Assembly (NCBI GenBank): GCA_963810295.1
Contig: CAWEMW010000004.1
Location: forward strand, 120,392-184,391
Source of the DNA: an uncultured Actinomycetes bacterium
Lineage (GTDB): Bacteria; Actinomycetota; Thermoleophilia; Gaiellales; Gaiellaceae
Direction: 5' to 3'
Length of the DNA: 64,000 nt
The notes under the pieces were generated by a model, which saw nothing but the letters and a program-made list of their open reading frames with translations, did no database searches and was not told where the DNA came from. Shown here piece by piece: positions 1 to 64,000 of the stretch. A program made the position numbers and the translations under genes. Numbering within the stretch: position 1 is the first letter of the stretch; each line of letters opens with the position of its first letter.

Positions 1-1374
1 GCGATCGAGCTGTTCCACGAGGTCGGCGATCGGCTGGCCGAAGGAGGCTGCCGCGCTCGGCTGACCATTCCGTGCATCACGGCCGGCCGGAACGACGATG
101 CCGAGGCTGCCAGCCGCTCGGCGATCGCCCTGTTGGAGTCGCTTCCGCAGAGCCGCGAGCTCGGGATCGCCTACGCGGCCCAGGCCTACGCACGCATGCT
201 CAGCCGCGACAACGCCGAGGGCGTCGCCTGGGGTGAGAAGGCCGTTGCCGTCGCGGAGGCGCTCGACGACCGGGATACCCTGGCATTCGGGCTGAACATG
301 ATCGGCTGCTCGTACCTGATGGCCGGGGAGACGGAACGCGGTGTCGACGACCTGCTCCGGAGCCTCGCGGTCGCCCGGGAGGCAGGGCTGGAGTGGCGGA
401 TCAGCTCGGCGTTCAGCATGCTCGGGTCGGGGCTCGGGGAGATGTACGAGCTCGAGCGCTCCGAGCGGTACCTGCGCGAGCACATCGCGTTCGCCGAGGA
501 GCACGATCTCTGGCCGCAGTACGCCCGCTCGTGGCTGGCGCTCGTCGACGTCTACGGCGGTCGCTGGGAGAGCGGAACCGCGCTCGCACACGACGTGCTC
601 TTGCAAGCACACGAGCCGATCACTCGCATCAGCGCGCTCATTGCGATTGGTCGCGTGCGCGCGCGACGCGGAGACCCCGGTGCCGACGAGGTGCTCGACG
701 AGGCGCTCGAGGTCTCGCTCCCGGGCGGGCATCTGCAACGGCTCGGGCACGTCCACGCGGCACGGGCCGAGACTGCATGGCTGGTGGGCGATCGGGAGCG
801 AACGGTGGCCGAGGCCCAGGCTGCGTATCCGCTCTCGCTCGAGAAACGCCACCTGTGGTTCGCGGGCGAGCTCGCGTACTGGCAGTGGAAGGCCGGCTTG
901 CTCGAGACCTGGCCCGATTGGATCGCCGAGCCGTACCGGCTGCAGCTCGCGGGCAAGGCCGGTCGCGCGTCAGAGGCGTGGAGGGCGCGCGGCTGCCCCT
1001 ACGAGGCCGCACGTGCGCTCGCCGAGGCCGACGACGTCCCGTTGCTTCTCGAGGCGCTCGGTGAGCTCGAGCGCCTCGGCGCGGCGCCGGCCGCCCGCGC
1101 CGTCAGGAAGCGGCTGCGCGACCTCGGCGCTAGTGTGCCGCGCGGCCCGCGACCCGCAACGCGCGCGAACCCCGCCGGCCTGACGACCCGGGAGGTCGCC
1201 GTGCTGCGACTCGTCGCGGCCGGGAATCGGAACGCCGACATCGCCGCGGAGCTCGTCGTCTCCGTGCGGACGGTCGATCACCACGTGGCGTCGATCCTGC
1301 GCAAGCTCGATGTGCGCTCGCGCGGCGAGGCTGTCGCGGCCGCCGCGGGGCTGGGTGTGCTCGAGGTCGACTGA
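1..1374 (+). CDS. Large ATP-binding LuxR-family (LAL/MalT-like) regulator, 5'-truncated by the window edge
   Basis: Frame +1 is open from base 1. TPR-like helical repeats, then a C-terminal LuxR HTH (LTTREVAVLRLVAAGNRNADIAAELVVSVRTVDHHVASILRKL). Confidence 0.9.
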   Translation, partial: AIELFHEVGDRLAEGGCRARLTIPCITAGRNDDAEAASRSAIALLESLPQSRELGIAYAAQAYARMLSRDNAEGVAWGEKAVAVAEALDDRDTLAFGLNMIGCSYLMAGETERGVDDLLRSLAVAREAGLEWRISSAFSMLGSGLGEMYELERSERYLREHIAFAEEHDLWPQYARSWLALVDVYGGRWESGTALAHDVLLQAHEPITRISALIAIGRVRARRGDPGADEVLDEALEVSLPGGHLQRLGHVHAARAETAWLVGDRERTVAEAQAAYPLSLEKRHLWFAGELAYWQWKAGLLETWPDWIAEPYRLQLAGKAGRASEAWRARGCPYEAARALAEADDVPLLLEALGELERLGAAPAARAVRKRLRDLGASVPRGPRPATRANPAGLTTREVAVLRLVAAGNRNADIAAELVVSVRTVDHHVASILRKLDVRSRGEAVAAAAGLGVLEVD

Positions 1375-1413
1375 GGCCGGTGGGACTGCGCGCGCGACCG
1401 CCCTCGGAGGATC

Positions 1414-1444
1414 GGAGCGGACGGCCCTGGCGACCGTCCGCTCC
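1414..1444. terminator. GC-rich hairpin between convergent genes
   Basis: Perfect 11-bp inverted repeat GGAGCGGACGG / CCGTCCGCTCC between the stops at 1374 (+) and 1497 (-). Confidence 0.55.
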
Positions 1445-1496
1445 CTCGTTCCCCCCGCACGGAGTCAGCGGGTCACCATGTCCTCGAGTCGCGCGC

Positions 1497-2018
1497 CTAC
1501 GACGGGCACGACACGCTCGGGTTCCACGGCTGGAGCCAGCCGGTCGGGTTCTTCTTCCAGATCCACGCGTGCAGCGCGTAGAACGGCTTGAGCCCGAACG
1601 GGTTCGTCGTGATCAGGGCGAACTGGCGTCCGAACAGCTTGGGCGCCTTGCTGTTCCCGGCGTCGTGCCACGCCTTCCGGTCGACGACGTACTCGACTGC
1701 GACCAGCTTGAGCGAGTCGCCCCGGGGCTCGTAGACGAGCGCCTCGGGCGAGCGCAGCTTGATCGCGCTGTCGAGCAGCGCCGGGTTGACCATGTGGACA
1801 CCCATCCCGCCGGCCGGGTCGGCGATGCACGACTTGGCCCCGTTCGCGGGTGTGGTCTTCAGCTCGACCTTGTAGCCGGCCGCCTTCGCCTTGGCGAGCT
1901 GGGCGAAGGACGCGGTCGCCTGCTTGGCGGCCGCTCGCTCGTTCGTCGAGTCTGCGAGCGCCGTCCCGGCAACGACCAGGAGCACCGCGCCCAGTGCTGC
2001 AACTGCGATCAGTCTCAT
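1497..2018 (-). CDS. Secreted hypothetical protein, paralog A (GMGxH / PExLxYE / LHxWxWKxNP family)
   Basis: Signal peptide MRLIAVAALGAVLLVVAGTALA, GGAG-type RBS, and motifs shared with the upstream paralog. Confidence 0.85.
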   Translation of the reverse strand: MRLIAVAALGAVLLVVAGTALADSTNERAAAKQATASFAQLAKAKAAGYKVELKTTPANGAKSCIADPAGGMGVHMVNPALLDSAIKLRSPEALVYEPRGDSLKLVAVEYVVDRKAWHDAGNSKAPKLFGRQFALITTNPFGLKPFYALHAWIWKKNPTGWLQPWNPSVSCPS

Positions 2019-2051
2019 GCTGCTGTCTCCTCGTTTCGATGGAAGGTGGGC

Positions 2052-2573
2052 CTACGGGCAGGTGACCCGCGGGTTCCAGGGGCTGAAGATTCCGAGCGGC
2101 TCGCTCGGGTTCGGCTTCCAGATCCACGCGTGGAGCGTCCACACGTTGACGCCCGGGTTGCCGAAGCGCCCGAGGTTCGTGTCGGCAAACTCCTGTCCGA
2201 ACAGCTCGGGCTGCTGCCCGCCGGCGACGACGTACTCGACGCCGATCAGCTTGTAGCTCCCGGCGTTCCGCTTCTCGTAGAGCAGCACCTCCGGCTCGGT
2301 CGCCACGAGCGTCCCGTCCAGGCGGTCCTGGAGGAGCAGGTGGATCCCCATCGCGCCTGCGCCACCCAGGTCCGTGATGCACGTCCCGCCGCCGAACTCC
2401 GCGGTCTGCTCGAGCTCGACTTCGTCGTGCGCAGCCTTGGCGACCTCGATGTCATGGTATGCCGCCGTCGCAGCCCTGACTTTGGCCAGCTCGGACTGGC
2501 CACCGGCTGCGTAACCCGCCACGGCGAGCAGCGGCAGCACGAGCAGGATCGGGATCACGAATCGCTTTCTCAT
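2052..2573 (-). CDS. Secreted hypothetical protein, paralog B
   Basis: Start MRKRFVIPILL follows GAGGAGG. Signal peptide present. Motifs CITD..GAMGIH, PEVLLYE, LIGVEYVV, PELFGQ, LHAWIWKPNP and WNPRVTC match paralog A. Confidence 0.85.
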   Translation of the reverse strand: MRKRFVIPILLVLPLLAVAGYAAGGQSELAKVRAATAAYHDIEVAKAAHDEVELEQTAEFGGGTCITDLGGAGAMGIHLLLQDRLDGTLVATEPEVLLYEKRNAGSYKLIGVEYVVAGGQQPELFGQEFADTNLGRFGNPGVNVWTLHAWIWKPNPSEPLGIFSPWNPRVTCP

Positions 2574-2583
2574 GTCTTCCTCC

Positions 2584-2877
2584 TCAGGCTGCAACCGGCG
2601 CCGGGTCGGGTCGCACGACGACCGTGTCGGCGGCCTTCACGATCTCGTCGACGGGCAGGTCCGCCGCGCTCGCATGGCGCCTGATCGCCTCCGGGCTCGA
2701 AGCCTGGTAGATGCAGACCGTGCCGACGCTCCCGTTCGGCTCAGCGGTCACGTAGCTGCGGATCCAGCGGACGTCGTCCCGCATCCGCTCGCCCTCTGCG
2801 GTCGAGCGTGCCGCTGCCCCTCGCAGGTCGTCAGCGGTGCGCCACCCTTCGCGCCGCATGATCACGTAGGTCTCCAT
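2584..2877 (-). CDS. DUF4242-domain small protein (SCO4226-like dimeric alpha/beta barrel)
   Basis: Motifs VRWIRSYV, GTVCIYQASSPEAIRRHA and LPVDEI. RBS GAGGAGG upstream. Confidence 0.8.
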   Translation of the reverse strand: METYVIMRREGWRTADDLRGAAARSTAEGERMRDDVRWIRSYVTAEPNGSVGTVCIYQASSPEAIRRHASAADLPVDEIVKAADTVVVRPDPAPVAA

Positions 2878-2966
2878 TCCCGCCTCCTCACGCCGTTGAC
2901 GAGAACGAGGCTAGGCCGCTACGGCGGAACCGAAATCGGTGGAATTACCTACTTTTGTGCCGGCTG

Positions 2967-5594
2967 TTACCGATCTTCGAGCAACGCGAGGCGACCCGCA
3001 GCCGCTACCGCCTCCCCGCGCGTGCGCGCGTCCAGCTTGCGCAGGATTGCCGACACGTGATGGTCGACGGTGCGTCGCGAGAGGACGAGCCGCCCTGCGA
3101 TGTCCGCATTTCGCAGGCCCTCGGCGATCAGCTGGAGCACCTCGAGCTCGCGGGTTGTCAGCTCCGCGTCGTTCGCGCGCGTCGTTGCGCGCGCGCCTCG
3201 CGGGACGTCGCGGACACCGAGCTCACGCAGTGCTCGGGCGACGATCGCCGCCAAGGGGCGGCCACCGAGACCTTGCAGCTGAGCGTGCGCCTGTCGCAGC
3301 GCGTTCACGTCGCCCGTCTGCGAGAGCGCAAGCGCCGTCTCGTAGGGGCAATGCAGCTTCGTCCACTCGCCTGCGGCCTCCTGCCAGCGGTCGGAGAGCG
3401 CAAGCGCGTAGGGTCCCGCGCCGTCGACCCGCACGTCGATGTCGAGGCCTGCGAGCCTCCGCCAGAAGAGGAGTCGCGGGACCGCTTCCGAGTCCCCCAG
3501 TTCGACGGCGACGGCGAGCGTCGCAGCGGTTGCGGCGTCGGCCTCGTTCACTGAGCGCTCGAGCCATGCAACCTCCGCGCGTGCCGCCGCCAGATCCACA
3601 TGGGCGAAGCGCTCCTCGGCAGGGACGCCGACGGCGGCCGCATCCGCGAGCGCGTCACGCGCGCCCGGGTCGCCACGCCGCGCGCGCACGAGCGCGAGGA
3701 CGCATAGCGCCTCATGGTGCGTCCACGGCGATTCTCGTGGGTCATCGATCACGGCGCCGGCATGCCGTACGGCGTCGTCCCAGCGTCCGCGATCGAGCGC
3801 CCAGCGGGCTGCGACCGCGCGTACGTGGATCCGCCACAGGTCCTGTGTGTGCTCGGTGCAGTACTCGATCGCCTCATCGATGTACTGCTCGACGAGGTCG
3901 TGCCGGTCCCACGGCATCGGTTGAGAGACCAGGGCATTCAGACCCCGTGCTGCGATCTCGTGCTCGCCGTCTCGTCGGGCGGCGTCCACCGCGTCCTGGA
4001 TGAGGCGCAGCCCGCTGTCGAGGTCGCCGTGTGCTGTGGCGCTCCCGATGGTGACCCGTGCGTGACCCGCGATGCCGGCGTCCCCGAAGCGATCGCCGAT
4101 CGCGAGCGCCCGACTGGCGCGCTCGATGCACCCCGCGACGTCACCGCTGTACAGGGCTCGCAGAGCCTCGGTGTGGAAGACGTACGCGTGCTCGCGCTGC
4201 TCGGGTCGTCCAGCCGCCAGCTGCGCTGCGCGCGAGACGGTTTGGTCCGCCTCCCTGTAGTAGCCTCGGCACCAGAGGTAGTCCGTGAGCTCGGTGAGGG
4301 CGCGGGCCTCCTCGAGCGGGGCCTCCTGCTCCTGCCGGCACCGGATCGCCTCTCGAATGACGTGGATCGCTTCCGTCTGGTCGTCTGCGAGGTAGCACGC
4401 CCGCGATCGGCCCTCGAGGAGCTCGGCTCGCTGTCCGGGGGTGAGATCGCCCGCGAAGCGGAGCGCCCGCCCGTACTGGCCCGCTGACTCGCGATACGCG
4501 CCGACACCCGCAGCCTGCTCGGCTGCCGCTGGTGCGTAGCGCAGCACGGCCTCGACGTCGGCCGCCTCCTCGGCGTGGTGTGCGATCCGCGCGAGATCGG
4601 CATCGCCCCGCTGGAGGTCGGTGAGGGCCAGCAGCACGGATCGATGCAGTGCCAGGCGCCGAGCTGGGGAGAGCGCAGCTTCTAGAGCTGCGCGCGACAG
4701 CTCGTGGCGGAACGCCACGCCGCCGTCGACAGTGTGCAGGACGCCGCTCGCGAGGCACTCGTCGACGGAGTCGGCCGCTTCGCCGCAGACCGCGAGGAGG
4801 AGCGCAGCGTCGAGCGACGGCGGCGCGATTGCGGTCGCCTCGACCACCGCAGTCGCCTGCGGGCCAAGGGGTACGACGCGTGCAAGTACGAGGTCACGCA
4901 CGGTGGCTGGAATCTCCTCCGCTCCGTGCGCGAGGAGCTCCCTGAGGTAGAACGGATTGCCGGAAGTGAGGCGCCAGGCGGTCTCGACATCGGTGCCGGT
5001 TCCGTCGGTGAGGAGTGCGACGCCCTCGCGCGAGAGCGGCCGGACAGGGAGTCTGTCGACGGCCTCGGCGGTCGAGAGGTCTCCGAGGGCGACGCGGAGC
5101 GGATGGTCGCGCGCAAGCTCATCGTCCCGGTAGCTGACGAGCACGAGGCACGCCGTCGTCGCAACCCTGCGACCGAGCAGCCGTAGGACGTCGAGCGTGC
5201 CCTCGTCCGCCCAGTGCGCGTCCTCGACGACGACGACGGTCGCATCGCGTCGCTCGCCCGGCTCCTGGAGCATCGACGTCACGGCGTTGGCCGCGCTCCA
5301 CGGGTCGATGGGTGCATCGATCGCAGCGCCCGCGCGCTCAGCCATCTCGATGAACGGACCGAGCGGGCGCGGTGTCGCCAGCGGGTCGCACCCACCCCAC
5401 AGGACGGTCGTCCCGGCCGGGAGCTCGTCGCAGAACCGCCGGACGAGAGACGTCTTGCCGACGCCGGCTTCGCCGCTGATGAGGACGAGACGCCCGTGAT
5501 CGGCCGCGGCGCCGGAAAGCGCCTCACGCAGATGCGCAAGCGACTCGTCGCGCTCGAGGAGGATTTCGGTCGACGCTGACTCGATGATCGCCAT
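2967..5594 (-). CDS. Large ATP-binding LuxR-family regulator (AAA ATPase + TPR + HTH)
   Basis: LLERD start motif, Walker A GEAGVGKT, Walker B VVVVEDAHWADEGT, SGNPFYLREL, and C-terminal LuxR HTH. Confidence 0.92.
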   Translation of the reverse strand: MAIIESASTEILLERDESLAHLREALSGAAADHGRLVLISGEAGVGKTSLVRRFCDELPAGTTVLWGGCDPLATPRPLGPFIEMAERAGAAIDAPIDPWSAANAVTSMLQEPGERRDATVVVVEDAHWADEGTLDVLRLLGRRVATTACLVLVSYRDDELARDHPLRVALGDLSTAEAVDRLPVRPLSREGVALLTDGTGTDVETAWRLTSGNPFYLRELLAHGAEEIPATVRDLVLARVVPLGPQATAVVEATAIAPPSLDAALLLAVCGEAADSVDECLASGVLHTVDGGVAFRHELSRAALEAALSPARRLALHRSVLLALTDLQRGDADLARIAHHAEEAADVEAVLRYAPAAAEQAAGVGAYRESAGQYGRALRFAGDLTPGQRAELLEGRSRACYLADDQTEAIHVIREAIRCRQEQEAPLEEARALTELTDYLWCRGYYREADQTVSRAAQLAAGRPEQREHAYVFHTEALRALYSGDVAGCIERASRALAIGDRFGDAGIAGHARVTIGSATAHGDLDSGLRLIQDAVDAARRDGEHEIAARGLNALVSQPMPWDRHDLVEQYIDEAIEYCTEHTQDLWRIHVRAVAARWALDRGRWDDAVRHAGAVIDDPRESPWTHHEALCVLALVRARRGDPGARDALADAAAVGVPAEERFAHVDLAAARAEVAWLERSVNEADAATAATLAVAVELGDSEAVPRLLFWRRLAGLDIDVRVDGAGPYALALSDRWQEAAGEWTKLHCPYETALALSQTGDVNALRQAHAQLQGLGGRPLAAIVARALRELGVRDVPRGARATTRANDAELTTRELEVLQLIAEGLRNADIAGRLVLSRRTVDHHVSAILRKLDARTRGEAVAAAGRLALLEDR

Positions 5595-5689
5595 CGTTGG
5601 ATCCTGACGAGATCCGTCGACGGCCACAACCCGGAGAGCCCAGCAGAACGGCGATACGATCGTCGAGGAGCGAGCGAAGGAGCGTGGAT

Positions 5690-7045
5690 ATGACCATCGT
5701 CGAGGCGAACCCGAACCTCGGTGCCCAGATCGTCGCGGACGCGAAGGAGCACGTCCTCTACTCGTGGTCGGTGCAGAGCCAGATCAACCCGATTGCCGTC
5801 GCCGGTGCCGATGGGCGCCACTTCTGGGACTACGACGGGAAGCGCTACCTCGATTTCGCCTCGCAGCTCGTCAACGTCTCGATCGGCCACCAGCACCCGA
5901 AGATCATCCAGGCGATCAAGGATCAGGCCGATCAGCTCTGCACGATCGGGCCGCCGATGGCGAGCGAGTCGCGCTCGCGGCTCGGCCGCATGATCGCGGA
6001 GATCACGCCCGGCGATCTCTCCGTCTCGTTCTTCACGAACGGCGGTGCGGAGGCAAACGAGAACGCCGTCAAGTTCGCACGCCTCGTGACCGGACGGCAC
6101 AAGATCGTCGCGCGGTACCGCTCGTACCACGGGGCGACGAACGGCGCCGTCACGCTCACCGGCGACCCGCGGCGCTGGGCCGTGGAGCCCGGCATGCCGG
6201 GCGTGGCGAGGATGCTCGACCCGTACACGTACCGGTGTCCCGCTGGGCATCCCGATCCCTGCCCCGTCTGCACCGGCGCGCCGCACTTCGAGGAGATCCT
6301 CGAGTACGAAGGCCCGCAGACGGTCGCCGCTGTGATCCTCGAGACGGTCGTCGGGACGAACGGGATCATCCCGCCGCCGGATGGCTATCTCCAGTCGATC
6401 CGCGAGGTCTGCGACCGGCACGGGATCCTGCTCATCCTCGACGAGGTGATGGCGGGCTTCGGCCGCACCGGCCGGTGGTTCGCGTGCGACAACTGGGACG
6501 TCGTCCCCGACATCCTCACGGTCGCGAAGGGCATCAACTCGGGCTACGTCCCGCTCGGCGCGATGATCGCGCGCGGGGAGCTCGTCGACCAGATCCGCGA
6601 CCGGTTCTTCCCCGGCGGGCTCACCTACGCGGGGCATCCGCTCGCCTGTGCGTCGGCGGTCGCGTCGATCGAGGCATTCCAGGAGGAGCGGATCGTGGAG
6701 AACGCCGCGGCTATGGGGGAGTGGTTCGGCGAGGCCCTCGGCGGCCTGGCGGAGCGCCACCCGTCGATCGGCGACGTGCGCGGGCTGGGCTGCTTCTGGG
6801 GCATCGAGCTCGTCAAGGACCGCAAGACGAAGGAGATGCTCGTCCCGTACAACGCGGCCGGCGACGCTGCGGCGCCGGTCGCACGGCTCGCGAAGGCCGC
6901 GCTCGACCGGGGCCTCTATCTCATGACGCACTGGAACGTGGTCATGGTCGTCCCCCCGCTCACGATCACGCGCGACGAGGCGGAAGAGGGCGTGGCGATC
7001 CTCGACGACGTCCTCGCGCTCGCGGACGAGCACGTCGAGGACTGA
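5690..7045 (+). CDS. Class III PLP-dependent aminotransferase
   Basis: YLDFASQ, FFTNGGAEAN, DEVMAGFGRTG and DILTVAKG (PLP lysine). AAGGAG RBS before the ATG at 5690. Confidence 0.92.
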   Translation: MTIVEANPNLGAQIVADAKEHVLYSWSVQSQINPIAVAGADGRHFWDYDGKRYLDFASQLVNVSIGHQHPKIIQAIKDQADQLCTIGPPMASESRSRLGRMIAEITPGDLSVSFFTNGGAEANENAVKFARLVTGRHKIVARYRSYHGATNGAVTLTGDPRRWAVEPGMPGVARMLDPYTYRCPAGHPDPCPVCTGAPHFEEILEYEGPQTVAAVILETVVGTNGIIPPPDGYLQSIREVCDRHGILLILDEVMAGFGRTGRWFACDNWDVVPDILTVAKGINSGYVPLGAMIARGELVDQIRDRFFPGGLTYAGHPLACASAVASIEAFQEERIVENAAAMGEWFGEALGGLAERHPSIGDVRGLGCFWGIELVKDRKTKEMLVPYNAAGDAAAPVARLAKAALDRGLYLMTHWNVVMVVPPLTITRDEAEEGVAILDDVLALADEHVED

Positions 7046-7060
7046 GCGCCGCCCGGTCTC

Positions 7061-7831
7061 TCAGCCGGCGAGGAACACCCTGATCGCCTGGGCGGTCTCG
7101 TCGAGCGCGTCCCACAGGACGGTGTGGCCCCCGGGAACGGTGACGACCTCGAGCATGTCGCCGAGCGCCTCACGATGCGCGTCGAGGAGATGGTCGTAGG
7201 GGAGGTACGAGTCGGCGCCCAACACGACGAGCGTCGGCATGCGCACGGCCTCGAAGCCCGTCGGGGGTGTCCCCATCTCGGCATACGCGGTCACGACCGC
7301 AGCCTGCGTGTAGCGATACCGCCAGCTGCCGTCCTCCTCGGCGAGATGTCCACGCAGCTCGTCCTCGACCAGCCCGCGCGGGGCTCGGTGCAACTGACTC
7401 TCGTCGTACCGGCGGTCGATCGCCTCCTCGAAGCTCGCATAGCGACGCTCGGGTCGCGCGTTCTCGGCGCCCCACAGCGCCACATGAGGTGGAAGGAAGA
7501 TCGCCGGGTCCAGCAGCACGAGACGCTCCACCGCCTCGGGGACTCGCGCCGCTTGCTCGAACGCGAGACGGCCGCCGAACGAGTGCCCGAGCCAGACCCG
7601 AGCCTGGCTCTCGACCGATCCCGTGATGCTCTCCAGGTGGTCGTCGATCCGCCACGGTGGCTCGCGCGGAGACTCGCCGTGCCCGAGGAGATCGGGCGCG
7701 AGGACACGGTGCGTCGCCGCGAGGCGAGCGGCGAGCGCGCCGAAGTGCCCGCCCCAGGCGGTCACGCCGTGTAGGCAGACGATCGGCGGTGCGCCGTCGT
7801 CACCCCACGAGTGGACGTGAAGCCGCCTCAC
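7061..7831 (-). CDS. Alpha/beta-fold hydrolase
   Basis: CLHGVT oxyanion motif, DLLGHG, nucleophile elbow GHSFGG and C-terminal GGH. GTG start chosen at 7831. Confidence 0.85.
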   Translation of the reverse strand: MRRLHVHSWGDDGAPPIVCLHGVTAWGGHFGALAARLAATHRVLAPDLLGHGESPREPPWRIDDHLESITGSVESQARVWLGHSFGGRLAFEQAARVPEAVERLVLLDPAIFLPPHVALWGAENARPERRYASFEEAIDRRYDESQLHRAPRGLVEDELRGHLAEEDGSWRYRYTQAAVVTAYAEMGTPPTGFEAVRMPTLVVLGADSYLPYDHLLDAHREALGDMLEVVTVPGGHTVLWDALDETAQAIRVFLAG

Positions 7832-7930
7832 GCCGCCGTCGCCGGGCGTCTCGGCCGGCCCGATGCGGCGCCTGCGAGCGCTTCTGAGGCGCAGCGAGCG
7901 AGGCCGCACCGCGAGGCCGACAGGCGTCCA

Positions 7931-8021
7931 CCGACATCGAAAACGAGCCGAAGGCCGACAGCGGTCCGCCCCCCGACATCGAAAACGAGCCGAAGGCCGA
8001 CAGCGGTCCGCCCCCCGACAT
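7931..8021. repeat. Perfect 42-bp tandem repeat, 2 copies plus 7 nt
   Basis: CCGACATCGAAAACGAGCCGAAGGCCGACAGCGGTCCGCCCC at 7931-7972 and 7973-8014, then CCGACAT. Confidence 0.95.
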
Positions 8022-8095
8022 GGGGGTGCGCGACCCCCTGGAGTCACGGTATCGGGGAACCCGTGCCGTGACTGTGCCGCCTTCGTGCCGAGTTT

Positions 8096-8185
8096 GTGCC
8101 CGGCGCGCTCGTGTCGCCCACGCTCTGGCCCGCGGCACTCGTGTCGTCCACGCTCGTGCCCGGCGCACTGGTCTCGGCCGCGCGC
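8096..8185. repeat. Degenerate 30-bp tandem repeat, 3 copies
   Basis: GTGCCCGGCGCGCTCGTGTCGCCCACGCTC / TGGCCCGCGGCACTCGTGTCGTCCACGCTC / GTGCCCGGCGCACTGGTCTCGGCCGCGCGC. Confidence 0.75.
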
Positions 8186-8224
8186 GTGGTCGCCGCCCCG
8201 AGGCGGGCTGCGGGCACGGAGCGC

Positions 8225-8695
8225 TCACTCCTGGTCGTGGAGTGTCTCGAGCGACCCTGGCACCAGCTCCGTTCGGCGCGTGTCGATGTCCTTCACGAGC
8301 GACCAGATCACCGTTCCCTCCTGGTCGATGAGGAACGTGCCGCGGATCGGCGAGCCGGTCTCGTCGTTGAACACGCCGTAGCGCTTCGCCGCGGCGCCAT
8401 GCGACCAGAAGTCGGACGCAAAGGTGTACTCCGCGCCGAGTTGCTCCTTCCAGGCCTGGCGCGCAGCGGACGCGTCGCACGACACGAACACGATCTCGGT
8501 GTTCGCGTTGCGAAACGACTCGAGGTTCTCCTGGAGGTCCATCGCTTCCTCGGCGCAGACCGCGGTGAACGCAAAGGGGTGGAAGACGAGCAGAACGTTC
8601 GACCGTCCGCGGAAGTCGGAGAGCCTGATGCGAGGCTGTCCGGCAGCTTCCTCGAGATCGAACTCCGGCGCCGTGTCACCGGTCGCGATCGTCAC
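8225..8695 (-). CDS. Peroxiredoxin (AhpC/TSA, AhpE-like)
   Basis: GDTAPEFDL, peroxidatic motif FHPFAFTAVC, FASDFW and RGTFLID. GGAGGAGG RBS before the GTG at 8695. Confidence 0.88.
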   Translation of the reverse strand: MTIATGDTAPEFDLEEAAGQPRIRLSDFRGRSNVLLVFHPFAFTAVCAEEAMDLQENLESFRNANTEIVFVSCDASAARQAWKEQLGAEYTFASDFWSHGAAAKRYGVFNDETGSPIRGTFLIDQEGTVIWSLVKDIDTRRTELVPGSLETLHDQE

Positions 8696-9959
8696 GCGTC
8701 GCCTCCTCCGCCTCCTCGCCGTTCCCGGACGGAACATAGTACGTCCGTCCTCGCACGCTCTCGGGGAGGTGGTCGGCAGCCGCGGCGGCGGGATCGTCGT
8801 GAGGCGAGACGTACCCCTCGCCATGGCCGCGCGCGGCCGCTCCCCGGTATCCGGAGCCCCGAAGCATCGCCGGCGGCTCGGAGATGCCGTCGCGACGGAT
8901 CTCGGCCCGTGCGTCCCAGATCGCTCGCGCCGAGGCGTTCGACTTCGGCGCTCGGGCGACATAGATCGCCGCCTGTGCAAGGTTGAGCTGCGCCTCCGGC
9001 AGGCCGACGTGCTCGACGGCCTGCGCGGCCGCGACCGCGACGAGCAGTGCGCGAGGGTCGGCGTTGCCGACGTCCTCACTTGCCGCAATCACGATCCGTC
9101 GCGCAAGGAATCGTGGGTCCTCGCCTCCTTCGAGCATGGCGGCGAGGTAGTAGACGGCCGCGTCAGGGTCGCTGCCGCGCATCGACTTGATGAGCGCCGA
9201 GGCAAGGTCGTAGTGTCGATCTCCGGCACGGTCGTAGCGCAGCGGCCTCTTTCGGGCCGCGTCCAGGACGTGCTCGAGCCCGAGCTCCTGGTCGTCTGCC
9301 GCAGCGGTATCCCAGGCGAGCTCGAGCGTCTGCAGCGCCGTCCTGGCGTCACCCCCGGCGCCGCGCGCGATCTCCGCCGCGACCTTCTCCGACGGCTCGA
9401 CGCCGAGCTCACTGGCGCCACGGTCGATCACCTGGCGCAGCTCCTCGATCCCGAGCGGCTCGAGCTCGATCACCGTGCAGCGGGAGAGCAGCGCCTGGTT
9501 GACCTCGAAGTACGGGTTCTCGGTGGTGGCGCCGATCAGGGTCAGCAGGCCGTCCTCGACCGCGTGCAAGACGGAGTCCTGCTGGCGCTTGTCGAAGCGG
9601 TGGATCTCGTCGATGAAAAGCAGCGTCCGAACGCCGTTGCCGCCCAGCCGATCGCGGGCTCGGGCGATCACCGCGCGGACGTCGTCGACGCGTGCCGAGA
9701 CCGCCGACAGCTCCTCGAACACCGCATCGGTGGTCTCCGCGACGATCCGCGCGATCGTGGTCTTTCCGACGCCGGGTGGGCCGTGGAGAATCATCGACGG
9801 CGCACGGCCGTCCTCGATCGCGCGACGGAGCGCTGTCCCCGGGCCGAGCACGTGCTGCTGACCGACGAGCGCGTCGAGCGTGCGCGGGCGCACGCGATGC
9901 GGAAGCGGCGCGGCTGCGGCGGCCCTGTCCGCGGCGGCGTCGCTGAAGAGATCGCCCAT
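8676..9959 (-). CDS. rarA: Replication-associated recombination protein A
   Basis: RVRPRTL, Walker A GPPGVGKTT, FIDEIHRF, ATTENPYF, KSMRGSDPDA and ASEDVGNADP. Confidence 0.95.
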   Translation of the reverse strand: MGDLFSDAAADRAAAAAPLPHRVRPRTLDALVGQQHVLGPGTALRRAIEDGRAPSMILHGPPGVGKTTIARIVAETTDAVFEELSAVSARVDDVRAVIARARDRLGGNGVRTLLFIDEIHRFDKRQQDSVLHAVEDGLLTLIGATTENPYFEVNQALLSRCTVIELEPLGIEELRQVIDRGASELGVEPSEKVAAEIARGAGGDARTALQTLELAWDTAAADDQELGLEHVLDAARKRPLRYDRAGDRHYDLASALIKSMRGSDPDAAVYYLAAMLEGGEDPRFLARRIVIAASEDVGNADPRALLVAVAAAQAVEHVGLPEAQLNLAQAAIYVARAPKSNASARAIWDARAEIRRDGISEPPAMLRGSGYRGAAARGHGEGYVSPHDDPAAAAADHLPESVRGRTYYVPSGNGEEAEEATRDDRDR

Positions 9960-9982
9960 TGCGCGCCAGTATGCTCAGCGCG

Positions 9983-10696
9983 ATGTCCGCGGAGGAGGAC
10001 TTCGACATACCGATCCTCGCCGGCAGCGCGCCGAGCGACTACGAGCGGTACCTGAACACGGAGGCGCTGCTCGCGCTGCAGAAAGGCCCCGACGAATGGG
10101 TGCACCGCGACGAGCTCCTCTTCCAGGTCGTCCACCAGTCGTCCGAGCTGTGGCTCAAGCTCGCGACGAGCGACGTCGACGAAGCGACCCGCCGTGTCGG
10201 GGAGGGGGAGGTCGCGGAGGCCGCCCGCCTGTTGCGGCGACCGCTCCGTTGCATGCGCTACGCGACCGACCAGCTCGACATGCTCGAGGAGCTCTCGCCG
10301 TGGGAGTACCAGGAGATCCGCAAGGTGCTCGGTCATGGGAGCGGGTTCGACTCGCCCGGCTGGCGATCACTGCGCGCAGCCCTTCCACGACTCGGCCAGG
10401 CGTTCCATGCTCGCCGTCGTGAAGCGGGCCTCTCCCTCGCCGAGCTCTACGTGCAGCGTCGCGACCACGACGCCCTGTACCGGCTCGCCGAGTCGCTGAT
10501 CGAGCTCGACGAATGGTGCCAGCAGTGGCGCGTGCGTCACTACCGTGTCGTCGCGCGTGTCATCGGCGACGGAGTCGTCGGCACGCAGGGGACTCCTGTC
10601 GAGGTGCTCGGCCGGCTGGTGCAGACCGTCTTCTTTCCGGAGTTGTGGGAGGTGCGGAACGAGCTGACCGCGCGGTCGCAGGCCGAGTCGGTGTGA
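9983..10696 (+). CDS. Tryptophan 2,3-dioxygenase-like heme oxygenase (divergent subfamily)
   Basis: DYERYL, LLALQ, DELLFQVVHQSSELWLK, SGFDSPG and WRVRH. Start could also be 9971. Confidence 0.8.
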   Translation: MSAEEDFDIPILAGSAPSDYERYLNTEALLALQKGPDEWVHRDELLFQVVHQSSELWLKLATSDVDEATRRVGEGEVAEAARLLRRPLRCMRYATDQLDMLEELSPWEYQEIRKVLGHGSGFDSPGWRSLRAALPRLGQAFHARRREAGLSLAELYVQRRDHDALYRLAESLIELDEWCQQWRVRHYRVVARVIGDGVVGTQGTPVEVLGRLVQTVFFPELWEVRNELTARSQAESV

Positions 10697-11979
10697 CCCT
10701 CCGCGAGGAGGTCACGGAGCTCCTTCGGGAGCTCCTGCGGCTGGACACGGTCAACCCACCCGGAAACGAGACGCGTGCTGCGACCGCGCTGCAGGCCTAC
10801 TTCGCAAGGAGCGGCGTCCCAAGCGAGCTCGTCGCGCGGTCGCCCGACCGGGCGAACCTCGTCGCGCGGCTCGACGGCGCAGACGGGCCGACGCTTCTCC
10901 TGATGGCCCACACGGACACCGTCCTCGCCGATCCCGACGAATGGACCAGGGATCCGTGGTCGGGCGACCTCGTCGAGGGCGAGGTGTGGGGACGAGGCGC
11001 ACTCGACATGAAAGGCCACGTTGCGGCCGCGGCCGTCGCCTTCGCGTCGCTCGCGCGGGAAGGTGTCCGCCCGCCGGGAGATGTCCTCCTCGCGCTCACC
11101 GCTGACGAGGAGGTGGGCGTCGACTTCGGCATGTCGTGGCTCGCCCGCGAGCACCCCGACACCGTGCGCGTCGACTTCGCGCTCAACGAAGGGGGAGGCG
11201 AGCGTTGCGTTCTCGGCGACAACGTCTTCTACCTCTGCTCGGTCGGCGAGAAGGCAACCGCTCCTTTCCGGCTGCGGCTTCGCGGGCGGAGCGGTCACGC
11301 ATCCGACCCGCACACGGCCGACAACGCGCTCCTCAAGGCCGGCCCTGTGCTCGAGGCCCTTGGACGGCTCGAGCCTCCGAAGTTGCTGCTTCCCGAGGTC
11401 AGCGCGTTCCTGGAGACGGTGCTCGGCGAGTCACCGCCGGTCGACGTCGCGCTCGACCGCGCGCGCGAGCTGCACCCGCTCGCGGCGGAGCTCGTCGCGC
11501 CACTCCTCTCGGCGACGCTCTCGCCGACGATGATCGAGGCCTCACGCAAGCGCAACGTGATCCCCGGCTCGTGCGTGGTCGAGGTCGACTGTCGGCTCCT
11601 TCCGGGGCAGACACGTGAGGACATCGAAACGCTGCTACGGGCAGGCGTCCCCGGCGACTGGGAGATCGAGTGGATCCTCGCCGAGCACGTCGGCGGCACG
11701 CGCTCGCCCCTCGACACACCGCTTTGGCGCGCACTCGAGGCGTGGGCCGAGCGGGTGGAGCCGGGCGCCCGCGTCGCCCCGATCGTCCTTGCCGGCTTCA
11801 CGGACAGCCACTACCTCCGCGACGCCTTCGACACGACGGCGTACGGGTTCTTCCCGCTGCGTGCGATGGATACGCAGCTCGCGGCGCGGCTCGTCCACTC
11901 GTCCGACGAGCGGGTGCCGGTCGACGATCTCGAGGCCGGAGTCGACCTGTTCCGCCACGTGGCCACGACACTGTCCTGA
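10693..11979 (+). CDS. M20/M25/M40 family metallo-amidohydrolase/peptidase
   Basis: HTDTV, GRGALDMKG, DEEVG, GFTDSHY and HSSDER. The GTG start overlaps the upstream TGA (GTGA). Confidence 0.9.
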   Translation: MTLREEVTELLRELLRLDTVNPPGNETRAATALQAYFARSGVPSELVARSPDRANLVARLDGADGPTLLLMAHTDTVLADPDEWTRDPWSGDLVEGEVWGRGALDMKGHVAAAAVAFASLAREGVRPPGDVLLALTADEEVGVDFGMSWLAREHPDTVRVDFALNEGGGERCVLGDNVFYLCSVGEKATAPFRLRLRGRSGHASDPHTADNALLKAGPVLEALGRLEPPKLLLPEVSAFLETVLGESPPVDVALDRARELHPLAAELVAPLLSATLSPTMIEASRKRNVIPGSCVVEVDCRLLPGQTREDIETLLRAGVPGDWEIEWILAEHVGGTRSPLDTPLWRALEAWAERVEPGARVAPIVLAGFTDSHYLRDAFDTTAYGFFPLRAMDTQLAARLVHSSDERVPVDDLEAGVDLFRHVATTLS

Positions 11980-11994
11980 GGGGTGCGTCCACGC

Positions 11995-12193
11995 AGATCG
12001 TAGGCAGCCTCGTGGTCATCCTCTGGCAGCCGATCGTGCTCGGATATGCAGGGGTTCGGCCTGACCGCGTGGTTGTTCGTCCGCGCGTACGAGGAACCGA
12101 CCTTGACCGTAACGCTACGGCTCGGAGTACGCGGCGTACCGTGCCTCGGCAAACGGCTGGTGGCCGCGGCTTCGACCGCGGAAGCCCGAATGA
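11995..12193 (+). pseudogene. C-terminal relic of an isoprenylcysteine carboxyl methyltransferase/PEMT-family membrane protein
   Basis: Three frames join as ILWQPIVLGYAG / FGLTAWLFVRAYEEPTL / YGSEYAAYRASANGWWPRLRP*, matching the EE..L..YG..Y..Y...W.P signature. No N-terminal half. Confidence 0.55.
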
Positions 12194-12264
12194 GACCGTT
12201 CGCGCCTGCGTCCGGGCCGCGGGCGGTCTGAGAGACTGCGCCGACCGACCTCACGAGGGGCGCA

Positions 12265-13428
12265 GTGGAAGCGTTCAGCAGCTACCAGAACGAGATCTAC
12301 CTGGCCGGGCTCGGCGACGCCACGCCCGACCTGCCCACCGACCCCACCCGCCTGGAGGCGCTCGCTGAAGACCGGATGCCGGCCCCGGCGTTCGGCTACG
12401 TCGCCGGCTCGGCCGGGTCGGAGTCGACGGCGCGGGCGAACCGCGCGGCGTTCGAGGCATGGCGCATCGTCCCCCGGATGCTCCGGGACGTCTCCGCCAC
12501 TGACCTCTCCGTCACCGTGCTCGGGACGGCGATGCCCGCGCCCGTGCTGCTCGCCCCGATCGGCGTCCTCTCGATCGTCCATCCCGACGGCGAGTCGGCG
12601 GTGGCGCGCGCCGCAGCCGGCCTCGGGCTCCCGATGGTCGTCAGCACCGCCGGCTCGACGACGCTCGAGGAGGTCGCCGAGGCTGGAGGCGATGGGCCGC
12701 GCTGGTATCAGCTCTACTGGTCGAAGGACCGTGAGCTGGCCGCGAGCTTCCTCGAACGCGCCGCGTCGGCGGGCTATCGCGCGCTCGTGGTCACGCTCGA
12801 CACGTTCTCGATGGGCTGGAGGCCGCGCGACCTCGACCGCGCGTTCCTGCCGTTCCTCCGTGCGGTTGGCAACCAGAACTACCTCGCCGATCCGGTGTTC
12901 CAGCGGACGCTCGGCGGGCCGCCGGACGACTCGAACCTCGCAGCAGCCGTCGGCCAGTGGGCGGCCACGTTCGGCAACCCCGCGCTCACCTGGGACGACC
13001 TGAGCTTCCTCCGCGAGCACTGGGACGGGCCGATCGCGCTCAAGGGGATCCAGCATCCGGACGATGCCCGGCGTGCCGTCCAGGCGGGAATGGACGGTGT
13101 CATCGTCTCCAACCACGGGGGCCGCCAGGTCGACGGAGCGATTGCCTCGCTGGATGCCCTTCCGGCGATCGCCGAGTTGGTTGGCAACGACGTCGAGGTG
13201 CTGTTCGACAGCGGCATTCGCACGGGCGCCGACGTCGTCAAGGCGCTCGCCCTCGGGGCGCGGGCCGTGCTTCTCGGTCGGCCGTACGTCTACGGGCTGG
13301 GCCTGGCGGGCGAGCCCGGCGTGCGCCACGTCCTGCGCTGCGTGCTCGCGGAGCTCGAGCTGACGATGGCGCTCTCGGGCGCCAGTAGGCCGTCGGACCT
13401 CACGCCGGACCTTCTCGAGCGCCTCTGA
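12265..13428 (+). CDS. FMN-dependent alpha-hydroxy acid oxidase (lactate 2-monooxygenase-like)
   Basis: LLAPIGV, WYQLY, VVTLD, LKGIQHPDDA, SNHGGRQVDG and DSGIRTGAD. Confidence 0.92.
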   Translation: MEAFSSYQNEIYLAGLGDATPDLPTDPTRLEALAEDRMPAPAFGYVAGSAGSESTARANRAAFEAWRIVPRMLRDVSATDLSVTVLGTAMPAPVLLAPIGVLSIVHPDGESAVARAAAGLGLPMVVSTAGSTTLEEVAEAGGDGPRWYQLYWSKDRELAASFLERAASAGYRALVVTLDTFSMGWRPRDLDRAFLPFLRAVGNQNYLADPVFQRTLGGPPDDSNLAAAVGQWAATFGNPALTWDDLSFLREHWDGPIALKGIQHPDDARRAVQAGMDGVIVSNHGGRQVDGAIASLDALPAIAELVGNDVEVLFDSGIRTGADVVKALALGARAVLLGRPYVYGLGLAGEPGVRHVLRCVLAELELTMALSGASRPSDLTPDLLERL

Positions 13429-13431
13429 GCC

Positions 13432-13690
13432 TCACCCCAACCGACGAGCGACCTCCGCATCCATGCGATGCCTCCACCCCTCCTGCCATACGAGCGGTCT
13501 GGCGAGGGAGCTCCTCGAGCGGGTGCCCTCCAACGACGTGATGAAACGCCGACCACGTGGCGACGTGACCGATCACGAGCACGCGATCACCGTCGTGTCG
13601 TCGGACGACGTCGTTCAGGAACCACCGTGCCGTTCGACTGCCTGACGCCAGCTCTCACCGCCCGGGAACGGTGTGTTCCGGCGGAGCAGT
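13432..13690 (-). pseudogene. C-terminal relic of a histidine phosphatase family protein
   Basis: Frames join as TPFPGGESWRQAVERH / DGDRVLVIGHVAT...PLEEL / VWQEGW. The RHG-containing N-terminus is absent. Confidence 0.55.
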
Positions 13691-13715
13691 CGTCTCGCTC
13701 CAGTCGTTCGGCCGG

Positions 13716-14747
13716 CTAACGCTTCTCCGCGTGCCCGCCGAACTGACTGCGCATCGCCGAAAGCAGTCGGTTCGCAAAGTCGTCCTCGCCGCGGGATGAG
13801 AACCGCGCGAACAGGGCGGCTGTCAGCACCGGCGCGGGCGTCCCGGACTCGATCGCGGCGATCGACGTCCACCGTCCCTCCCCGGAGTCGGACACCCGGC
13901 CTCCGAACTCGTCGAGGGTCGGGGACTCGTGGAGCGCGGCAGCGGTCAGGTCGAGGAGCCACGACGACACGACGCTGCCTCGTCGCCACACCTCGGCGAT
14001 CGCCTCGACGTCGAGGTCGTAGCGGTAGTGCTCGGGGGTGTCGAGGGGGGCGGTCTCGGCGTCGTGGTCGCGCGCAGACGCGCCTGCGCTCGCGTGGTGT
14101 AGGAGGTTGAGCCCCTCCGCGTAGGCCGCCATCACGCCGTACTCGATCCCGTTGTGCACCATCTTCACGAAGTGCCCGGCGCCGGGCGGCCCGCAGTGAA
14201 GCCAGCCGAGCTCCTCGGGCCCCGGTGCGCCGGTGCGGCCGGGGGTGCGTTCCGCAGCGTCGAGCCCGGGCGCCAGGGACGTGAAGAGCGGCGCGAGCCG
14301 CGCGACGACGTCTGTCTCGCCGCCGACCATCAGGCAGAAGCCGCGCTCGAGGCCGAAGACCCCGCCGCTCGTCCCCACGTCGACGTAGTGGATCCCGCGC
14401 TCGCCGAGCTCTCCGGCGCGGCGGATGTCGTCGTGGTAGCGCGAGTTGCCACCGTCGATCACCGTGTCGCCACGCTCGAGGAGCGACCCGAGCTCGGCGA
14501 TTGCCTGATCGGTGATCGTGCCCGCCGGGACCATCACCCAGACCACGCGGGGCGGCGCCAGCACCGCGACGAGCTCGGCGGCCGATGCCGCGCCCGTCAT
14601 TCCCTCGTCGGAGAGCGCACGGACGGCGTCGGAGCTCACATCGGTGCCCGCGCAGCGATGTCCATCTCGGAGGGCTCGCCGGACGATGTTCGCGCCCATG
14701 CGTCCGAGCCCGACCATCCCGAGCTGCATAGGCGTGTCTGTCGCCAT
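13716..14747 (-). CDS. gnd: 6-phosphogluconate dehydrogenase (decarboxylating, short type)
   Basis: [45 protein letters not shown] and MRSQFGGH. Confidence 0.95.
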
Positions 14748-14827
14748 CGCTCCCTCCAACCTCCGACGGTCTACAGTCATCCGAGTCTACGAGAGCAGGC
14801 GGGGCGACCCGTCCGCCGCCCGCGACC

Positions 14828-16459
14828 ATGACCGAGCCGCTCGTCGACAGCCCCGCCTGGCAGGCGCTCCGCGCGCACCACGCCGCGGTCCGAGGCCTCC
14901 ACCTGCGAGACCTGTTCGCCGACGACGCGAAGCGCGTCGAGCGCCTGTCGTTCGAAGCAGCGGGAATCCACGCAGACCTCTCCAAGCACCGCGTCACGGA
15001 GGAGACGGTCGCGCTGCTGCTCTCACTCGCAGAGGAGCGAGGAGTTACCGAGCGCCGTGATGCGATGTTCAGAGGCGAGCACGTGAACACGAGCGAGGAT
15101 CGACCCGCGCTCCACATCGCCCTCCGGATGCCGCGCGACCGGTCGCTCGTCGTGGGCGGCCAGGATGTCGTCCGGGACGTCCACGAGGTGCTCGACCGGA
15201 TGGCGTCGTTCGCGGATCGCGTGCGTTCGGGCGAGTGGCGCGGTTCCACGGGCAAGCCCGTGCGCGCGGTCGTCAACATCGGGATCGGCGGCTCGGATCT
15301 CGGCCCCGCGATGGCGTACCACGCGCTGCGCGCGTTCAGCGACCGTGCTCTGACGTTCCGCTTCGTCTCGAACGTCGACGCGAGCGACGTGCTCGAGGCT
15401 CTTCGCGATCTCGACCCGGAGGAGACGCTGGTGATCGTCTCCTCGAAGACGTTCACGACGGTCGAGACGATGACGAACGCGCGCAGCGCCCGGGCCTGGC
15501 TGCTCGACGGGCTGGGCGGCGACGAGGGGGCAATTGCCAAGCACGTCGTCGCGGTATCGACCAACCTCGACGCAGTCTCGGCCTTCGGGATCGACCCCGC
15601 GAACGCGTTCGGCTTCTGGGATTGGGTCGGGGGCAGGTACTCGATGGACTCGGCAATCGGGCTCTCGACGATGATCGCGATCGGCCCGGCCGCTTTCTCC
15701 GAGATGCTCGCCGGCTTCCACGCGCTCGACTGCCACTTCACCGAGACGCCACCCGAGCGGAATGTGCCGCTCCTGATGGGACTTCTCACCGTCTGGTACC
15801 GAAACCTCGTCGGCGCGCAGACGCACGCGGTGCTGCCGTACGACCAGTACCTCGCGCGCCTCCCCGCCTACCTTCAGCAACTCGTGATGGAGTCGAACGG
15901 GAAGCGCGTCACGCGCGACGGCGAGCCTGTCGACGTCGAGACCGCCCCGGTCGTCTGGGGCGAGCCGGGGACGAACGGCCAGCACAGCTTCCACCAGCTC
16001 CTCCACCAGGGCACCGCGCTCGTCCCGTGCGACATCGTCGCGTTCGCGTCGCCCGTCGAGCCCCTGGGCGACCATCAGGACCTATTACTCGCGAACGCGC
16101 TGGCGCAGGCACAGGCGCTCGCGTTCGGCCGGACGGCCGACGAGCTGCGTCAGGCGGGCGTCCCCGAGCGCCTCGTCCCGCACAAGGTAATGCCCGGCAA
16201 CCGTCCGACGACCTTCCTCCTCCTCGACCGGCTGACGCCTTTTGCGCTCGGCTCGCTCGTCGCGCTCTACGAGCACGTCGTCTTCACGCAGGGGGCGGTC
16301 TGGGGGATCGACTCGTTCGACCAGTGGGGTGTCGAGCTCGGCAAGGAGCTCGCGGTCAGCCTGGCACCCGTGCTCGGGGGAGCCCCGCCGGCCGAGCCTC
16401 TCGACGCTTCGACCGCAACCCTCGTCGAGCGGATCGCCCGCCTCCGCGCCGAGGTCTAG
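14828..16459 (+). CDS. pgi: Glucose-6-phosphate isomerase
   Basis: [41 protein letters not shown] and [10 protein letters not shown]. Confidence 0.97.
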
Positions 16460-16461
16460 GC

Positions 16462-17679
16462 ATGCTGGTCGTCGACGACGCCGACGGAGCGTTCGAGCGG
16501 ATCGAGGCCTGGCTCCGTGAGCACGGATTCTTCGCGCCTGGCGGCGAGCACCTCGTGGCCGATCTCTTCCTCGGCTACGGGCTCTCCTCGACGATCCGCC
16601 GGACGACTGTCCCGCCGCCGCCACCCGAGCCGTGCCCCTTGCCGGTGGCAGCCTGTGTCGTCCGATCCGACGTGCACGATGTCAATCGTGACAACACGGA
16701 CGCCTCAGCGGAGATCGGCGATTGGCAGCGCACGTGGGGCGAGGCCGACTACGCCGGCGCCGTCGGCGAGGTGCGTGCCGCTATCGGGCGGGGGGACGTC
16801 TACCAGGTCAATCTCGTGCAGCACATGTCGGCCGCGTTCGCCGGGTCTCCGCGCTCGCTCGCCGCCCTGCTCGCCCCCTTGACACAACCGAGCGACCTCC
16901 CGCTCCCCGACGACGGTTGGCGGCTGTTCGAGGGCGGCGACTGGGCGATCGTCTCTGCGTCACCGGAGCTCTTCCTCGCGCGACGCGGCGGCCGTGTGTG
17001 GACGAGGCCGATCAAGGGGACGAGGCCGCGTGGCCGGCGCGCCGAGCTTCTCGCGTCGGCGAAGGATGCGGCCGAGCACGTGATGATCGTCGACCTCGAG
17101 CGGAACGACCTGTCGCGGGTCTGCGAGCCGGGCAGCGTGCACTGGCCGGAGCTGATGGTCGCGGCGCCGCTCGCCGGCGTGGAGCACCTCGTCTCGACGG
17201 TCGAGGGTGAGGTTCGGCCCGAGGTGGGGCTGGCGGCGCTGCTCGACGCAACCTTCCCGGGGGGCTCCGTTACCGGCGCGCCGAAGATCGCGGCGGTCGA
17301 CCTGATCGCGTCCCTGGAGCCGGTCGGGCGCGGGGCCTCGATGGGCGCGCTCGGGCGGGTCTACGGCAACGGCGACCTCGAGCTCGCGCTGACAATCCGA
17401 ACCTTCGCGATCGCGGAGGAGCAGATCCACCTGTGGGTCGGAGGCGGCGTCGTCTGGGACTCCGATCCGGAGAGCGAGGTCGAGGAGTCGCTGACGAAGG
17501 CGGACCCGCTTCTGGAGGCGATCGGCGCGCCGCTCGATCTCCGGCATCGGGGGCCGGCGCGTCTGCGGAGGCATTCCGCCGCCGGTTGGGCAGGCATCTC
17601 GACGGCTGGCGCGTCAGCGGGCGCCTCACCAGGCGTCGCGTCGATGGACGTCGCGTCGACGGGCGGAGGGCCGCGGTGA
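16462..17679 (+). CDS. pabB: Chorismate-binding enzyme (aminodeoxychorismate synthase component I / anthranilate synthase I family)
   Basis: GDVYQVNL, SASPELF, PIKGTRPR, EHVMIVDLERNDL, FPGGSVTGAPK and GGGVVWDS. ATG at 16462, just after the pgi stop. Confidence 0.8.
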   Translation: MLVVDDADGAFERIEAWLREHGFFAPGGEHLVADLFLGYGLSSTIRRTTVPPPPPEPCPLPVAACVVRSDVHDVNRDNTDASAEIGDWQRTWGEADYAGAVGEVRAAIGRGDVYQVNLVQHMSAAFAGSPRSLAALLAPLTQPSDLPLPDDGWRLFEGGDWAIVSASPELFLARRGGRVWTRPIKGTRPRGRRAELLASAKDAAEHVMIVDLERNDLSRVCEPGSVHWPELMVAAPLAGVEHLVSTVEGEVRPEVGLAALLDATFPGGSVTGAPKIAAVDLIASLEPVGRGASMGALGRVYGNGDLELALTIRTFAIAEEQIHLWVGGGVVWDSDPESEVEESLTKADPLLEAIGAPLDLRHRGPARLRRHSAAGWAGISTAGASAGASPGVASMDVASTGGGPR

Positions 17680-18530
17680 GCGAGCCGGCGGGGTCGCGGA
17701 GCCTCCGGCCGCTCTCGGCAGCGGTCTCGGGGCGTGGGGTTGTGGAGCCGGGAGACGCCGTCGTCGCGTGCGACGACGAGGGATTCGGTCGCGGCCGCGC
17801 GGCGTTCGAGACGCTGCGGGTCTACGACGGACGCCCGTTCCGACTCGCGCAACACGTCGAGCGGCTGCGGATGTCGGCCGACCGACTTGGCCTGCCCGTG
17901 CCTTTGGACACCGACGTCCGGGAGTTGGCGGAGCTCGCACTCGAAGCCGCCGGAGAGCCTGAGGCGGTCTTGCGCCTCTACTGGACGCCGGGCGCTCCCG
18001 GCAAGGGGCCGCTCGGGGTCGCGCTGGTGTCTGCGGTGCCCGACTGGATCGAGCCCGCCCGCGATCGCGGCCAGCGGCTCGTCTCGCTCACCTTCCCACG
18101 TCGCGCGTCGCCGTGGCTGCTGCCCGGGACGAAGTCCGTCAGCTACGCGACGCACATCGCGGCCGAGGACGAGGCCAGGCGACGGGGCGCCGACGACGCC
18201 ATCCTCGTCGATCTCGACGGGACCGTGCTCGAGGGGCCCGTCACGAACATCTGGTGGCGGAAGGGCGATCTGCTCGTGACGCCGTCGCTCGAGCTCGGCA
18301 TCCTCGCCGGTGAGACGCGCGCCGCCCTCCTCGCGCTCGCGGAAGGGCTGGGGTACCGCGTCGAGGAGGGTGCGTTCCCGCTGGAACGACTCCACGGGGC
18401 GGACGAGGTGTTCACGTCGTCGTCCGTCCGCGAGGTGATGCCGGTGATCGCCGTCGACGATCGAAGCTACGAGAGCCGCCGAGCGGCGATGGAGCTGCTC
18501 GAGGCGCTCCGAGCCGCAGCGCGCGACTGA
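17676..18530 (+). CDS. pabC: Class IV aminotransferase / aminodeoxychorismate lyase
   Basis: FETLRVYDG, HVERL, KSVSY, EGPVTNIWW, LAGETR and EVFTSSSVREV. GTGA overlap with pabB. Confidence 0.75.
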   Translation: MSEPAGSRSLRPLSAAVSGRGVVEPGDAVVACDDEGFGRGRAAFETLRVYDGRPFRLAQHVERLRMSADRLGLPVPLDTDVRELAELALEAAGEPEAVLRLYWTPGAPGKGPLGVALVSAVPDWIEPARDRGQRLVSLTFPRRASPWLLPGTKSVSYATHIAAEDEARRRGADDAILVDLDGTVLEGPVTNIWWRKGDLLVTPSLELGILAGETRAALLALAEGLGYRVEEGAFPLERLHGADEVFTSSSVREVMPVIAVDDRSYESRRAAMELLEALRAAARD

Positions 18531-18661
18531 CCGCGCTCGGTTCCGGCGTCGCCGGACGCCTGACTTCGGCCCGGATTCTGCGCGTCCTCCGAACGCTCGC
18601 GTCCGCAAGCGTGCCCATCCGGCCCGTCGCGAGCCGCGGAGTGGACGCTACCCTCCGCAGC

Positions 18662-19432
18662 ATGGAGAAGCTGCGCCTGGGCGGCATGGCCCTCCAGAAC
18701 GGTGTGCTCGTTCACGGGCCGACATCGTGGGGTGCCGCGATCAGACACGCGGACGGCGCTGTCAAGACGGCATCCGGCGCCAAGCCTCGTCTCGGACGCA
18801 CGTCGATCCCGTTCGTCAGAGGCCCCTTGCGACTCGCCGAGGCGTTCGCCGTCCTTCCCGTCGTGAAGCGCGCGCTGCCAGAGGCACGCATGCCGTTCGA
18901 GCGTCCGGCGGTCGCTGTCGCGCTCGTGGCCGGAACGACCACTGCAAGCCTCGCGCGTCGCTCGTCGCTCCCCATCGTCCCTCGCGAAGCCGCGGTCCTG
19001 ATCGCGTCGCTCGTGCCCGCGCTCGTCGCGCTCCGCGGAGAGGAGCTCACGTCGTACCACGGCGCGGAGCACGTCTCGATCGGCACGTACGAGACGGGCG
19101 AGCGCGCCGCCAAGGAGCACGAGCGTTGCGGGTCCCACCTTGTCGGCCCGCTCGCGCTGGCAACGGCGCTCGCCGCCGCCGGAGCCGAGCTCGCGCCGGC
19201 TCGCCATCGGAACGTGGCGCGTCTCGCCGGATCGATTGGGGCGCTCGGCGCCGCGGTCGAGGTGTTCGGCTGGATGAGCCGCAATCCCGAGCGGCGGCTC
19301 GCGCGGGTGCTCGCACGTCCCGGCACGGAGCTCCAGCGGAAGCTCTCGACGAGCGAGCCTTCGGAGGCGCAGCTCGAGGTCGCCGAGGCCGCGCTTGCCG
19401 CCTGTCTCGCCGCAGAGGCGGCCGCCGCGTGA
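18662..19432 (+). CDS. DUF1385-domain membrane-associated protein
   Basis: GGMALQNGV, PFVRG, YHGAEH, RCGSH, LQRKLST.EP and QLEVA. Confidence 0.8.
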   Translation: MEKLRLGGMALQNGVLVHGPTSWGAAIRHADGAVKTASGAKPRLGRTSIPFVRGPLRLAEAFAVLPVVKRALPEARMPFERPAVAVALVAGTTTASLARRSSLPIVPREAAVLIASLVPALVALRGEELTSYHGAEHVSIGTYETGERAAKEHERCGSHLVGPLALATALAAAGAELAPARHRNVARLAGSIGALGAAVEVFGWMSRNPERRLARVLARPGTELQRKLSTSEPSEAQLEVAEAALAACLAAEAAAA

Positions 19433-20520
19433 GCGTCCTGTCGCCTCGCGTCGGAAGAGACAGGCTCGATCCGGCGATCTTCGACCTCCCCGTCGAGAAG
19501 ATGCGCGACGGCTACTACTCGGACGCGTACTTCAACCACACGCGCGCCGCGCTCCTGCACGACGCTCGTCATCCGCGCGTCCTGATGCAGGTGTTCCAGC
19601 GCAAGCACGCGATGGTCGGTGGGATGGACGAGTCGATCGCGATCCTCGAGCTCTGCTCGCACGAGTGGGACGGTCTCACCGTCCACGCGCTGCACGACGG
19701 CGACCGGATCGAGCCGTGGGAGACGGTGATGACGGTCGAGGGCGACTACACGGCGTTCGCCCACCTCGAGACGGTCGTGCTGGGCACGCTCGCTCGCCGA
19801 ACGCTGATCGCGACGAACACGGCGCGCGTGGTGGAGGCCGCGAACGGAAAGCCCATCATCTTCATGCCCGCGCGGCACGACCACCATCGCGTGCAGACCG
19901 GCGACGGGTACGCCGCGTTCGTCGCCGGGGCCGTCCTGGGTGCCGAGATCGGCGTGACTTCGGACGCGCAGGCCTCGTGGTGGGGCGGACGGGGGCTGGG
20001 CACCGTTCCGCATTCGCTCGTCGCCGCGTACGGCGGGAATACGGTGCTCGCGGCCACGAAGTTCGCCGACTGGGCGCCCGAGGACTTCCGGATCACCGTT
20101 CTCGTCGACTTCGAGAACGACTCCGTGCGCACTGCCCTCGAGGTCGCGCGCGCACTGGGGCCGAGGCTGTGGGGCGTGCGCCTCGACACGTCGAGCCAGC
20201 TCGTCGACCGGTCGCTCTGGGGCGAGCTTGGCGATTTCGACCCTCGAGGAGTGAACGAGCGACTCGTGCGGAAGGTGCGACGGGCGCTTGACGAGGACGG
20301 CTTCGAGAGCGTGAGGATCGTCGCCTCCGGTGGATTCACGGTCGAGAAGATCGAGCAGTTCGAGCTGAACGGCGTTCCGGTCGACGCCTACGGGGTCGGC
20401 TCGTCGCTCATCCGAGGTGAGAACGACTTCACCGCGGACATCGTGATGACCGACGGGCGGCCGTCGGGCAAGGTGGGTCGTCGCTTCCGTCCGAGTGAGC
20501 GGCTCGCGCTCGTGCAGTGA
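19429..20520 (+). CDS. pncB: Nicotinate phosphoribosyltransferase (NAPRTase/QAPRTase-like type II PRTase)
   Basis: YYSDAYF, ARHDH, GTVPHS, LVDFEND, GVRLDTS, IVASGGF and YGVGSSL. GTGA overlap with the upstream gene. Confidence 0.75.
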   Translation: MSVLSPRVGRDRLDPAIFDLPVEKMRDGYYSDAYFNHTRAALLHDARHPRVLMQVFQRKHAMVGGMDESIAILELCSHEWDGLTVHALHDGDRIEPWETVMTVEGDYTAFAHLETVVLGTLARRTLIATNTARVVEAANGKPIIFMPARHDHHRVQTGDGYAAFVAGAVLGAEIGVTSDAQASWWGGRGLGTVPHSLVAAYGGNTVLAATKFADWAPEDFRITVLVDFENDSVRTALEVARALGPRLWGVRLDTSSQLVDRSLWGELGDFDPRGVNERLVRKVRRALDEDGFESVRIVASGGFTVEKIEQFELNGVPVDAYGVGSSLIRGENDFTADIVMTDGRPSGKVGRRFRPSERLALVQ

Positions 20521-20527
20521 GCACGCG

Positions 20528-21148
20528 TTGAGCGGCCGTCTCCTCTGGGACGTCGACACCCAGGTCGACTTCGTCCACGCGGACGGCAAGCTGCCGGTGC
20601 CTGACGCCGAGAGCGCCGCCCCTGGGATGGCGAAGCTCGTCCGGTGGGCCGAGGAGCGCGGCGTGATCCATCTCGCCACGGCGGACGACCACGAGCTCAC
20701 GGATCCCGAGATCGCCGACGACGCGGATTTCGTCACGACCTTTCCTCCGCACTGCCTTCGGGGCACGCCCGGGGCGGCGAAGATCCCAGAGACGGTGCAG
20801 CGCGACCCGTTCCCTGTCTCGCTCACGCCGTATCCGCCCGGCCTCGTGCCGGAGCTCGTCCGAGGTCGCCGCGAGCTTCTCGTCCTGAAGAAGACCTACA
20901 GCGCGTTCTCCAATCCGAATCTCGACGCGCTGCTCGCGGCGATCGCGCCTGACGAGGTGATCCTTTTCGGCGTCGCAACGGACGTCTGCAACCACGCCGC
21001 AGTGATGGGCTTGCTCGCACGCGGCCATGCCGTGGCCTTCGTCGAGGATGCCTCGCGCGGACTCTCGGAGGAGCGGGTTGCGGCATCGCTCGAGGAGTGG
21101 CGGGCCGGCGGCGTACGGTTCACGACGAGCGCCGAGGTGATCGGCTAG
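20528..21148 (+). CDS. pncA: Nicotinamidase/isochorismatase-family cysteine hydrolase
   Basis: DVDTQVDF, D.H, FPPHC, KKTYSAF and GVATDVC (catalytic D/K/C). TTG start assumed. Confidence 0.75.
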   Translation: MSGRLLWDVDTQVDFVHADGKLPVPDAESAAPGMAKLVRWAEERGVIHLATADDHELTDPEIADDADFVTTFPPHCLRGTPGAAKIPETVQRDPFPVSLTPYPPGLVPELVRGRRELLVLKKTYSAFSNPNLDALLAAIAPDEVILFGVATDVCNHAAVMGLLARGHAVAFVEDASRGLSEERVAASLEEWRAGGVRFTTSAEVIG

Positions 21149-21152
21149 CCGC

Positions 21153-21677
21153 GTGAACGTGCCGCCGCTCGTCACCCGTGCCTGTGCTGCAGCCGCGGAG
21201 CTCGGCTTCGACTCGAGCTGTCGTGACGCCGACGGGCGCTTGCTTCACGTTCTCGCGGGACGCCGTGGCGTCGAGCGGGCGTGCGAGATCGGGACCGGCA
21301 CGGGGGTGGGAACCGCATGGCTCGCGTCGGCCCTGCCGCCGGGCGTGCCCCTCTACACGGCCGAGCGGGACGAGACGCGCGCGGCCGCTGCCGCGGGGCT
21401 CTTCGCCGACGACCCGGACGTGCACGTCCTCGAGGGCGACTGGCGCGCAGTTCTCCCTCCGCATGGTCCGTTCGATCTCCTCTTTGTCGACGGCACGAGC
21501 GCGAAGGATGACCCGGACGCGGTGCTCGGGCTCGCCACTCCCGGCGCCACGGTCGTGGTGGACGACGTCTCGGTGGACTCACGACGGGAGCGGTGGCTCC
21601 GGCACCCGCGCGCATCCGGCGTCGAGCTCGGAACGGGTGGAAACGCCACCGTCCTCGTAGCGGTGGTCCGCCGGTAG
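21153..21677 (+). CDS. Class I SAM-dependent O-methyltransferase
   Basis: EIGTGTGVGTAW motif I, GPFDLLFVDG and VVVDD. Confidence 0.8.
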   Translation: MNVPPLVTRACAAAAELGFDSSCRDADGRLLHVLAGRRGVERACEIGTGTGVGTAWLASALPPGVPLYTAERDETRAAAAAGLFADDPDVHVLEGDWRAVLPPHGPFDLLFVDGTSAKDDPDAVLGLATPGATVVVDDVSVDSRRERWLRHPRASGVELGTGGNATVLVAVVRR

Positions 21678-21818
21678 CCCTTCCTCAGGAGGATCGTCCC
21701 AGCTGCCGAACAGCGCCTCGTGCAGGTGGACGGTCGACGGACGTGACGCGTTGCTCGATGCCGTGCTACCGCGGACAACCCGAGGCACCTCGGGTCGCCC
21801 GCGGTTCGTGCGTGCGCG

Positions 21819-22037
21819 TCAGCGGCTGCCGCCGTGCTGGACGAGCTGCGCGACCTGCCGCTCGACCATCGTCTGATCCTGACCGGACTTCTGCGCGATC
21901 GTGCGCACAAGGCTGTCCGGATCGCTCTGGACCTGCTGCAAGTCACGATCCTCGAGGTCCGGGAACTGCTGCTTCAGCTGTGACTTGATCGTCGGGAAAT
22001 CGTCCTTGAGCTGCTGTTTGAGCTGCTGGTCGAGCAT
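21819..22037 (-). CDS. Small CsbD/YjbJ-like general stress protein
   Basis: 72-aa helical Q/K/D-rich protein (KSQLKQQFPDLEDRDL...LVRTIAQKSG). GGGAGG RBS. Confidence 0.6.
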   Translation of the reverse strand: MLDQQLKQQLKDDFPTIKSQLKQQFPDLEDRDLQQVQSDPDSLVRTIAQKSGQDQTMVERQVAQLVQHGGSR

Positions 22038-22078
22038 GCGTGGCCTCCCTGGTCGTTCGTGACCTCCTCGAGAGTTCA

Positions 22079-22441
22079 CTAGCCCGATTCTCGACCTCGA
22101 AACATCCCTTCTCGGCCGTCGTCACGAGGCGGCTCGACATGCCGGGCGAGCGCCGCCAGCCGGGTGTCCCAGTCGGTCCCTACCCGCTCGAGCCACGCCG
22201 CGGCATCGCCGAGCGGCGCGGACTCCAGCTCGTAGCGCGTCTCCCGTCCCTGCCGCTCGGCGCGAACGAGACCGGCGCCGCGCAACGTCGCGAGGTGCTT
22301 CGCGACTGCCTGCCTCGTCACCGGCAGCTCGCCGGCAAGCTCCGTCTGACTCGCGCTTCCGTGCACCGCGAGGCGCTCGAGCACAAAACGGCGGCTCGGG
22401 TCGGCGAGTGCGGCGAAGACGCGGTCTACGCGTGTGTCCAC
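22079..22441 (-). CDS. ArsR/SmtB-family transcriptional regulator
   Basis: VFAALADPSRR, VTRQAVAKHL and GLVRAERQGRETRY. Confidence 0.9.
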   Translation of the reverse strand: MDTRVDRVFAALADPSRRFVLERLAVHGSASQTELAGELPVTRQAVAKHLATLRGAGLVRAERQGRETRYELESAPLGDAAAWLERVGTDWDTRLAALARHVEPPRDDGREGMFRGRESG

Positions 22442-22770
22442 GACGCGAGCGCCGTGATCTCCAGCGCAGTGCTCCAGTCCGGTGCGGTCTCGCGGACGTG
22501 CACGCTCGTTCCGCCCACCGCATCGGTGAGTGAAAGCTCCACGATCCCGTCGTCGTCCCAGCGCAGGACGAGCAGCTCCTCCTCCCGGACCGTCTCGACC
22601 GCGCCGCGGCGAACGTCACCGTCGGCCCACCGGAACTCCGCGGCGCCCCCTTCGCGAAGGTCGAGCGACACCTCGTTCGCGAACCACTCCTCCAGGCGCT
22701 CGGGGTCGGTCAACGCGTCCCACGCATCCTCGCGCGTGGTCGGCAGCACGATCTCACGCGTTATCTCCAT
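22426..22770 (-). CDS. SRPBCC/AHSA1-domain protein
   Basis: ITREIVL, WDALTDPERLEEWF and DLREGG. GGAGG RBS. Usual partner of the ArsR gene. Confidence 0.85.
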   Translation of the reverse strand: MEITREIVLPTTREDAWDALTDPERLEEWFANEVSLDLREGGAAEFRWADGDVRRGAVETVREEELLVLRWDDDGIVELSLTDAVGGTSVHVRETAPDWSTALEITALASWTHA

Positions 22771-22796
22771 GCGCAACCTCCGAGTTGCGTATAGTA

Positions 22797-22816
22797 GTGC
22801 AACCAGTTGGTTGCAC
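22797..22816. promoter_or_regulatory. Perfect palindrome, candidate ArsR operator
   Basis: GTGCAACC-AGTT-GGTTGCAC between the divergent SRPBCC-arsR and clpP genes. A weaker GCAAC-N6-GTTGC lies at 22773-22788. Confidence 0.7.
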
Positions 22817-22838
22817 GATACAGCGAATGGAGGCTGCA

Positions 22839-23453
22839 GTGCCGCTGATCCCGACCGTCGTCGAGGCTGACGGCCGCGCCGAGCGCGCCTTCGACATCTA
22901 CTCGCGCCTGCTCCGCGACCGCATCGTGTTCCTGGGCCGGCCGATCGACGAGGAGATCGCGAACCTCGTGGTCGCTCAGCTCCTCTTCCTCGCAGCCGAG
23001 GATCCTGACGCGGATGTCAGCCTCTACGTCAACTCCCCGGGTGGGGAGGTGTACGCCGGCCTTGCGATCTACGACGCGATGCAGCACATCCGCCCCGACG
23101 TGAAGACGATCTGTTACGGCATCGGCATGTCCGCGGCCGCGATGATCGTCGCCGGAGGCGCCCACGGGAAACGGCTCGCGCTTCCCCACGCGAAGCTCAT
23201 GATTCACCAGGGCTCTGCCGGCTTCCGCGGAGCACCCGCAGACGTGGCGATCGCCGCGCGCGAGATCGAGTCGACGACGCGACAGATGGCCGAGATCCTC
23301 TCGCGGCACACGGGCCGGCCCGTCGAGCGCGTGCTCGACGACATCGACCGGGATCGGTTCATGACGCCTGCGGAGGCCGTCGCCTACGGCCTTCTCGACG
23401 ACGTGCTCGAGCCGCGGCCAAACGGGGACGGCGCAGTAGCATCGCCCCCATGA
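22839..23453 (+). CDS. clpP: ATP-dependent Clp protease proteolytic subunit
   Basis: MPLIPTVVE, DIYSRLLRDRIVFL, YVNSPGG, catalytic Ser (GMSAAA), MIHQ and DRDRFM. GGAGG 5 nt before the GTG. Confidence 0.95.
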   Translation: MPLIPTVVEADGRAERAFDIYSRLLRDRIVFLGRPIDEEIANLVVAQLLFLAAEDPDADVSLYVNSPGGEVYAGLAIYDAMQHIRPDVKTICYGIGMSAAAMIVAGGAHGKRLALPHAKLMIHQGSAGFRGAPADVAIAAREIESTTRQMAEILSRHTGRPVERVLDDIDRDRFMTPAEAVAYGLLDDVLEPRPNGDGAVASPP

Positions 23454-23854
23454 AAGCGCTTGGCATCCATCACGTCGGCGTCGCCGTCGACGATCTCGAT
23501 CGCGCGCTCGGGACATATGTCGATGTCCTTGGTGCGGCGCTCGAGCATCGTGCTGAGCTCGCCGACCAGGGCGTCGCCGCCGCGTCCGTTCTCGTCGGGC
23601 CGGATCGTGTCGAGCTGCTCTCGCCGACCGGCGACGACACGCCAGTGGGGAAGTTCATCGCGAAGCGCGGCCCCGGGATGCACCACGTGGCGTACGTCGT
23701 CGACGACGTGGCAGCCGCTCTCCGAGACCTTGCGTCCGACGGAATCGAGCTGATCGACGAGACTCCGCGTCATGGGCTTTTCGGGCTCGAGGTCGCATTC
23801 ATCCATCCCGACGCCGTCCACGGCGTCCTGACCGAGGTGGTGTCCCCTGCCTGA
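23450..23854 (+). CDS. mce: Methylmalonyl-CoA epimerase (VOC family)
   Basis: IHHVGVAV, VELL.P, KRGPGMHHVAY, AFIHP and GVLTE. Confidence 0.85.
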   Translation: MKALGIHHVGVAVDDLDRALGTYVDVLGAALEHRAELADQGVAAASVLVGPDRVELLSPTGDDTPVGKFIAKRGPGMHHVAYVVDDVAAALRDLASDGIELIDETPRHGLFGLEVAFIHPDAVHGVLTEVVSPA

Positions 23855-24077
23855 CGATTCGATTCGCATCGAGCTCGCCTTTGAGGGCGGGCAGATCATC
23901 ACCGCGATGGTGTCCGTCGCGGCGGCCGACGCCGTGGAGCGGGCCGTGGCGGCCGGGTCCGGCGGCACGGTCGACATCGAGACAGACGACGGGCGCATCA
24001 CCCTCGTCGTGCCGCGCATCGCCTACCTCAAGCGGTACACGAGGGGCGCGCAGCCGGGCTTCATGGGCGCGAGCTAG
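23847..24077 (+). CDS. Small hypothetical protein (76 aa) missed by the ORF track, apparent CTG start
   Basis: Open frame (M)PDDSIRIELAFEGGQIITAMV...LVVPRIAYLKRYTRGAQPGFMGAS* with coding-like GC3. GAGGTGG lies 6 nt before the CTG, and an in-frame TGA at 23829 closes the frame upstream. Confidence 0.65.
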   Translation: MPDDSIRIELAFEGGQIITAMVSVAAADAVERAVAAGSGGTVDIETDDGRITLVVPRIAYLKRYTRGAQPGFMGAS

Positions 24078-24089
24078 AGCCGAGGCTTC

Positions 24090-24851
24090 GTGAGCTTCGC
24101 CGTCGGCGCCGACGCATACGACCGCTTCATGGGCCGGTATTCGACGCCGCTCGCCCCGACGTTCGCCGATCTTGCAGCCGTCGACGGCGGACAGCGCGTG
24201 CTGGACGTCGGCTGTGGGCCTGGCGCGCTGACCGCTGAGCTCGCGGAGCGTGTCGGGCCGAAGGCGGTGGCCGCCGTCGATCCGGCAGGCCAGTTCGTCG
24301 CTGCCCTGCGAGAGCGCCACCCGGGCGTGGAGGTCCAGCGTGCGGCCGCGGAGCAGCTGCCCTTCGACAATGGGACGTTCGACGCCACCCTGGCGCAGCT
24401 CGTCGTCCACTTCATGGCGCAGCCCGTGACCGGGCTGCGGGAGATGGCGCGCGTGACGCGCCGCGACGGCGTCGTGGCGGCATGCGTGTGGGATCACGCC
24501 GGCGGCGGCGGGCCACTCAGCGTGTTCTGGGAGGCAGTCCACGAGCTCGACGCGGATGCCGCGGACGAGTCGCAGCTTCCGGGCGCCCGCGAGGGGCATC
24601 TTGGCCAGCTCTTCCGCGAGGCGGGGTTGCTGCGCGAGGTCGAGGAGAGCTTGCTGTCGGTCGACGTCGAGCATCCGACGTTCGAGGAGTGGTGGGCGCC
24701 CTACACGCTCGGCGTCGGGCCGGCAGGCGTGTACGTCGCCGGGCTCGAGCCAGATCGGCAGGCCGAGCTCCGTCGGCGCTGCCGCGAGCTGCTGCCAGAG
24801 GCCCCGTTCGTCGTCAGCGCGCGAGCCTGGGCCGCACGAGGACTCGCCTAA
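24090..24851 (+). CDS. Class I SAM-dependent methyltransferase
   Basis: YDRFMGRYS, VLDVGCGPG, LPFDNGTFD and LREMARV. Confidence 0.9.
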   Translation: MSFAVGADAYDRFMGRYSTPLAPTFADLAAVDGGQRVLDVGCGPGALTAELAERVGPKAVAAVDPAGQFVAALRERHPGVEVQRAAAEQLPFDNGTFDATLAQLVVHFMAQPVTGLREMARVTRRDGVVAACVWDHAGGGGPLSVFWEAVHELDADAADESQLPGAREGHLGQLFREAGLLREVEESLLSVDVEHPTFEEWWAPYTLGVGPAGVYVAGLEPDRQAELRRRCRELLPEAPFVVSARAWAARGLA

Positions 24852-25005
24852 CCGACCTGCGCGTGGAGGTCGAGGGCGGCGAGCATCACGTCGGTCGTGA
24901 CCGCGGCGACCGGGAAGCGGAGGAACGATTCGACGAGCGATGCTGCCTGGATGTGGGTCAGCGCGTCGGGACGTCGTCGGGAACGGTGACGGTGATGTTC
25001 CTCAC
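24848..25005 (-). pseudogene. Collapsed vapBC-type toxin-antitoxin relic
   Basis: GTG-started MRNITVTVPDDV (RHH antitoxin-like N-terminus) joins out of frame to DALTHIQAASLVESFLRFPVAAVTTDVMLAAL (PIN toxin-like middle segment). Confidence 0.55.
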
Positions 25006-25052
25006 ATTTTCACAGTGCTCGGCTTGCCCGCGATGGTGATTACGCTGCCGCG

Positions 25053-25991
25053 ATGGCGCTCGAGGTCGGGATCGTGGGTCTGCCGAACAGCGGCAAGACG
25101 ACGCTCTTCAACGCGCTCACGCGCGCGGGCGCGGAGATCACTGCGTACGCGTCCGTGACCGACAAGCCGAACGTCGGCATGGCGACGATCGCCGACGACC
25201 GACTCGGACGGCTGGCGGCGCTCGTCGAGGCGAAGAAGGTCACGCCGGCGGCGGTTCGGGTCGTCGACGTGCCGGGCACCGGCCCGCAGCTGCTCGGCAA
25301 CCTCCGCCAGGTCGACGCGATCCTCGCCGTGCTCGACGGCTTCTCCTCGGATGCGACACCCGCGGACGACCTCGAGACCCTGAAGCTCGAGCTCCTCGTC
25401 GCCGACCGCGACCACGTCGAGCGCCGGCACGAGCGCGTCGCGAAGGAGGCGAAGTCGGGCGACCCGGCCAAGCGGACCGAGCTCGAGACGCTGACGGCGC
25501 TCCTTGCGCATCTCGACTCCGGGCGGACGCTCGCCGACTGGCCGGGCGAGCTCCCTCCCGAGCTCGATCCACTGACGACGAAGCCGCTCCTCGCCGTCGA
25601 GAACGGCCCCAGGGGCATCGACTGCAAGCTCGAGGCGGAGCTCGCCGAGCTCGACGACGAGGAGGCGGGAGAGTTCCGCGACGGGCCCTCGGCGCTCGAC
25701 GAGGTCGTGCGCAGGCTGTCGGAGGCGCTCGGCCTGATCACGTTCTTCACGGCCGGGGACAAGGAGACCCGCGCGTGGACGCTGCGTGACGGGCAAACCG
25801 CCCTCGACGCCGCTGCCACGATCCACACCGACATCGCGCGCGGCTTCATTCGCTGCGAGGTGATCGCCACCGATGACCTCCTCGCTGCCGGCTCGCACGC
25901 CGAGGCAGCGAAGCGCGGCACGCAGCGCCTCGAGGGCAAGACGTACGTCGTCCAGGAAGGCGACGTCCTGAACGTCCGCTTCAACGTCTGA
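25053..25991 (+). CDS. ychF: Obg-family ATPase YchF (short form)
   Basis: VGIVGLPNSGKTTLFNALT, VDVPG, LITFFTAG, AATIHTDIARGFI and GKTYVVQEGDV. Confidence 0.9.
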   Translation: MALEVGIVGLPNSGKTTLFNALTRAGAEITAYASVTDKPNVGMATIADDRLGRLAALVEAKKVTPAAVRVVDVPGTGPQLLGNLRQVDAILAVLDGFSSDATPADDLETLKLELLVADRDHVERRHERVAKEAKSGDPAKRTELETLTALLAHLDSGRTLADWPGELPPELDPLTTKPLLAVENGPRGIDCKLEAELAELDDEEAGEFRDGPSALDEVVRRLSEALGLITFFTAGDKETRAWTLRDGQTALDAAATIHTDIARGFIRCEVIATDDLLAAGSHAEAAKRGTQRLEGKTYVVQEGDVLNVRFNV

Positions 25992-26028
25992 GGCGGAGGG
26001 GAGAGCCGTCTCCGGCCCCCCCTCCGCC
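25992..26028. terminator. Hairpin between convergent ychF and protease genes
   Basis: GGCGGAGGGG ... CCCCTCCGCC, 10-bp stem. Confidence 0.55.
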
Positions 26029-26032
26029 GGGC

Positions 26033-26986
26033 TCACGCGCGCTTCGAGCGCCAGTGCGCGTACTGCTTCTGCATGCGCTCGGTCTGCCCCGGCGTGAACT
26101 CCGTGTAGCAGACGTCGTCCGAGTAGTCCATGTAGTTGTGAATCGGGTCGAGACCCGGCTTCCTCGGGCACGAGTCCTTCCCCGGGGGGCAGCCCGACGT
26201 CGGCTCGACCATGAACGGGGTGTCGTCCACGAAGTCGCCATGACCGATGCATCCCTTGACGGCGTCGTAGAACGTGTGCTCGAGACCCAGGTAGTGACCC
26301 ACCTCATGGGTGGCCGTGAAGCCGAGGTTGAAGTCCGGAATGAACCCGCCCGGGAGAGAGCCGTAGTGGAGGACGATCCCGTCGAGCGCCTCGAACTGGT
26401 TCGAGTTCGTGATCTTCGGGAAGTACGCCCAGCCGAGGAACCCGCCGCCGCTCGTCGTGTAGACGTTGAGGTCGGTCGGGCCGCCCTGCTTGAGCGTCTC
26501 CTTCATGGAGAGCTCGTCCTCGAACGTCGCCTGCTCGAACCACGCGTCGTTCTCGGTGTAGTCGAGGTCGGCCAGCGTGAAGCGGAAGCCGGTGTCGGCG
26601 CCGCCGCGGAAGCCGCTGAACGTCATGTTGAGCACCGCGATCTGCTCGTCGACGACCTGCGGCGTGACGGTTTCTGGTCCACCCGTCCCGTCGCTTGCGT
26701 AGACGACGTGGAAGTAGACCGGGATCGTCCCGGCCGTCGGCTTGCCGGGGGTCTTCTGGCCGTCCGAGCCACCGTCGTACTTGCGCGTGTTCTTCTCCGT
26801 CCGCGGTGTCGAACCGAGGCGGCGCGCGGCGCTCGGCTCGGTTAGCGCGGCGAGGCCGTCGAACACCTCGGCACCGCCGACGGTGGGCGCGGAGTCGTGC
26901 GAGCCCGCCGGAGCCGGCGAGGCGCCCGCGGCGGCGACCAGCGCCACGGCGAGCGCGAGGATCAGGCGCAGGTGCGCTCTCCTCAT
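26033..26986 (-). CDS. Secreted zinc metalloprotease, M43 (ulilysin/pappalysin) family
   Basis: Signal peptide, IPVYFHVV, HEVGHYLGLEH zinc motif, VDDTP and Met-turn NYMDYS. Confidence 0.92.
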   Translation of the reverse strand: MRRAHLRLILALAVALVAAAGASPAPAGSHDSAPTVGGAEVFDGLAALTEPSAARRLGSTPRTEKNTRKYDGGSDGQKTPGKPTAGTIPVYFHVVYASDGTGGPETVTPQVVDEQIAVLNMTFSGFRGGADTGFRFTLADLDYTENDAWFEQATFEDELSMKETLKQGGPTDLNVYTTSGGGFLGWAYFPKITNSNQFEALDGIVLHYGSLPGGFIPDFNLGFTATHEVGHYLGLEHTFYDAVKGCIGHGDFVDDTPFMVEPTSGCPPGKDSCPRKPGLDPIHNYMDYSDDVCYTEFTPGQTERMQKQYAHWRSKRA

Positions 26987-27073
26987 TCTCCCCTTTCGTC
27001 TGGGGTCGGAAGAAGGCGCGTAACCGGCGGCCGACGCTAGCCCGTTCTCTCACCGGTCAATCGACCTGGTGCG

Positions 27074-27914
27074 TCAGCCGACCGCGACGACCGCGGCACC
27101 GCCGAGGGCCAGCGCGCCGCCCGCGCGCCGTGACCGGTCGAGTCGCTCCGCGAGCAGCGCGCGGGCGAGGAGCACGGTCGTCACGGGGTACAGAGCGCTG
27201 AGCACGGCGACGATTCCGGCCGGGCCACGGGTCGTCGCGTATGCGACGAGCACGTTCGCGACCGTGTCGAAGACGCCGACCGCGACGATCGCGGGGACGA
27301 GCTTCGCGGGCGGCCGAATCGTTGCGGAGACCGACGAGCGCCGCGGCGAGCGCGAGGAGCGTGGAGGTCGCGCGCGCCGCGAGGATCGACCAGGCGACGC
27401 CTCCGTCGGACGAGGCGTCGAGGCCGACGATGAACAGGCCGAAGCCGAGCGCCGCGACGAGGGCGAGCAGCGACGCCGGCCGCGATCCCACTGCGCTTCG
27501 CGCGGCTCGGCTCGCGCGCGAGGAGGACGATGCCGAAGAGCACGACAGCGATCCCAGCCCATTGCAGGGCGCTCGGCACCACACCTCGCGTGACGTCGAC
27601 GGCCAGCGGGACGATCGGGCTTGCGGCCGAGATCGGCGCGACGATGCCCATTGCCCCGACCGCCAGACCGCGGTACAGCGCCGCAAGGCCGAGCGCCCCG
27701 GCCGCGCCCGCGCCGACCGCCGGCAGCAGATCGTCGACCGACGGCAGTGCGGCGGCGCTCGCTGATCGACCCAGATCGCCGCGCCCACCAGCCCGACGGC
27801 CTGAGAGGCGGCGAGCACGGTCAGAACGTGCGCCCGCCGCGACGCCAGCCCGCCGAGGAAGTCGCCGACGCCCCACGACGTCGCGCCCAGCAGCGCGAGG
27901 AGCGCGAAGCCCAA
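27074..27914 (-). CDS. EamA/DMT-family transporter, with three apparent frameshifts
   Basis: WGVGDFLGG, ALYRGLAVG.MGIVAPI and IVAVLSALYPVTTVLLA lie in different frames, with shifts near 27765, 27480 and 27330. Confidence 0.75.
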
Positions 27915-27920
27915 GCGCCG

Positions 27921-28756
27921 TCAGTCGCCGACCGGGCGAGTCGCGGCCTGGGCGTCGAGCTGGTTCGCGTGGTACAGCACCGCCGCCTCGGCGGTGCGCG
28001 CAGCGCCGCGGTCGTGGTGTGCGGCGATCGCATGGAGAAGCTCGGCGCGGACGGTCGGGTCGAGGGCAGTGGCCTCGTTCGTCGACGAGCCGTACCCCGA
28101 GCTGGACGTGGCCGAGGAGCGCCCCCTCCGGTGTCGGCCTGAATGCCGGCCCAGGTCCGAGCTCGCGGATGCGGCCCACGTCGTGGAGGAGCGCGGCGCG
28201 TGAGCAGGAGATCCGACCGCAGTCGCGGGTGGAGCTGCGCCGTCTCCCGGCAGAGCGTCGCGACCCCCACCGTGTGCTCGAGCAGGCCACCTGCGTAGCC
28301 GTGGTGACCGTCCGCGCCGGCCGCGGGCAGCCTTCGTAGTCCGTCGCGCACGTCGGCTTCGCGGAAGACTGCGCCGACGAGCGCCGCGAGGCCCGGATGC
28401 GCGATCTCGGACGCGAGGAACTCGAGGAATCCGTCGAGCTCGTCGGCGTCGCGACGCAGCGTCGGCGCGAGCCCCGCCGGGTCCGTGTCGGACTGCTCGA
28501 CCGTGCGCACCTGGAGCTGAAGCCGGCCGTCGAATCGCTCGACGCGGGCGAGCACCCGCACGGCGTCGCCCTCGTCGAAGCGACGGTCGAGCAGCTCGAC
28601 GTCGTCCCAGATCCGCCCTTCGATCCGCCCGCTCGGGTCGACGAGCTCGAGCAACAGGTACGGCTTCCCCTTACGCGTCGTGAGGCGTCTCTTGCGAGCG
28701 ACTGCGAACACGCCGTCGACGGTTCGGTCTTCGACGAGGTCGGCGATCGTCGCCAC
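27921..28756 (-). CDS. OB-fold + HD-domain protein (YhaM/Cbf1 3'-5' exoribonuclease-like), with two apparent frameshifts
   Basis: GKPYL..L.D.SG, HHGYAGGLLEHT, ALLHDVGR, G.LLGHV and HAIAAHH...LYHANQLDA lie across three frames. Confidence 0.8.
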
Positions 28757-28792
28757 GGGCTGAGTCTAGGGACTCGCCTGTAGGCTCGACCG

Positions 28793-29858
28793 GTGGCCGA
28801 TGTCCGCCCGTTCCGTGCCGTTCTCTATGCACGGCCGAGCGCGGAGGTGACGGCGCCGCCGTACGACGTGATCGACGACCAGGACGTCCTGGAGCTGCGC
28901 GCGCGTGACCCCAACAACGTCGTCCATCTGACCTCGGCGCCTGACGCTGGAGCTGCGGGCGAGCGCTACCGAAGCTGGCTGTCCGACGGGGTTCTCGCGC
29001 GCGATGCGGACCCGGCGATCTGGTACCTCGAGCAGGACTACGTCGGTCCCGACGGCGTTCCGCGCCGGCGTGACGGGATCGTGGCATCGCTCCGCGCCGA
29101 GCCGTACGCAACCGGCGGCGTTCTCCCTCACGAGCGTACGCATGCGGAGGCGATCGAGGGCAGGCTGCGCCTCCTGCGAGCGACGCGCACGCAGCTCGAG
29201 CCGATCTTCCTCCTCTACGAAGGCGAGCCTCCGCTGAGCGCGACCAGCCGGGGGCCCGGACATCGACATCGAGGGAACGCGGCTCTGGCGGCACGAGGGA
29301 GGTGGCGTCGAGGCGTATTTCGCCGACCGCCAGCTCCTCATCGCCGACGGCCACCACCGCTACGAGACAGCAGTTGCGTTCGCTGCCGAGGACGGCGCCG
29401 ATCGCCTGCTCGCCATCCTCGTCTCGACATCGGACGCCGGGCTCGAGGTGTTTCCGACCCATCGCGTCTTCGCGGGCCGGCCCGACATCGATCCGCACGG
29501 TGACGCGTTCCCGGACGTCGACGAGGCGCTCGAGGCGCTCGAGCGCGGGTCGGCCGGCGAGCCACTGGCCGTCTTCGTCAGCGCGTCGGAGGCCCGGCTC
29601 GTGCGTGGAGGCGACGAAGAGCTCGACGTCGACCTCGTCGATCGTTTCGGTCACGAAGGCATCTCGTACACGCCGGACCGCGACGAGGCGCTGCGTCGTG
29701 TCCGAGGCGGCGAGGCGGACTGCGCGTTCCTTCTCCGGCCCCCGCGCATCGCTGACGTCTTCGAGCGCGCTCGCCGCGGAGATCCGTTGCCACCAAAGAC
29801 AACGTACTTCTACCCAAAGCTACTCTCGGGGCTCCTCTTCCACCCGGTCGACCCGTGA
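28793..29858 (+). CDS. DUF1015-domain protein, with one apparent frameshift near 29250
   Basis: VRPFRA, APPYDVI, VLPHERT, IADGHHRYETA, PTHR and PPKTTYFYPK. Confidence 0.8.
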
Positions 29859-30654
29859 CCGACTGGCTTTCCTTCTCACGCGACTGCGTCCGCGATCTCG
29901 AGGCGGTACTCACCGAGCTTCCGACCCGCGCGGAGCGCGAGCCGGTCCTGCGGGTCGGCGAGGGCGGCGACGACACGACCGCGATCGACGCCGCGGCGGA
30001 GCTGGCGGTCGTCGGACGACTCGAAGCGCTCGGCCTCGACCTCACGCTCGTCTCCGAGGAGCTCGGGCTCCGGACGTTCGGCGCGGGGGGCGCGCTACGC
30101 GTCGTCGTCGACCCCATCGACGGCTCCGTCAACGCGAAGCGCGGCATTCCCTTCTTCTCCCTCTCGCTCGCGGTCGCCGACGGCGAGACGATGGACGACG
30201 TGAGGCTTCGGGTTCGTCTACGACTTCGGCGCACGGGAGGAGTGGGTCGCGGAGCGCGGGCGCGGCGCGTTCCTCGACGGAGCGCCGCTCGACGCGCCCG
30301 GCCCGAAGGACGCGATGCGAGATCCTCTCGCTCGAAGGGACAACCACCGACGCGATCGCCCGGGCGGTTCCGGGGCTCGACGCGATCGCGCACCGCGTCC
30401 GGGTGATGGGCTCGCTCGCGCTCTCGCTGTGCCATCTCGCCGCGGGTCGCGTCGACGCTGTCTGCTGCCTCAAGCCGGCCAGGTCGATCGATATCGCCGC
30501 GGCGCAGCTGCTCGTCCGAGAGCGCGGGCTCGCGATCGAGCTCTTCGAGGACCCACCGTTCGGTCGCGCCCTTCTCGACCTCGGACAGCGCTCGCGCGTC
30601 GTTGCCGCCGCGAGCGACGAGCTGTGCGCGCAGCTCGCAGCGGCGCTGCGGTAG
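29855..30654 (+). CDS. Inositol monophosphatase / FBPase family, with two apparent frameshifts (about 30205 and 30318)
   Basis: TAID, VSEELG, VDPIDGSVNA, RVMGSLAL and DIAAAQL. Confidence 0.8.
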
Positions 30655-30699
30655 CTCCGCCGGGGACGTACCGACGGGCTGACGCTTTATGCTCGCGCG

Positions 30700-31855
30700 G
30701 TGTCGATGAACGACGGGACGGTAGGCCCGAGTCAGGGTGATGACGAGCGCATGACGCGCCGCTTCCTCGAGACGGCCATCTCCGTCAGGTCGCTGCTCAT
30801 CGCAGCGCTCATCGTCTTCCTCGGGTGGGCCGTCATCTCGATTCTCGACGCGCTCCTCCTGGTCTTCCTCGGCATCTTCCTGGCTCTCGTCTTCGAGATT
30901 CCCGTGCGGGCGTTCATGCGCCGGACGGGGCGGGGTCGAGGGCTCTCGGCCACGATCGTCGTCCTCGGCTCGGCCGCAGCGGCGACAGTCCTGGCTCTGA
31001 TCCTGCTCGTGCCGCTGGCCAGCTCCGTGCGTGACTTCCTGAAGGACCTCCCGGACCTCGTCGCCCAGCTGCGAGACTCCGACGAGCTCTCGTGGGCCGG
31101 CGATTCGGGTGCCGCCGAGAACGTCCAGGACGGCGCCAATGACCTCTCCGCGACGATCCCCGACGCGATCTCCGCTCTCCTCGGTGTCGCCGGCCAGGCG
31201 TTCTCCGTCGGCCTCGCGCTTTTCACCGTGCTGTTCCTTGCGCTCTTCCTGCTCGTCGACATGTCGAAGCTGCAAGGCGTGGTCCAAAGCATGTTGAAGC
31301 CGGCGGACGCTGACATCTGGCTTGACGTCTGGGAGCGCATCACCGGAACCGTCTCGCGCTGGGCCATCGGCGCCCTGACGATCGCCGTCATCGCGGGCAC
31401 GACCCAGGGCCTCACCGCTTTCCTCCTCGGCTCGAGCTACGCGCTCGCGCTGGGGTTGATCGCCGGCTTCCTCGACCTGATTCCCAACATCGGCGCCACC
31501 ATTGCCGCGTTCATCCTCGTGCCGACGATCCTTGCGGAGGAGGGGCTCACGGACGCCCTGATCATGCTCGCGGTCGTGCTCGTCTACCAGCAGGTCGAGA
31601 ACAACCTGCTCTCGCCGACGATCTACGGCAAGGCCGTGAACATCATGCCGTTCTTCGTGATCCTCGGCGTGACGCTCTTCGGCGCCCTTCTCGGCGTGCT
31701 CGGTGCGCTCGTCGCGGTGCCCGTCACCGCGTCGCTCCAGATCGTCCTGAAGGAAGTCACGACGGCCCGCCGGGCGCGGATCGCCGAGGTTCGCGCCGAG
31801 GCCGATCGACTCGCCGCGGAATGCGGCGCCGGCGTCCGGCGCAGCACCGCCCTAG
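30700..31855 (+). CDS. AI-2E (PerM/TqsA) family transporter, likely indel just before its stop
   Basis: Multi-TM protein with LIPNIG and YQQVENNLLSP.IYG. A TAG at 31853-31855 overlaps the next GTG (TAGTG) but is out of frame. Confidence 0.85.
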
Positions 31856-32587
31856 TGCTCGAGGCGCTCTGGTGGGGCATCTTCGCGAGCTCGTCCCTCG
31901 TGATCGGCGGGGTGATCGCGCTCCGGGTTCACGTGAACCGCCTCACGCTCGGGCTCGTCATGGGGTTCGGGGCCGGCGTGCTGATCAGCGCGGTCGTCCT
32001 TCGAGCTCGTGGAGGAGGCATTCGAGACGTCCGGGCTCCTCTCGGATGTCGCGATCGGCCTGTTCGCCGGCTGCGCCGTCTTCACGCTCGGCGACGCCCT
32101 GATCGACAGGCTCGGCGGCGCCGACCGAAAGCGAATGGAGGGCGCCCAGGCGGGCGGCTCGGCGCTCGCGATCGTGCTCGGGATCGTGCTCGACGGAATT
32201 CCCGAGTCGGCCGTTCTCGGCCTGAGCCTCCTCGAGGGAAGCGGGGTCAGTACCGCGATGCTCGCGGCGGTTTTCCTCTCGAACCTGCCGGAGGCGATCG
32301 CGGCAACCTCCGGGCTCGTGGCGTCGGGCTGGCGCGCCTCCCGCATCCTCCTCCTCTGGGCAGGTGTCGTCCTGATCTCCGGGCTGGCGGCTCTCGCGGG
32401 CTACGGCCTCTTCGACACTGCCTCGCCGTCGGTGATCGCGTTCGTCCTCGCCTTCGCCGGCGGCGCGATCATCACGATGCTCGCCGACACGATGATGCCG
32501 GAGGCCTTCGCGAACGGCGGCAGGTGGGTCGGCGTCCTGACGACGCTCGGGTTCGCGACCGCGTTCGCGATCGGCGCGTTCGAGTGA
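31855..32587 (+). CDS. ZIP-family (GufA-like) zinc transporter, with a frameshift near 31995
   Basis: GFGAGVLISAV then FELVEEAF, LDGIPES, SNLPEA and TMLADTMMPEAF. Confidence 0.8.
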
Positions 32588-32637
32588 GCCGCAGGGGCGG
32601 GTCGACTCATCGCGACCCACCCCCGCCGCGCGTGCTG

Positions 32638-33033
32638 CTACGACGCGAGCGCCTTCTGCTTGATCGCGTCGAACTCGGCCTGGGTGATCGCACCCGAGCT
32701 GAGGAGCTCGTTCGCCTTCTCGATCTCGGTGGCCGCCCCGCCGCCCGCGACCGACTTGACGTAGGTGTCGAACTGCTCCTGCGAAGCCTGCGCATCCTTC
32801 ATGTCGCGCTCGGCCATGTTGTTGCTCTGCGTGATCAGGTAGACGAACACGCCGAGGAACGGCACGACGATCACGAAGATCATCCAGCCGACCTTGGCTC
32901 AGCCGCTGATGTCGTGGCGGCGGAAGAGGTCGATGATGATCCTGAACAGCAGCATGAACCAGGCGATCCAGATGAAGAAGATGAGCATCGTCCAGAGGAC
33001 GTCGAGAAACGGGTAATCCGCTGCTACGAGCAA
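32638..33033 (-). pseudogene. PLDc_N + SHOCT membrane protein with an in-frame TGA at 32899-32901
   Basis: MLVAADYPFLDVLWTML...DLFRRHDISG*AKVGW...GAITQAEFDAIKQKAL. The TGA replaces the expected Trp. Confidence 0.7.
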
Positions 33034-33315
33034 AACGACCTACCTCTCCGAGTCGGGTGTCGTCGAACGCCTGCCCCGCTGCGACGGCTCAGCGAGTCAG
33101 GCGGCGACATCCTAGTACGGTTGCGGTCGGGTCGTCATGTCAACGACTGTCCGGGAAGCATCAGCTCGTCGACCGCGGCCTGCACGGTCGAAGCTTCGAA
33201 GTCCCGTCCCGCCCTCGCGCAGCCGAACGAGTTCGCGTACCACGGCGATGTCGCGGGCGAGGACGCGCTCGACCCTCGCAAGAGGTGATCGCCTGCGAAG
33301 ATCGCGCGTAAGAGC

Positions 33316-33716
33316 GTGACTCGCCAACCCGAGCTCAGCACGCCCTGTGTCGGCCCTCTGGCCGGCTGTCGCGTCCTCGCCGCCTGGCCGGCGATGGCGG
33401 ACAGGCTCGCCGGAATCATTGCGACGCGCCCGCGCGACGAGTGGGCCGCCACCTTCGCCGGGCAGGGCGCCTGCGTGACCGCGGTCCTGGGGCTCGCGGA
33501 GGCGGCGGTCCATCCGGACGATGCCGAGCGCGGCACGTACACCCTCGGACGGGCGGCGTACTCCAGCCGGGGATTGCCCCGAGATTTCTCGGTACGCCAC
33601 CCGCGGCGCCTTCAGCCGCTCCGCGGATCGGCGCGGACACCGACGAGCTTCTCGCCGAGATCGGGCTCGACGCAGCAGCGGTCGATGACCTGCGGCGAGC
33701 CGGGGTCGTCGGCTGA
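33316..33716 (+). pseudogene. Internally deleted CaiB/BaiF CoA-transferase (alpha-methylacyl-CoA racemase-like) relic
   Basis: N-terminal GPLAGCRVL abuts C-terminal TRPRDEWAATF...CVTAVL, then a frameshift to QPGIAPRF...PRIGADTDELL. Confidence 0.65.
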
Positions 33717-33821
33717 AGGCACGCTGACGTTTCCCCGCGGCGGAGCGGGACGGTTGTGGTTACGTCCCCGCATGCGTACGGTGTTAGGACGACGCGTCAA
33801 CAGACCCGTGTCGCCGTAAGG

Positions 33822-33875
33822 GTCGCCGGCTGGTTGCGAGGCTACGACCGCGCGTGGCTCTCCAAGGTCGACGTC
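33822..33875 (+). pseudogene. Possible N-terminal scrap of a SulP sulfate transporter
   Basis: VAGWLRGYDRAWL resembles the SulP N-terminal WL.GY...WL..D motif. Nothing downstream continues it. Confidence 0.35.
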
Positions 33876-33977
33876 GGCGGGAGGTCAGCCGTTCGCGCAG
33901 CACCGGTCCGCGCTCGACGCGCTAGGTTTGGGCGGTGTTCGACCTCTCGATGGCGCGACGGTAGCGCGAGTACAAAC

Positions 33978-34962
33978 GTGACCGCGACGCCGACGGAAGC
34001 GGGCGCCCCGCCGAAGGGGATGACCTGGATCCCGGGTGGCACCTTCGCGATGGGCTCCGAGGACTTCTACCCGGAGGAGCGCCCCGTCCATCAGGTCTCG
34101 GTGGACGGCTTCTGGATGGACGAGCACCCGGTCACCGCCGCCGAGTTCCGCCGCTTCGTGCGCGAGACGAAGCTACGTGACGGTCGCGGAGCGACCGCTC
34201 GACCGGGAGGCGTACCCGGATGCCGACCCCGACCTGCTCGTCCCGGGCTCGCTCGTCTTCCGGGGCGCGGCAGGTCCAGTGAACCTCGACGACTACCGCA
34301 ACTGGTGGGAGTACGTCCCGGGCACGTTCTGGAAGCGGCCAGGCGGAAAAGGCACGACGATCAACGGCCGCGACAACCATCCTGTGACGCACGTCGCGTA
34401 CGAGGATGCCGAGGCGTACGCCGCCTGGGCGGGGAATGAGCTCCCAACGGAGGCCGAGTGGGAGTTTGCCGCACGTGGCGGCCTCGAGGGTGCGGTCTTC
34501 GCCTGGGGCGACGAGCACTTCCCCGACGGAAAGGCGATGGCCAACAGCTGGCAGGGCGAGTTCCCGTGGCAAAACCAGAAGCTCGACGGCTTCGAGCGCA
34601 CCTCGCCGGTCGGCAGCTTCCCTCCGAACGGCTACGGCCTCTACGACCTCACGGGGAACGTCTGGGAGTGGACGTCGGACTGGTACGTCCCGCGCCACCC
34701 GGACGAGGTGGCGAGCCCGTGCTGCGTCCCGGCAAACCCCCGCGTCACGTCACCCGACGAGAGCTACAACGCGGGCCAGCCCGGTGAGAACATCCCGCGC
34801 CGCGTGATCAAGGGCGGCTCGCATCTCTGTGCGCCCAACTATTGTCTTCGCTACCGGCCCGCGGCGCGCCAGCCGCAGATGATCGACACGTCGATGTCGC
34901 ACCTCGGCTTCCGGTGCATCGTCCGTGGGCCCGCCCCCGCCTCGGAAGGAGCGACCGCCTGA
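33978..34962 (+). CDS. Formylglycine-generating enzyme (SUMF1 family), with a frameshift near 34170
   Basis: F.MGS, VTAAEFRRFV, HPVTHV, LPTEAEWEFAARGG, PNGYGLYDLTGNVWEW and KGGSHLCAPNYCLRYR with both catalytic Cys. Confidence 0.88.
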
Positions 34963-36503
34963 TGCCCGACAAGCCGAACATCCTCGTCATCTGGGGGGAC
35001 GACATCGGGATCACGAACCTCAGCTGCTACAGCGACGGGCTGATGGGTTACCGCACGCCGAACATCGACCGGATCGCCAACGAGGGGATGCGCTTCACGG
35101 ACTCGTACGGCGAGCAGAGCTGCACGGCGGGCCGCTCGGCGTTCATCACGGGGCAGAGCGTCTTCCGCACGGGGCTCAGCAAGGTGGGACTTCCCGGCGC
35201 GCCGGTCGGGTTGCAGGCCGAGGACCCGACGATCGCCGAGCTCCTGAAGAACCACGGCTACGCGACGGCCCAGTTCGGCAAGAACCACCTCGGGGACAAG
35301 AACGAGTTCCTGCCGACCGTGCACGGCTTCGACGAGTTCTACGGGAACCTCTACCACCTGAACGCGGAGGAGGACCCGGAGGACCCGGACTATCCGTCGA
35401 AGCACGGCTTCGAAGGGTTCCACGACCGCTTCGGCCCCCGCGGCGTGCTCCGCTGCAGGGCGACGGGCAAGGACGACCCGAAGGAGCACCCGCGCTGGGG
35501 TCGCGTCGGAAAGCAGCGGATCGAGGACACCGGACCGCTGACCCGGAAGCGGATGGAGACCTGCGACGACGAGTTCGCCGACGCCGCCTGCGACTACATC
35601 CAGCGCCAGCACAACCGGAGGAAGCCGTTCTTCTGCTGGGTGAACTTCACGCACATGCACCTCCGCACGCACACGAAGCGGAGGAGCCTCGGCCAGGCCG
35701 GGCGGTGGCAGTCGCCCTACCACGACACGATGATCGACCACGACAGGAACGTCGGTCAGCTGCTCGACCTGCTCGACAAGCTCGGGATCGCCGAGGACAC
35801 GATCGTCCTGTACGGCACCGACAACGGGCCGCACATGAACTCGTGGCCGGACGGCGCCATGACCCCGTTCCGCAGCGAGAAGAACACGAACTGGGAAGGC
35901 GCCTTTCGCGTGCCGCAGATCGTGCGCTGGCCGGGGAAGATCCCGGCGGGCGTCGTCTCGAACGAGATCGTGCAGCTCCACGACTGGCTGCCGACGTTCC
36001 TCGCGGCCGCGGGCGACCCTGACGTCGTGGAGAAGCTGAAGCAGGGCCACGAGGCGGCCGGCAAGACCTTCAAGGTGCACATCGACGGCTACAACCTGCT
36101 GCCGTACCTCACGGGTGAGGAGAGCGCCAGCCCGCGCCAGGGGTTCATCTACTTCTCGGACGACGGCGACCTCGTCGCGCTCCGCTTCGACAACTGGAAG
36201 CTGGTCTTCATGGAGCAAAGGGCGCGCGGCACGCTCGAGCTGTGGGCGGAGCCGTTCGTCCCGCTGCGTGTTCCGAAGCTCTTCAACCTGCGCACCGATC
36301 CGTTCGAGCGTGCGGACACGACCTCGAACACGTACTGGGATTGGTACATATCCAAGGCCTACCTGATCATGGCTGCGCAGGCAGTCGTCGTCGACTTCCT
36401 CGCGACGTTCGGGGAGTTCCCGCCACGGCAGAAGGCGGCGAGTTTCACGATCGACCAGGCGCTCGAGCGGATGGAGGCTGCCGCGAGCGGCGCGCACGAC
36501 TGA
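34962..36503 (+). CDS. Arylsulfatase (type I, Cys-type, CTAGR motif)
   Basis: PNILVIWGDDIG, SCTAGRSAFITG, FGKNHLG, DNG and GEK-like RSEKNTNWEG. Confidence 0.93.
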   Translation: MPDKPNILVIWGDDIGITNLSCYSDGLMGYRTPNIDRIANEGMRFTDSYGEQSCTAGRSAFITGQSVFRTGLSKVGLPGAPVGLQAEDPTIAELLKNHGYATAQFGKNHLGDKNEFLPTVHGFDEFYGNLYHLNAEEDPEDPDYPSKHGFEGFHDRFGPRGVLRCRATGKDDPKEHPRWGRVGKQRIEDTGPLTRKRMETCDDEFADAACDYIQRQHNRRKPFFCWVNFTHMHLRTHTKRRSLGQAGRWQSPYHDTMIDHDRNVGQLLDLLDKLGIAEDTIVLYGTDNGPHMNSWPDGAMTPFRSEKNTNWEGAFRVPQIVRWPGKIPAGVVSNEIVQLHDWLPTFLAAAGDPDVVEKLKQGHEAAGKTFKVHIDGYNLLPYLTGEESASPRQGFIYFSDDGDLVALRFDNWKLVFMEQRARGTLELWAEPFVPLRVPKLFNLRTDPFERADTTSNTYWDWYISKAYLIMAAQAVVVDFLATFGEFPPRQKAASFTIDQALERMEAAASGAHD

Positions 36504-37420
36504 TGGCGGGCCTCGCATCCTGGAACGACACGGCAACGCGCGAGGCGATTGTCGCGTTCGCGGAGTCCGCGGCGGAGGCAGTGCCGCCCGAGGAGCGCGT
36601 CGCCGTGTTCGACAACGACGGCACGCTCTGGTGCGAGAAGCCGATGCCGATCGAGCTCGGCTTCATCCTGCGGCGGTGGGCGGCGATGGCCGAGGCGGAC
36701 GACTCGCTGCGGGAGAAGCAGCCGTGGAAGGCGGCGTACGAGAAGGACTACGCGTGGCTCGGCGGCGCGATCGACAAGCACTACGCCGGCGACGACGGCG
36801 ACGTCAAGGTGCTACTCGGCGGTGTCCTGCAGGCCTTCGCGGGCCAGTCGGTCGACGAGTACACGTCCGCGGCCGCGGCATTCCTCGCTGAGGCGCCGCA
36901 TCCCACGCTCGGGCGGCTGCTCCGCGAGTGCGCATACGTCCCGATGATCGAGCTGCTCCGCTTCCTCGAGGGGCACGGCTTCACGTGCTTCATCGCTTCG
37001 GGCGGGAGCCGTGACTTCATGCGTGCGATCACCAACGAGCTCTACGGTGTCCCGCCCCAGCGCGTGGTCGGCAGCTCGAACGGCCTGGAGTACACCGACG
37101 ACGAGCACGGTGGCTCGCTCACGTACCTCGCGAAGCCCGATGTCTTCGACGACGGCCCGGTGAAGCCGGTGCGCATCTGGAGCCGGATCGGCCGGCGGCC
37201 GATCATCGCCGGGGGAAACTCGAACGGCGACTTCCAGATGCTGCGATGGACGGGCGGCGAGGATCGTCCGGCGCTTCGCCTCCTCGTCCTCCACGACGAT
37301 CCCGAGCGGGAGTTCGACTACGTCAAGGGGGCGGAGAAAGTCCTGGAGCAGGCGACGGCGGACAGCTGGACGGTCGTCAGCGTGAAGAACGACTGGTCGA
37401 CCGTGTTCGCGGAGGTCTAG
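36503..37420 (+). CDS. HAD-superfamily hydrolase (acid phosphatase-like)
   Basis: FDNDGTLW, IASGG, K in DGPVKP and GNSNGD. Confidence 0.88.
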   Translation: MAGLASWNDTATREAIVAFAESAAEAVPPEERVAVFDNDGTLWCEKPMPIELGFILRRWAAMAEADDSLREKQPWKAAYEKDYAWLGGAIDKHYAGDDGDVKVLLGGVLQAFAGQSVDEYTSAAAAFLAEAPHPTLGRLLRECAYVPMIELLRFLEGHGFTCFIASGGSRDFMRAITNELYGVPPQRVVGSSNGLEYTDDEHGGSLTYLAKPDVFDDGPVKPVRIWSRIGRRPIIAGGNSNGDFQMLRWTGGEDRPALRLLVLHDDPEREFDYVKGAEKVLEQATADSWTVVSVKNDWSTVFAEV

Positions 37421-37519
37421 CCGAGCGGACGATTCCGCGCCGTCGCCCCGATCGGATCGCACGTCGCCCGGATCGGACCGGTGAGAGACGACGCTTGTGG
37501 TGAATCACCACAAGCGTTG

Positions 37520-37861
37520 TCAACCGCCGGGCGCGTCGAGCCCAGCCACGAGGCGCTTCGGGGCGACGATGCGGTAGCTCTCCTCGACCCAGTCGCGGAG
37601 CGTGGCGATTGGGATGTCCGAGACAGGCATCGTCACCCAACCTGCCTTCCCGAGCCCGTATCCGGTCGGCTCGGCGCCTTCGACCGACAGGGCGTGCGCA
37701 TGCGATTCGACGAGCTTGACGGTGATCGACGCATTGGTACTGCCAAGGAACACGAAGATCTTGCCCCGCACCTTGACGACGCGATCGCCCCACGGGAAGT
37801 CCTCCTGCGCTTCGGGCAGCCCGAGCGCAAACTCCGCGAGCTTCGAGCGGGGATCGGCCAT
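37520..37861 (-). CDS. MmcQ/YjbR family protein
   Basis: FPWGDRVVKVRGKIF, GYGLGKAGWV and WVEESYR.VAPK. Confidence 0.85.
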   Translation of the reverse strand: MADPRSKLAEFALGLPEAQEDFPWGDRVVKVRGKIFVFLGSTNASITVKLVESHAHALSVEGAEPTGYGLGKAGWVTMPVSDIPIATLRDWVEESYRIVAPKRLVAGLDAPGG

Positions 37862-37885
37862 CCCGAAAGGCTACGCTGGACCTCG

Positions 37886-38968
37886 ATGCTTCCCGACCGT
37901 GACGCGATCCTGAAGGCGCTCGAGCAGGTCATCGACCCCGAGCTCAAGCGCCCCGTCACCGAGCTCGAGATGGTGCGCGACGTGGTCGTCTCGGCCGACG
38001 CGGCGGTCGACGTCACGATCGCGCTCACCGTCGCCGGGTGCCCATTGCGCTCGAGCTTCGAGGACCAGGTTGCGCGTCACGTCGGGGCGGTGCCGCACGT
38101 TGCGCGTGTCGCGCTCCACTTCGACGTGATGAGTCCCGAGGAGAAGGCGGCGCTCGCGACACGCCTCCGAGGCGGCCGTCCGGAGCGCGAGATCCGGCTC
38201 GATCCCGGGACGCGTGTTGTCGCGGTCGCCTCGGGCAAGGGCGGCGTGGGCAAGTCGACGTTGACGGCGAACCTCGCCGCAGCGCTGGCCGAGCGTGGCG
38301 AGCGCGTCGGCGTTCTCGACGCGGACGTCTACGGGTACTCGATTCCCCACGTGCTCGGGATCACCCAGCGCCCCATCGTCGTCGACTCGATGATCGTGCC
38401 GCCGGTTCGTGGTGAGCTGAAGATCATGTCGATCGGCCTCTTTGCCGAGGACAACGGGCCGATCATGTGGCGCGGGCCTATGCTCCACAAGGCGCTCGAG
38501 CAGTTTCTCTCGGACGTGCACTGGGGCGAGCTCGACACGCTCGTCGTCGACATGCCGCCCGGCACGGGCGACGTCGCGATCTCGATCGGTCAGCTCCTGC
38601 CGCGCGCCGAGGCGCTGATCGTGACGACGCCGCAGCCCGCGGCCCAGCAGGTCGCGGTGCGCGCCGCCGTGATGGCGCAGAAGCTCGGCATGCGGATCAC
38701 GGGTGTCGTGGAGAACATGTCGTGGTTGGTCGGAACCGGGCAGGAGCTGTTCGGCGCCGGAGGCGGCGATGCGCTCGCGGCTGAGATTGACGCGCCCGTG
38801 CTGGCGCGAATCCCGTTCGACCCGGCCCTCCGCGAGGCATCTGACGCGGGACAGCCGGTGATCGAGGCGGATCCGGAGGCCGAGGCGAGTGAGGCGATCC
38901 GCACCCTGGCCGAGGCAGTCCAGTCCCGCCGCCAGGGCCAGATCCGCAAGGCGCTCACTGTTCTCTAG
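37886..38968 (+). CDS. mrp: Mrp/NBP35 (ApbC) Fe-S carrier ATPase with N-terminal DUF59
   Basis: VIDPEL, LTVAGCPL, SGKGGVGKST, DADVYG, WRGPML, DMPPGTGD and ENMS. Confidence 0.92.
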   Translation: MLPDRDAILKALEQVIDPELKRPVTELEMVRDVVVSADAAVDVTIALTVAGCPLRSSFEDQVARHVGAVPHVARVALHFDVMSPEEKAALATRLRGGRPEREIRLDPGTRVVAVASGKGGVGKSTLTANLAAALAERGERVGVLDADVYGYSIPHVLGITQRPIVVDSMIVPPVRGELKIMSIGLFAEDNGPIMWRGPMLHKALEQFLSDVHWGELDTLVVDMPPGTGDVAISIGQLLPRAEALIVTTPQPAAQQVAVRAAVMAQKLGMRITGVVENMSWLVGTGQELFGAGGGDALAAEIDAPVLARIPFDPALREASDAGQPVIEADPEAEASEAIRTLAEAVQSRRQGQIRKALTVL

Positions 38969-39061
38969 CGACGGGACAGGGCTCTGCCCGCGTTCCCTCT
39001 GTGAAGCCAGGGCGGCTGGGACGCGGCCCACGGCCATATCCCGCAGCTTCAACACGCCCTC

Positions 39062-39092
39062 ACGGAAAGGGAGCCCGGAGGCTCCCTTCCGT
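39062..39092 (-). terminator. Terminator-like hairpin closing the putative sRNA
   Basis: Minus strand ACGGAAGGGAGCC-TCCG-GGCTCCCTTTCCGT, long stem. Confidence 0.65.
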
Positions 39093-39197
39093 CGACGGCG
39101 AGCCCTGCGGCGGTGGGCCGATGCCGTCGCTGCACGCCCGCGCCGGGGGGAGGCGCGGCCATCCAGATGAATCCTCGCAGGAACTCTGTGAGGACAG
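39062..39197 (-). ncRNA. Probable 6C-like small RNA
   Basis: On the minus strand, hairpin GCCGCGCC-TCCCCCC-GGCGCGGGC (39136-39159) is followed by hairpin CGACGGC..CGGC-CCACC-GCCG..GCCGTCG (39093-39129). A 5' hairpin (39171-39194) and a terminator flank them. Confidence 0.6.
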
Positions 39198-39203
39198 TGT
39201 TAA

Positions 39204-39230
39204 GTACCCACCCACTTTAGGGTTGAAACC
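39204..39230 (-). promoter_or_regulatory. SigF/SigB-type promoter driving the putative sRNA
   Basis: Minus strand GGTTT-N16-GGGTAC matches the actinobacterial SigF consensus GGWWT-N16/17-GGGTAY. Confidence 0.6.
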
Positions 39231-39986
39231 ATGCACGGTGCGGACGATGCGATCGCACGGCTTTCGGCACGGGGCCTGAGCCGGCGTGACGCCGCCGTCA
39301 TCGTCGATCATCTCGAGCAGGCCGATGCATCGGGCAAGCACGGACACGGTCTCGGCCGAATCCCATGGCTCGAGGGGCTTCTCGGCGACATCGCGGATCC
39401 AGGTGGCGTTCCCGAGCGGGTCGAGCGGACGGAGGGGTTCGAACGGTGGCACGGGCGCGGCGCTCTGGGCTACCTGACGCTTGCGGCCGTCTGCGATGCG
39501 CTTCTCGGCGATCCGCCCGCTCGTGCGAGGCTCGTCGTCTGCGAGGCCTGCTTCCCGACCGGGGTGCTCGGCGCCTGGGCGCGGCAGCTGGCGGACGCGG
39601 GGCTCGTCGCCGTCGTCACCGCGACATCGCCGAAGCGCCTCCCGCATCCCGACGGCGGCGCGCCTCTGACAGGTACGAACCCCATCGCCGTCGCAGTGCC
39701 CTCCTCCGACGGGCGGTCGTTCGTCGCCGACGTCTCGATGGGCGCCGTGACGCACGGGGATGTGCTCGCCGGTGACGCGCGCCCGGAGGAGCTCGTGCCG
39801 TTCGGCGGTCCTCAGGCGCACAAGGCCTTCGCGCTCGCCGCCGCCGTCGAGCTGCTCGTCGGCGCGCTCGCCGGACCGGAGCACGGCGCGATGGTGCTGG
39901 CCGCGCGGCCGGATCACGACCCCGTGCCGGCATTTCGCGAGCTGGCTGCGGGGCTCAGGCTGCCAGGCGACGCATCACACGCCTGA
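39231..39986 (+). CDS. Ldh_2 family oxidoreductase (malate/L-lactate/ureidoglycolate dehydrogenase-like), short
   Basis: AD..G..GHGL.RI, GTNPIAVAVP, D.SMG, LVPFGG and KAFAL. Confidence 0.75.
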   Translation: MHGADDAIARLSARGLSRRDAAVIVDHLEQADASGKHGHGLGRIPWLEGLLGDIADPGGVPERVERTEGFERWHGRGALGYLTLAAVCDALLGDPPARARLVVCEACFPTGVLGAWARQLADAGLVAVVTATSPKRLPHPDGGAPLTGTNPIAVAVPSSDGRSFVADVSMGAVTHGDVLAGDARPEELVPFGGPQAHKAFALAAAVELLVGALAGPEHGAMVLAARPDHDPVPAFRELAAGLRLPGDASHA

Positions 39987-40038
39987 AGAAGCCGAGCTCG
40001 GCGAGCTTACGTCGCCGTTGCTCCTCGCGCTCGTCTGC

Positions 40039-41403
40039 TCAAACCGCCACAGCCGGCAGCCCTGCGAGCGCCATCGCGAGCTCGCCCTCGTCGTACTCGC
40101 GATCCTCGAGCGCGCCGGCGAAGTAGTCGATGTAGGCCTGCATGTCGAAGTGCCCGTGGCCGCAGAGATTGAAGAGAATCGTCTCCGGGCTTCCCTCCTC
40201 CTTGCACCGAAGCGCCTCGTCGATCACGGCCTTGACCGCGTGGTTCGCCTCAGGAGCAGGGAGGATCCCCTCGGCCCGCGCGAAGCGCACGCCCGCCTCG
40301 AAGACGGTCGTCTGGTGGTATGCCCGTGCCTCGATCAACCCGAGCGAGTGGAGGTGGCTGACGAGCGGCGCCATCCCGTGATAGCGCAGCCCGCCCGCGT
40401 GGAAGCCCGGCGGCACGAAGGACGAGCCGAGCGTGTGCATCTTCACAAGGGGCGTGAGGTGGCCGGTGTCGCCGAAGTCGTAGGCGAACTCGCCGCGCGT
40501 GAGGCTCGGGCACGCCGCCGGCTCGACGGCGATCACGCGCACGTCGGAGCCGCCGCGAAGCTTCTGGCCGATGAACGGGAACACGAGGCCGGAGAAGTTC
40601 GAGCCGCCGCCCGTGCACCCGATCAGCACGTCCGGATAGGCCTCCGCCAGGTCCATCTGGGCGATCGCCTCCTCGCCGATGACCGTCTGGTGCAGGAGCA
40701 CGTGGTTGAGCACCGAGCCGAGCGCGTACTTCGTGTCGTCGCGTTGGGCGGCTTGCTCGACCGCCTCGGAGATCGCGATCCCGAGGCTGCCCGTCGAGTC
40801 GGGATGCTCGGCGAGGATCGCGCGTCCGGAGGCGGTCTCCTCGGACGGGCTCGGCACGCAGCGTGCCCCGAACGCCTCCATGAGCGCCCGCCGGTAAGGC
40901 TTCTGGTCGTACGAGACGCGCACCATGTAGACGTCGATCTCGATTCCAAACAGCGCTCCGGCGAACGCCAGTGACGACCCCCATTGACCGGCTCCGGTCT
41001 CGGTCGCGATCCGCTGCACGCCTTCGCGCGCGTTGTAGTACGCCTGCGCGACGGCCGTGTTCGGCTTGTGACTCCCCGTAGGCGAGACCCCCTCGTACTT
41101 GTAGAAGATGCGCGCGGGGGTGTCGAGCTCGCGCTCGAGCCGGCGGGCGCGGTAGAGCGGCGTGGGGCGCCACTGCCGGTAGACCTCCCGCACCTCCTCG
41201 GGAATCGGGATCCGCTGCTCGGTCGAGACCTCCTGAAGGATCACCTCCATCGGGAACAGAGGCGCGAGGTCGTCGGGGCCGACGGGCTGGCCGGTGCCGG
41301 GGTGCAGCACGGGCGCCGGTGGCTCGGGGAGGTCGGACGCGACGTTGTACCAGGCATCCGGCAACCGGCTCTCGTCGAGCGTGTACTTGACAGGCTCGCT
41401 CAT
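40039..41403 (-). CDS. trpB: TrpB-like PLP enzyme (TrpB2, stand-alone tryptophan synthase beta)
   Basis: [48 protein letters not shown] and LCGHGHFD. Confidence 0.92.
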
Positions 41404-41413
41404 CCTCGCCTCC

Positions 41414-42064
41414 TCACCGGTCGGACGTCGGCTGCGGAAATGCCGGATCGTCGCGGATCGACGCCAGGTCATCGTCAGTCTGCGCGTACTCGAGGAAGGT
41501 TTCTCTCAGCTCGACGGCGCGACTGAGGTACTCGAGCGCTTCCTTCGAGTGCCCTGCCCGCGCATGCGCGCACGCAAGGTTGTAGTGCACTCCTGCGTTC
41601 TCGGGGGTGTCGACCAGGTGGCCCTCGAGCACCTCGATCGCCCTGTCCCATTCCTCGGTCGGCCAGTACCGAAGAGCCTGTGCCGAGCGCTCCCAGTCCG
41701 ACGGGGAGAAGGCCTCGCCGGGCTTCGCCCCGACGGCGAGCACCGTCGTGCCGCTCGTCCCGACGGCGCCCCGCTTGACCGCGGGATCAGCGACGTGCAC
41801 GACCGTCCCGGCAGGCGCGTCGCGCGTCTCACCGTCGAGGGTGAACGTGGCGTGCCCGGCGAGCACGACGTAGAGCTCCTCGTGCCCCAGCGTCGTCTCA
41901 TCGTGCTCGCCGATCACCTGCTGGCCGTCCTCGGTCGCCGTCCAGGCGTTGATCCCGAAAGCCTCGATGCCGAGCGTCGAGCGGATCATGTGCCACCGCG
42001 CCTGCCCCGGGATCTCGTAGCCGACGAGATCGTCGAGCGGGGTGACGGAAAAGCGCCCGGTCAT
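41414..42064 (-). CDS. Cupin-like + TPR domain protein
   Basis: [14 protein letters not shown]...HEELYVVL.G cupin motif, [11 protein letters not shown] and DDDLASIR. Confidence 0.75.
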
Positions 42065-42888
42065 GCCGACTCCCGGAGCCGCGCGAGCACGACGGGATCG
42101 ATCTCGTCGTCTCCGTCGACGCGTTCCTCGAGGTTCGCAACGCCCGCCCAGTCGGCGAGGCTCGCGTGGCCGGCTCGCGAGAGCAGCTCGTCGAGCTCCG
42201 CGCGCAGCGTGTCGTCGACCGCGATCCACTCCTCGCGTGGGGTCTTTCCGAAGAGATCGTCGTGCAGCCGGTAGATGCGGCGAAGCTCGCCAAGCGGATC
42301 GGCGTGGTCGTCGACGCGCAGGTCGACGAGCGTGTCCGAGAGCCCGGCGTAGCCGCCGTCCCGCTCTACGACGAGGAGCGCGGCCGACTGGCGGCCGCGG
42401 CTGTCGCCACCAGCCGCCTCGGCGGCGTCCAGGCAGTCGATCAGACGCTCGGCCAGCGGCTGTCCTGCGGTGCGCTCGAAGGTCTCCGCAAGCGCGTCGA
42501 CGGTCTCGGCGGAGACGAGGATGTTCCCCTGCACTGCGTAGCCGTCGCCCGTTCGGCCGCCCGCCCAGGCGTGGCACTCGGCGCCAGTGTACGTCGCTGC
42601 ACGGCCCTCACCGTCCACGACGCCGAGCTGCCGGAGCGCGCGATCGTCGTCGGGGGATGTCAGCCGCTCGGCCACCTCGTCGGCGGAGAGGCCCTTGCGA
42701 AGCAGCGCGAGGCCGTCCGGCCCGTAGCGGGGATTGGCATACGACTGGGTCGCGATCGCACCGACGTGCGGCGCCGCCCACGGCACGACCGACCCGACCG
42801 CGAGGAACTTCGATTGTGTGGCGACGCCCCACTGTCCCGCTTCGAGGTCGCAAGCACAGATCGAGTACGTCGCGAGAGGACTAGCCAT
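42061..42888 (-). CDS. DUF1028 (Ntn-hydrolase-like) protein
   Basis: TYSICA, GVATQSKFLAVG, ATQS, RQLGVVD, QGNIL, GGDSRGRQSAAL and LRVDDH. Confidence 0.88.
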   Translation of the reverse strand: MASPLATYSICACDLEAGQWGVATQSKFLAVGSVVPWAAPHVGAIATQSYANPRYGPDGLALLRKGLSADEVAERLTSPDDDRALRQLGVVDGEGRAATYTGAECHAWAGGRTGDGYAVQGNILVSAETVDALAETFERTAGQPLAERLIDCLDAAEAAGGDSRGRQSAALLVVERDGGYAGLSDTLVDLRVDDHADPLGELRRIYRLHDDLFGKTPREEWIAVDDTLRAELDELLSRAGHASLADWAGVANLEERVDGDDEIDPVVLARLRESA

Positions 42889-43150
42889 ATGTGAGCTCGG
42901 ACAGGTCGAGTGCGAGAAGCGCAGGATCCGAGACGAGAACCGACGACACCTCGGGGCGGGCCAGTGCCGCCTTCACCGCGCCGGCGTCGGCGGCTCGGAC
43001 GACGACCGGCGTTCCCTTCGCGTGCGCGGCCTCGAGCGCGGCGAGGTCGTCGACGGAGTCGATCACGAGTGCATCCCGCGTGTCCAGCTGCCCTTCGAGC
43101 GCGATGGCGGGCACGCGCCGTCCCGTCGCGCCGTACCAGCGTTCGCGCAT
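42881..43150 (-). CDS. Small hypothetical protein (89 aa) with an aldo/keto-reductase-like N-terminus
   Basis: ATG overlaps the upstream TGA. MRERWYGATGRRVPAIALEG. Coding-like GC3. Confidence 0.65.
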   Translation of the reverse strand: MRERWYGATGRRVPAIALEGQLDTRDALVIDSVDDLAALEAAHAKGTPVVVRAADAGAVKAALARPEVSSVLVSDPALLALDLSELTYG

Positions 43151-44241
43151 CACCGGTCGACGATGAGCCGCGCCACGGCGCCTCCGACGCCCGACGCCCA
43201 GCAGGCGCCTGTCTTCGCGCACTCGACGGAGTCGAAGCTGCGCGTGTCGAAGCGCGTCCAGCTGCGGCCACCGTCCCTTGAGACGTCGCTGCCGGTCGGG
43301 CCGACCGCGACCGCCGTCTTCGGCAGGCGCGGCACCCAGGCGGATCCGGAGCGGTACTCGCCGGGGCCGTCCGCCGGGATCCATGTCGCGCCGCCGTCGG
43401 TCGTGTAGGCGGCGCCGTCGGGTGCGTTGGTCGGGTCGAGGAAGTCTCCGCCGACGATGATCCCGTGCCGCGGATTGGCGAACGCGAGCGAGAAGATGCC
43501 TCCGGCCGGTGCGCTGGCGACGGGGGTCTCCGTGACCTCCCACGTGCGTCCCCGGTCGTCGGAGTGGAAGACGCGGGAGACGACGTCGCCCCCGGTGCCG
43601 AACCAGGCGTCGCGACCGCCGGCCGTCTCGAGGCACGTGCCGCTCGCGGCAAACCCGAACTCGCCCGGCAGCGCATCCGGCATGCCGCTCGAGGGAAGGA
43701 GCTGCCAGCTGTCGCCGCCGTCGCTCGTCGAGAGGATCTGGAACTTGCCGCCGACGGGGTCGCCCATCACGAGCCCGCGGTGGCGGTCGAAGAACGCCAT
43801 GCAGTCGTAGAACGCGGCCGGATCGGTGTTCTGGAAGGTCTTCGTCCAGGTGGCGCCGCCGTCCTTCGTGACGTAGATCCGCGAGGCCTCGCCGGTGCCG
43901 ATCGCGAGCAGCACGACGTGGTCGGCGCTGAACGCCTCGATGTCGCGGAATCCCTGCCCGGCCGCGTCGGGCGGAGCGACGTTCTGCCATGTGGCGCCGC
44001 CGTCGAGCGTGCGCAGCACGGTGCCGCCGCTGCCGCTCACCCAGGCGACGCGCTCGCTCACGGCTGCGAGGCCGCGGAGGCCGGAGGACGTGCCCGTCGG
44101 ACGGGGCTCCCAGGAGAAGATGGCTCTCGGGCCGGCAGCGGCGCCTTGCCCCGCCAGCGCGGCCGCGAGGGCTGCGCCGAGCGCGATGGCGATCGTGAGA
44201 GCGAGAAGGACGATCCGATATGTCTGCGGCGTGGTAGTCAT
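43150..44241 (-). CDS. Secreted BNR/Asp-box repeat (Ycf48-like beta-propeller) protein
   Basis: Signal peptide, and repeated T/SxDGGxTW Asp-boxes (TLDGGATW, TKDGGATW, TSDGGDSW, SDDRGRTW, TTDGGATW, SRDGGRSW). Confidence 0.88.
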   Translation of the reverse strand: MTTTPQTYRIVLLALTIAIALGAALAAALAGQGAAAGPRAIFSWEPRPTGTSSGLRGLAAVSERVAWVSGSGGTVLRTLDGGATWQNVAPPDAAGQGFRDIEAFSADHVVLLAIGTGEASRIYVTKDGGATWTKTFQNTDPAAFYDCMAFFDRHRGLVMGDPVGGKFQILSTSDGGDSWQLLPSSGMPDALPGEFGFAASGTCLETAGGRDAWFGTGGDVVSRVFHSDDRGRTWEVTETPVASAPAGGIFSLAFANPRHGIIVGGDFLDPTNAPDGAAYTTDGGATWIPADGPGEYRSGSAWVPRLPKTAVAVGPTGSDVSRDGGRSWTRFDTRSFDSVECAKTGACWASGVGGAVARLIVDR

Positions 44242-44283
44242 GCCCGGGACCCTAACGCGTCCCGCGCCCTCGCAAACAACGTC

Positions 44284-44988
44284 CTATAGTGTCAGCGGCT
44301 CGCCCGGTGCCGGGACGAGTAGCTCGACCTCCGAGGGCAGCTGCGGCCGTAACGCATCCGGCGTGCCCGTGAGGAGGGCGAAGGTTCCGTAGTGCGAGGC
44401 GACGACGCGCGCTGCACCGACCAGCTCCGCTGCGACCGCAGCCTCCTCCGGACCCATCGTGAAGTGGTCGCCGATGGGCAGAACCGCGACGTCGGGTGCG
44501 TAGAGCCGCTTCACGAGCGCCATGTCGCCGAACACGTTCGTGTCGCCCGCGAAGTACACGGTCGGGCCGTCGTCGGGACGCAGGACGACGCCGCACGACT
44601 CGCCCAGGTAGACGAACGTGTCGTTCTGAAACGTGCTGGAGGAGTGGTTCGCGTCGGTGAGCGTAACCCGTACGTCACCGAAACGTCCCGTGCCGCCCTT
44701 GTTCAGCGCCTGGCCCATGTTGGCGTCCAGGCCCTGCGTCGAGAGCCAGCCGCGGAGTTCTACCTGCGCGACGACGGGGCACGAGAATCGCTGCGCGATC
44801 GCGACCGCGTCGCCGACGTGGTCGTCGTGCCCGTGCGTCAGAACGACGAGATCGCACCGTTCCGGCTCACGCTCGCCGTCGGGGCAGGACGGATTGCCGG
44901 TGAGGAACGGGTCGACGTAGACGCGCGTTCCTGACTCGGTCTCGATGCGGAACGCCGCATGGCCCAGCCACGTGAGCGTCGTCGCCAT
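44284..44988 (-). CDS. Metal-dependent hydrolase, MBL fold (UPF0173-like)
   Basis: TWLGHAAF, VDPFL, THGHDDH, HSS, YFAGDT, LPIGDHFTM and HYGTF. Confidence 0.9.
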   Translation of the reverse strand: MATTLTWLGHAAFRIETESGTRVYVDPFLTGNPSCPDGEREPERCDLVVLTHGHDDHVGDAVAIAQRFSCPVVAQVELRGWLSTQGLDANMGQALNKGGTGRFGDVRVTLTDANHSSSTFQNDTFVYLGESCGVVLRPDDGPTVYFAGDTNVFGDMALVKRLYAPDVAVLPIGDHFTMGPEEAAVAAELVGAARVVASHYGTFALLTGTPDALRPQLPSEVELLVPAPGEPLTL

Positions 44989-45020
44989 GGAAACATCCTA
45001 GAGCGGCGAGAATCGAATGT

Positions 45021-45437
45021 ATGCGCGTCGAGCTTCCCGGCGGATACGAGCTCGACGACGACCGGGCGCGCGTCGACCGGGCCGCGGTCCACGCCTACAT
45101 CGGCGGCGAGTCGTACTGGGCGAAAGGACGCTCGCGGGAGATCATGGACGCTCTGATCGACAACGCGGCGCGGGTCGTCGGCCTCTACCTCGGGGATGAG
45201 CAGGTCGGCTTCAGCCGCACGATCTCCGACCGGCACACGATGTCGTACCTCGCCGACGTCTACGTTCTCCCCGCTCACCAGGGTCGAGGCCTGGGCGCCG
45301 AGCTCGTCCGCTTCAGCGTGGACGACGGGGAGGTCGCCGCGACGCGCTGGTACCTGCACACGGCCGACGCGCATGAGCTTTACCGCCGGTTCGGCTTCAC
45401 GGAGCCAAGCGAGCGGGCAATGGAGCGCCCTCGCTAG
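45021..45437 (+). CDS. GNAT N-acetyltransferase
   Basis: ESYWAKGR, YLADVYV...HQGRGLG and LYRRFGF. Confidence 0.9.
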   Translation: MRVELPGGYELDDDRARVDRAAVHAYIGGESYWAKGRSREIMDALIDNAARVVGLYLGDEQVGFSRTISDRHTMSYLADVYVLPAHQGRGLGAELVRFSVDDGEVAATRWYLHTADAHELYRRFGFTEPSERAMERPR

Positions 45438-46903
45438 AGCGGCAAAGCGGAGGCGGCGTCGCGCGCGAGATCGACGAGCGGCTGCACGAAGAAGAACGAG
45501 CCGATCGTGACCGCGAGCGCGGCGCCGACCGCGGTGTCGAGCAGCCAGTCGCGTGGGGGCGAGGCGCCGGCGGCGAGCACCCCGCCTGCCAGCTCGTCGC
45601 CCTGACGCATGTAGAGCGCCCGCACGATGCTCAGGTAGTACGCGAGCGAGAGCGCAGTTGCGATCACGCCGATCACGACCAGCCACCACCATCCGGACTC
45701 GTAGATCGCGGAGAAGACGAACAGCTTGCCGAAGAAGCCGCCGGTCAGCGGGAACCCGGCCATGCTGAGCACGAAGCCCCACATCGCGACACCGAGGAAC
45801 GGTCGCTCCCAGCCGAGCCCTTCGAGCGAGGCGAGGGTGACGGGGCGGTTCTGCTCTCGCTCTCGGGCGGCGACGACGGCGAACGCGCCGACGGTGGCGG
45901 CGGCGTAGGGCACGAGGTAGTAGAGGAGCGCCGTCGCGCCGTCCTGGCTGTTCGCCGCGACGGCGATCAGCAGGAAGCCCGCGTGCGAGACGGAGGAGTA
46001 GGCGAGCATCCGCTTCACGTCGCTCTGCGCGATCGCCGCGAGGTTGCCGATGGCAAGCGACGCGACCGCGAGCACGGCGACGGCGATCGTCCAGATCTCG
46101 GATTGCTCAGGGAACGCCGTGACGAGAATCCGGTACGTCAGCGCCATCGCGGCGACCTTCGTCGCCGCTCCCATGAACGCCGTCACCGACGTGGGTGCGC
46201 CCTGGTAGACGTCCGGCGTCCACATGTGGAACGGCGCCGCCGAGACCTTGAAGCCGAGCCCGGCGAGGATCATCGCCATCCCCGTCACGAACATCGGGTC
46301 GTCCGCGCCCGTCGCCTCCTGGATCGCCGAGAACCCGAGCTCGCCGGTCGAGCCGTAGACGAGCGCGCAGCCGAACAGCAGGATCCCCGAGCCGAAGCTT
46401 CCCACGATCAGATACTTGAGGCCTGCCTCGAGTGAGGTGCGGCGATGCGTGTCGAGGGCACAGAGGACGTAGAGCGCGATCGAGAACCACTCGAGCGCGA
46501 GGAACATCGTCATGAGGTTCTCGGCCGAGACGAAGAACACCATCCCGGCCGCTGACGCGGCGATGAGCGCGTAGTACTCGCCCACGTGGTCGCGGCGACC
46601 GTCGCCGCCGGAAAGCAGGACGACCCCGATCCCGACGACCGCGATCACGAGCGCCGCCGCCGTCCCGAACTGGTCACGCGTCATCGACTCGGCGATCAGC
46701 GACGTGGCCTCGGACGAGCGGTCGAAGACCACCGCCGAGAGCACGGCCGACGTCGCGAATCCTGCGACCGACACGACGATCGAGAACCAACGAACCGCGG
46801 AGCGCGGCACGATCACCGCGCCGAGCAGGGTCACGGCTGCGACGCCGAGCAGCGCGAGTGTCGGCGAGAGCGCGAGCCAGTCGACCTTCGGGGTGTCGAT
46901 CAT
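45434..46903 (-). CDS. nuoN: NADH-quinone oxidoreductase subunit N
   Basis: LEAGLKY, GFKVSAAPFHMWTPDVYQG and KRMLAYSS. Confidence 0.95.
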   Translation of the reverse strand: MIDTPKVDWLALSPTLALLGVAAVTLLGAVIVPRSAVRWFSIVVSVAGFATSAVLSAVVFDRSSEATSLIAESMTRDQFGTAAALVIAVVGIGVVLLSGGDGRRDHVGEYYALIAASAAGMVFFVSAENLMTMFLALEWFSIALYVLCALDTHRRTSLEAGLKYLIVGSFGSGILLFGCALVYGSTGELGFSAIQEATGADDPMFVTGMAMILAGLGFKVSAAPFHMWTPDVYQGAPTSVTAFMGAATKVAAMALTYRILVTAFPEQSEIWTIAVAVLAVASLAIGNLAAIAQSDVKRMLAYSSVSHAGFLLIAVAANSQDGATALLYYLVPYAAATVGAFAVVAAREREQNRPVTLASLEGLGWERPFLGVAMWGFVLSMAGFPLTGGFFGKLFVFSAIYESGWWWLVVIGVIATALSLAYYLSIVRALYMRQGDELAGGVLAAGASPPRDWLLDTAVGAALAVTIGSFFFVQPLVDLARDAASALPL

Positions 46904-48360
46904 CCCGCGTCGAACCCTTCCCCGCCCTGCGTCGAGATGAACGCGGCCGGCTCATCTGCGGGGAACGAGCGCTCGCTGATCGCCGCAGGCCAGGCCGAGA
47001 GGACCGCGAGGATCGCGAGGAGCGGCACCACGAGCGCGAGCTCGCCGCTCACGAGGTCGCCCTTGTCCTCCCTCACCGCGCCGCCGCGCCGCTCGTGGAG
47101 GATCGCCGAGATGAGGCGCAGCGCGTAGAGCGCCGCGAGCACGATGGCGGCCGCTCCGATCGCCGCGTATCCCCAGCCGCGGCCGAAGACCCCGGCGAGG
47201 ATCGCGAACTCGCCCGCGAAGTTGGCCGAGCCGGGCACCGCGAGCGCGAACACCCCGAGCGCCATCACCAGCGTCGCGAGGATCGGGCGGCCCTTCGCCA
47301 TTCCCCCGAGCTGGGAGAAGGCGCCGGTGCCCGTCCGCGTCTCCACCATGGCTGCAAGAAGGAACAGCCCGGCCGAGACGAGCCCGTGGTTGACCGAGTG
47401 CAGCACAGCACCGTCGAGGCCGAGGTCGTTCACGGCGAAGATCCCGAGCACGATCAGCCCCATCTGACCCATCGACGAGTACGCGATCACGCCGCGGATG
47501 TCGGGCTGGCGGAACGCGAGCACCGACCCGTACACGAGCGTCGCGGCTGCGAGCACCAGAACGAGCTCGCGGAAGTCCTCCACGGGCTCCGGGAAGTGCG
47601 GCAGCACGATCCACACGAGCCCGAAGACGGCCGCCTTCGAGACGACGCCTGACAGGATCGCGGCCACCTCGGGCGGCGCTTCGGTGTACGCGGAGCGCAG
47701 CCAGCCGTGGAAGGGCAGGAGCGGCGCCTTCACGGCGAACGCGGCGAGAAAGCCGAGGAACACCCAGTCGTTCGAGCTCGTCCCGATCTCCGAGAGGAGG
47801 AACGTGCCCTGCGAGATCCCGAAGGCGACGATCGACGCGAGCATCAGCAGCGAGCCGGCCATCGTGTAGATGACGAACGTCACCGTCGCCTTGACCCGCG
47901 CGGGGCCGCCCCACACGCCGACGAGCACGTAGATCGGGATCAGCATGGCCTCGAAGAAGACGTAGAACAGGATCAGGTCCTGCGCGGCGAAGACCCCGAC
48001 GAGCGAGCCGATGAGGAAGAGCATCAGGCCGAAGTACGCACGCGCCCGCTCCCGACCCACCCAGATCCCGTAGCCGATGGCGGCGGCGCCGACGACCGAC
48101 GTCAGCCCGACGAGCCAGTACTGGAAGCCGTAGAGCCCGACCGCGTACGAGATGCCGAGCTCCGAGAACCACTCGCGGCTCGTGGAGAACTGCTGCGCGT
48201 CGCTCCCGAAGTCGAAGTTCCGCGCGCCGCCGATCCAGAGGCCGACCTCCGCGAGGACGGCCATGAGCGCGAGCCCGCCGGTCGACTCCCGCGAGAGGGG
48301 CAGCACCCAGACGAGCAGGGCGGCGGCGAGCGGGACGACGATGAGGAGCGTGGTCAGCAT
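46900..48360 (-). CDS. nuoM: NADH-quinone oxidoreductase subunit M
   Basis: FYVFFEAMLIP, AVKAPLLPFHGW, IAYSS and PGSANFAGE. Confidence 0.95.
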   Translation of the reverse strand: MLTTLLIVVPLAAALLVWVLPLSRESTGGLALMAVLAEVGLWIGGARNFDFGSDAQQFSTSREWFSELGISYAVGLYGFQYWLVGLTSVVGAAAIGYGIWVGRERARAYFGLMLFLIGSLVGVFAAQDLILFYVFFEAMLIPIYVLVGVWGGPARVKATVTFVIYTMAGSLLMLASIVAFGISQGTFLLSEIGTSSNDWVFLGFLAAFAVKAPLLPFHGWLRSAYTEAPPEVAAILSGVVSKAAVFGLVWIVLPHFPEPVEDFRELVLVLAAATLVYGSVLAFRQPDIRGVIAYSSMGQMGLIVLGIFAVNDLGLDGAVLHSVNHGLVSAGLFLLAAMVETRTGTGAFSQLGGMAKGRPILATLVMALGVFALAVPGSANFAGEFAILAGVFGRGWGYAAIGAAAIVLAALYALRLISAILHERRGGAVREDKGDLVSGELALVVPLLAILAVLSAWPAAISERSFPADEPAAFISTQGGEGFDAG

Positions 48361-48363
48361 GCG

Positions 48364-50256
48364 TCAGCGCACAACAAGGAAGACGAGGGCCAGGACCGAG
48401 ACGGTGACAGTGATCGCGAGCGCGTACGTGCGCAGGAGGCCGCTTTGCGCCGCGGAGGTAGCGCTTGCTCCGCGCAGGGTCCCTTCGGCAACCTCGTCGA
48501 GGCCGCCCTGCACGACGGGCGCTTCGACACGGTCGCGGACCCAGACGGCGATCGCCCGCACCGGCCGCGCGAACACCGCGTCGTAGAGCTCGTCGAACCA
48601 CAGCTTGTGCTCGAGCGTGGTGCGCACGCCGCCGTCCCGGACGAGCTCGCGGCCCGCCTCGAACGAACGCCAGGCCAGGAGCGAGCCGAGCAGCCCCAGA
48701 GCCACTGCGATCGCGCTCGTCAGCCACTCCTGACCGGTGGTCGGATGCACGAGCGGCTCGACGACGGGCTCCAGCCAGTCCTCGACCGGGTCCCAGACCC
48801 CCGGGATCAGCAGGAGGCCCACGAGCCCCGAGCCGAGCCCGAGAACGGCGACCGGCACCGTCATCCAGCCCGAGCCCTCGCCGTGGTGGGCGTGCTCGGT
48901 ATCGGCATGCGCAGCCTCGGGCGCCCTGCCGTGGAAGACGAGGAAGTAGAGCCGTAGCGCGTACATGCCGGTGAGAAGCGCGCCGAGCAGGCCGCCGACG
49001 TACAGGGTCCATCCGAGCACGCCGCCCTCGGCGAGCGCCGACGCGAGGATCGCGTCCTTCGACCAGAACCCCGCAAACGGCGGAATACCGACGAGCGCGA
49101 GCGTCCCGACGAGGAACATCCAGCGGGTGAAGGGCAGCTCGGAGCGGAGCCCGCCCATCTTCCGGATGTCCTGCTCTCCCCCGAGATGGTGGATCACGAT
49201 GCCCGCTGCGAGGAACAGCAGTGCCTTGAAGAACGCGTGCGTGACGAGGTGAAACATCGCGAACCCGTACGCACCGATCCCGGCGCCGACGAACATGTAG
49301 CCGATCTGACTCATCGTCGAGTACGCGATCACGCGCTTGATGTCCCACTGGACGAGCGCCACCAGCCCGGCGACGAGGAGCGTCACGAGCCCGAGGATCG
49401 CCGCCAGGTGCTGGACCTCGGGCGCGGCCTCGAATACCGGGCTCGTGCGGCAGATGAGGTACACCCCGGCGGTCACCATGGTCGCCGCGTGGATCAGGGC
49501 GGAGACCGGCGTCGGCCCTTCCATCGCATCGGGCAGCCAGGTGTGGAGCGGGATCTGCGCCGACTTGGCCACCGCCCCGCCGAGGAGACCGAGCGCGACG
49601 AGCGTGACCACGGTGTCCGAGAGCTCACCCGACTCGGCGGCGCCGAACACGACGTCGTAGTCGAGGCTGCCGACCTTGAAGATCACGAGGAAGAAGCCGA
49701 GCGCCATGACCGCGTCGCCGACGGCGTTCATCACGAACGCCTTCTTCGCCGCCTCGATCGCCGACGGCCGCTCGTGGTGGAAGCCGATCAACAGGTACGA
49801 CGCGAGCCCGACGAGGCCCCACCCGATCAGCAACATCAGGAGGTTCCCGCCCTGGACGAGGAGGAGCATCGCGAAGACGAAGAACGCCATGTAGGCGAAG
49901 TAGCGGCGCTCCTCGTCGTCGCCGGCCATGTAGCCGTTCGAGTAGGCGACGATCAGCCCGCCGACGCCCGTGACGACGAGCATCATCACGAGCGACAGCG
50001 GGTCGATCAGGAGCTCGAGCCCGACCTCGAAGTCGCCCGCTTTCAGCCACGTCCACGCGGTCGTCAGCTCGACGCGCTCGTCCGGCTCGCGACCCCAGGC
50101 GTCGACGAAAGCGACGATCGCGCCGGCGAAGCCGACAAACACCGACGCCGTCGAGATCAGCCCGGCCTGGCGGCGTGTGATGCGCGTGCCCGCGAGCAGG
50201 ATCGCGAGAAACCCGACGAGCGGTGCGAGCAGACAGACCCAGCCACCGACGACCAC
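48364..50256 (-). CDS. nuoL: NADH-quinone oxidoreductase subunit L
   Basis: IDPLS, AKSAQIPLHTWLPDAMEGPTPVSALIHAATMV, HAFFKALLFL and GFWSKD. GTG start overlaps the nuoK TAG. Confidence 0.95.
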   Translation of the reverse strand: MVVGGWVCLLAPLVGFLAILLAGTRITRRQAGLISTASVFVGFAGAIVAFVDAWGREPDERVELTTAWTWLKAGDFEVGLELLIDPLSLVMMLVVTGVGGLIVAYSNGYMAGDDEERRYFAYMAFFVFAMLLLVQGGNLLMLLIGWGLVGLASYLLIGFHHERPSAIEAAKKAFVMNAVGDAVMALGFFLVIFKVGSLDYDVVFGAAESGELSDTVVTLVALGLLGGAVAKSAQIPLHTWLPDAMEGPTPVSALIHAATMVTAGVYLICRTSPVFEAAPEVQHLAAILGLVTLLVAGLVALVQWDIKRVIAYSTMSQIGYMFVGAGIGAYGFAMFHLVTHAFFKALLFLAAGIVIHHLGGEQDIRKMGGLRSELPFTRWMFLVGTLALVGIPPFAGFWSKDAILASALAEGGVLGWTLYVGGLLGALLTGMYALRLYFLVFHGRAPEAAHADTEHAHHGEGSGWMTVPVAVLGLGSGLVGLLLIPGVWDPVEDWLEPVVEPLVHPTTGQEWLTSAIAVALGLLGSLLAWRSFEAGRELVRDGGVRTTLEHKLWFDELYDAVFARPVRAIAVWVRDRVEAPVVQGGLDEVAEGTLRGASATSAAQSGLLRTYALAITVTVSVLALVFLVVR

Positions 50257-50564
50257 TACCCGCGGAGCTCCGTGAAGGTGTCGACGTCGAGGGAGAGGTT
50301 GCGCCGCGCCATCGCGACGATCAGCCCGAGCCCGACGCACACTTCGGACGCCGCGACGGCCATCACCGCGAGGGCGAAGATCTGACCGTCGAGCTCGCCG
50401 AAGTGGCGCGAGAACCCGACGAACGCGAGGTTCGCGGCATTGAGCATGATCTCGAGCGAGAGCAGCACGATCAGCGGGCTGCGGCGGAGGAGCACGCCTG
50501 CAACCCCGGTCGCGAACAGGATCGCGGAGATCGCGAGATACCAGGGAATACCCGGCCCGAGCAT
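50256..50564 (-). CDS. nuoK: NADH-quinone oxidoreductase subunit K
   Basis: [20 protein letters not shown] and VAASE...GL. Confidence 0.93.
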
Positions 50565-51112
50565 CAGGTCGTGCCCTCCGCGTCCGCCTGCGCCTCCGCT
50601 TCCGACCGCGTCCCGAGCACGACCCCGCCGACTGCCGCGACGAGGAGCACGATCGACGTGATCTCGAACGCGAGCAGGTGGTCCGTCAGGAACAGGCGGC
50701 CGATCTCCGCCGGCGACCCGAAGGCGCGCGTGATCTCGGCCTCGTCGGAGAGCCGGTCGCCCGCGTCGAGCATGATCGCGACGAGCGTGACGGCAAGCAG
50801 CGACGCAGCAGTGACGACGGCTGCCGCCTGGAACAGCCGCGTGCCGCCGGCCCACGGCGCGTCGGCGCGACCGCCGAGATACGCGATCACGAACAGGAAC
50901 ATCACCATCACCGCTCCGGCGTAGACGAGCACCTGGGCCGCTGCGACGAACTCGCCGGACGCGAGGAGGTAGAGCACCGCGAGCGACGCGAGGTTGCCGA
51001 TCAACGAGAGCGCGGACGAGAACGGGTTCGACGCCGTCACGACGCGCAGGCCGGTGCCGATGCACGCCGCGGCGGCAGCGAGCCAGATGATCCAGACGAG
51101 GACGTTCTCCAC
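50564..51112 (-). CDS. nuoJ: NADH-quinone oxidoreductase subunit J
   Basis: [24 protein letters not shown] and [14 protein letters not shown]. Confidence 0.93.
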
Positions 51113-51114
51113 CG

Positions 51115-51605
51115 CTAGACTCGGTCTTGTACGCGGGGATGGGAGTGTCGAACAGGTCCGGGTCCTGGACGGGGACGCGCTTGATCGGCTCGGCGAGGAG
51201 CATGTCCTTCGTGTAGATCAGGTCGTCCCGCGAGTACTCGGAGATCTCGAACTCGTTTCCGAGCGTGATGGCGTCGAAGGGGCACGCGAGCTCGCAGTAG
51301 CCGCAGAAGATGCAGCGCGAGAGGTTGATCTCGTAGATGCGCGCGTAGCGCTCGCCCGCGGACACCCGGTTGCCGGGGGTGTTCTCCTCGGCCACGACGC
51401 GAATGCAGTCCGCGGGACAGGCGGCGGCGCAGAGCGAGCAGCCGACGCACTTCTCGAGCCCGTTCGCATGGCGGTGGAGGCGATGACGACCGCGGAAGCG
51501 CGGGTACACCGGTCGCTTGAACTCCGGGTACTGCTGCGTGATCGGCTTCTTGAAGATGTGCTTGAAGGTGACCCCGAAGCCCTTGAGTGTCCCGAACGGC
51601 TGCAT
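51115..51605 (-). CDS. nuoI: NADH-quinone oxidoreductase subunit I, 1-nt slip just before its stop
   Basis: RFRGRH and two CxxCxxCxxxCP motifs. The TAG at 51115-51117 is out of frame, giving an artefactual nuoI-nuoK fusion ORF. Confidence 0.93.
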
Positions 51606-51620
51606 GGTCAGCGGGTCACC

Positions 51621-52637
51621 CTAGATCCACACCACGAGGAGGGCCGTGATGACCGCGTTGACCGTGGCTACGGGCAGGAGCACCTTCCAGCCGAAGCGCA
51701 TCAGCTGGTCGTAGCGGAGCCGCGGCAGCGTCGTCCGCATCCAGATGAAGAAGAACAGGAGCACGAACAGCTTCAGCAGGAACCAGATCGGCCCGGGAAG
51801 CCACGGGCCGTGCCAGCCGCCGAGGAAGAGCGTCACGGCGAGGGCGGACAGCGTGATCAGGTTGATGTATTCCGACATCGAGTAGAGCCCGAACCGCATC
51901 CCGCCGTACTCGGTGTGGTACCCGGCGACGAGCTCCTGCTCGGCCTCCGGCAGGTCGAACGGCGCGCGCGACGTCTCCGCGGTGCCGGCGAGGATGAACA
52001 CGACGAACCCGACGACCTGCGGCATCACGTACCAGAGCTCTGCCTCCTGGGCGGCGACGATGTCGACGAGCGACAGCGAGCCCGCCATGAGGATCACGCC
52101 GAGCACCGAGAGGGCCAGAGACACCTCGTACGAGACGAGCTGCGCGCACGTGCGCATCGAGCCGAGCAGCGAGAACTTCGAGTCGGACGCCCAGCCGCCG
52201 ATGATGAAGCCGTAGATCCCGATCGACCCGACCGCGAAGATCAGGAGCAGCGCGATCGGCAGGTCCGCGATGTATCCGTTCACCTGGTAGCCGGCGATCT
52301 CCCAGCCCGGCCCCCACGGGATCACGGAGAAGGTCGTCAACGCGGTGAACGCGGCGAGGAACGGCGCGGCGATGTAGAGCCCGTCGATCGCGGCGGCGGG
52401 GAAGAAGCTCTCCTTGCGGATCAGCTTGACGAGGTCGGCGATCGGCTGCAGGAGTCCGTATGGCCCCGCGCGGTTCGGCCCGTAGCGGAGCTGCATGCGC
52501 CCCATCACCTTGCGCTCGATGAGCGTCAGGTACGCGAAGCCGAAGAGCACGAGGTTGATGACGATCAGCGACTTGATGACAGCGATCCACCACGGTTCGC
52601 CGTTGTCACCGGCCGCGACGAGCATCCACGCCGTCAT
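51621..52637 (-). CDS. nuoH: NADH-quinone oxidoreductase subunit H
   Basis: ERKVMGRMQLRYGPNR, QPIADLVK, AQLVSYE, RAPFDLPEAEQEL and RLRYDQ. Confidence 0.95.
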   Translation of the reverse strand: MTAWMLVAAGDNGEPWWIAVIKSLIVINLVLFGFAYLTLIERKVMGRMQLRYGPNRAGPYGLLQPIADLVKLIRKESFFPAAAIDGLYIAAPFLAAFTALTTFSVIPWGPGWEIAGYQVNGYIADLPIALLLIFAVGSIGIYGFIIGGWASDSKFSLLGSMRTCAQLVSYEVSLALSVLGVILMAGSLSLVDIVAAQEAELWYVMPQVVGFVVFILAGTAETSRAPFDLPEAEQELVAGYHTEYGGMRFGLYSMSEYINLITLSALAVTLFLGGWHGPWLPGPIWFLLKLFVLLFFFIWMRTTLPRLRYDQLMRFGWKVLLPVATVNAVITALLVVWI

Positions 52638-54874
52638 CCGCGCACGACCTCGACGTCGAGGTGGAGGTCGGCCGCATGCTCCTCGGCGACCCGGGCGACG
52701 CCGTCGACGAGCTTGCGGTCGATGCGGGCCCGGAGCTCGACGGAGGTGCCGTTCGAGCGGACAGAGACGACGTCCCCGGCGGCGATCCCCCGGCGGTCGG
52801 CGTCGCCGGCCGCGAGGATCACCTCGGGCGCGGGCCGCTGGAACTGGAGCTCGGGGATCCGCTCCACCTGGTACCCGGAGAAGAGCGGGCGGTAGCGAAG
52901 GAGGCGGAGTGTTCCAACGAAGTGCTCGCCGGGCATATCCGCCGCGGGCGAATGCGCCTCTGGAACGCCTGGCGCCGGCTCGGGCACGAGGTACGCCGCC
53001 CTGACGGGCATCGGTGCCCGCTCGCTCAACGCGCCCAGCTCCAGTCCGCTGTAGATCCGCTCCGAGAGCTCCTCGAACACGACCGTTGCGTAGGGCGAGA
53101 GCTCGACGTCGAACCGCGCCGCGAGCTTGGCGAGCCACGCCAGCTCGTCCGGCACGGGTGGTGTCACCGCGCGCCGGAGGCGCTGGACGCGTCCCTCGAG
53201 GTTCATGGAGGTCCCCTCGCGCTCGAGCGACGCGGTCGCCGGGAGGACGAGATCGGCCCAGCCGGTCGCGAGCGAATGGAACATCGTGATCGCGAGCACG
53301 CGATCGGCCTTCTCCGCGAGCGCGCGCACGCCCGGGTCTGAAGCGGCATCGTCGCCCGAGACGACCAGCAGGCCGATTCCCTCGCGCTCGACCTCGTCCT
53401 CGTCGGCCGCAGCGGCCCAGGCCTCGGCGACCCCGCGGGCGTTCGGCGTGGCCGGGAGGTGGAATGCCGCGCAACCGGGCTTGCTCTCGAATCCGAGCGC
53501 GTGTGCCGCTTCCGCGAGCCGGGCGCCGCCACCCCCGCCCGGTCCCGACCAGACGAGGACCGCGCGCTCCGAGTCGCGCAGGCGCTTGCCGAGCGCGCTG
53601 CGTGAGGTGACGAGGTCCTGCAGCGCGCCGGCTGCCGCGCCGGGCGCCGCCTGGACGGCGCCTGCGATCCCGATCGTGACGATCTCCGCGCCGTTGCGGC
53701 GCGCCTGCTTGAGCCAGAGGTCGACTGCGGGCGCACGCTCGACGGGATCGTCGTCGCCGACGACCACGACGATCTCGGCATCGCCGATCGTCGAAAGCGG
53801 GGCGCGGAAGGCGTCGAGCGCCGCGGAGGTCGACTCGTGGAGCACCGCCGAGTGCGCTCCGAGGCCGCGCCGCAGGAGCACGCCCAGCCCATAGGCGATC
53901 TCGGTCGTCTCCGACCCGGAAAGCGCAGTGACGATCCGCCCGCCGGCGCCCCGCAGCAACTCCTCCGCTCGGTCCAGGGCGGCGTCCCACTCGAGCGGCT
54001 CGAGCCCGAGCTCGCCCCGGTGGAGCGGCGTCGTCACCCGATCCGACGCGTGCACGTGCGGGAACGTGAAGCGGCCCTTGTCGCAAATCCAGCCGCCGTC
54101 GACCTCGGGGTGGTTGCGCGACTGCACGCGCTTGACCTGGCCTTCGCGCGTCGTCGCGCGGATGTTGCAGCCGGCCGGGCAGAGCCCGCAGACGGTCGGC
54201 ACGTCCTGGATCTCCCAGGGGCGGGCCTGGAAGCGGTACTGCGTCGACGTCAGCGCACCGACCGGGCACAACTCGATCACGTTGCCGGAGAACGGCGCGC
54301 GGTACGGATCCTCGCCGAAGGTCGCGATCTCGGAGTGCGCCCCGCGGTTTCTCGCAATCAGCTGGCCATCCTCGGCGACGTCGCTCGAGAAGCGGGTGCA
54401 GCGGTAGCAGAGGATGCAACGCTCGCGGTCGAGCGCGATCAGCGGCGAGACCGGGATCGGCTTGTCGAACGTCATCTTCGGGAACGCCATCCGGGTCGAG
54501 CCGGGGCCGTACCGGAACGTGAGGTCCTGCAACGGGCACTCGCCGCCCTTGTCGCAGACCGGGCAGTCGAGCGGGTGGTTGACGAGGATGAACTCGAGCG
54601 TGCCCTTCTGGCCGTCGGCTGCGCGTTGCGAGCTCGCGGCCGTTCGCACGACCATCCCTTCCTGTGCGGCGAGCGTGCAGCCCGCCTGGAGCTTCGGGAG
54701 CCCCTCGACCTCGACGAGGCACATGCGGCACGCGCCGACGGCGGGCCCGAGGCGCGGCTCGTAGCAGAAGACGGGGATCTCGATCCCCGCCGCGGCCGCC
54801 GTCTCGACGAGGCCTGTTCCCTTCTCGACCTCGACCTCGCGGTCGTCGATCAGGACCGTGATCAGCTCGCTCAT
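52634..54874 (-). CDS. nuoG: NADH-quinone oxidoreductase subunit G
   Basis: IPVFCY, CRMCLVE, NHPLDCPVCDKGGECPLQD, RCILCYRC, CPVGAL and WICDKGRF. Confidence 0.95.
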   Translation of the reverse strand: MSELITVLIDDREVEVEKGTGLVETAAAAGIEIPVFCYEPRLGPAVGACRMCLVEVEGLPKLQAGCTLAAQEGMVVRTAASSQRAADGQKGTLEFILVNHPLDCPVCDKGGECPLQDLTFRYGPGSTRMAFPKMTFDKPIPVSPLIALDRERCILCYRCTRFSSDVAEDGQLIARNRGAHSEIATFGEDPYRAPFSGNVIELCPVGALTSTQYRFQARPWEIQDVPTVCGLCPAGCNIRATTREGQVKRVQSRNHPEVDGGWICDKGRFTFPHVHASDRVTTPLHRGELGLEPLEWDAALDRAEELLRGAGGRIVTALSGSETTEIAYGLGVLLRRGLGAHSAVLHESTSAALDAFRAPLSTIGDAEIVVVVGDDDPVERAPAVDLWLKQARRNGAEIVTIGIAGAVQAAPGAAAGALQDLVTSRSALGKRLRDSERAVLVWSGPGGGGGARLAEAAHALGFESKPGCAAFHLPATPNARGVAEAWAAAADEDEVEREGIGLLVVSGDDAASDPGVRALAEKADRVLAITMFHSLATGWADLVLPATASLEREGTSMNLEGRVQRLRRAVTPPVPDELAWLAKLAARFDVELSPYATVVFEELSERIYSGLELGALSERAPMPVRAAYLVPEPAPGVPEAHSPAADMPGEHFVGTLRLLRYRPLFSGYQVERIPELQFQRPAPEVILAAGDADRRGIAAGDVVSVRSNGTSVELRARIDRKLVDGVARVAEEHAADLHLDVEVVRG

Positions 54875-54889
54875 GTCGTTGCCTCGGAG

Positions 54890-55007
54890 CGTGGCTTTAG
54901 CCTCGCCCCTCTTGGTTTGGCCGACGCGAGAAGGGGGGCGAGGCTGAAGCCACGCCCCAGGCTGAAGCCACGCCCCACGAGCCTCGCTCCTCTCGCGTCT
55001 GCGAGGC

Positions 55008-55009
<2 letters not shown>
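54890..55009. repeat. REP-like palindrome cluster in the nuoF-nuoG gap
   Basis: CGTGGCTTTAGCCTCGCCCC (54890) pairs with GGGGCGAGGCTGAAGCCACG (54935-54954). AGGCTGAAGCCACGCCCC is repeated directly (54941-54958, 54959-54976). Hairpin GAGCCTCGC..GCGAGGCTC at 54979-55009. Confidence 0.8.
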
Positions 55010-56357
<1,348 letters not shown>

Positions 56358-56373
56358 GCGAGCGCCCCCACCC

Positions 56374-56454
56374 GGTGTCGGACTTCAGTCCGACACCTGC
56401 TCTTCTGCCAGAGCGGCGCCGCAGTGAGCAGGTGTCCGACTGAAGTCGGACACC
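56374..56454. repeat. Inverted pair of 24-bp perfect palindromes (REPIN-like) in the nuoE-nuoF gap
   Basis: GGTGTCGGACT-TC-AGTCCGACACC (56374-56397) and GGTGTCCGACT-GA-AGTCGGACACC (56431-56454). Inner flanks TGCTC / GAGCA are also complementary. Confidence 0.9.
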
Positions 56455-56469
56455 GATGGGAAGCCCAGC

Positions 56470-56934
56470 TCACTCCGCGAGCTCCTTCACGATCCCGGGC
56501 ACGTCCCCCGAGCGGACATGGAGCCTGTGGTGGTTGTCTATTGCGACAACGGTCGCCCAGCCGCAGCCGCCGAGGCACTCGACCGCGCGCAGGGTCACCG
56601 CGCCGTCCTCCGTCGTCTCGCCTGTATGGATCTCGAGCGCGCGCTCGAACGCCGCGACGACGCCCTGCGCGCCCGAGAGGGCGCACGAGACGTTCGTGCA
56701 CACCTCCACGAGATGGCGCCCGACGGGCTCGGTATGGAACATGTCGTAGAAGGACGCGATGGAGAGGCAGTAGGCCGGCGTCACGTCGAGTGCGTCGGCG
56801 ACCTCGCGGAACGCCTCCTCCGGGAGCCAGCCGCCGTAGCGCTCCTGCGCCAGGCGCAGCGCCGGGATGATGGCCGAGCGAGGCTGCGGGTAGGCCTTCT
56901 TGACCTGCTGGATCTCGTCGTACAGCGCCGTCAT
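56470..56934 (-). CDS. nuoE: NADH-quinone oxidoreductase subunit E
   Basis: IPAL..AQ, ASFYDMF, VCTNVSC and ECLGGC. Confidence 0.95.
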   Translation of the reverse strand: MTALYDEIQQVKKAYPQPRSAIIPALRLAQERYGGWLPEEAFREVADALDVTPAYCLSIASFYDMFHTEPVGRHLVEVCTNVSCALSGAQGVVAAFERALEIHTGETTEDGAVTLRAVECLGGCGWATVVAIDNHHRLHVRSGDVPGIVKELAE

Positions 56935-58199
56935 CGATCGACGTCCCCCATGACGGGGTCGAGCGACGCCGCCACTGCGACGAGGTCGGCGACGGCGGTG
57001 TCGCGCACGCAGGTCGCGGTCGCCTGGAGGGCGGCGAAGCTCGGCGCGCGGAACTTCACGCGCCACGGCTTTGGCCCGCCGTCGGAGACGAGGAAGCACC
57101 CGCACTCGCCGCGCGCCGACTCGATCGCGACGTAGACCTGCCCCTCGGGCACGAGATACCCCTCGGTGACGATCTTGAAGTGGTGGATGAGGGACTCCAT
57201 CGAGGTGTGGAGCTCCTCACGCGGCGGGAGCACGACCTTGCGGTCATCGGCGATCCAGGGCTCGCCGCGCATCTCCTCGAGCCGCGTCACGCACTGGCCG
57301 ACGATGCGCGCCGAGGTGCGCATCTCGTCCATGTGCACCTTGTAGCGGTCGTAGACGTCGCCGTTCGGGTAGACGGGAACGTCGAAGTCGACCTCGTCGT
57401 AGGCGAGGTACGGCATCGCCTTTCGCAGGTCCCAGTCGACTCCGGAGGCGCGCAGCATCGGGCCTGACTGGCCGAGCGCGAGCGCGTCCTCGGCCGAGAG
57501 GGTTCCAATCCCTTTCGTCCGCTCGAGCCAGATCTTGTTGCGGTCGAGCAGCCCCTCGTAGTCGTCGACGGCGTGCGGCATGTGGCGTGCGAGGGCGCGC
57601 GCCTGCGCGTAGAACCCCTCCGGAAGGTCCTCGGCCAGCCCGCCGACCTGGAAGTAGCGCGTGTGCATGCGGACGCCCGTGACCATCTCGAACAGGTCGA
57701 GCACCATGTCCCGCTCGCGGAACGCGTACCAGAACATCGAGATCGCGCCGATCTCGAGCGCCGACGTGCCGAGCCACACGAGGTGCGAGTGGATCCGGTT
57801 CAGCTCGGAGAGGCACATGCGCACCCAGGTCGCCTTCTCGGGCGTCTCGAGCGCGAGCAGCTTCTCGATCGCGAGCACGAACACGAGCTCGTTCGCCTGG
57901 AAGGAGAGGTAGTCGATCCGCTCGGGGTAGGTGATCCCCTTCCAGTACGTCTTGTGCTCCATCGTCTTCTCGAAGCCCGTGTGGAGGTACCCGATCACGG
58001 CCTTGAGCCCGGCCACGCGCTCACCGTCGAGATCGACGATCAACCGGAGCACGCCGTGCGTGGAGGGATGGTTCGGCCCGAAGTTGATCGTGAGGATGTC
58101 CTCGAGCGAGTGCTTCGCCGGGTCGATCTCGAGGATCGTCGGGCACGGGGACGGGATCCGCGTGCCCTCGTAGATCCGTGTGGCGGGCATGACGGCCAT
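56931..58199 (-). CDS. nuoD: NADH-quinone oxidoreductase subunit D
   Basis: NFGPNHPSTHGVLR, GYLHTG.EK, ELNRIHSHL, GPMLRASG and ESARGE. Confidence 0.95.
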   Translation of the reverse strand: MAVMPATRIYEGTRIPSPCPTILEIDPAKHSLEDILTINFGPNHPSTHGVLRLIVDLDGERVAGLKAVIGYLHTGFEKTMEHKTYWKGITYPERIDYLSFQANELVFVLAIEKLLALETPEKATWVRMCLSELNRIHSHLVWLGTSALEIGAISMFWYAFRERDMVLDLFEMVTGVRMHTRYFQVGGLAEDLPEGFYAQARALARHMPHAVDDYEGLLDRNKIWLERTKGIGTLSAEDALALGQSGPMLRASGVDWDLRKAMPYLAYDEVDFDVPVYPNGDVYDRYKVHMDEMRTSARIVGQCVTRLEEMRGEPWIADDRKVVLPPREELHTSMESLIHHFKIVTEGYLVPEGQVYVAIESARGECGCFLVSDGGPKPWRVKFRAPSFAALQATATCVRDTAVADLVAVAASLDPVMGDVDR

Positions 58200-58739
58200 C
58201 AGGCGTCTCCGGAGAAGCGGACCGGCTCGCCGCCGAGCGGGTAGTCCTTGCGGAGCGGGAAGCCCTCCCAGTCGTCCGGCATCAGGATCCGCACGAGGTT
58301 CGGGTGGCCGCGGAACGTGATGCCGTAGAGGTCGTAGGCCTCGCGCTCGTACCAGTCCGCCGCCGGCCAGACGATCACCACGGAGTCGATCTCCTCCCCG
58401 TCGTCGAGCCGCGCTTCGACCCGGAGCCGTCCCGGCTCGTCCGAGACGCGCAGGAGGTGGTAGACGACCGCGAATCGCTTCGACTTCGGCACGGGAACGC
58501 GCTGGAAGCCCTGCGAGCCCTCGGCGTTCAGGTCGCGGCCCGGACGCGGTGCCGATGTAGCCCGCGACGTCCGTCGCGCCCCAGCCGAGGTAGTCGACGC
58601 CCGAGAGGTCGACGAGCACGTTGAAGCCTTCGGCGTCGCGGAGGTGGGTGCACGTCTCGACGATGCGGGCGGGGTCGACGACGAGTGTCGTCTCGCCGTG
58701 CGCTTCGATCGTCTCGACGACCCCGGGGGCGGCGCTCAC
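58199..58739 (-). CDS. nuoC: NADH-quinone oxidoreductase subunit C, with a frameshift near 58541
   Basis: LSGVDYL in one frame. [19 protein letters not shown] and GFPLRKDYP in another. Confidence 0.9.
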
Positions 58740-59338
58740 TCGGCGACTCCGCGGATCTCGTACGCGGGCGGGACGCCCGCGCGGATCTTCTCGTGGAGCC
58801 GGACGATGCCCTCCATCAGCGCCTCCGGCCGGGGCGGGCAGCCCGGAACGTGGATGTCGACCGCGACGATCTTGTCGACGCCCTGGAGCACGGTGTAGTT
58901 GTTGAACATCCCGCCCGAGCTCGCGCAGGCGCCCATCGCGATGACCCACTTCGGCTCGAGCATCTGGTCGTAGACCTGACGGAGCGGCGCGGCCATCTTG
59001 TGGGTCACGCGCCCGGAGACGATCAGCAGGTCCGCCTGGCGCGGCGACGAGCTGAAGCGCTCCATCCCGAAACGCGCGATGTCGTAGCGGGACGAGACGA
59101 TCGACATCATCTCGATCGCGCAGCACGCGAGGCCGAAGGTGTCGGGCCAGACGGAGTTCGACTGCGCCCACAGGACGGCCTTCTGGACGGTCGTGATGAG
59201 GAGCGCGTCCTCGATCGAGTCGAGCTCCTGCTCGAAGGTGCCGGGGCCCTTGTCGGGCCACAGCGTCCGCTCTGTCCGGAGGCCGGCCTTGGCCGCCGGC
59301 CGGTCGGACACCATCGGCAGCTTCCTCGCTAGTGCCAC
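58736..59338 (-). CDS. nuoB: NADH-quinone oxidoreductase subunit B
   Basis: [25 protein letters not shown] and VPGCPPRPE. Start uncertain. Confidence 0.95.
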
Positions 59339-59694
59339 TCGAGCGCTCCCTTGCGCCAGACGTACACGTAGGCGACGGCGAGGATGGCGACGAAGACGAG
59401 AAGCTCGACGAACCCGAACCAGCCGAGCAGCTCGAGCTGCACCGCGAGCGGGTAGAGGAAGACGATCTCGATGTCGAAGAGGATGAACAGCATCGCCGTC
59501 AGGTAGAAGCTGACGGTGAAGCGCCGTTGCTGACCCGGCGCCTCCTCGGAGACACCCGACTCGAAGGGCAGCATCCGCTGCTTCGTCCGCGTTCGCGGGC
59601 GCGTCGCGAAGACGAACGAGAACAGGATCATCGACGCCGGGATGGCTGCCGCCATGATCGCGTAGATGAGAAACGGGAGCCAGTCGGAGAGCAC
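59329..59694 (-). CDS. nuoA: NADH-quinone oxidoreductase subunit A
   Basis: [25 protein letters not shown] and [11 protein letters not shown] start at 59694. Confidence 0.93.
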
Positions 59695-59852
59695 GCTGTA
59701 CTCGATCCCTTCAACCGGGGGACGGTCGTCGCGAAACCTACCACTCCGTCTCAGGCGCACGAGATAGGAGCCGATCCCTCTCGGGGAGCGCGTTTTCGGT
59801 GTCACAAAGTCCGGTGTCTGGCGCGGTACGACGCGTCGGCTACGATCAGTGC

Positions 59853-60272
59853 ATGGAGATCGCCGAGCGCCCCACGGACGTCCTGCTCGACCTCACCCCG
59901 CTCGCAGCCGAGAAGGTCAAGGCGCTGATGGCCGAGGAGCCCGACGCCGGCTCACTCGTGCTGCGCGTCGCGATCCAGGGCGGCGGTTGCTCGGGGTTCC
60001 AGTACGGGCTCGGATTCGACTCCGGGGCCGCCGAGGGCGACCATGAGCTGCAGCTCGAGGGCGTGAACATCGTCGTCGACCCCTTCAGCGCTCCGTACCT
60101 CCAGGGCGCGAGGATCGACTATCTGAACGGCCTGCAGGAGTCCGGCTTCAAGATCGACAACCCGAACGCGGTCTCCTCCTGCGGTTGCGGCCACTCGTTC
60201 CAGGTCGAGGAGGGCGAGGAGCTCCCCGAGGGAACGGCGGTGGGTGGCTGCGGCTCGGGTTGTAGTCACTAG
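59853..60272 (+). CDS. erpA: A-type Fe-S carrier (ErpA/IscA/HesB)
   Basis: LRVAIQGGGCSGFQY, IDY, F.IDNPNA and CGCGHSF. Confidence 0.9.
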   Translation: MEIAERPTDVLLDLTPLAAEKVKALMAEEPDAGSLVLRVAIQGGGCSGFQYGLGFDSGAAEGDHELQLEGVNIVVDPFSAPYLQGARIDYLNGLQESGFKIDNPNAVSSCGCGHSFQVEEGEELPEGTAVGGCGSGCSH

Positions 60273-60301
60273 GACCGTCGCGGTTCGCGGACGAACTGGA
60301 A

Positions 60302-60318
60302 CGTGGCTTTAGCCGCGT
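60302..60318. repeat. Single copy of the GGCTTTAGCC REP-like hairpin
   Basis: CGTGGCTTTAGCCGCGT shares 13 nt with 54890-54902. Confidence 0.5.
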
Positions 60319-60358
60319 CCCTGACGAGCTGCCGCGACGCCTGAACTAGATTCACGTC

Positions 60359-61702
60359 GTGAGCGACCGTCATCGCCGCGTGGCCGTCGTCGGCTCCGGC
60401 CCTGCCGGCTTCTATGCGGCCGCCGCGCTCCTCGCGAGTGACGAGCCGCAGTTCGAGGTCGACATGATCGAGCGGCTGCCGACCCCGTGGGGCCTCGTGC
60501 GGCTCGGTGTGGCGCCGGACCACCCGAACATCAAGGCGGTCTCGCGCGCGTTCGAGCGGATCGCGGCGAAGCCAGGTTTCCGCTTCTTCGGCAACGTCGA
60601 GATCGGCCGGGACGTGACGCACGAGGAGCTCGCGGAGCGGTACGACGCCGTGCTTTACGCCATCGGCGCGCAGACCGACCGGCAACTCGGCATCCCCGGC
60701 GAGGACCTCCCTGGATCCTGGCCGGCGACGGCATTCGTCGCCTGGTACAACGGCCATCCCGACTTCCAGGGACTCGAGTTCGATCTCTCGCACGAGCGGG
60801 CAGTCGTGGTCGGCAACGGCAACGTCGCGCTCGACGTCGCCCGGATGCTCGCGCTCACCCCCGAGGAGCTGGCGCCGACCGACACGACGGATGCGGCGAT
60901 CGACGCGATCAACCGGTCCGGGATCAGGGAGATCGTCGTGGTCGGGCGCCGAGGTCCCGTGCAGGCGGCCTGGACACCCGTCGAGGTCGGCGAGCTCGGC
61001 GACCTGGCAGGGGCCGACATCCTGGTCGATGCTGAGCACCTCGTCCTCGATCCGGCGAGCGCCGCAGAGCTCGAGGCGGCGCCGCCGACGGTCAAGCGGA
61101 ACGTCGAGCACCTCCGCTCGTACGCGGAACGAGACACCGAGGGACGTCCCCGGACGATCCGCCTGGAGTTTCTCGCCTCGCCGACCGCAATCCTCGGGAA
61201 CGGGAAGGTGGAGGCGATCGAGCTCACGCACAACGAGCTCGTCGACGGCAGGGCAGTTCCCACGGACGAGCGGGAGACCGTGCCGTGTGGGATCGTGTTC
61301 CGGAGCGTCGGCTATCGGGGCGTCGAGCTACCGGGCCTCCCGTTCGATCCGAGCACCGGGACGATCCCGAACGAGGGCGGCCGGGTCGTGCCCGGCCTGT
61401 ACGTCGCCGGCTGGATCAAGCGCGGCCCGAGCGGTGTGATCGGCACGAACAAGAAGGACGCGACGGAGACCGTCGAGCTCCTGCTCGAGGACGCGCGCGC
61501 CGGCTCGCTGCCCGCCGCTTCGGGCGACGATCTCGGGGAGCTCCTCGTCGAGCGCGGTGTCGATCACGTCCTGTACGCCGGCTGGGAGGCGATTGACGAG
61601 GCCGAGCGTGCCGCGGGCGAGCCGCACGGTCGCCCGCGCGTCAAGCTCTGCACGTGGGGCGAGCTCCTCGACGCCGCTGCCACCGCCCGTCGCCCCGCCT
61701 GA
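60359..61702 (+). CDS. Ferredoxin-NADP+ reductase (FprA/adrenodoxin reductase-like)
   Basis: VGSGPAG, GLVRLGVAPDH, VVGNGNVALDVAR, GRRGP, RSVGY and GWIKRGPSGVIG. Confidence 0.92.
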   Translation: MSDRHRRVAVVGSGPAGFYAAAALLASDEPQFEVDMIERLPTPWGLVRLGVAPDHPNIKAVSRAFERIAAKPGFRFFGNVEIGRDVTHEELAERYDAVLYAIGAQTDRQLGIPGEDLPGSWPATAFVAWYNGHPDFQGLEFDLSHERAVVVGNGNVALDVARMLALTPEELAPTDTTDAAIDAINRSGIREIVVVGRRGPVQAAWTPVEVGELGDLAGADILVDAEHLVLDPASAAELEAAPPTVKRNVEHLRSYAERDTEGRPRTIRLEFLASPTAILGNGKVEAIELTHNELVDGRAVPTDERETVPCGIVFRSVGYRGVELPGLPFDPSTGTIPNEGGRVVPGLYVAGWIKRGPSGVIGTNKKDATETVELLLEDARAGSLPAASGDDLGELLVERGVDHVLYAGWEAIDEAERAAGEPHGRPRVKLCTWGELLDAAATARRPA

Positions 61703-61752
61703 AGGCCGTCTTCCGAGCGTGAGCCGTCGGTCGCCGTTACCCTCGGTGGTTC

Positions 61753-63357
61753 GTGAGCGTCGCGCTCGTCTCGCTGCTGCTCCCGGTGGCCGGCTTCGTA
61801 TTGCTCCTCGCCGTCCCGTCGGCCGACGCTCACTGGCAGCACGGACCGGCGCACTTCTGGCTGATCCTGGCGACCGCGCTCGTGAACGTCGTGCTCGGCC
61901 TCGCCGCGAGCGAGGCGGCGCGACGACGCGGCGACGCGCGGGCGTTCCTCGTCTCGCTCGCCTTCCTCGTCTCCGCCGGTTTCCTCGGCCTCCACGCACT
62001 GGCGACGCCGGGCTCGGTCGTCGAAGGACGGAACGTCGGCTTCGTGATCGCGACGCCTATCGGGCTCGTGCTTGCGAGCGGGTTCGCGTCGGTGTCGGCG
62101 CTTCAGCTTTCGCAGCGCACGGCCGCCTGGGTCGTCGAGCACGAGCGAGCGATGCGGAATGCGGTGCTCGCTTCTCTTGTCGTGTGGGCGGTCGTCTCGG
62201 TCGCAGAGCTGCCGCCGCTCGACGGCCCGCCGCCGGAAGGCGAGCTCCACGGCCCGCTCATCGCGCTCGCCGTGCCTGGCATCGCCCTCTTCGGCTTCGC
62301 AGCGTGGCGGTATCTCGACCTGTACCGCAGCCGGCGCGATGCGCTGCAGGCCGCGCTTGCCGCCGCGTGGGTGCTCCTCGCCGAGGCTCTCGTCGCGATC
62401 GGGCTGTCGCGCAGCTGGCACCTCTCGTGGTGGGAGTGGCATCTCCTCATGACATGCGCGTTCGCGCTCGTCGCGTGGACGGCACGGGCGTCCTACCGTC
62501 GCTCGTCGTCCGTGGTCGAGGCCTTCGGGGGTCTGTACCTCGATGGGACGCTGGAGCGGGTCGACACGCGAACGGGAGACGCGCTGCGGGCGTTCGTCGG
62601 GGCGCTCGAGACGGGCGAGCCGTTGGACGAGGTAGCCGCCGATCTGCGAGAGCAGGGGCTCAGCGGCGACGAGGTTGCCGTGCTCGAGCGCTCGGCGCGT
62701 GAGGTACGGCGGATCGAAGAGCTCTTCCGACCGTATGTCTCCCCCGAGCTTGCGATCGGCCTCGAGGAGGCGCCCGAGCTGGCGCGACTCGGAGGCGAGG
62801 AGCGCGAGGTGACGGTGCTCTTCGCCGACCTCGAGGGGTTCACGCGCTTTGCGGAGAAGTGCGCGCCCGGTGAGTCGATCGAGATGCTCAACGCCTACTG
62901 GGCCGCCGCGGTCCCGGGCCTGCTCGACGAGAGCGCGACGATCGAGCGCTTCGCGGGCGATGCGGTGATGGCGGTGTTCAACGCGGTGGGCGACCAGCCC
63001 GACCACGCCGACCGGGGTATTCGCGCGGCGCGAGCCCTGCTCGAGGCGTCCGATGCGCTGGCGGCGCGAAACCCGGGCTGGCCGCGGTTCCGTGCGGGGG
63101 TCGCGACGGGCCCGGCGGCGGTCGGCCATGTCGGCACCGCCGACCAGCGCAGCTTCGCCGCGATCGGCGACACGACGAACGTCGCGGCGCGCCTGCAGGC
63201 CGAAGCTCGGCCGGGCGAGGCCCTGATCGCCGGCTCGACTGCGACACGCCGGGTCGACCGCGCCCCGCTCGAGCCGCGGGGCAGGCTCGCCGTCAGGGGC
63301 CGGGACGAGCCGCTCGACGTCTTCGCCCTCGCCGAGGAGCGCGCGGCAGGGGGGTAG
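61753..63357 (+). CDS. Membrane-anchored class III nucleotide cyclase
   Basis: About 8 predicted TM helices, then RYVS, VLFADLEGFT, FAGDAVMA and IGDTTNVAARL. Confidence 0.9.
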   Translation: MSVALVSLLLPVAGFVLLLAVPSADAHWQHGPAHFWLILATALVNVVLGLAASEAARRRGDARAFLVSLAFLVSAGFLGLHALATPGSVVEGRNVGFVIATPIGLVLASGFASVSALQLSQRTAAWVVEHERAMRNAVLASLVVWAVVSVAELPPLDGPPPEGELHGPLIALAVPGIALFGFAAWRYLDLYRSRRDALQAALAAAWVLLAEALVAIGLSRSWHLSWWEWHLLMTCAFALVAWTARASYRRSSSVVEAFGGLYLDGTLERVDTRTGDALRAFVGALETGEPLDEVAADLREQGLSGDEVAVLERSAREVRRIEELFRPYVSPELAIGLEEAPELARLGGEEREVTVLFADLEGFTRFAEKCAPGESIEMLNAYWAAAVPGLLDESATIERFAGDAVMAVFNAVGDQPDHADRGIRAARALLEASDALAARNPGWPRFRAGVATGPAAVGHVGTADQRSFAAIGDTTNVAARLQAEARPGEALIAGSTATRRVDRAPLEPRGRLAVRGRDEPLDVFALAEERAAGG

Positions 63358-63440
63358 TTCGGTACCAGGTGCCGGGAATGATCGATCCAGATGGCCGGCC
63401 CGTTGTTGCAGGTAACCTGATACTCGGCTAGCTTCGCGGC

Positions 63441-64000
63441 GTGGTCGTCGGCACGAACATCACGTCCTTCGGCACGCCGACGCGCACCCTCACGATGGGA
63501 GGCTCGCGCGGAGGCTTCGTCTCCCGACTCGCGATGGAGTGGCACCCGGAGGTCTTCGAAGGCGCCCTCCTCTCCGCAGGCGGCGGAGCGGGCGAGATCG
63601 CGACGTTCAACTCGCACCTCGACGGGCTCTTCGCGCTGAAGACGCTCGTCGACCCGAACGCGCCGATCCCGCTCGAGAACGTGACCACGCCCTTCGCCGA
63701 CAACGCGGCGATCACCGCGCTCGTACGTCAGGCGATGTCGACGCCGGAAGGACGCGCCCGGCTCGGGCTGGCGGCGGCGCTCGAGCAGATGCCGCTCTGG
63801 ACGATGGGCACGACACCGCCGCCCGAGGGCGACGCGCAGGCGTGGATCGAGCAGATCGGCGGCGAGCTCAACCCGGTCGTCGGAACCGTGTTCGGGTTTG
63901 CGAACCCGGCGCAGGTCCGCCAGGGCATCGAGATCGCAGCCGGAGGCAATCCGCTCTGGAACAACGGCGTCGACTACAAGAAGCTGCTCAACCGCTCGGG
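63441..64000 (+). CDS. Alpha/beta-hydrolase-like protein, 3'-partial and apparently N-truncated
   Basis: Frame open to the window end (FGTPTRTLTMGGSRGG...HPEVFEGAL). An in-frame TAG at 63429 lies just upstream of the nucleophile elbow. Confidence 0.6.
   Translation, partial: MVVGTNITSFGTPTRTLTMGGSRGGFVSRLAMEWHPEVFEGALLSAGGGAGEIATFNSHLDGLFALKTLVDPNAPIPLENVTTPFADNAAITALVRQAMSTPEGRARLGLAAALEQMPLWTMGTTPPPEGDAQAWIEQIGGELNPVVGTVFGFANPAQVRQGIEIAAGGNPLWNNGVDYKKLLNRS

Follow-up and report, generated by a model that had tools for sequence, protein, structure and literature searches.

A conserved C-loop RNA behind a SigB/SigF-type promoter in Gaiella, best described as a divergent 6C-type small RNA

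Between the mrp gene (stop at 38968) and a gene of the Ldh_2 family (ATG at 39231) lies an intergenic gap of 262 nt, and we asked whether this gap holds a gene for a regulatory RNA and which kind of RNA this would be. The gap is part of a stretch of 64,000 nucleotides, which is called the window below. An earlier note on the same DNA had proposed a homolog of 6C RNA or a new C-loop sRNA in a probably deep-branching actinobacterium. Since the host of the element is Gaiella (Gaiellales, class Thermoleophilia), this description of the organism is correct. 6C RNA (Rfam family RF01066) is known as B11 or ncRv13660c in M. tuberculosis, scr3558 in S. coelicolor and cgb_03605 in C. glutamicum. The promoter motif, the hairpins, the C-rich loops and the terminator-like stem that had been listed were all found on the minus strand where the note had placed them. 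The locus comprises the following features:

37886–38968, plus strand: mrp/apbC Fe-S cluster carrier ATPase gene, 360 aa, convergent neighbour (Pfam ParA/NUBPL and FeS_assembly_P)
39062–39197, minus strand: predicted transcript of about 135 nt with predicted ends; match to covariance model R1 at 39058–39203 with 149.8 bits
39064–39090, minus strand: P4, terminator-like hairpin (GGAAGGGAGCC UCCG GGCUCCCUUUCC) with a stem of 11–12 bp, lacking a U tract
39094–39128, minus strand: P3, GACGGC...GCCGUC hairpin with inner stem; C-rich loop ACCGCCGCA at 39106–39114
39130–39166, minus strand: P2, long first C-loop hairpin; loop UCCCCCC at 39145–39151
39172–39194, minus strand: P1, 5' hairpin (UCCUCACAG / CUGCGAGGA) with variable loop; stem 96.5% paired in 43 sequences
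39204–39209, minus strand: −10 element GGGTAC; G.GTA at least 90% conserved in alignment A6
39218–39223, plus strand: TAGGGT, putative −10 element of a leaderless Ldh_2 mRNA by sequence pattern, inside the spacer of the RNA promoter
39226–39230, minus strand: −35 element GGTTT, SigB/F-type; GTTT likewise found here in 33 of 43 homologs
39231–39986, plus strand: short Ldh_2-family gene, 251 aa, divergent neighbour (Pfam PF02615, 1.2e-32)

The start of mrp was taken as the ATG at 37886, and the best NCBIfam matches of its product are MrpORP and ApbC. The gene holds the equal position in L069, L109 and L079. Since this downstream gene is convergent, the RNA cannot be a 5' leader. On the other side, the opposite orientations of Ldh_2 (plus) and the RNA element (minus) agree with the divergent transcription that the earlier note had proposed, and an Ldh_2-like gene adjoins the RNA in 25 of 25 genomes that bear it. 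With a length of just 248–251 aa, the Ldh_2-family protein covers no more than positions 8–189 of the 333-position Pfam profile; all NCBIfam equivalogs for it are far below cut-off. Its short length is constant across the genus, which indicates a short variant and not a pseudogene. Directly 3' of the mrp stop we observed a long imperfect hairpin at 38967–39048 on the plus strand (−41 kcal/mol), which is probably the mrp terminator. It is missing in most relatives, where the 3' flank differs, and it gave a chance match of 20 bits to mir-2331.

We determined the predicted fold of the element. The minimum free energy of a 151-nt stretch is −90.2 kcal/mol, compared with −67.2 ± 4.3 kcal/mol for shuffled sequences (z = −5.4). 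By analogy with the mapped start site of the S. coelicolor promoter SCO3557p, the RNA is predicted to start about 9 nt past the −10 element (39195–39197), and its 3' end would lie just past the terminator stem. One-sided changes in P1 lead to G-U pairs on the minus strand only. The apical stem of P2 (7 bp) and its loop are essentially invariant among the 43 sequences; the exception is L062, the most divergent one, which has one U-G stem pair and one extra loop C, so that the loop reads UCCCCCCC. The lower stem of P2 contains an invariant U-G pair. UCCCCCC is found as the first loop in 42 of 43 sequences and thus has the at least six conserved cytosines of a 6C loop. The loop ACCGCCGCA of P3 sits within the loop region CCCACCGCCGC; as predicted, it has five C broken by two G, and eight C are reached only if the flanking CCC of the stem is counted. 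P2 and P3 are separated by 0–1 nt and span 73 nt together, corresponding to the two adjacent stem-loops of about 80 nt that are expected of a 6C RNA. P4 is swapped for an unrelated strong hairpin in L078 and L101, as expected of a terminator, and a consensus scan of the gap for canonical terminators reported none.

The element is present as a single copy in its own 3.5-Mb MAG. BLAST revealed 13 relatives within the same GTDB genus at 81–92% identity, and the similarity runs from about 39194, almost exactly the predicted transcription start, to about 39064 in the terminator. R1 detected the element in 26 of the 61 genomes searched within the genus, each time as one copy, and gave nothing convincing outside the genus over 151 genomes of the order. 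Matches of 27–31 bits in the order were inspected and turned out to be terminator hairpins without C loops. When all GTDB species genomes were scanned with an exact pattern, 40 records of Gaiella or uncultured-actinomycete MAGs were obtained, plus two chance matches. Together this gave 43 distinct sequences from related MAGs, scoring 112–168 bits; all carriers of the RNA are MAGs. Identity of Ldh_2 to that of the window is 73–83% in RNA-bearing genomes and 60–70% in genomes of the same genus without the RNA, which indicates that the carriers form one subclade. Searches around Ldh_2 in genomes without the RNA, done with filters off, gave no diverged copy. There, either just a few bases lie between mrp and Ldh_2, or a different gene stands next to Ldh_2. 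Examples of the former are L113:2230-2260 and L114:1480-1500 from the same genus, with the mrp stop a few bases from the Ldh_2 start. This suggests that an ancestral mrp-Ldh_2 operon was split by an RNA locus of about 260 nt. None of the other SigB/F-motif sites in the own genome has a C run behind it, which speaks against paralogs.

We assessed the structure in the 43 distinct sequences (alignment A5). This alignment was fitted to the model, so that the following counts are flattered; an earlier MAFFT/RNAalifold run gave identical helices. Standard pairs make up 98.9% of the pair cells, and compensatory changes occur at 14 pairs, compared with 2.6 ± 1.3 in column shuffles and 4–10 with slid partners. 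The outer stem of P3 shows compensatory changes in 5 of 6 pairs and P4 in 8 of 11 pairs, with 100% of the P4 cells paired. The covariation analysis suggested earlier therefore supports two helices, P3 and P4. In P2 and the two C-rich loops practically no position varies, except in the two most divergent copies, L062 and L061; for this reason the pairing of P2 lacks covariation support, and P2 is under strong sequence constraint. On the minus strand 1826 of 1847 cells are paired, compared with 1716 on the plus strand. The 111 G-U cells, which include the invariant U-G pair, identify the minus strand as the RNA strand. The element is structured, strand-specific, non-coding and conserved.

GGTTT and GGGTAC are separated by 16 nt, the modal spacing in the genome, and as the earlier note had read it, the ATG of Ldh_2 directly abuts the −35 element. 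We counted 9, 12 and 5 genome sites for GTTT-N15/16/17-GGGTA (26 in total), compared with about one site each at other spacings, and a control with reversed sequences also gave about one per spacing. The proposed SigF-type promoter thus corresponds to a real regulon motif in the own genome, and this motif is identical to the consensus that was obtained by experiment for SigF of M. smegmatis (PMC4694148). A single sigma gene of the genome scores above the TIGR02980 (SigB/F/G) cut-off, with 286 bits. Motif sites are found upstream of an anti-anti-sigma gene of the STAS type about 0.9 kb from this sole SigB/F/G-type sigma gene, and further sites lie ahead of the genes for two CBS-domain proteins, a DUF883-like protein and a cupin. 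The sigma gene lies at C9:93903-94571 in a partner-switching locus outside the window (own-genome contig C9:93903-95941), in which two GTTT-N16/17-GGGTA sites are located upstream of the sigma gene, before the STAS gene and before a small basic Rho_N-like protein. The 26 sites make up a candidate regulon, and judged by sequence, a consensus promoter, a putative cognate sigma factor and partner-switching genes, the expected components of a regulon of the partner-switching SigB/SigF type (group 3), all appear to be present. Both promoter elements are retained by 33 of the 43 homologs. The other ten lack GTTT at the −35 position, and most homologs, outside the window's own subgroup, also fit the housekeeping −10 pattern TANNNT, so that the sigma assignment is not exclusive. 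Dependence of the RNA promoter on the SigB/F/G-type sigma factor is therefore plausible. A sigma-70 consensus scan of the gap returned nothing.

A second promoter seems to be located on the opposite strand, in the region 39210–39233. TAGGGT or TAGGCT followed by 6–7 nt and the ATG or GTG start of Ldh_2 was detected in all homolog groups (alignment A6), and the Ldh_2 mRNA is probably leaderless. The putative −10 element of Ldh_2 is part of a 14-bp palindrome, GACCCTAAAGGGTC, in many relatives. RNA and Ldh_2 promoters overlap in the subgroup of the window and are 30–60 nt apart in most homologs; in the former case the overlap could add promoter interference.

We then compared the element with 6C RNA. 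The Rfam 6C model, named in the earlier note as a check, did not recognise it: RF01066, with a gathering threshold of 47 bits, gave no match in the window, none on positions 38900–39350 (451 nt) at E <= 10 and none over the whole own genome. Likewise, no Rfam family was matched when the window in its full length was run through cmscan at gathering threshold, and the E <= 10 matches within the 451 nt were to miRNA- and snoRNA-like families and were judged to be chance. The element thus escapes RF01066 and formally does not belong to the 6C family. Searching 121 Thermoleophilia genomes with RF01066 gave no match above threshold and one sub-threshold match of 35 bits. In positive controls the model reached 44–92 bits overall and 70–92 bits within a family resembling Mycobacteriales; of 40 genomes from a Streptomycetales-like order, 38 were matched.

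Although the curated covariance model misses the element, its promoter, the spacing and the architecture point to a kinship with 6C. All 30 of 30 Streptomycetales-like 6C loci carry GTTT-N14-17-GGGTA on the RNA strand, 37 nt upstream of the Rfam 6C start (L139:1439-1463 and at equal offset in L142-L170), and 38 nt separate the promoter motif from P2 in the Gaiella RNA. Mycobacterial-type 6C loci show TATAGT or TAGTAT instead of the SigB-type motif. The L139 promoter is one base off SCO3557p, which was experimentally mapped as GTTTGC-N14-GGGTAC (PMC8346170), and the promoter of the Gaiella RNA matches SCO3557p in its hexamers and in their spacing of 14 nt. Expressed in hexamer terms, Streptomycetales-like 6C and the Gaiella RNA therefore have the SigB-type promoter GTTT(G/C)-N14-GGGTAC in common, at equal distance. 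SCO3557p is recognised by six SigB homologues, SigB, F, H, K, L and M (PMC8346170). The same study assigns it to the ssd operon, SCO3557 being named septum site determining protein, and the 6C RNA between promoter and gene is not mentioned there (PMC8346170).

Read from the SCO3557p-like start, the L139 transcript forms a hairpin at its 5' end and then two C-loop hairpins, an arrangement that follows the order of the Gaiella RNA. Both are actinobacterial sRNAs with two adjacent GC-rich hairpins bearing C-rich loops, with a variable 5' hairpin ahead and a divergently transcribed gene upstream. Alignment with bona fide 6C RNAs revealed a common first loop context, CCUCCCCCC, and a second hairpin that opens with GACG and closes with CGUC. 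Four mycobacterial-type 6C RNAs were found full-length and at the exact 6C coordinates by R2, a model of the P2 and P3 core of the Gaiella RNA, with 25.6–27.1 bits (E about 1e-3).

There are clear differences. The second 6C loop by definition has at least six conserved cytosines (PMC5014011), whereas the second loop of the Gaiella RNA, ACCGCCGCA, is not a run of at least six C. P3 has an internal loop and an inner stem. The Gaiella RNA possesses an extra dedicated terminator hairpin, while 6C ends with hairpin 2 and a U tail. Its neighbours are mrp/apbC and Ldh_2 in place of the HAD-family gene and the ssd (ParA/CpaE-like) operon that flank 6C (L139: HAD, 6C, ParA-like), so that the genomic context of 6C is not shared, and tblastn with Ssd of L139 gave no ssd homolog in the own genome. 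Finally, its host belongs to the Thermoleophilia and only one subclade of one genus carries it.

These differences raise the possibility of a lineage-specific C-loop sRNA of independent origin, which would have converged on the mode of action of 6C without common ancestry. The failure of the Rfam model, also over the 121 Thermoleophilia genomes, the restriction to one subclade and the unlike neighbours agree with this, as does the direct adjacency of mrp and Ldh_2 in sister genomes, which looks as if about 260 nt had been gained. Moreover, C-rich loops are common in actinobacterial sRNAs, being found in 9 of 25 in M. tuberculosis (PMC6486639). Common descent is further weakened by R2, which scores Streptomycetales 6C at 15–22.6 bits, within background for those loci. 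Over 301 genomes of the phylum the model gave one match, at 34.7 bits and in an ArsA/ParA-like coding region, which was rejected as chance. The second loop without a C6 run and the missing ssd homolog count in the same direction. An independent origin does not account, however, for the coincidence of promoter class and hexamer spacing with bona fide 6C, the 5' segment of 34–38 nt that holds a hairpin as in 6C, the common CCUCCCCCC loop, and a second hairpin following the first directly or after one base with the same opening and closing bases. We regard convergence as possible but rather doubtful, and we lean slightly towards true homology with 6C. The Gaiella RNA is best described as a divergent 6C-type sRNA, which carries a known type of RNA into a deep-branching lineage and does not constitute a new one. 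Of the two alternatives first put forward for this locus, 6C homolog or new C-loop sRNA, promoter type, spacing, hairpin order and first loop thus lend support to a relation with 6C.

We therefore propose that 39062–39197 on the minus strand is probably a free-standing gene for a structured, non-coding 6C-type sRNA, with a SigB/SigF-type promoter and with pairing of the C-rich loops to mRNAs. GGTTT-N16-GGGTAC would most likely be recognised by the single SigB/F/G-family sigma factor of the genome, and the RNA would be made once this factor is freed from its anti-sigma factor. Given the type of promoter, synthesis would be expected in stress or stationary phase. The RNA would fold into a variable 5' hairpin, two GC-rich hairpins and a hairpin resembling an intrinsic terminator without U tract. 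By analogy with 6C/B11, the C-rich single strands UCCCCCC and ACCGCCGCA may pair with G-rich stretches of several mRNAs, typically in Shine-Dalgarno regions, and translation would be repressed in this way with no need for a chaperone of the Hfq kind. In M. tuberculosis and M. smegmatis, 6C binds mRNAs via its C-rich loops without chaperones (PMC6486639), and C-loop pairing with G-rich mRNA is the likely mechanism common to 6C and the Gaiella RNA. The first loop with its closing bases contains CCUCC, which resembles the anti-Shine-Dalgarno core, so that ribosome binding sites with G runs would be natural targets. We scanned for exact complements of the loops at −40 to +20 of predicted translation starts, using crude GC3-based gene calls, and found no enrichment in this crude scan (27 sites observed, 22.7 expected). 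The longest loop complements fall within coding sequences. A complement of 12 nt overlapping a Shine-Dalgarno sequence at C9:19528 is not significant.

The constant position of the RNA between mrp and Ldh_2 also allows for an action in cis, either as an antisense RNA to read-through mrp-Ldh_2 transcripts or by interference with the overlapping Ldh_2 promoter. This is in line with the abutment of mrp and Ldh_2 in genomes without the RNA and with the overlap of the RNA promoter with the start and putative −10 element of Ldh_2 in the window. Against it, Ldh_2 seems to own a leaderless promoter (TAGGGT-N6/7-start), so that its mRNA need not overlap the RNA, which makes a purely cis-antisense role less likely. 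Moreover, an antisense RNA needs neither invariant loops nor compensatory changes in its stems nor a strand bias of G-U pairs, and the distance of 30–60 nt between the two promoters in most homologs argues against interference. We therefore consider action in cis unlikely. The convergent downstream gene and the RNA's own terminator imply that the Gaiella version must be a stand-alone, trans-acting RNA, which bears on an old ambiguity, as Rfam still lists 6C as 'Cis-reg'.

Strong hairpins between two genes, with similar GGAGGG..CCCUCC terminator hairpins being widespread in the lineage, might also be conserved as a bidirectional terminator or structured spacer, at the level of DNA or of the mrp 3'UTR, without an RNA product of their own. 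We consider this very improbable: mrp has its separate hairpin region at 38967–39048, the strand favoured by the G-U pairs is the one that does not encode mrp, sister genomes lack a spacer altogether, and a terminator would need far less than four hairpins in a set order, with loops that hardly vary and a promoter motif at fixed distance.

A small protein, MAAPPPGA..., starting from the conserved AUG in P2, which lies 9 nt behind a Shine-Dalgarno-like GAGGA, is almost invariant and in most homologs is followed by about 35 codons without a stop, is the least credible reading and was rejected, as past codon 11 indels of 1–2 nt put the 43 homologs into all three frames (20/12/11) so that no protein sequence is conserved, the nearly invariant synonymous sites of the first 11 codons point to a constraint at the RNA level, and open frames are expected at 70% GC. 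A conserved protein ORF across the region, which the earlier note had named as evidence against an RNA gene, was looked for and not found.

Returning to the proposed 6C-type sRNA, it would be the first one described outside the class Actinomycetes, in a poorly studied but abundant group of soil bacteria, the Gaiellales. The promoters link 6C with sigma factors of the SigB/SigF type in two orders that are far apart, and this gives a hint at the timing and the purpose of the synthesis of such RNAs. Tentatively, 6C-type RNAs might be an ancient arm, present throughout the phylum, by which the partner-switching SigB/SigF regulon of stress and development acts post-transcriptionally, with a promoter-hairpin-C-loop module kept from Streptomycetales to Gaiellales while the gene was moved or transferred between loci and drifted past the Rfam model. 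If this were true, many deep-branching Actinomycetota would hide undetected relatives of 6C, the mapped SCO3557p of S. coelicolor would be the 6C promoter, and in the subgroup to which the window belongs the overlapping promoters would place Ldh_2 under an additional switch by sigma competition. A modest practical gain would be a better seed for the 6C model and a candidate stress sRNA of uncultured soil actinobacteria.

Similar regulatory logic is known from other systems. SfdS/F6 (ncRv10243) of M. tuberculosis is a SigF-dependent sRNA induced by stress and starvation (PMC8557902). Like the Gaiella RNA, for which transcription is predicted, it is a stand-alone actinobacterial sRNA with a typical SigF promoter; its architecture is different and F6 is processed to 58 nt, so that only the regulatory logic is common to both. 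RoxS/RsaE of Firmicutes pairs via C-rich loop motifs with the G-rich Shine-Dalgarno regions of numerous mRNAs and is regulated by ResD/Rex and SrrA. This RNA belongs to another phylum, has an unrelated sequence and responds to other regulators, and no homology to the Gaiella RNA is implied.

During inspection of the alignments we noticed that many relatives have recurring hairpins of the type GGGGGAAACC..GGTTTCCCCC, in some cases arranged in tandem, in the stretch between the RNA and mrp. They are found in L009, L010, L015, L016, L018 and L019 (alignment A2, columns 290–350) as well as in L078 and L101, and in two genomes they stand in for the RNA's own terminator. These hairpins may represent a REP-like element.
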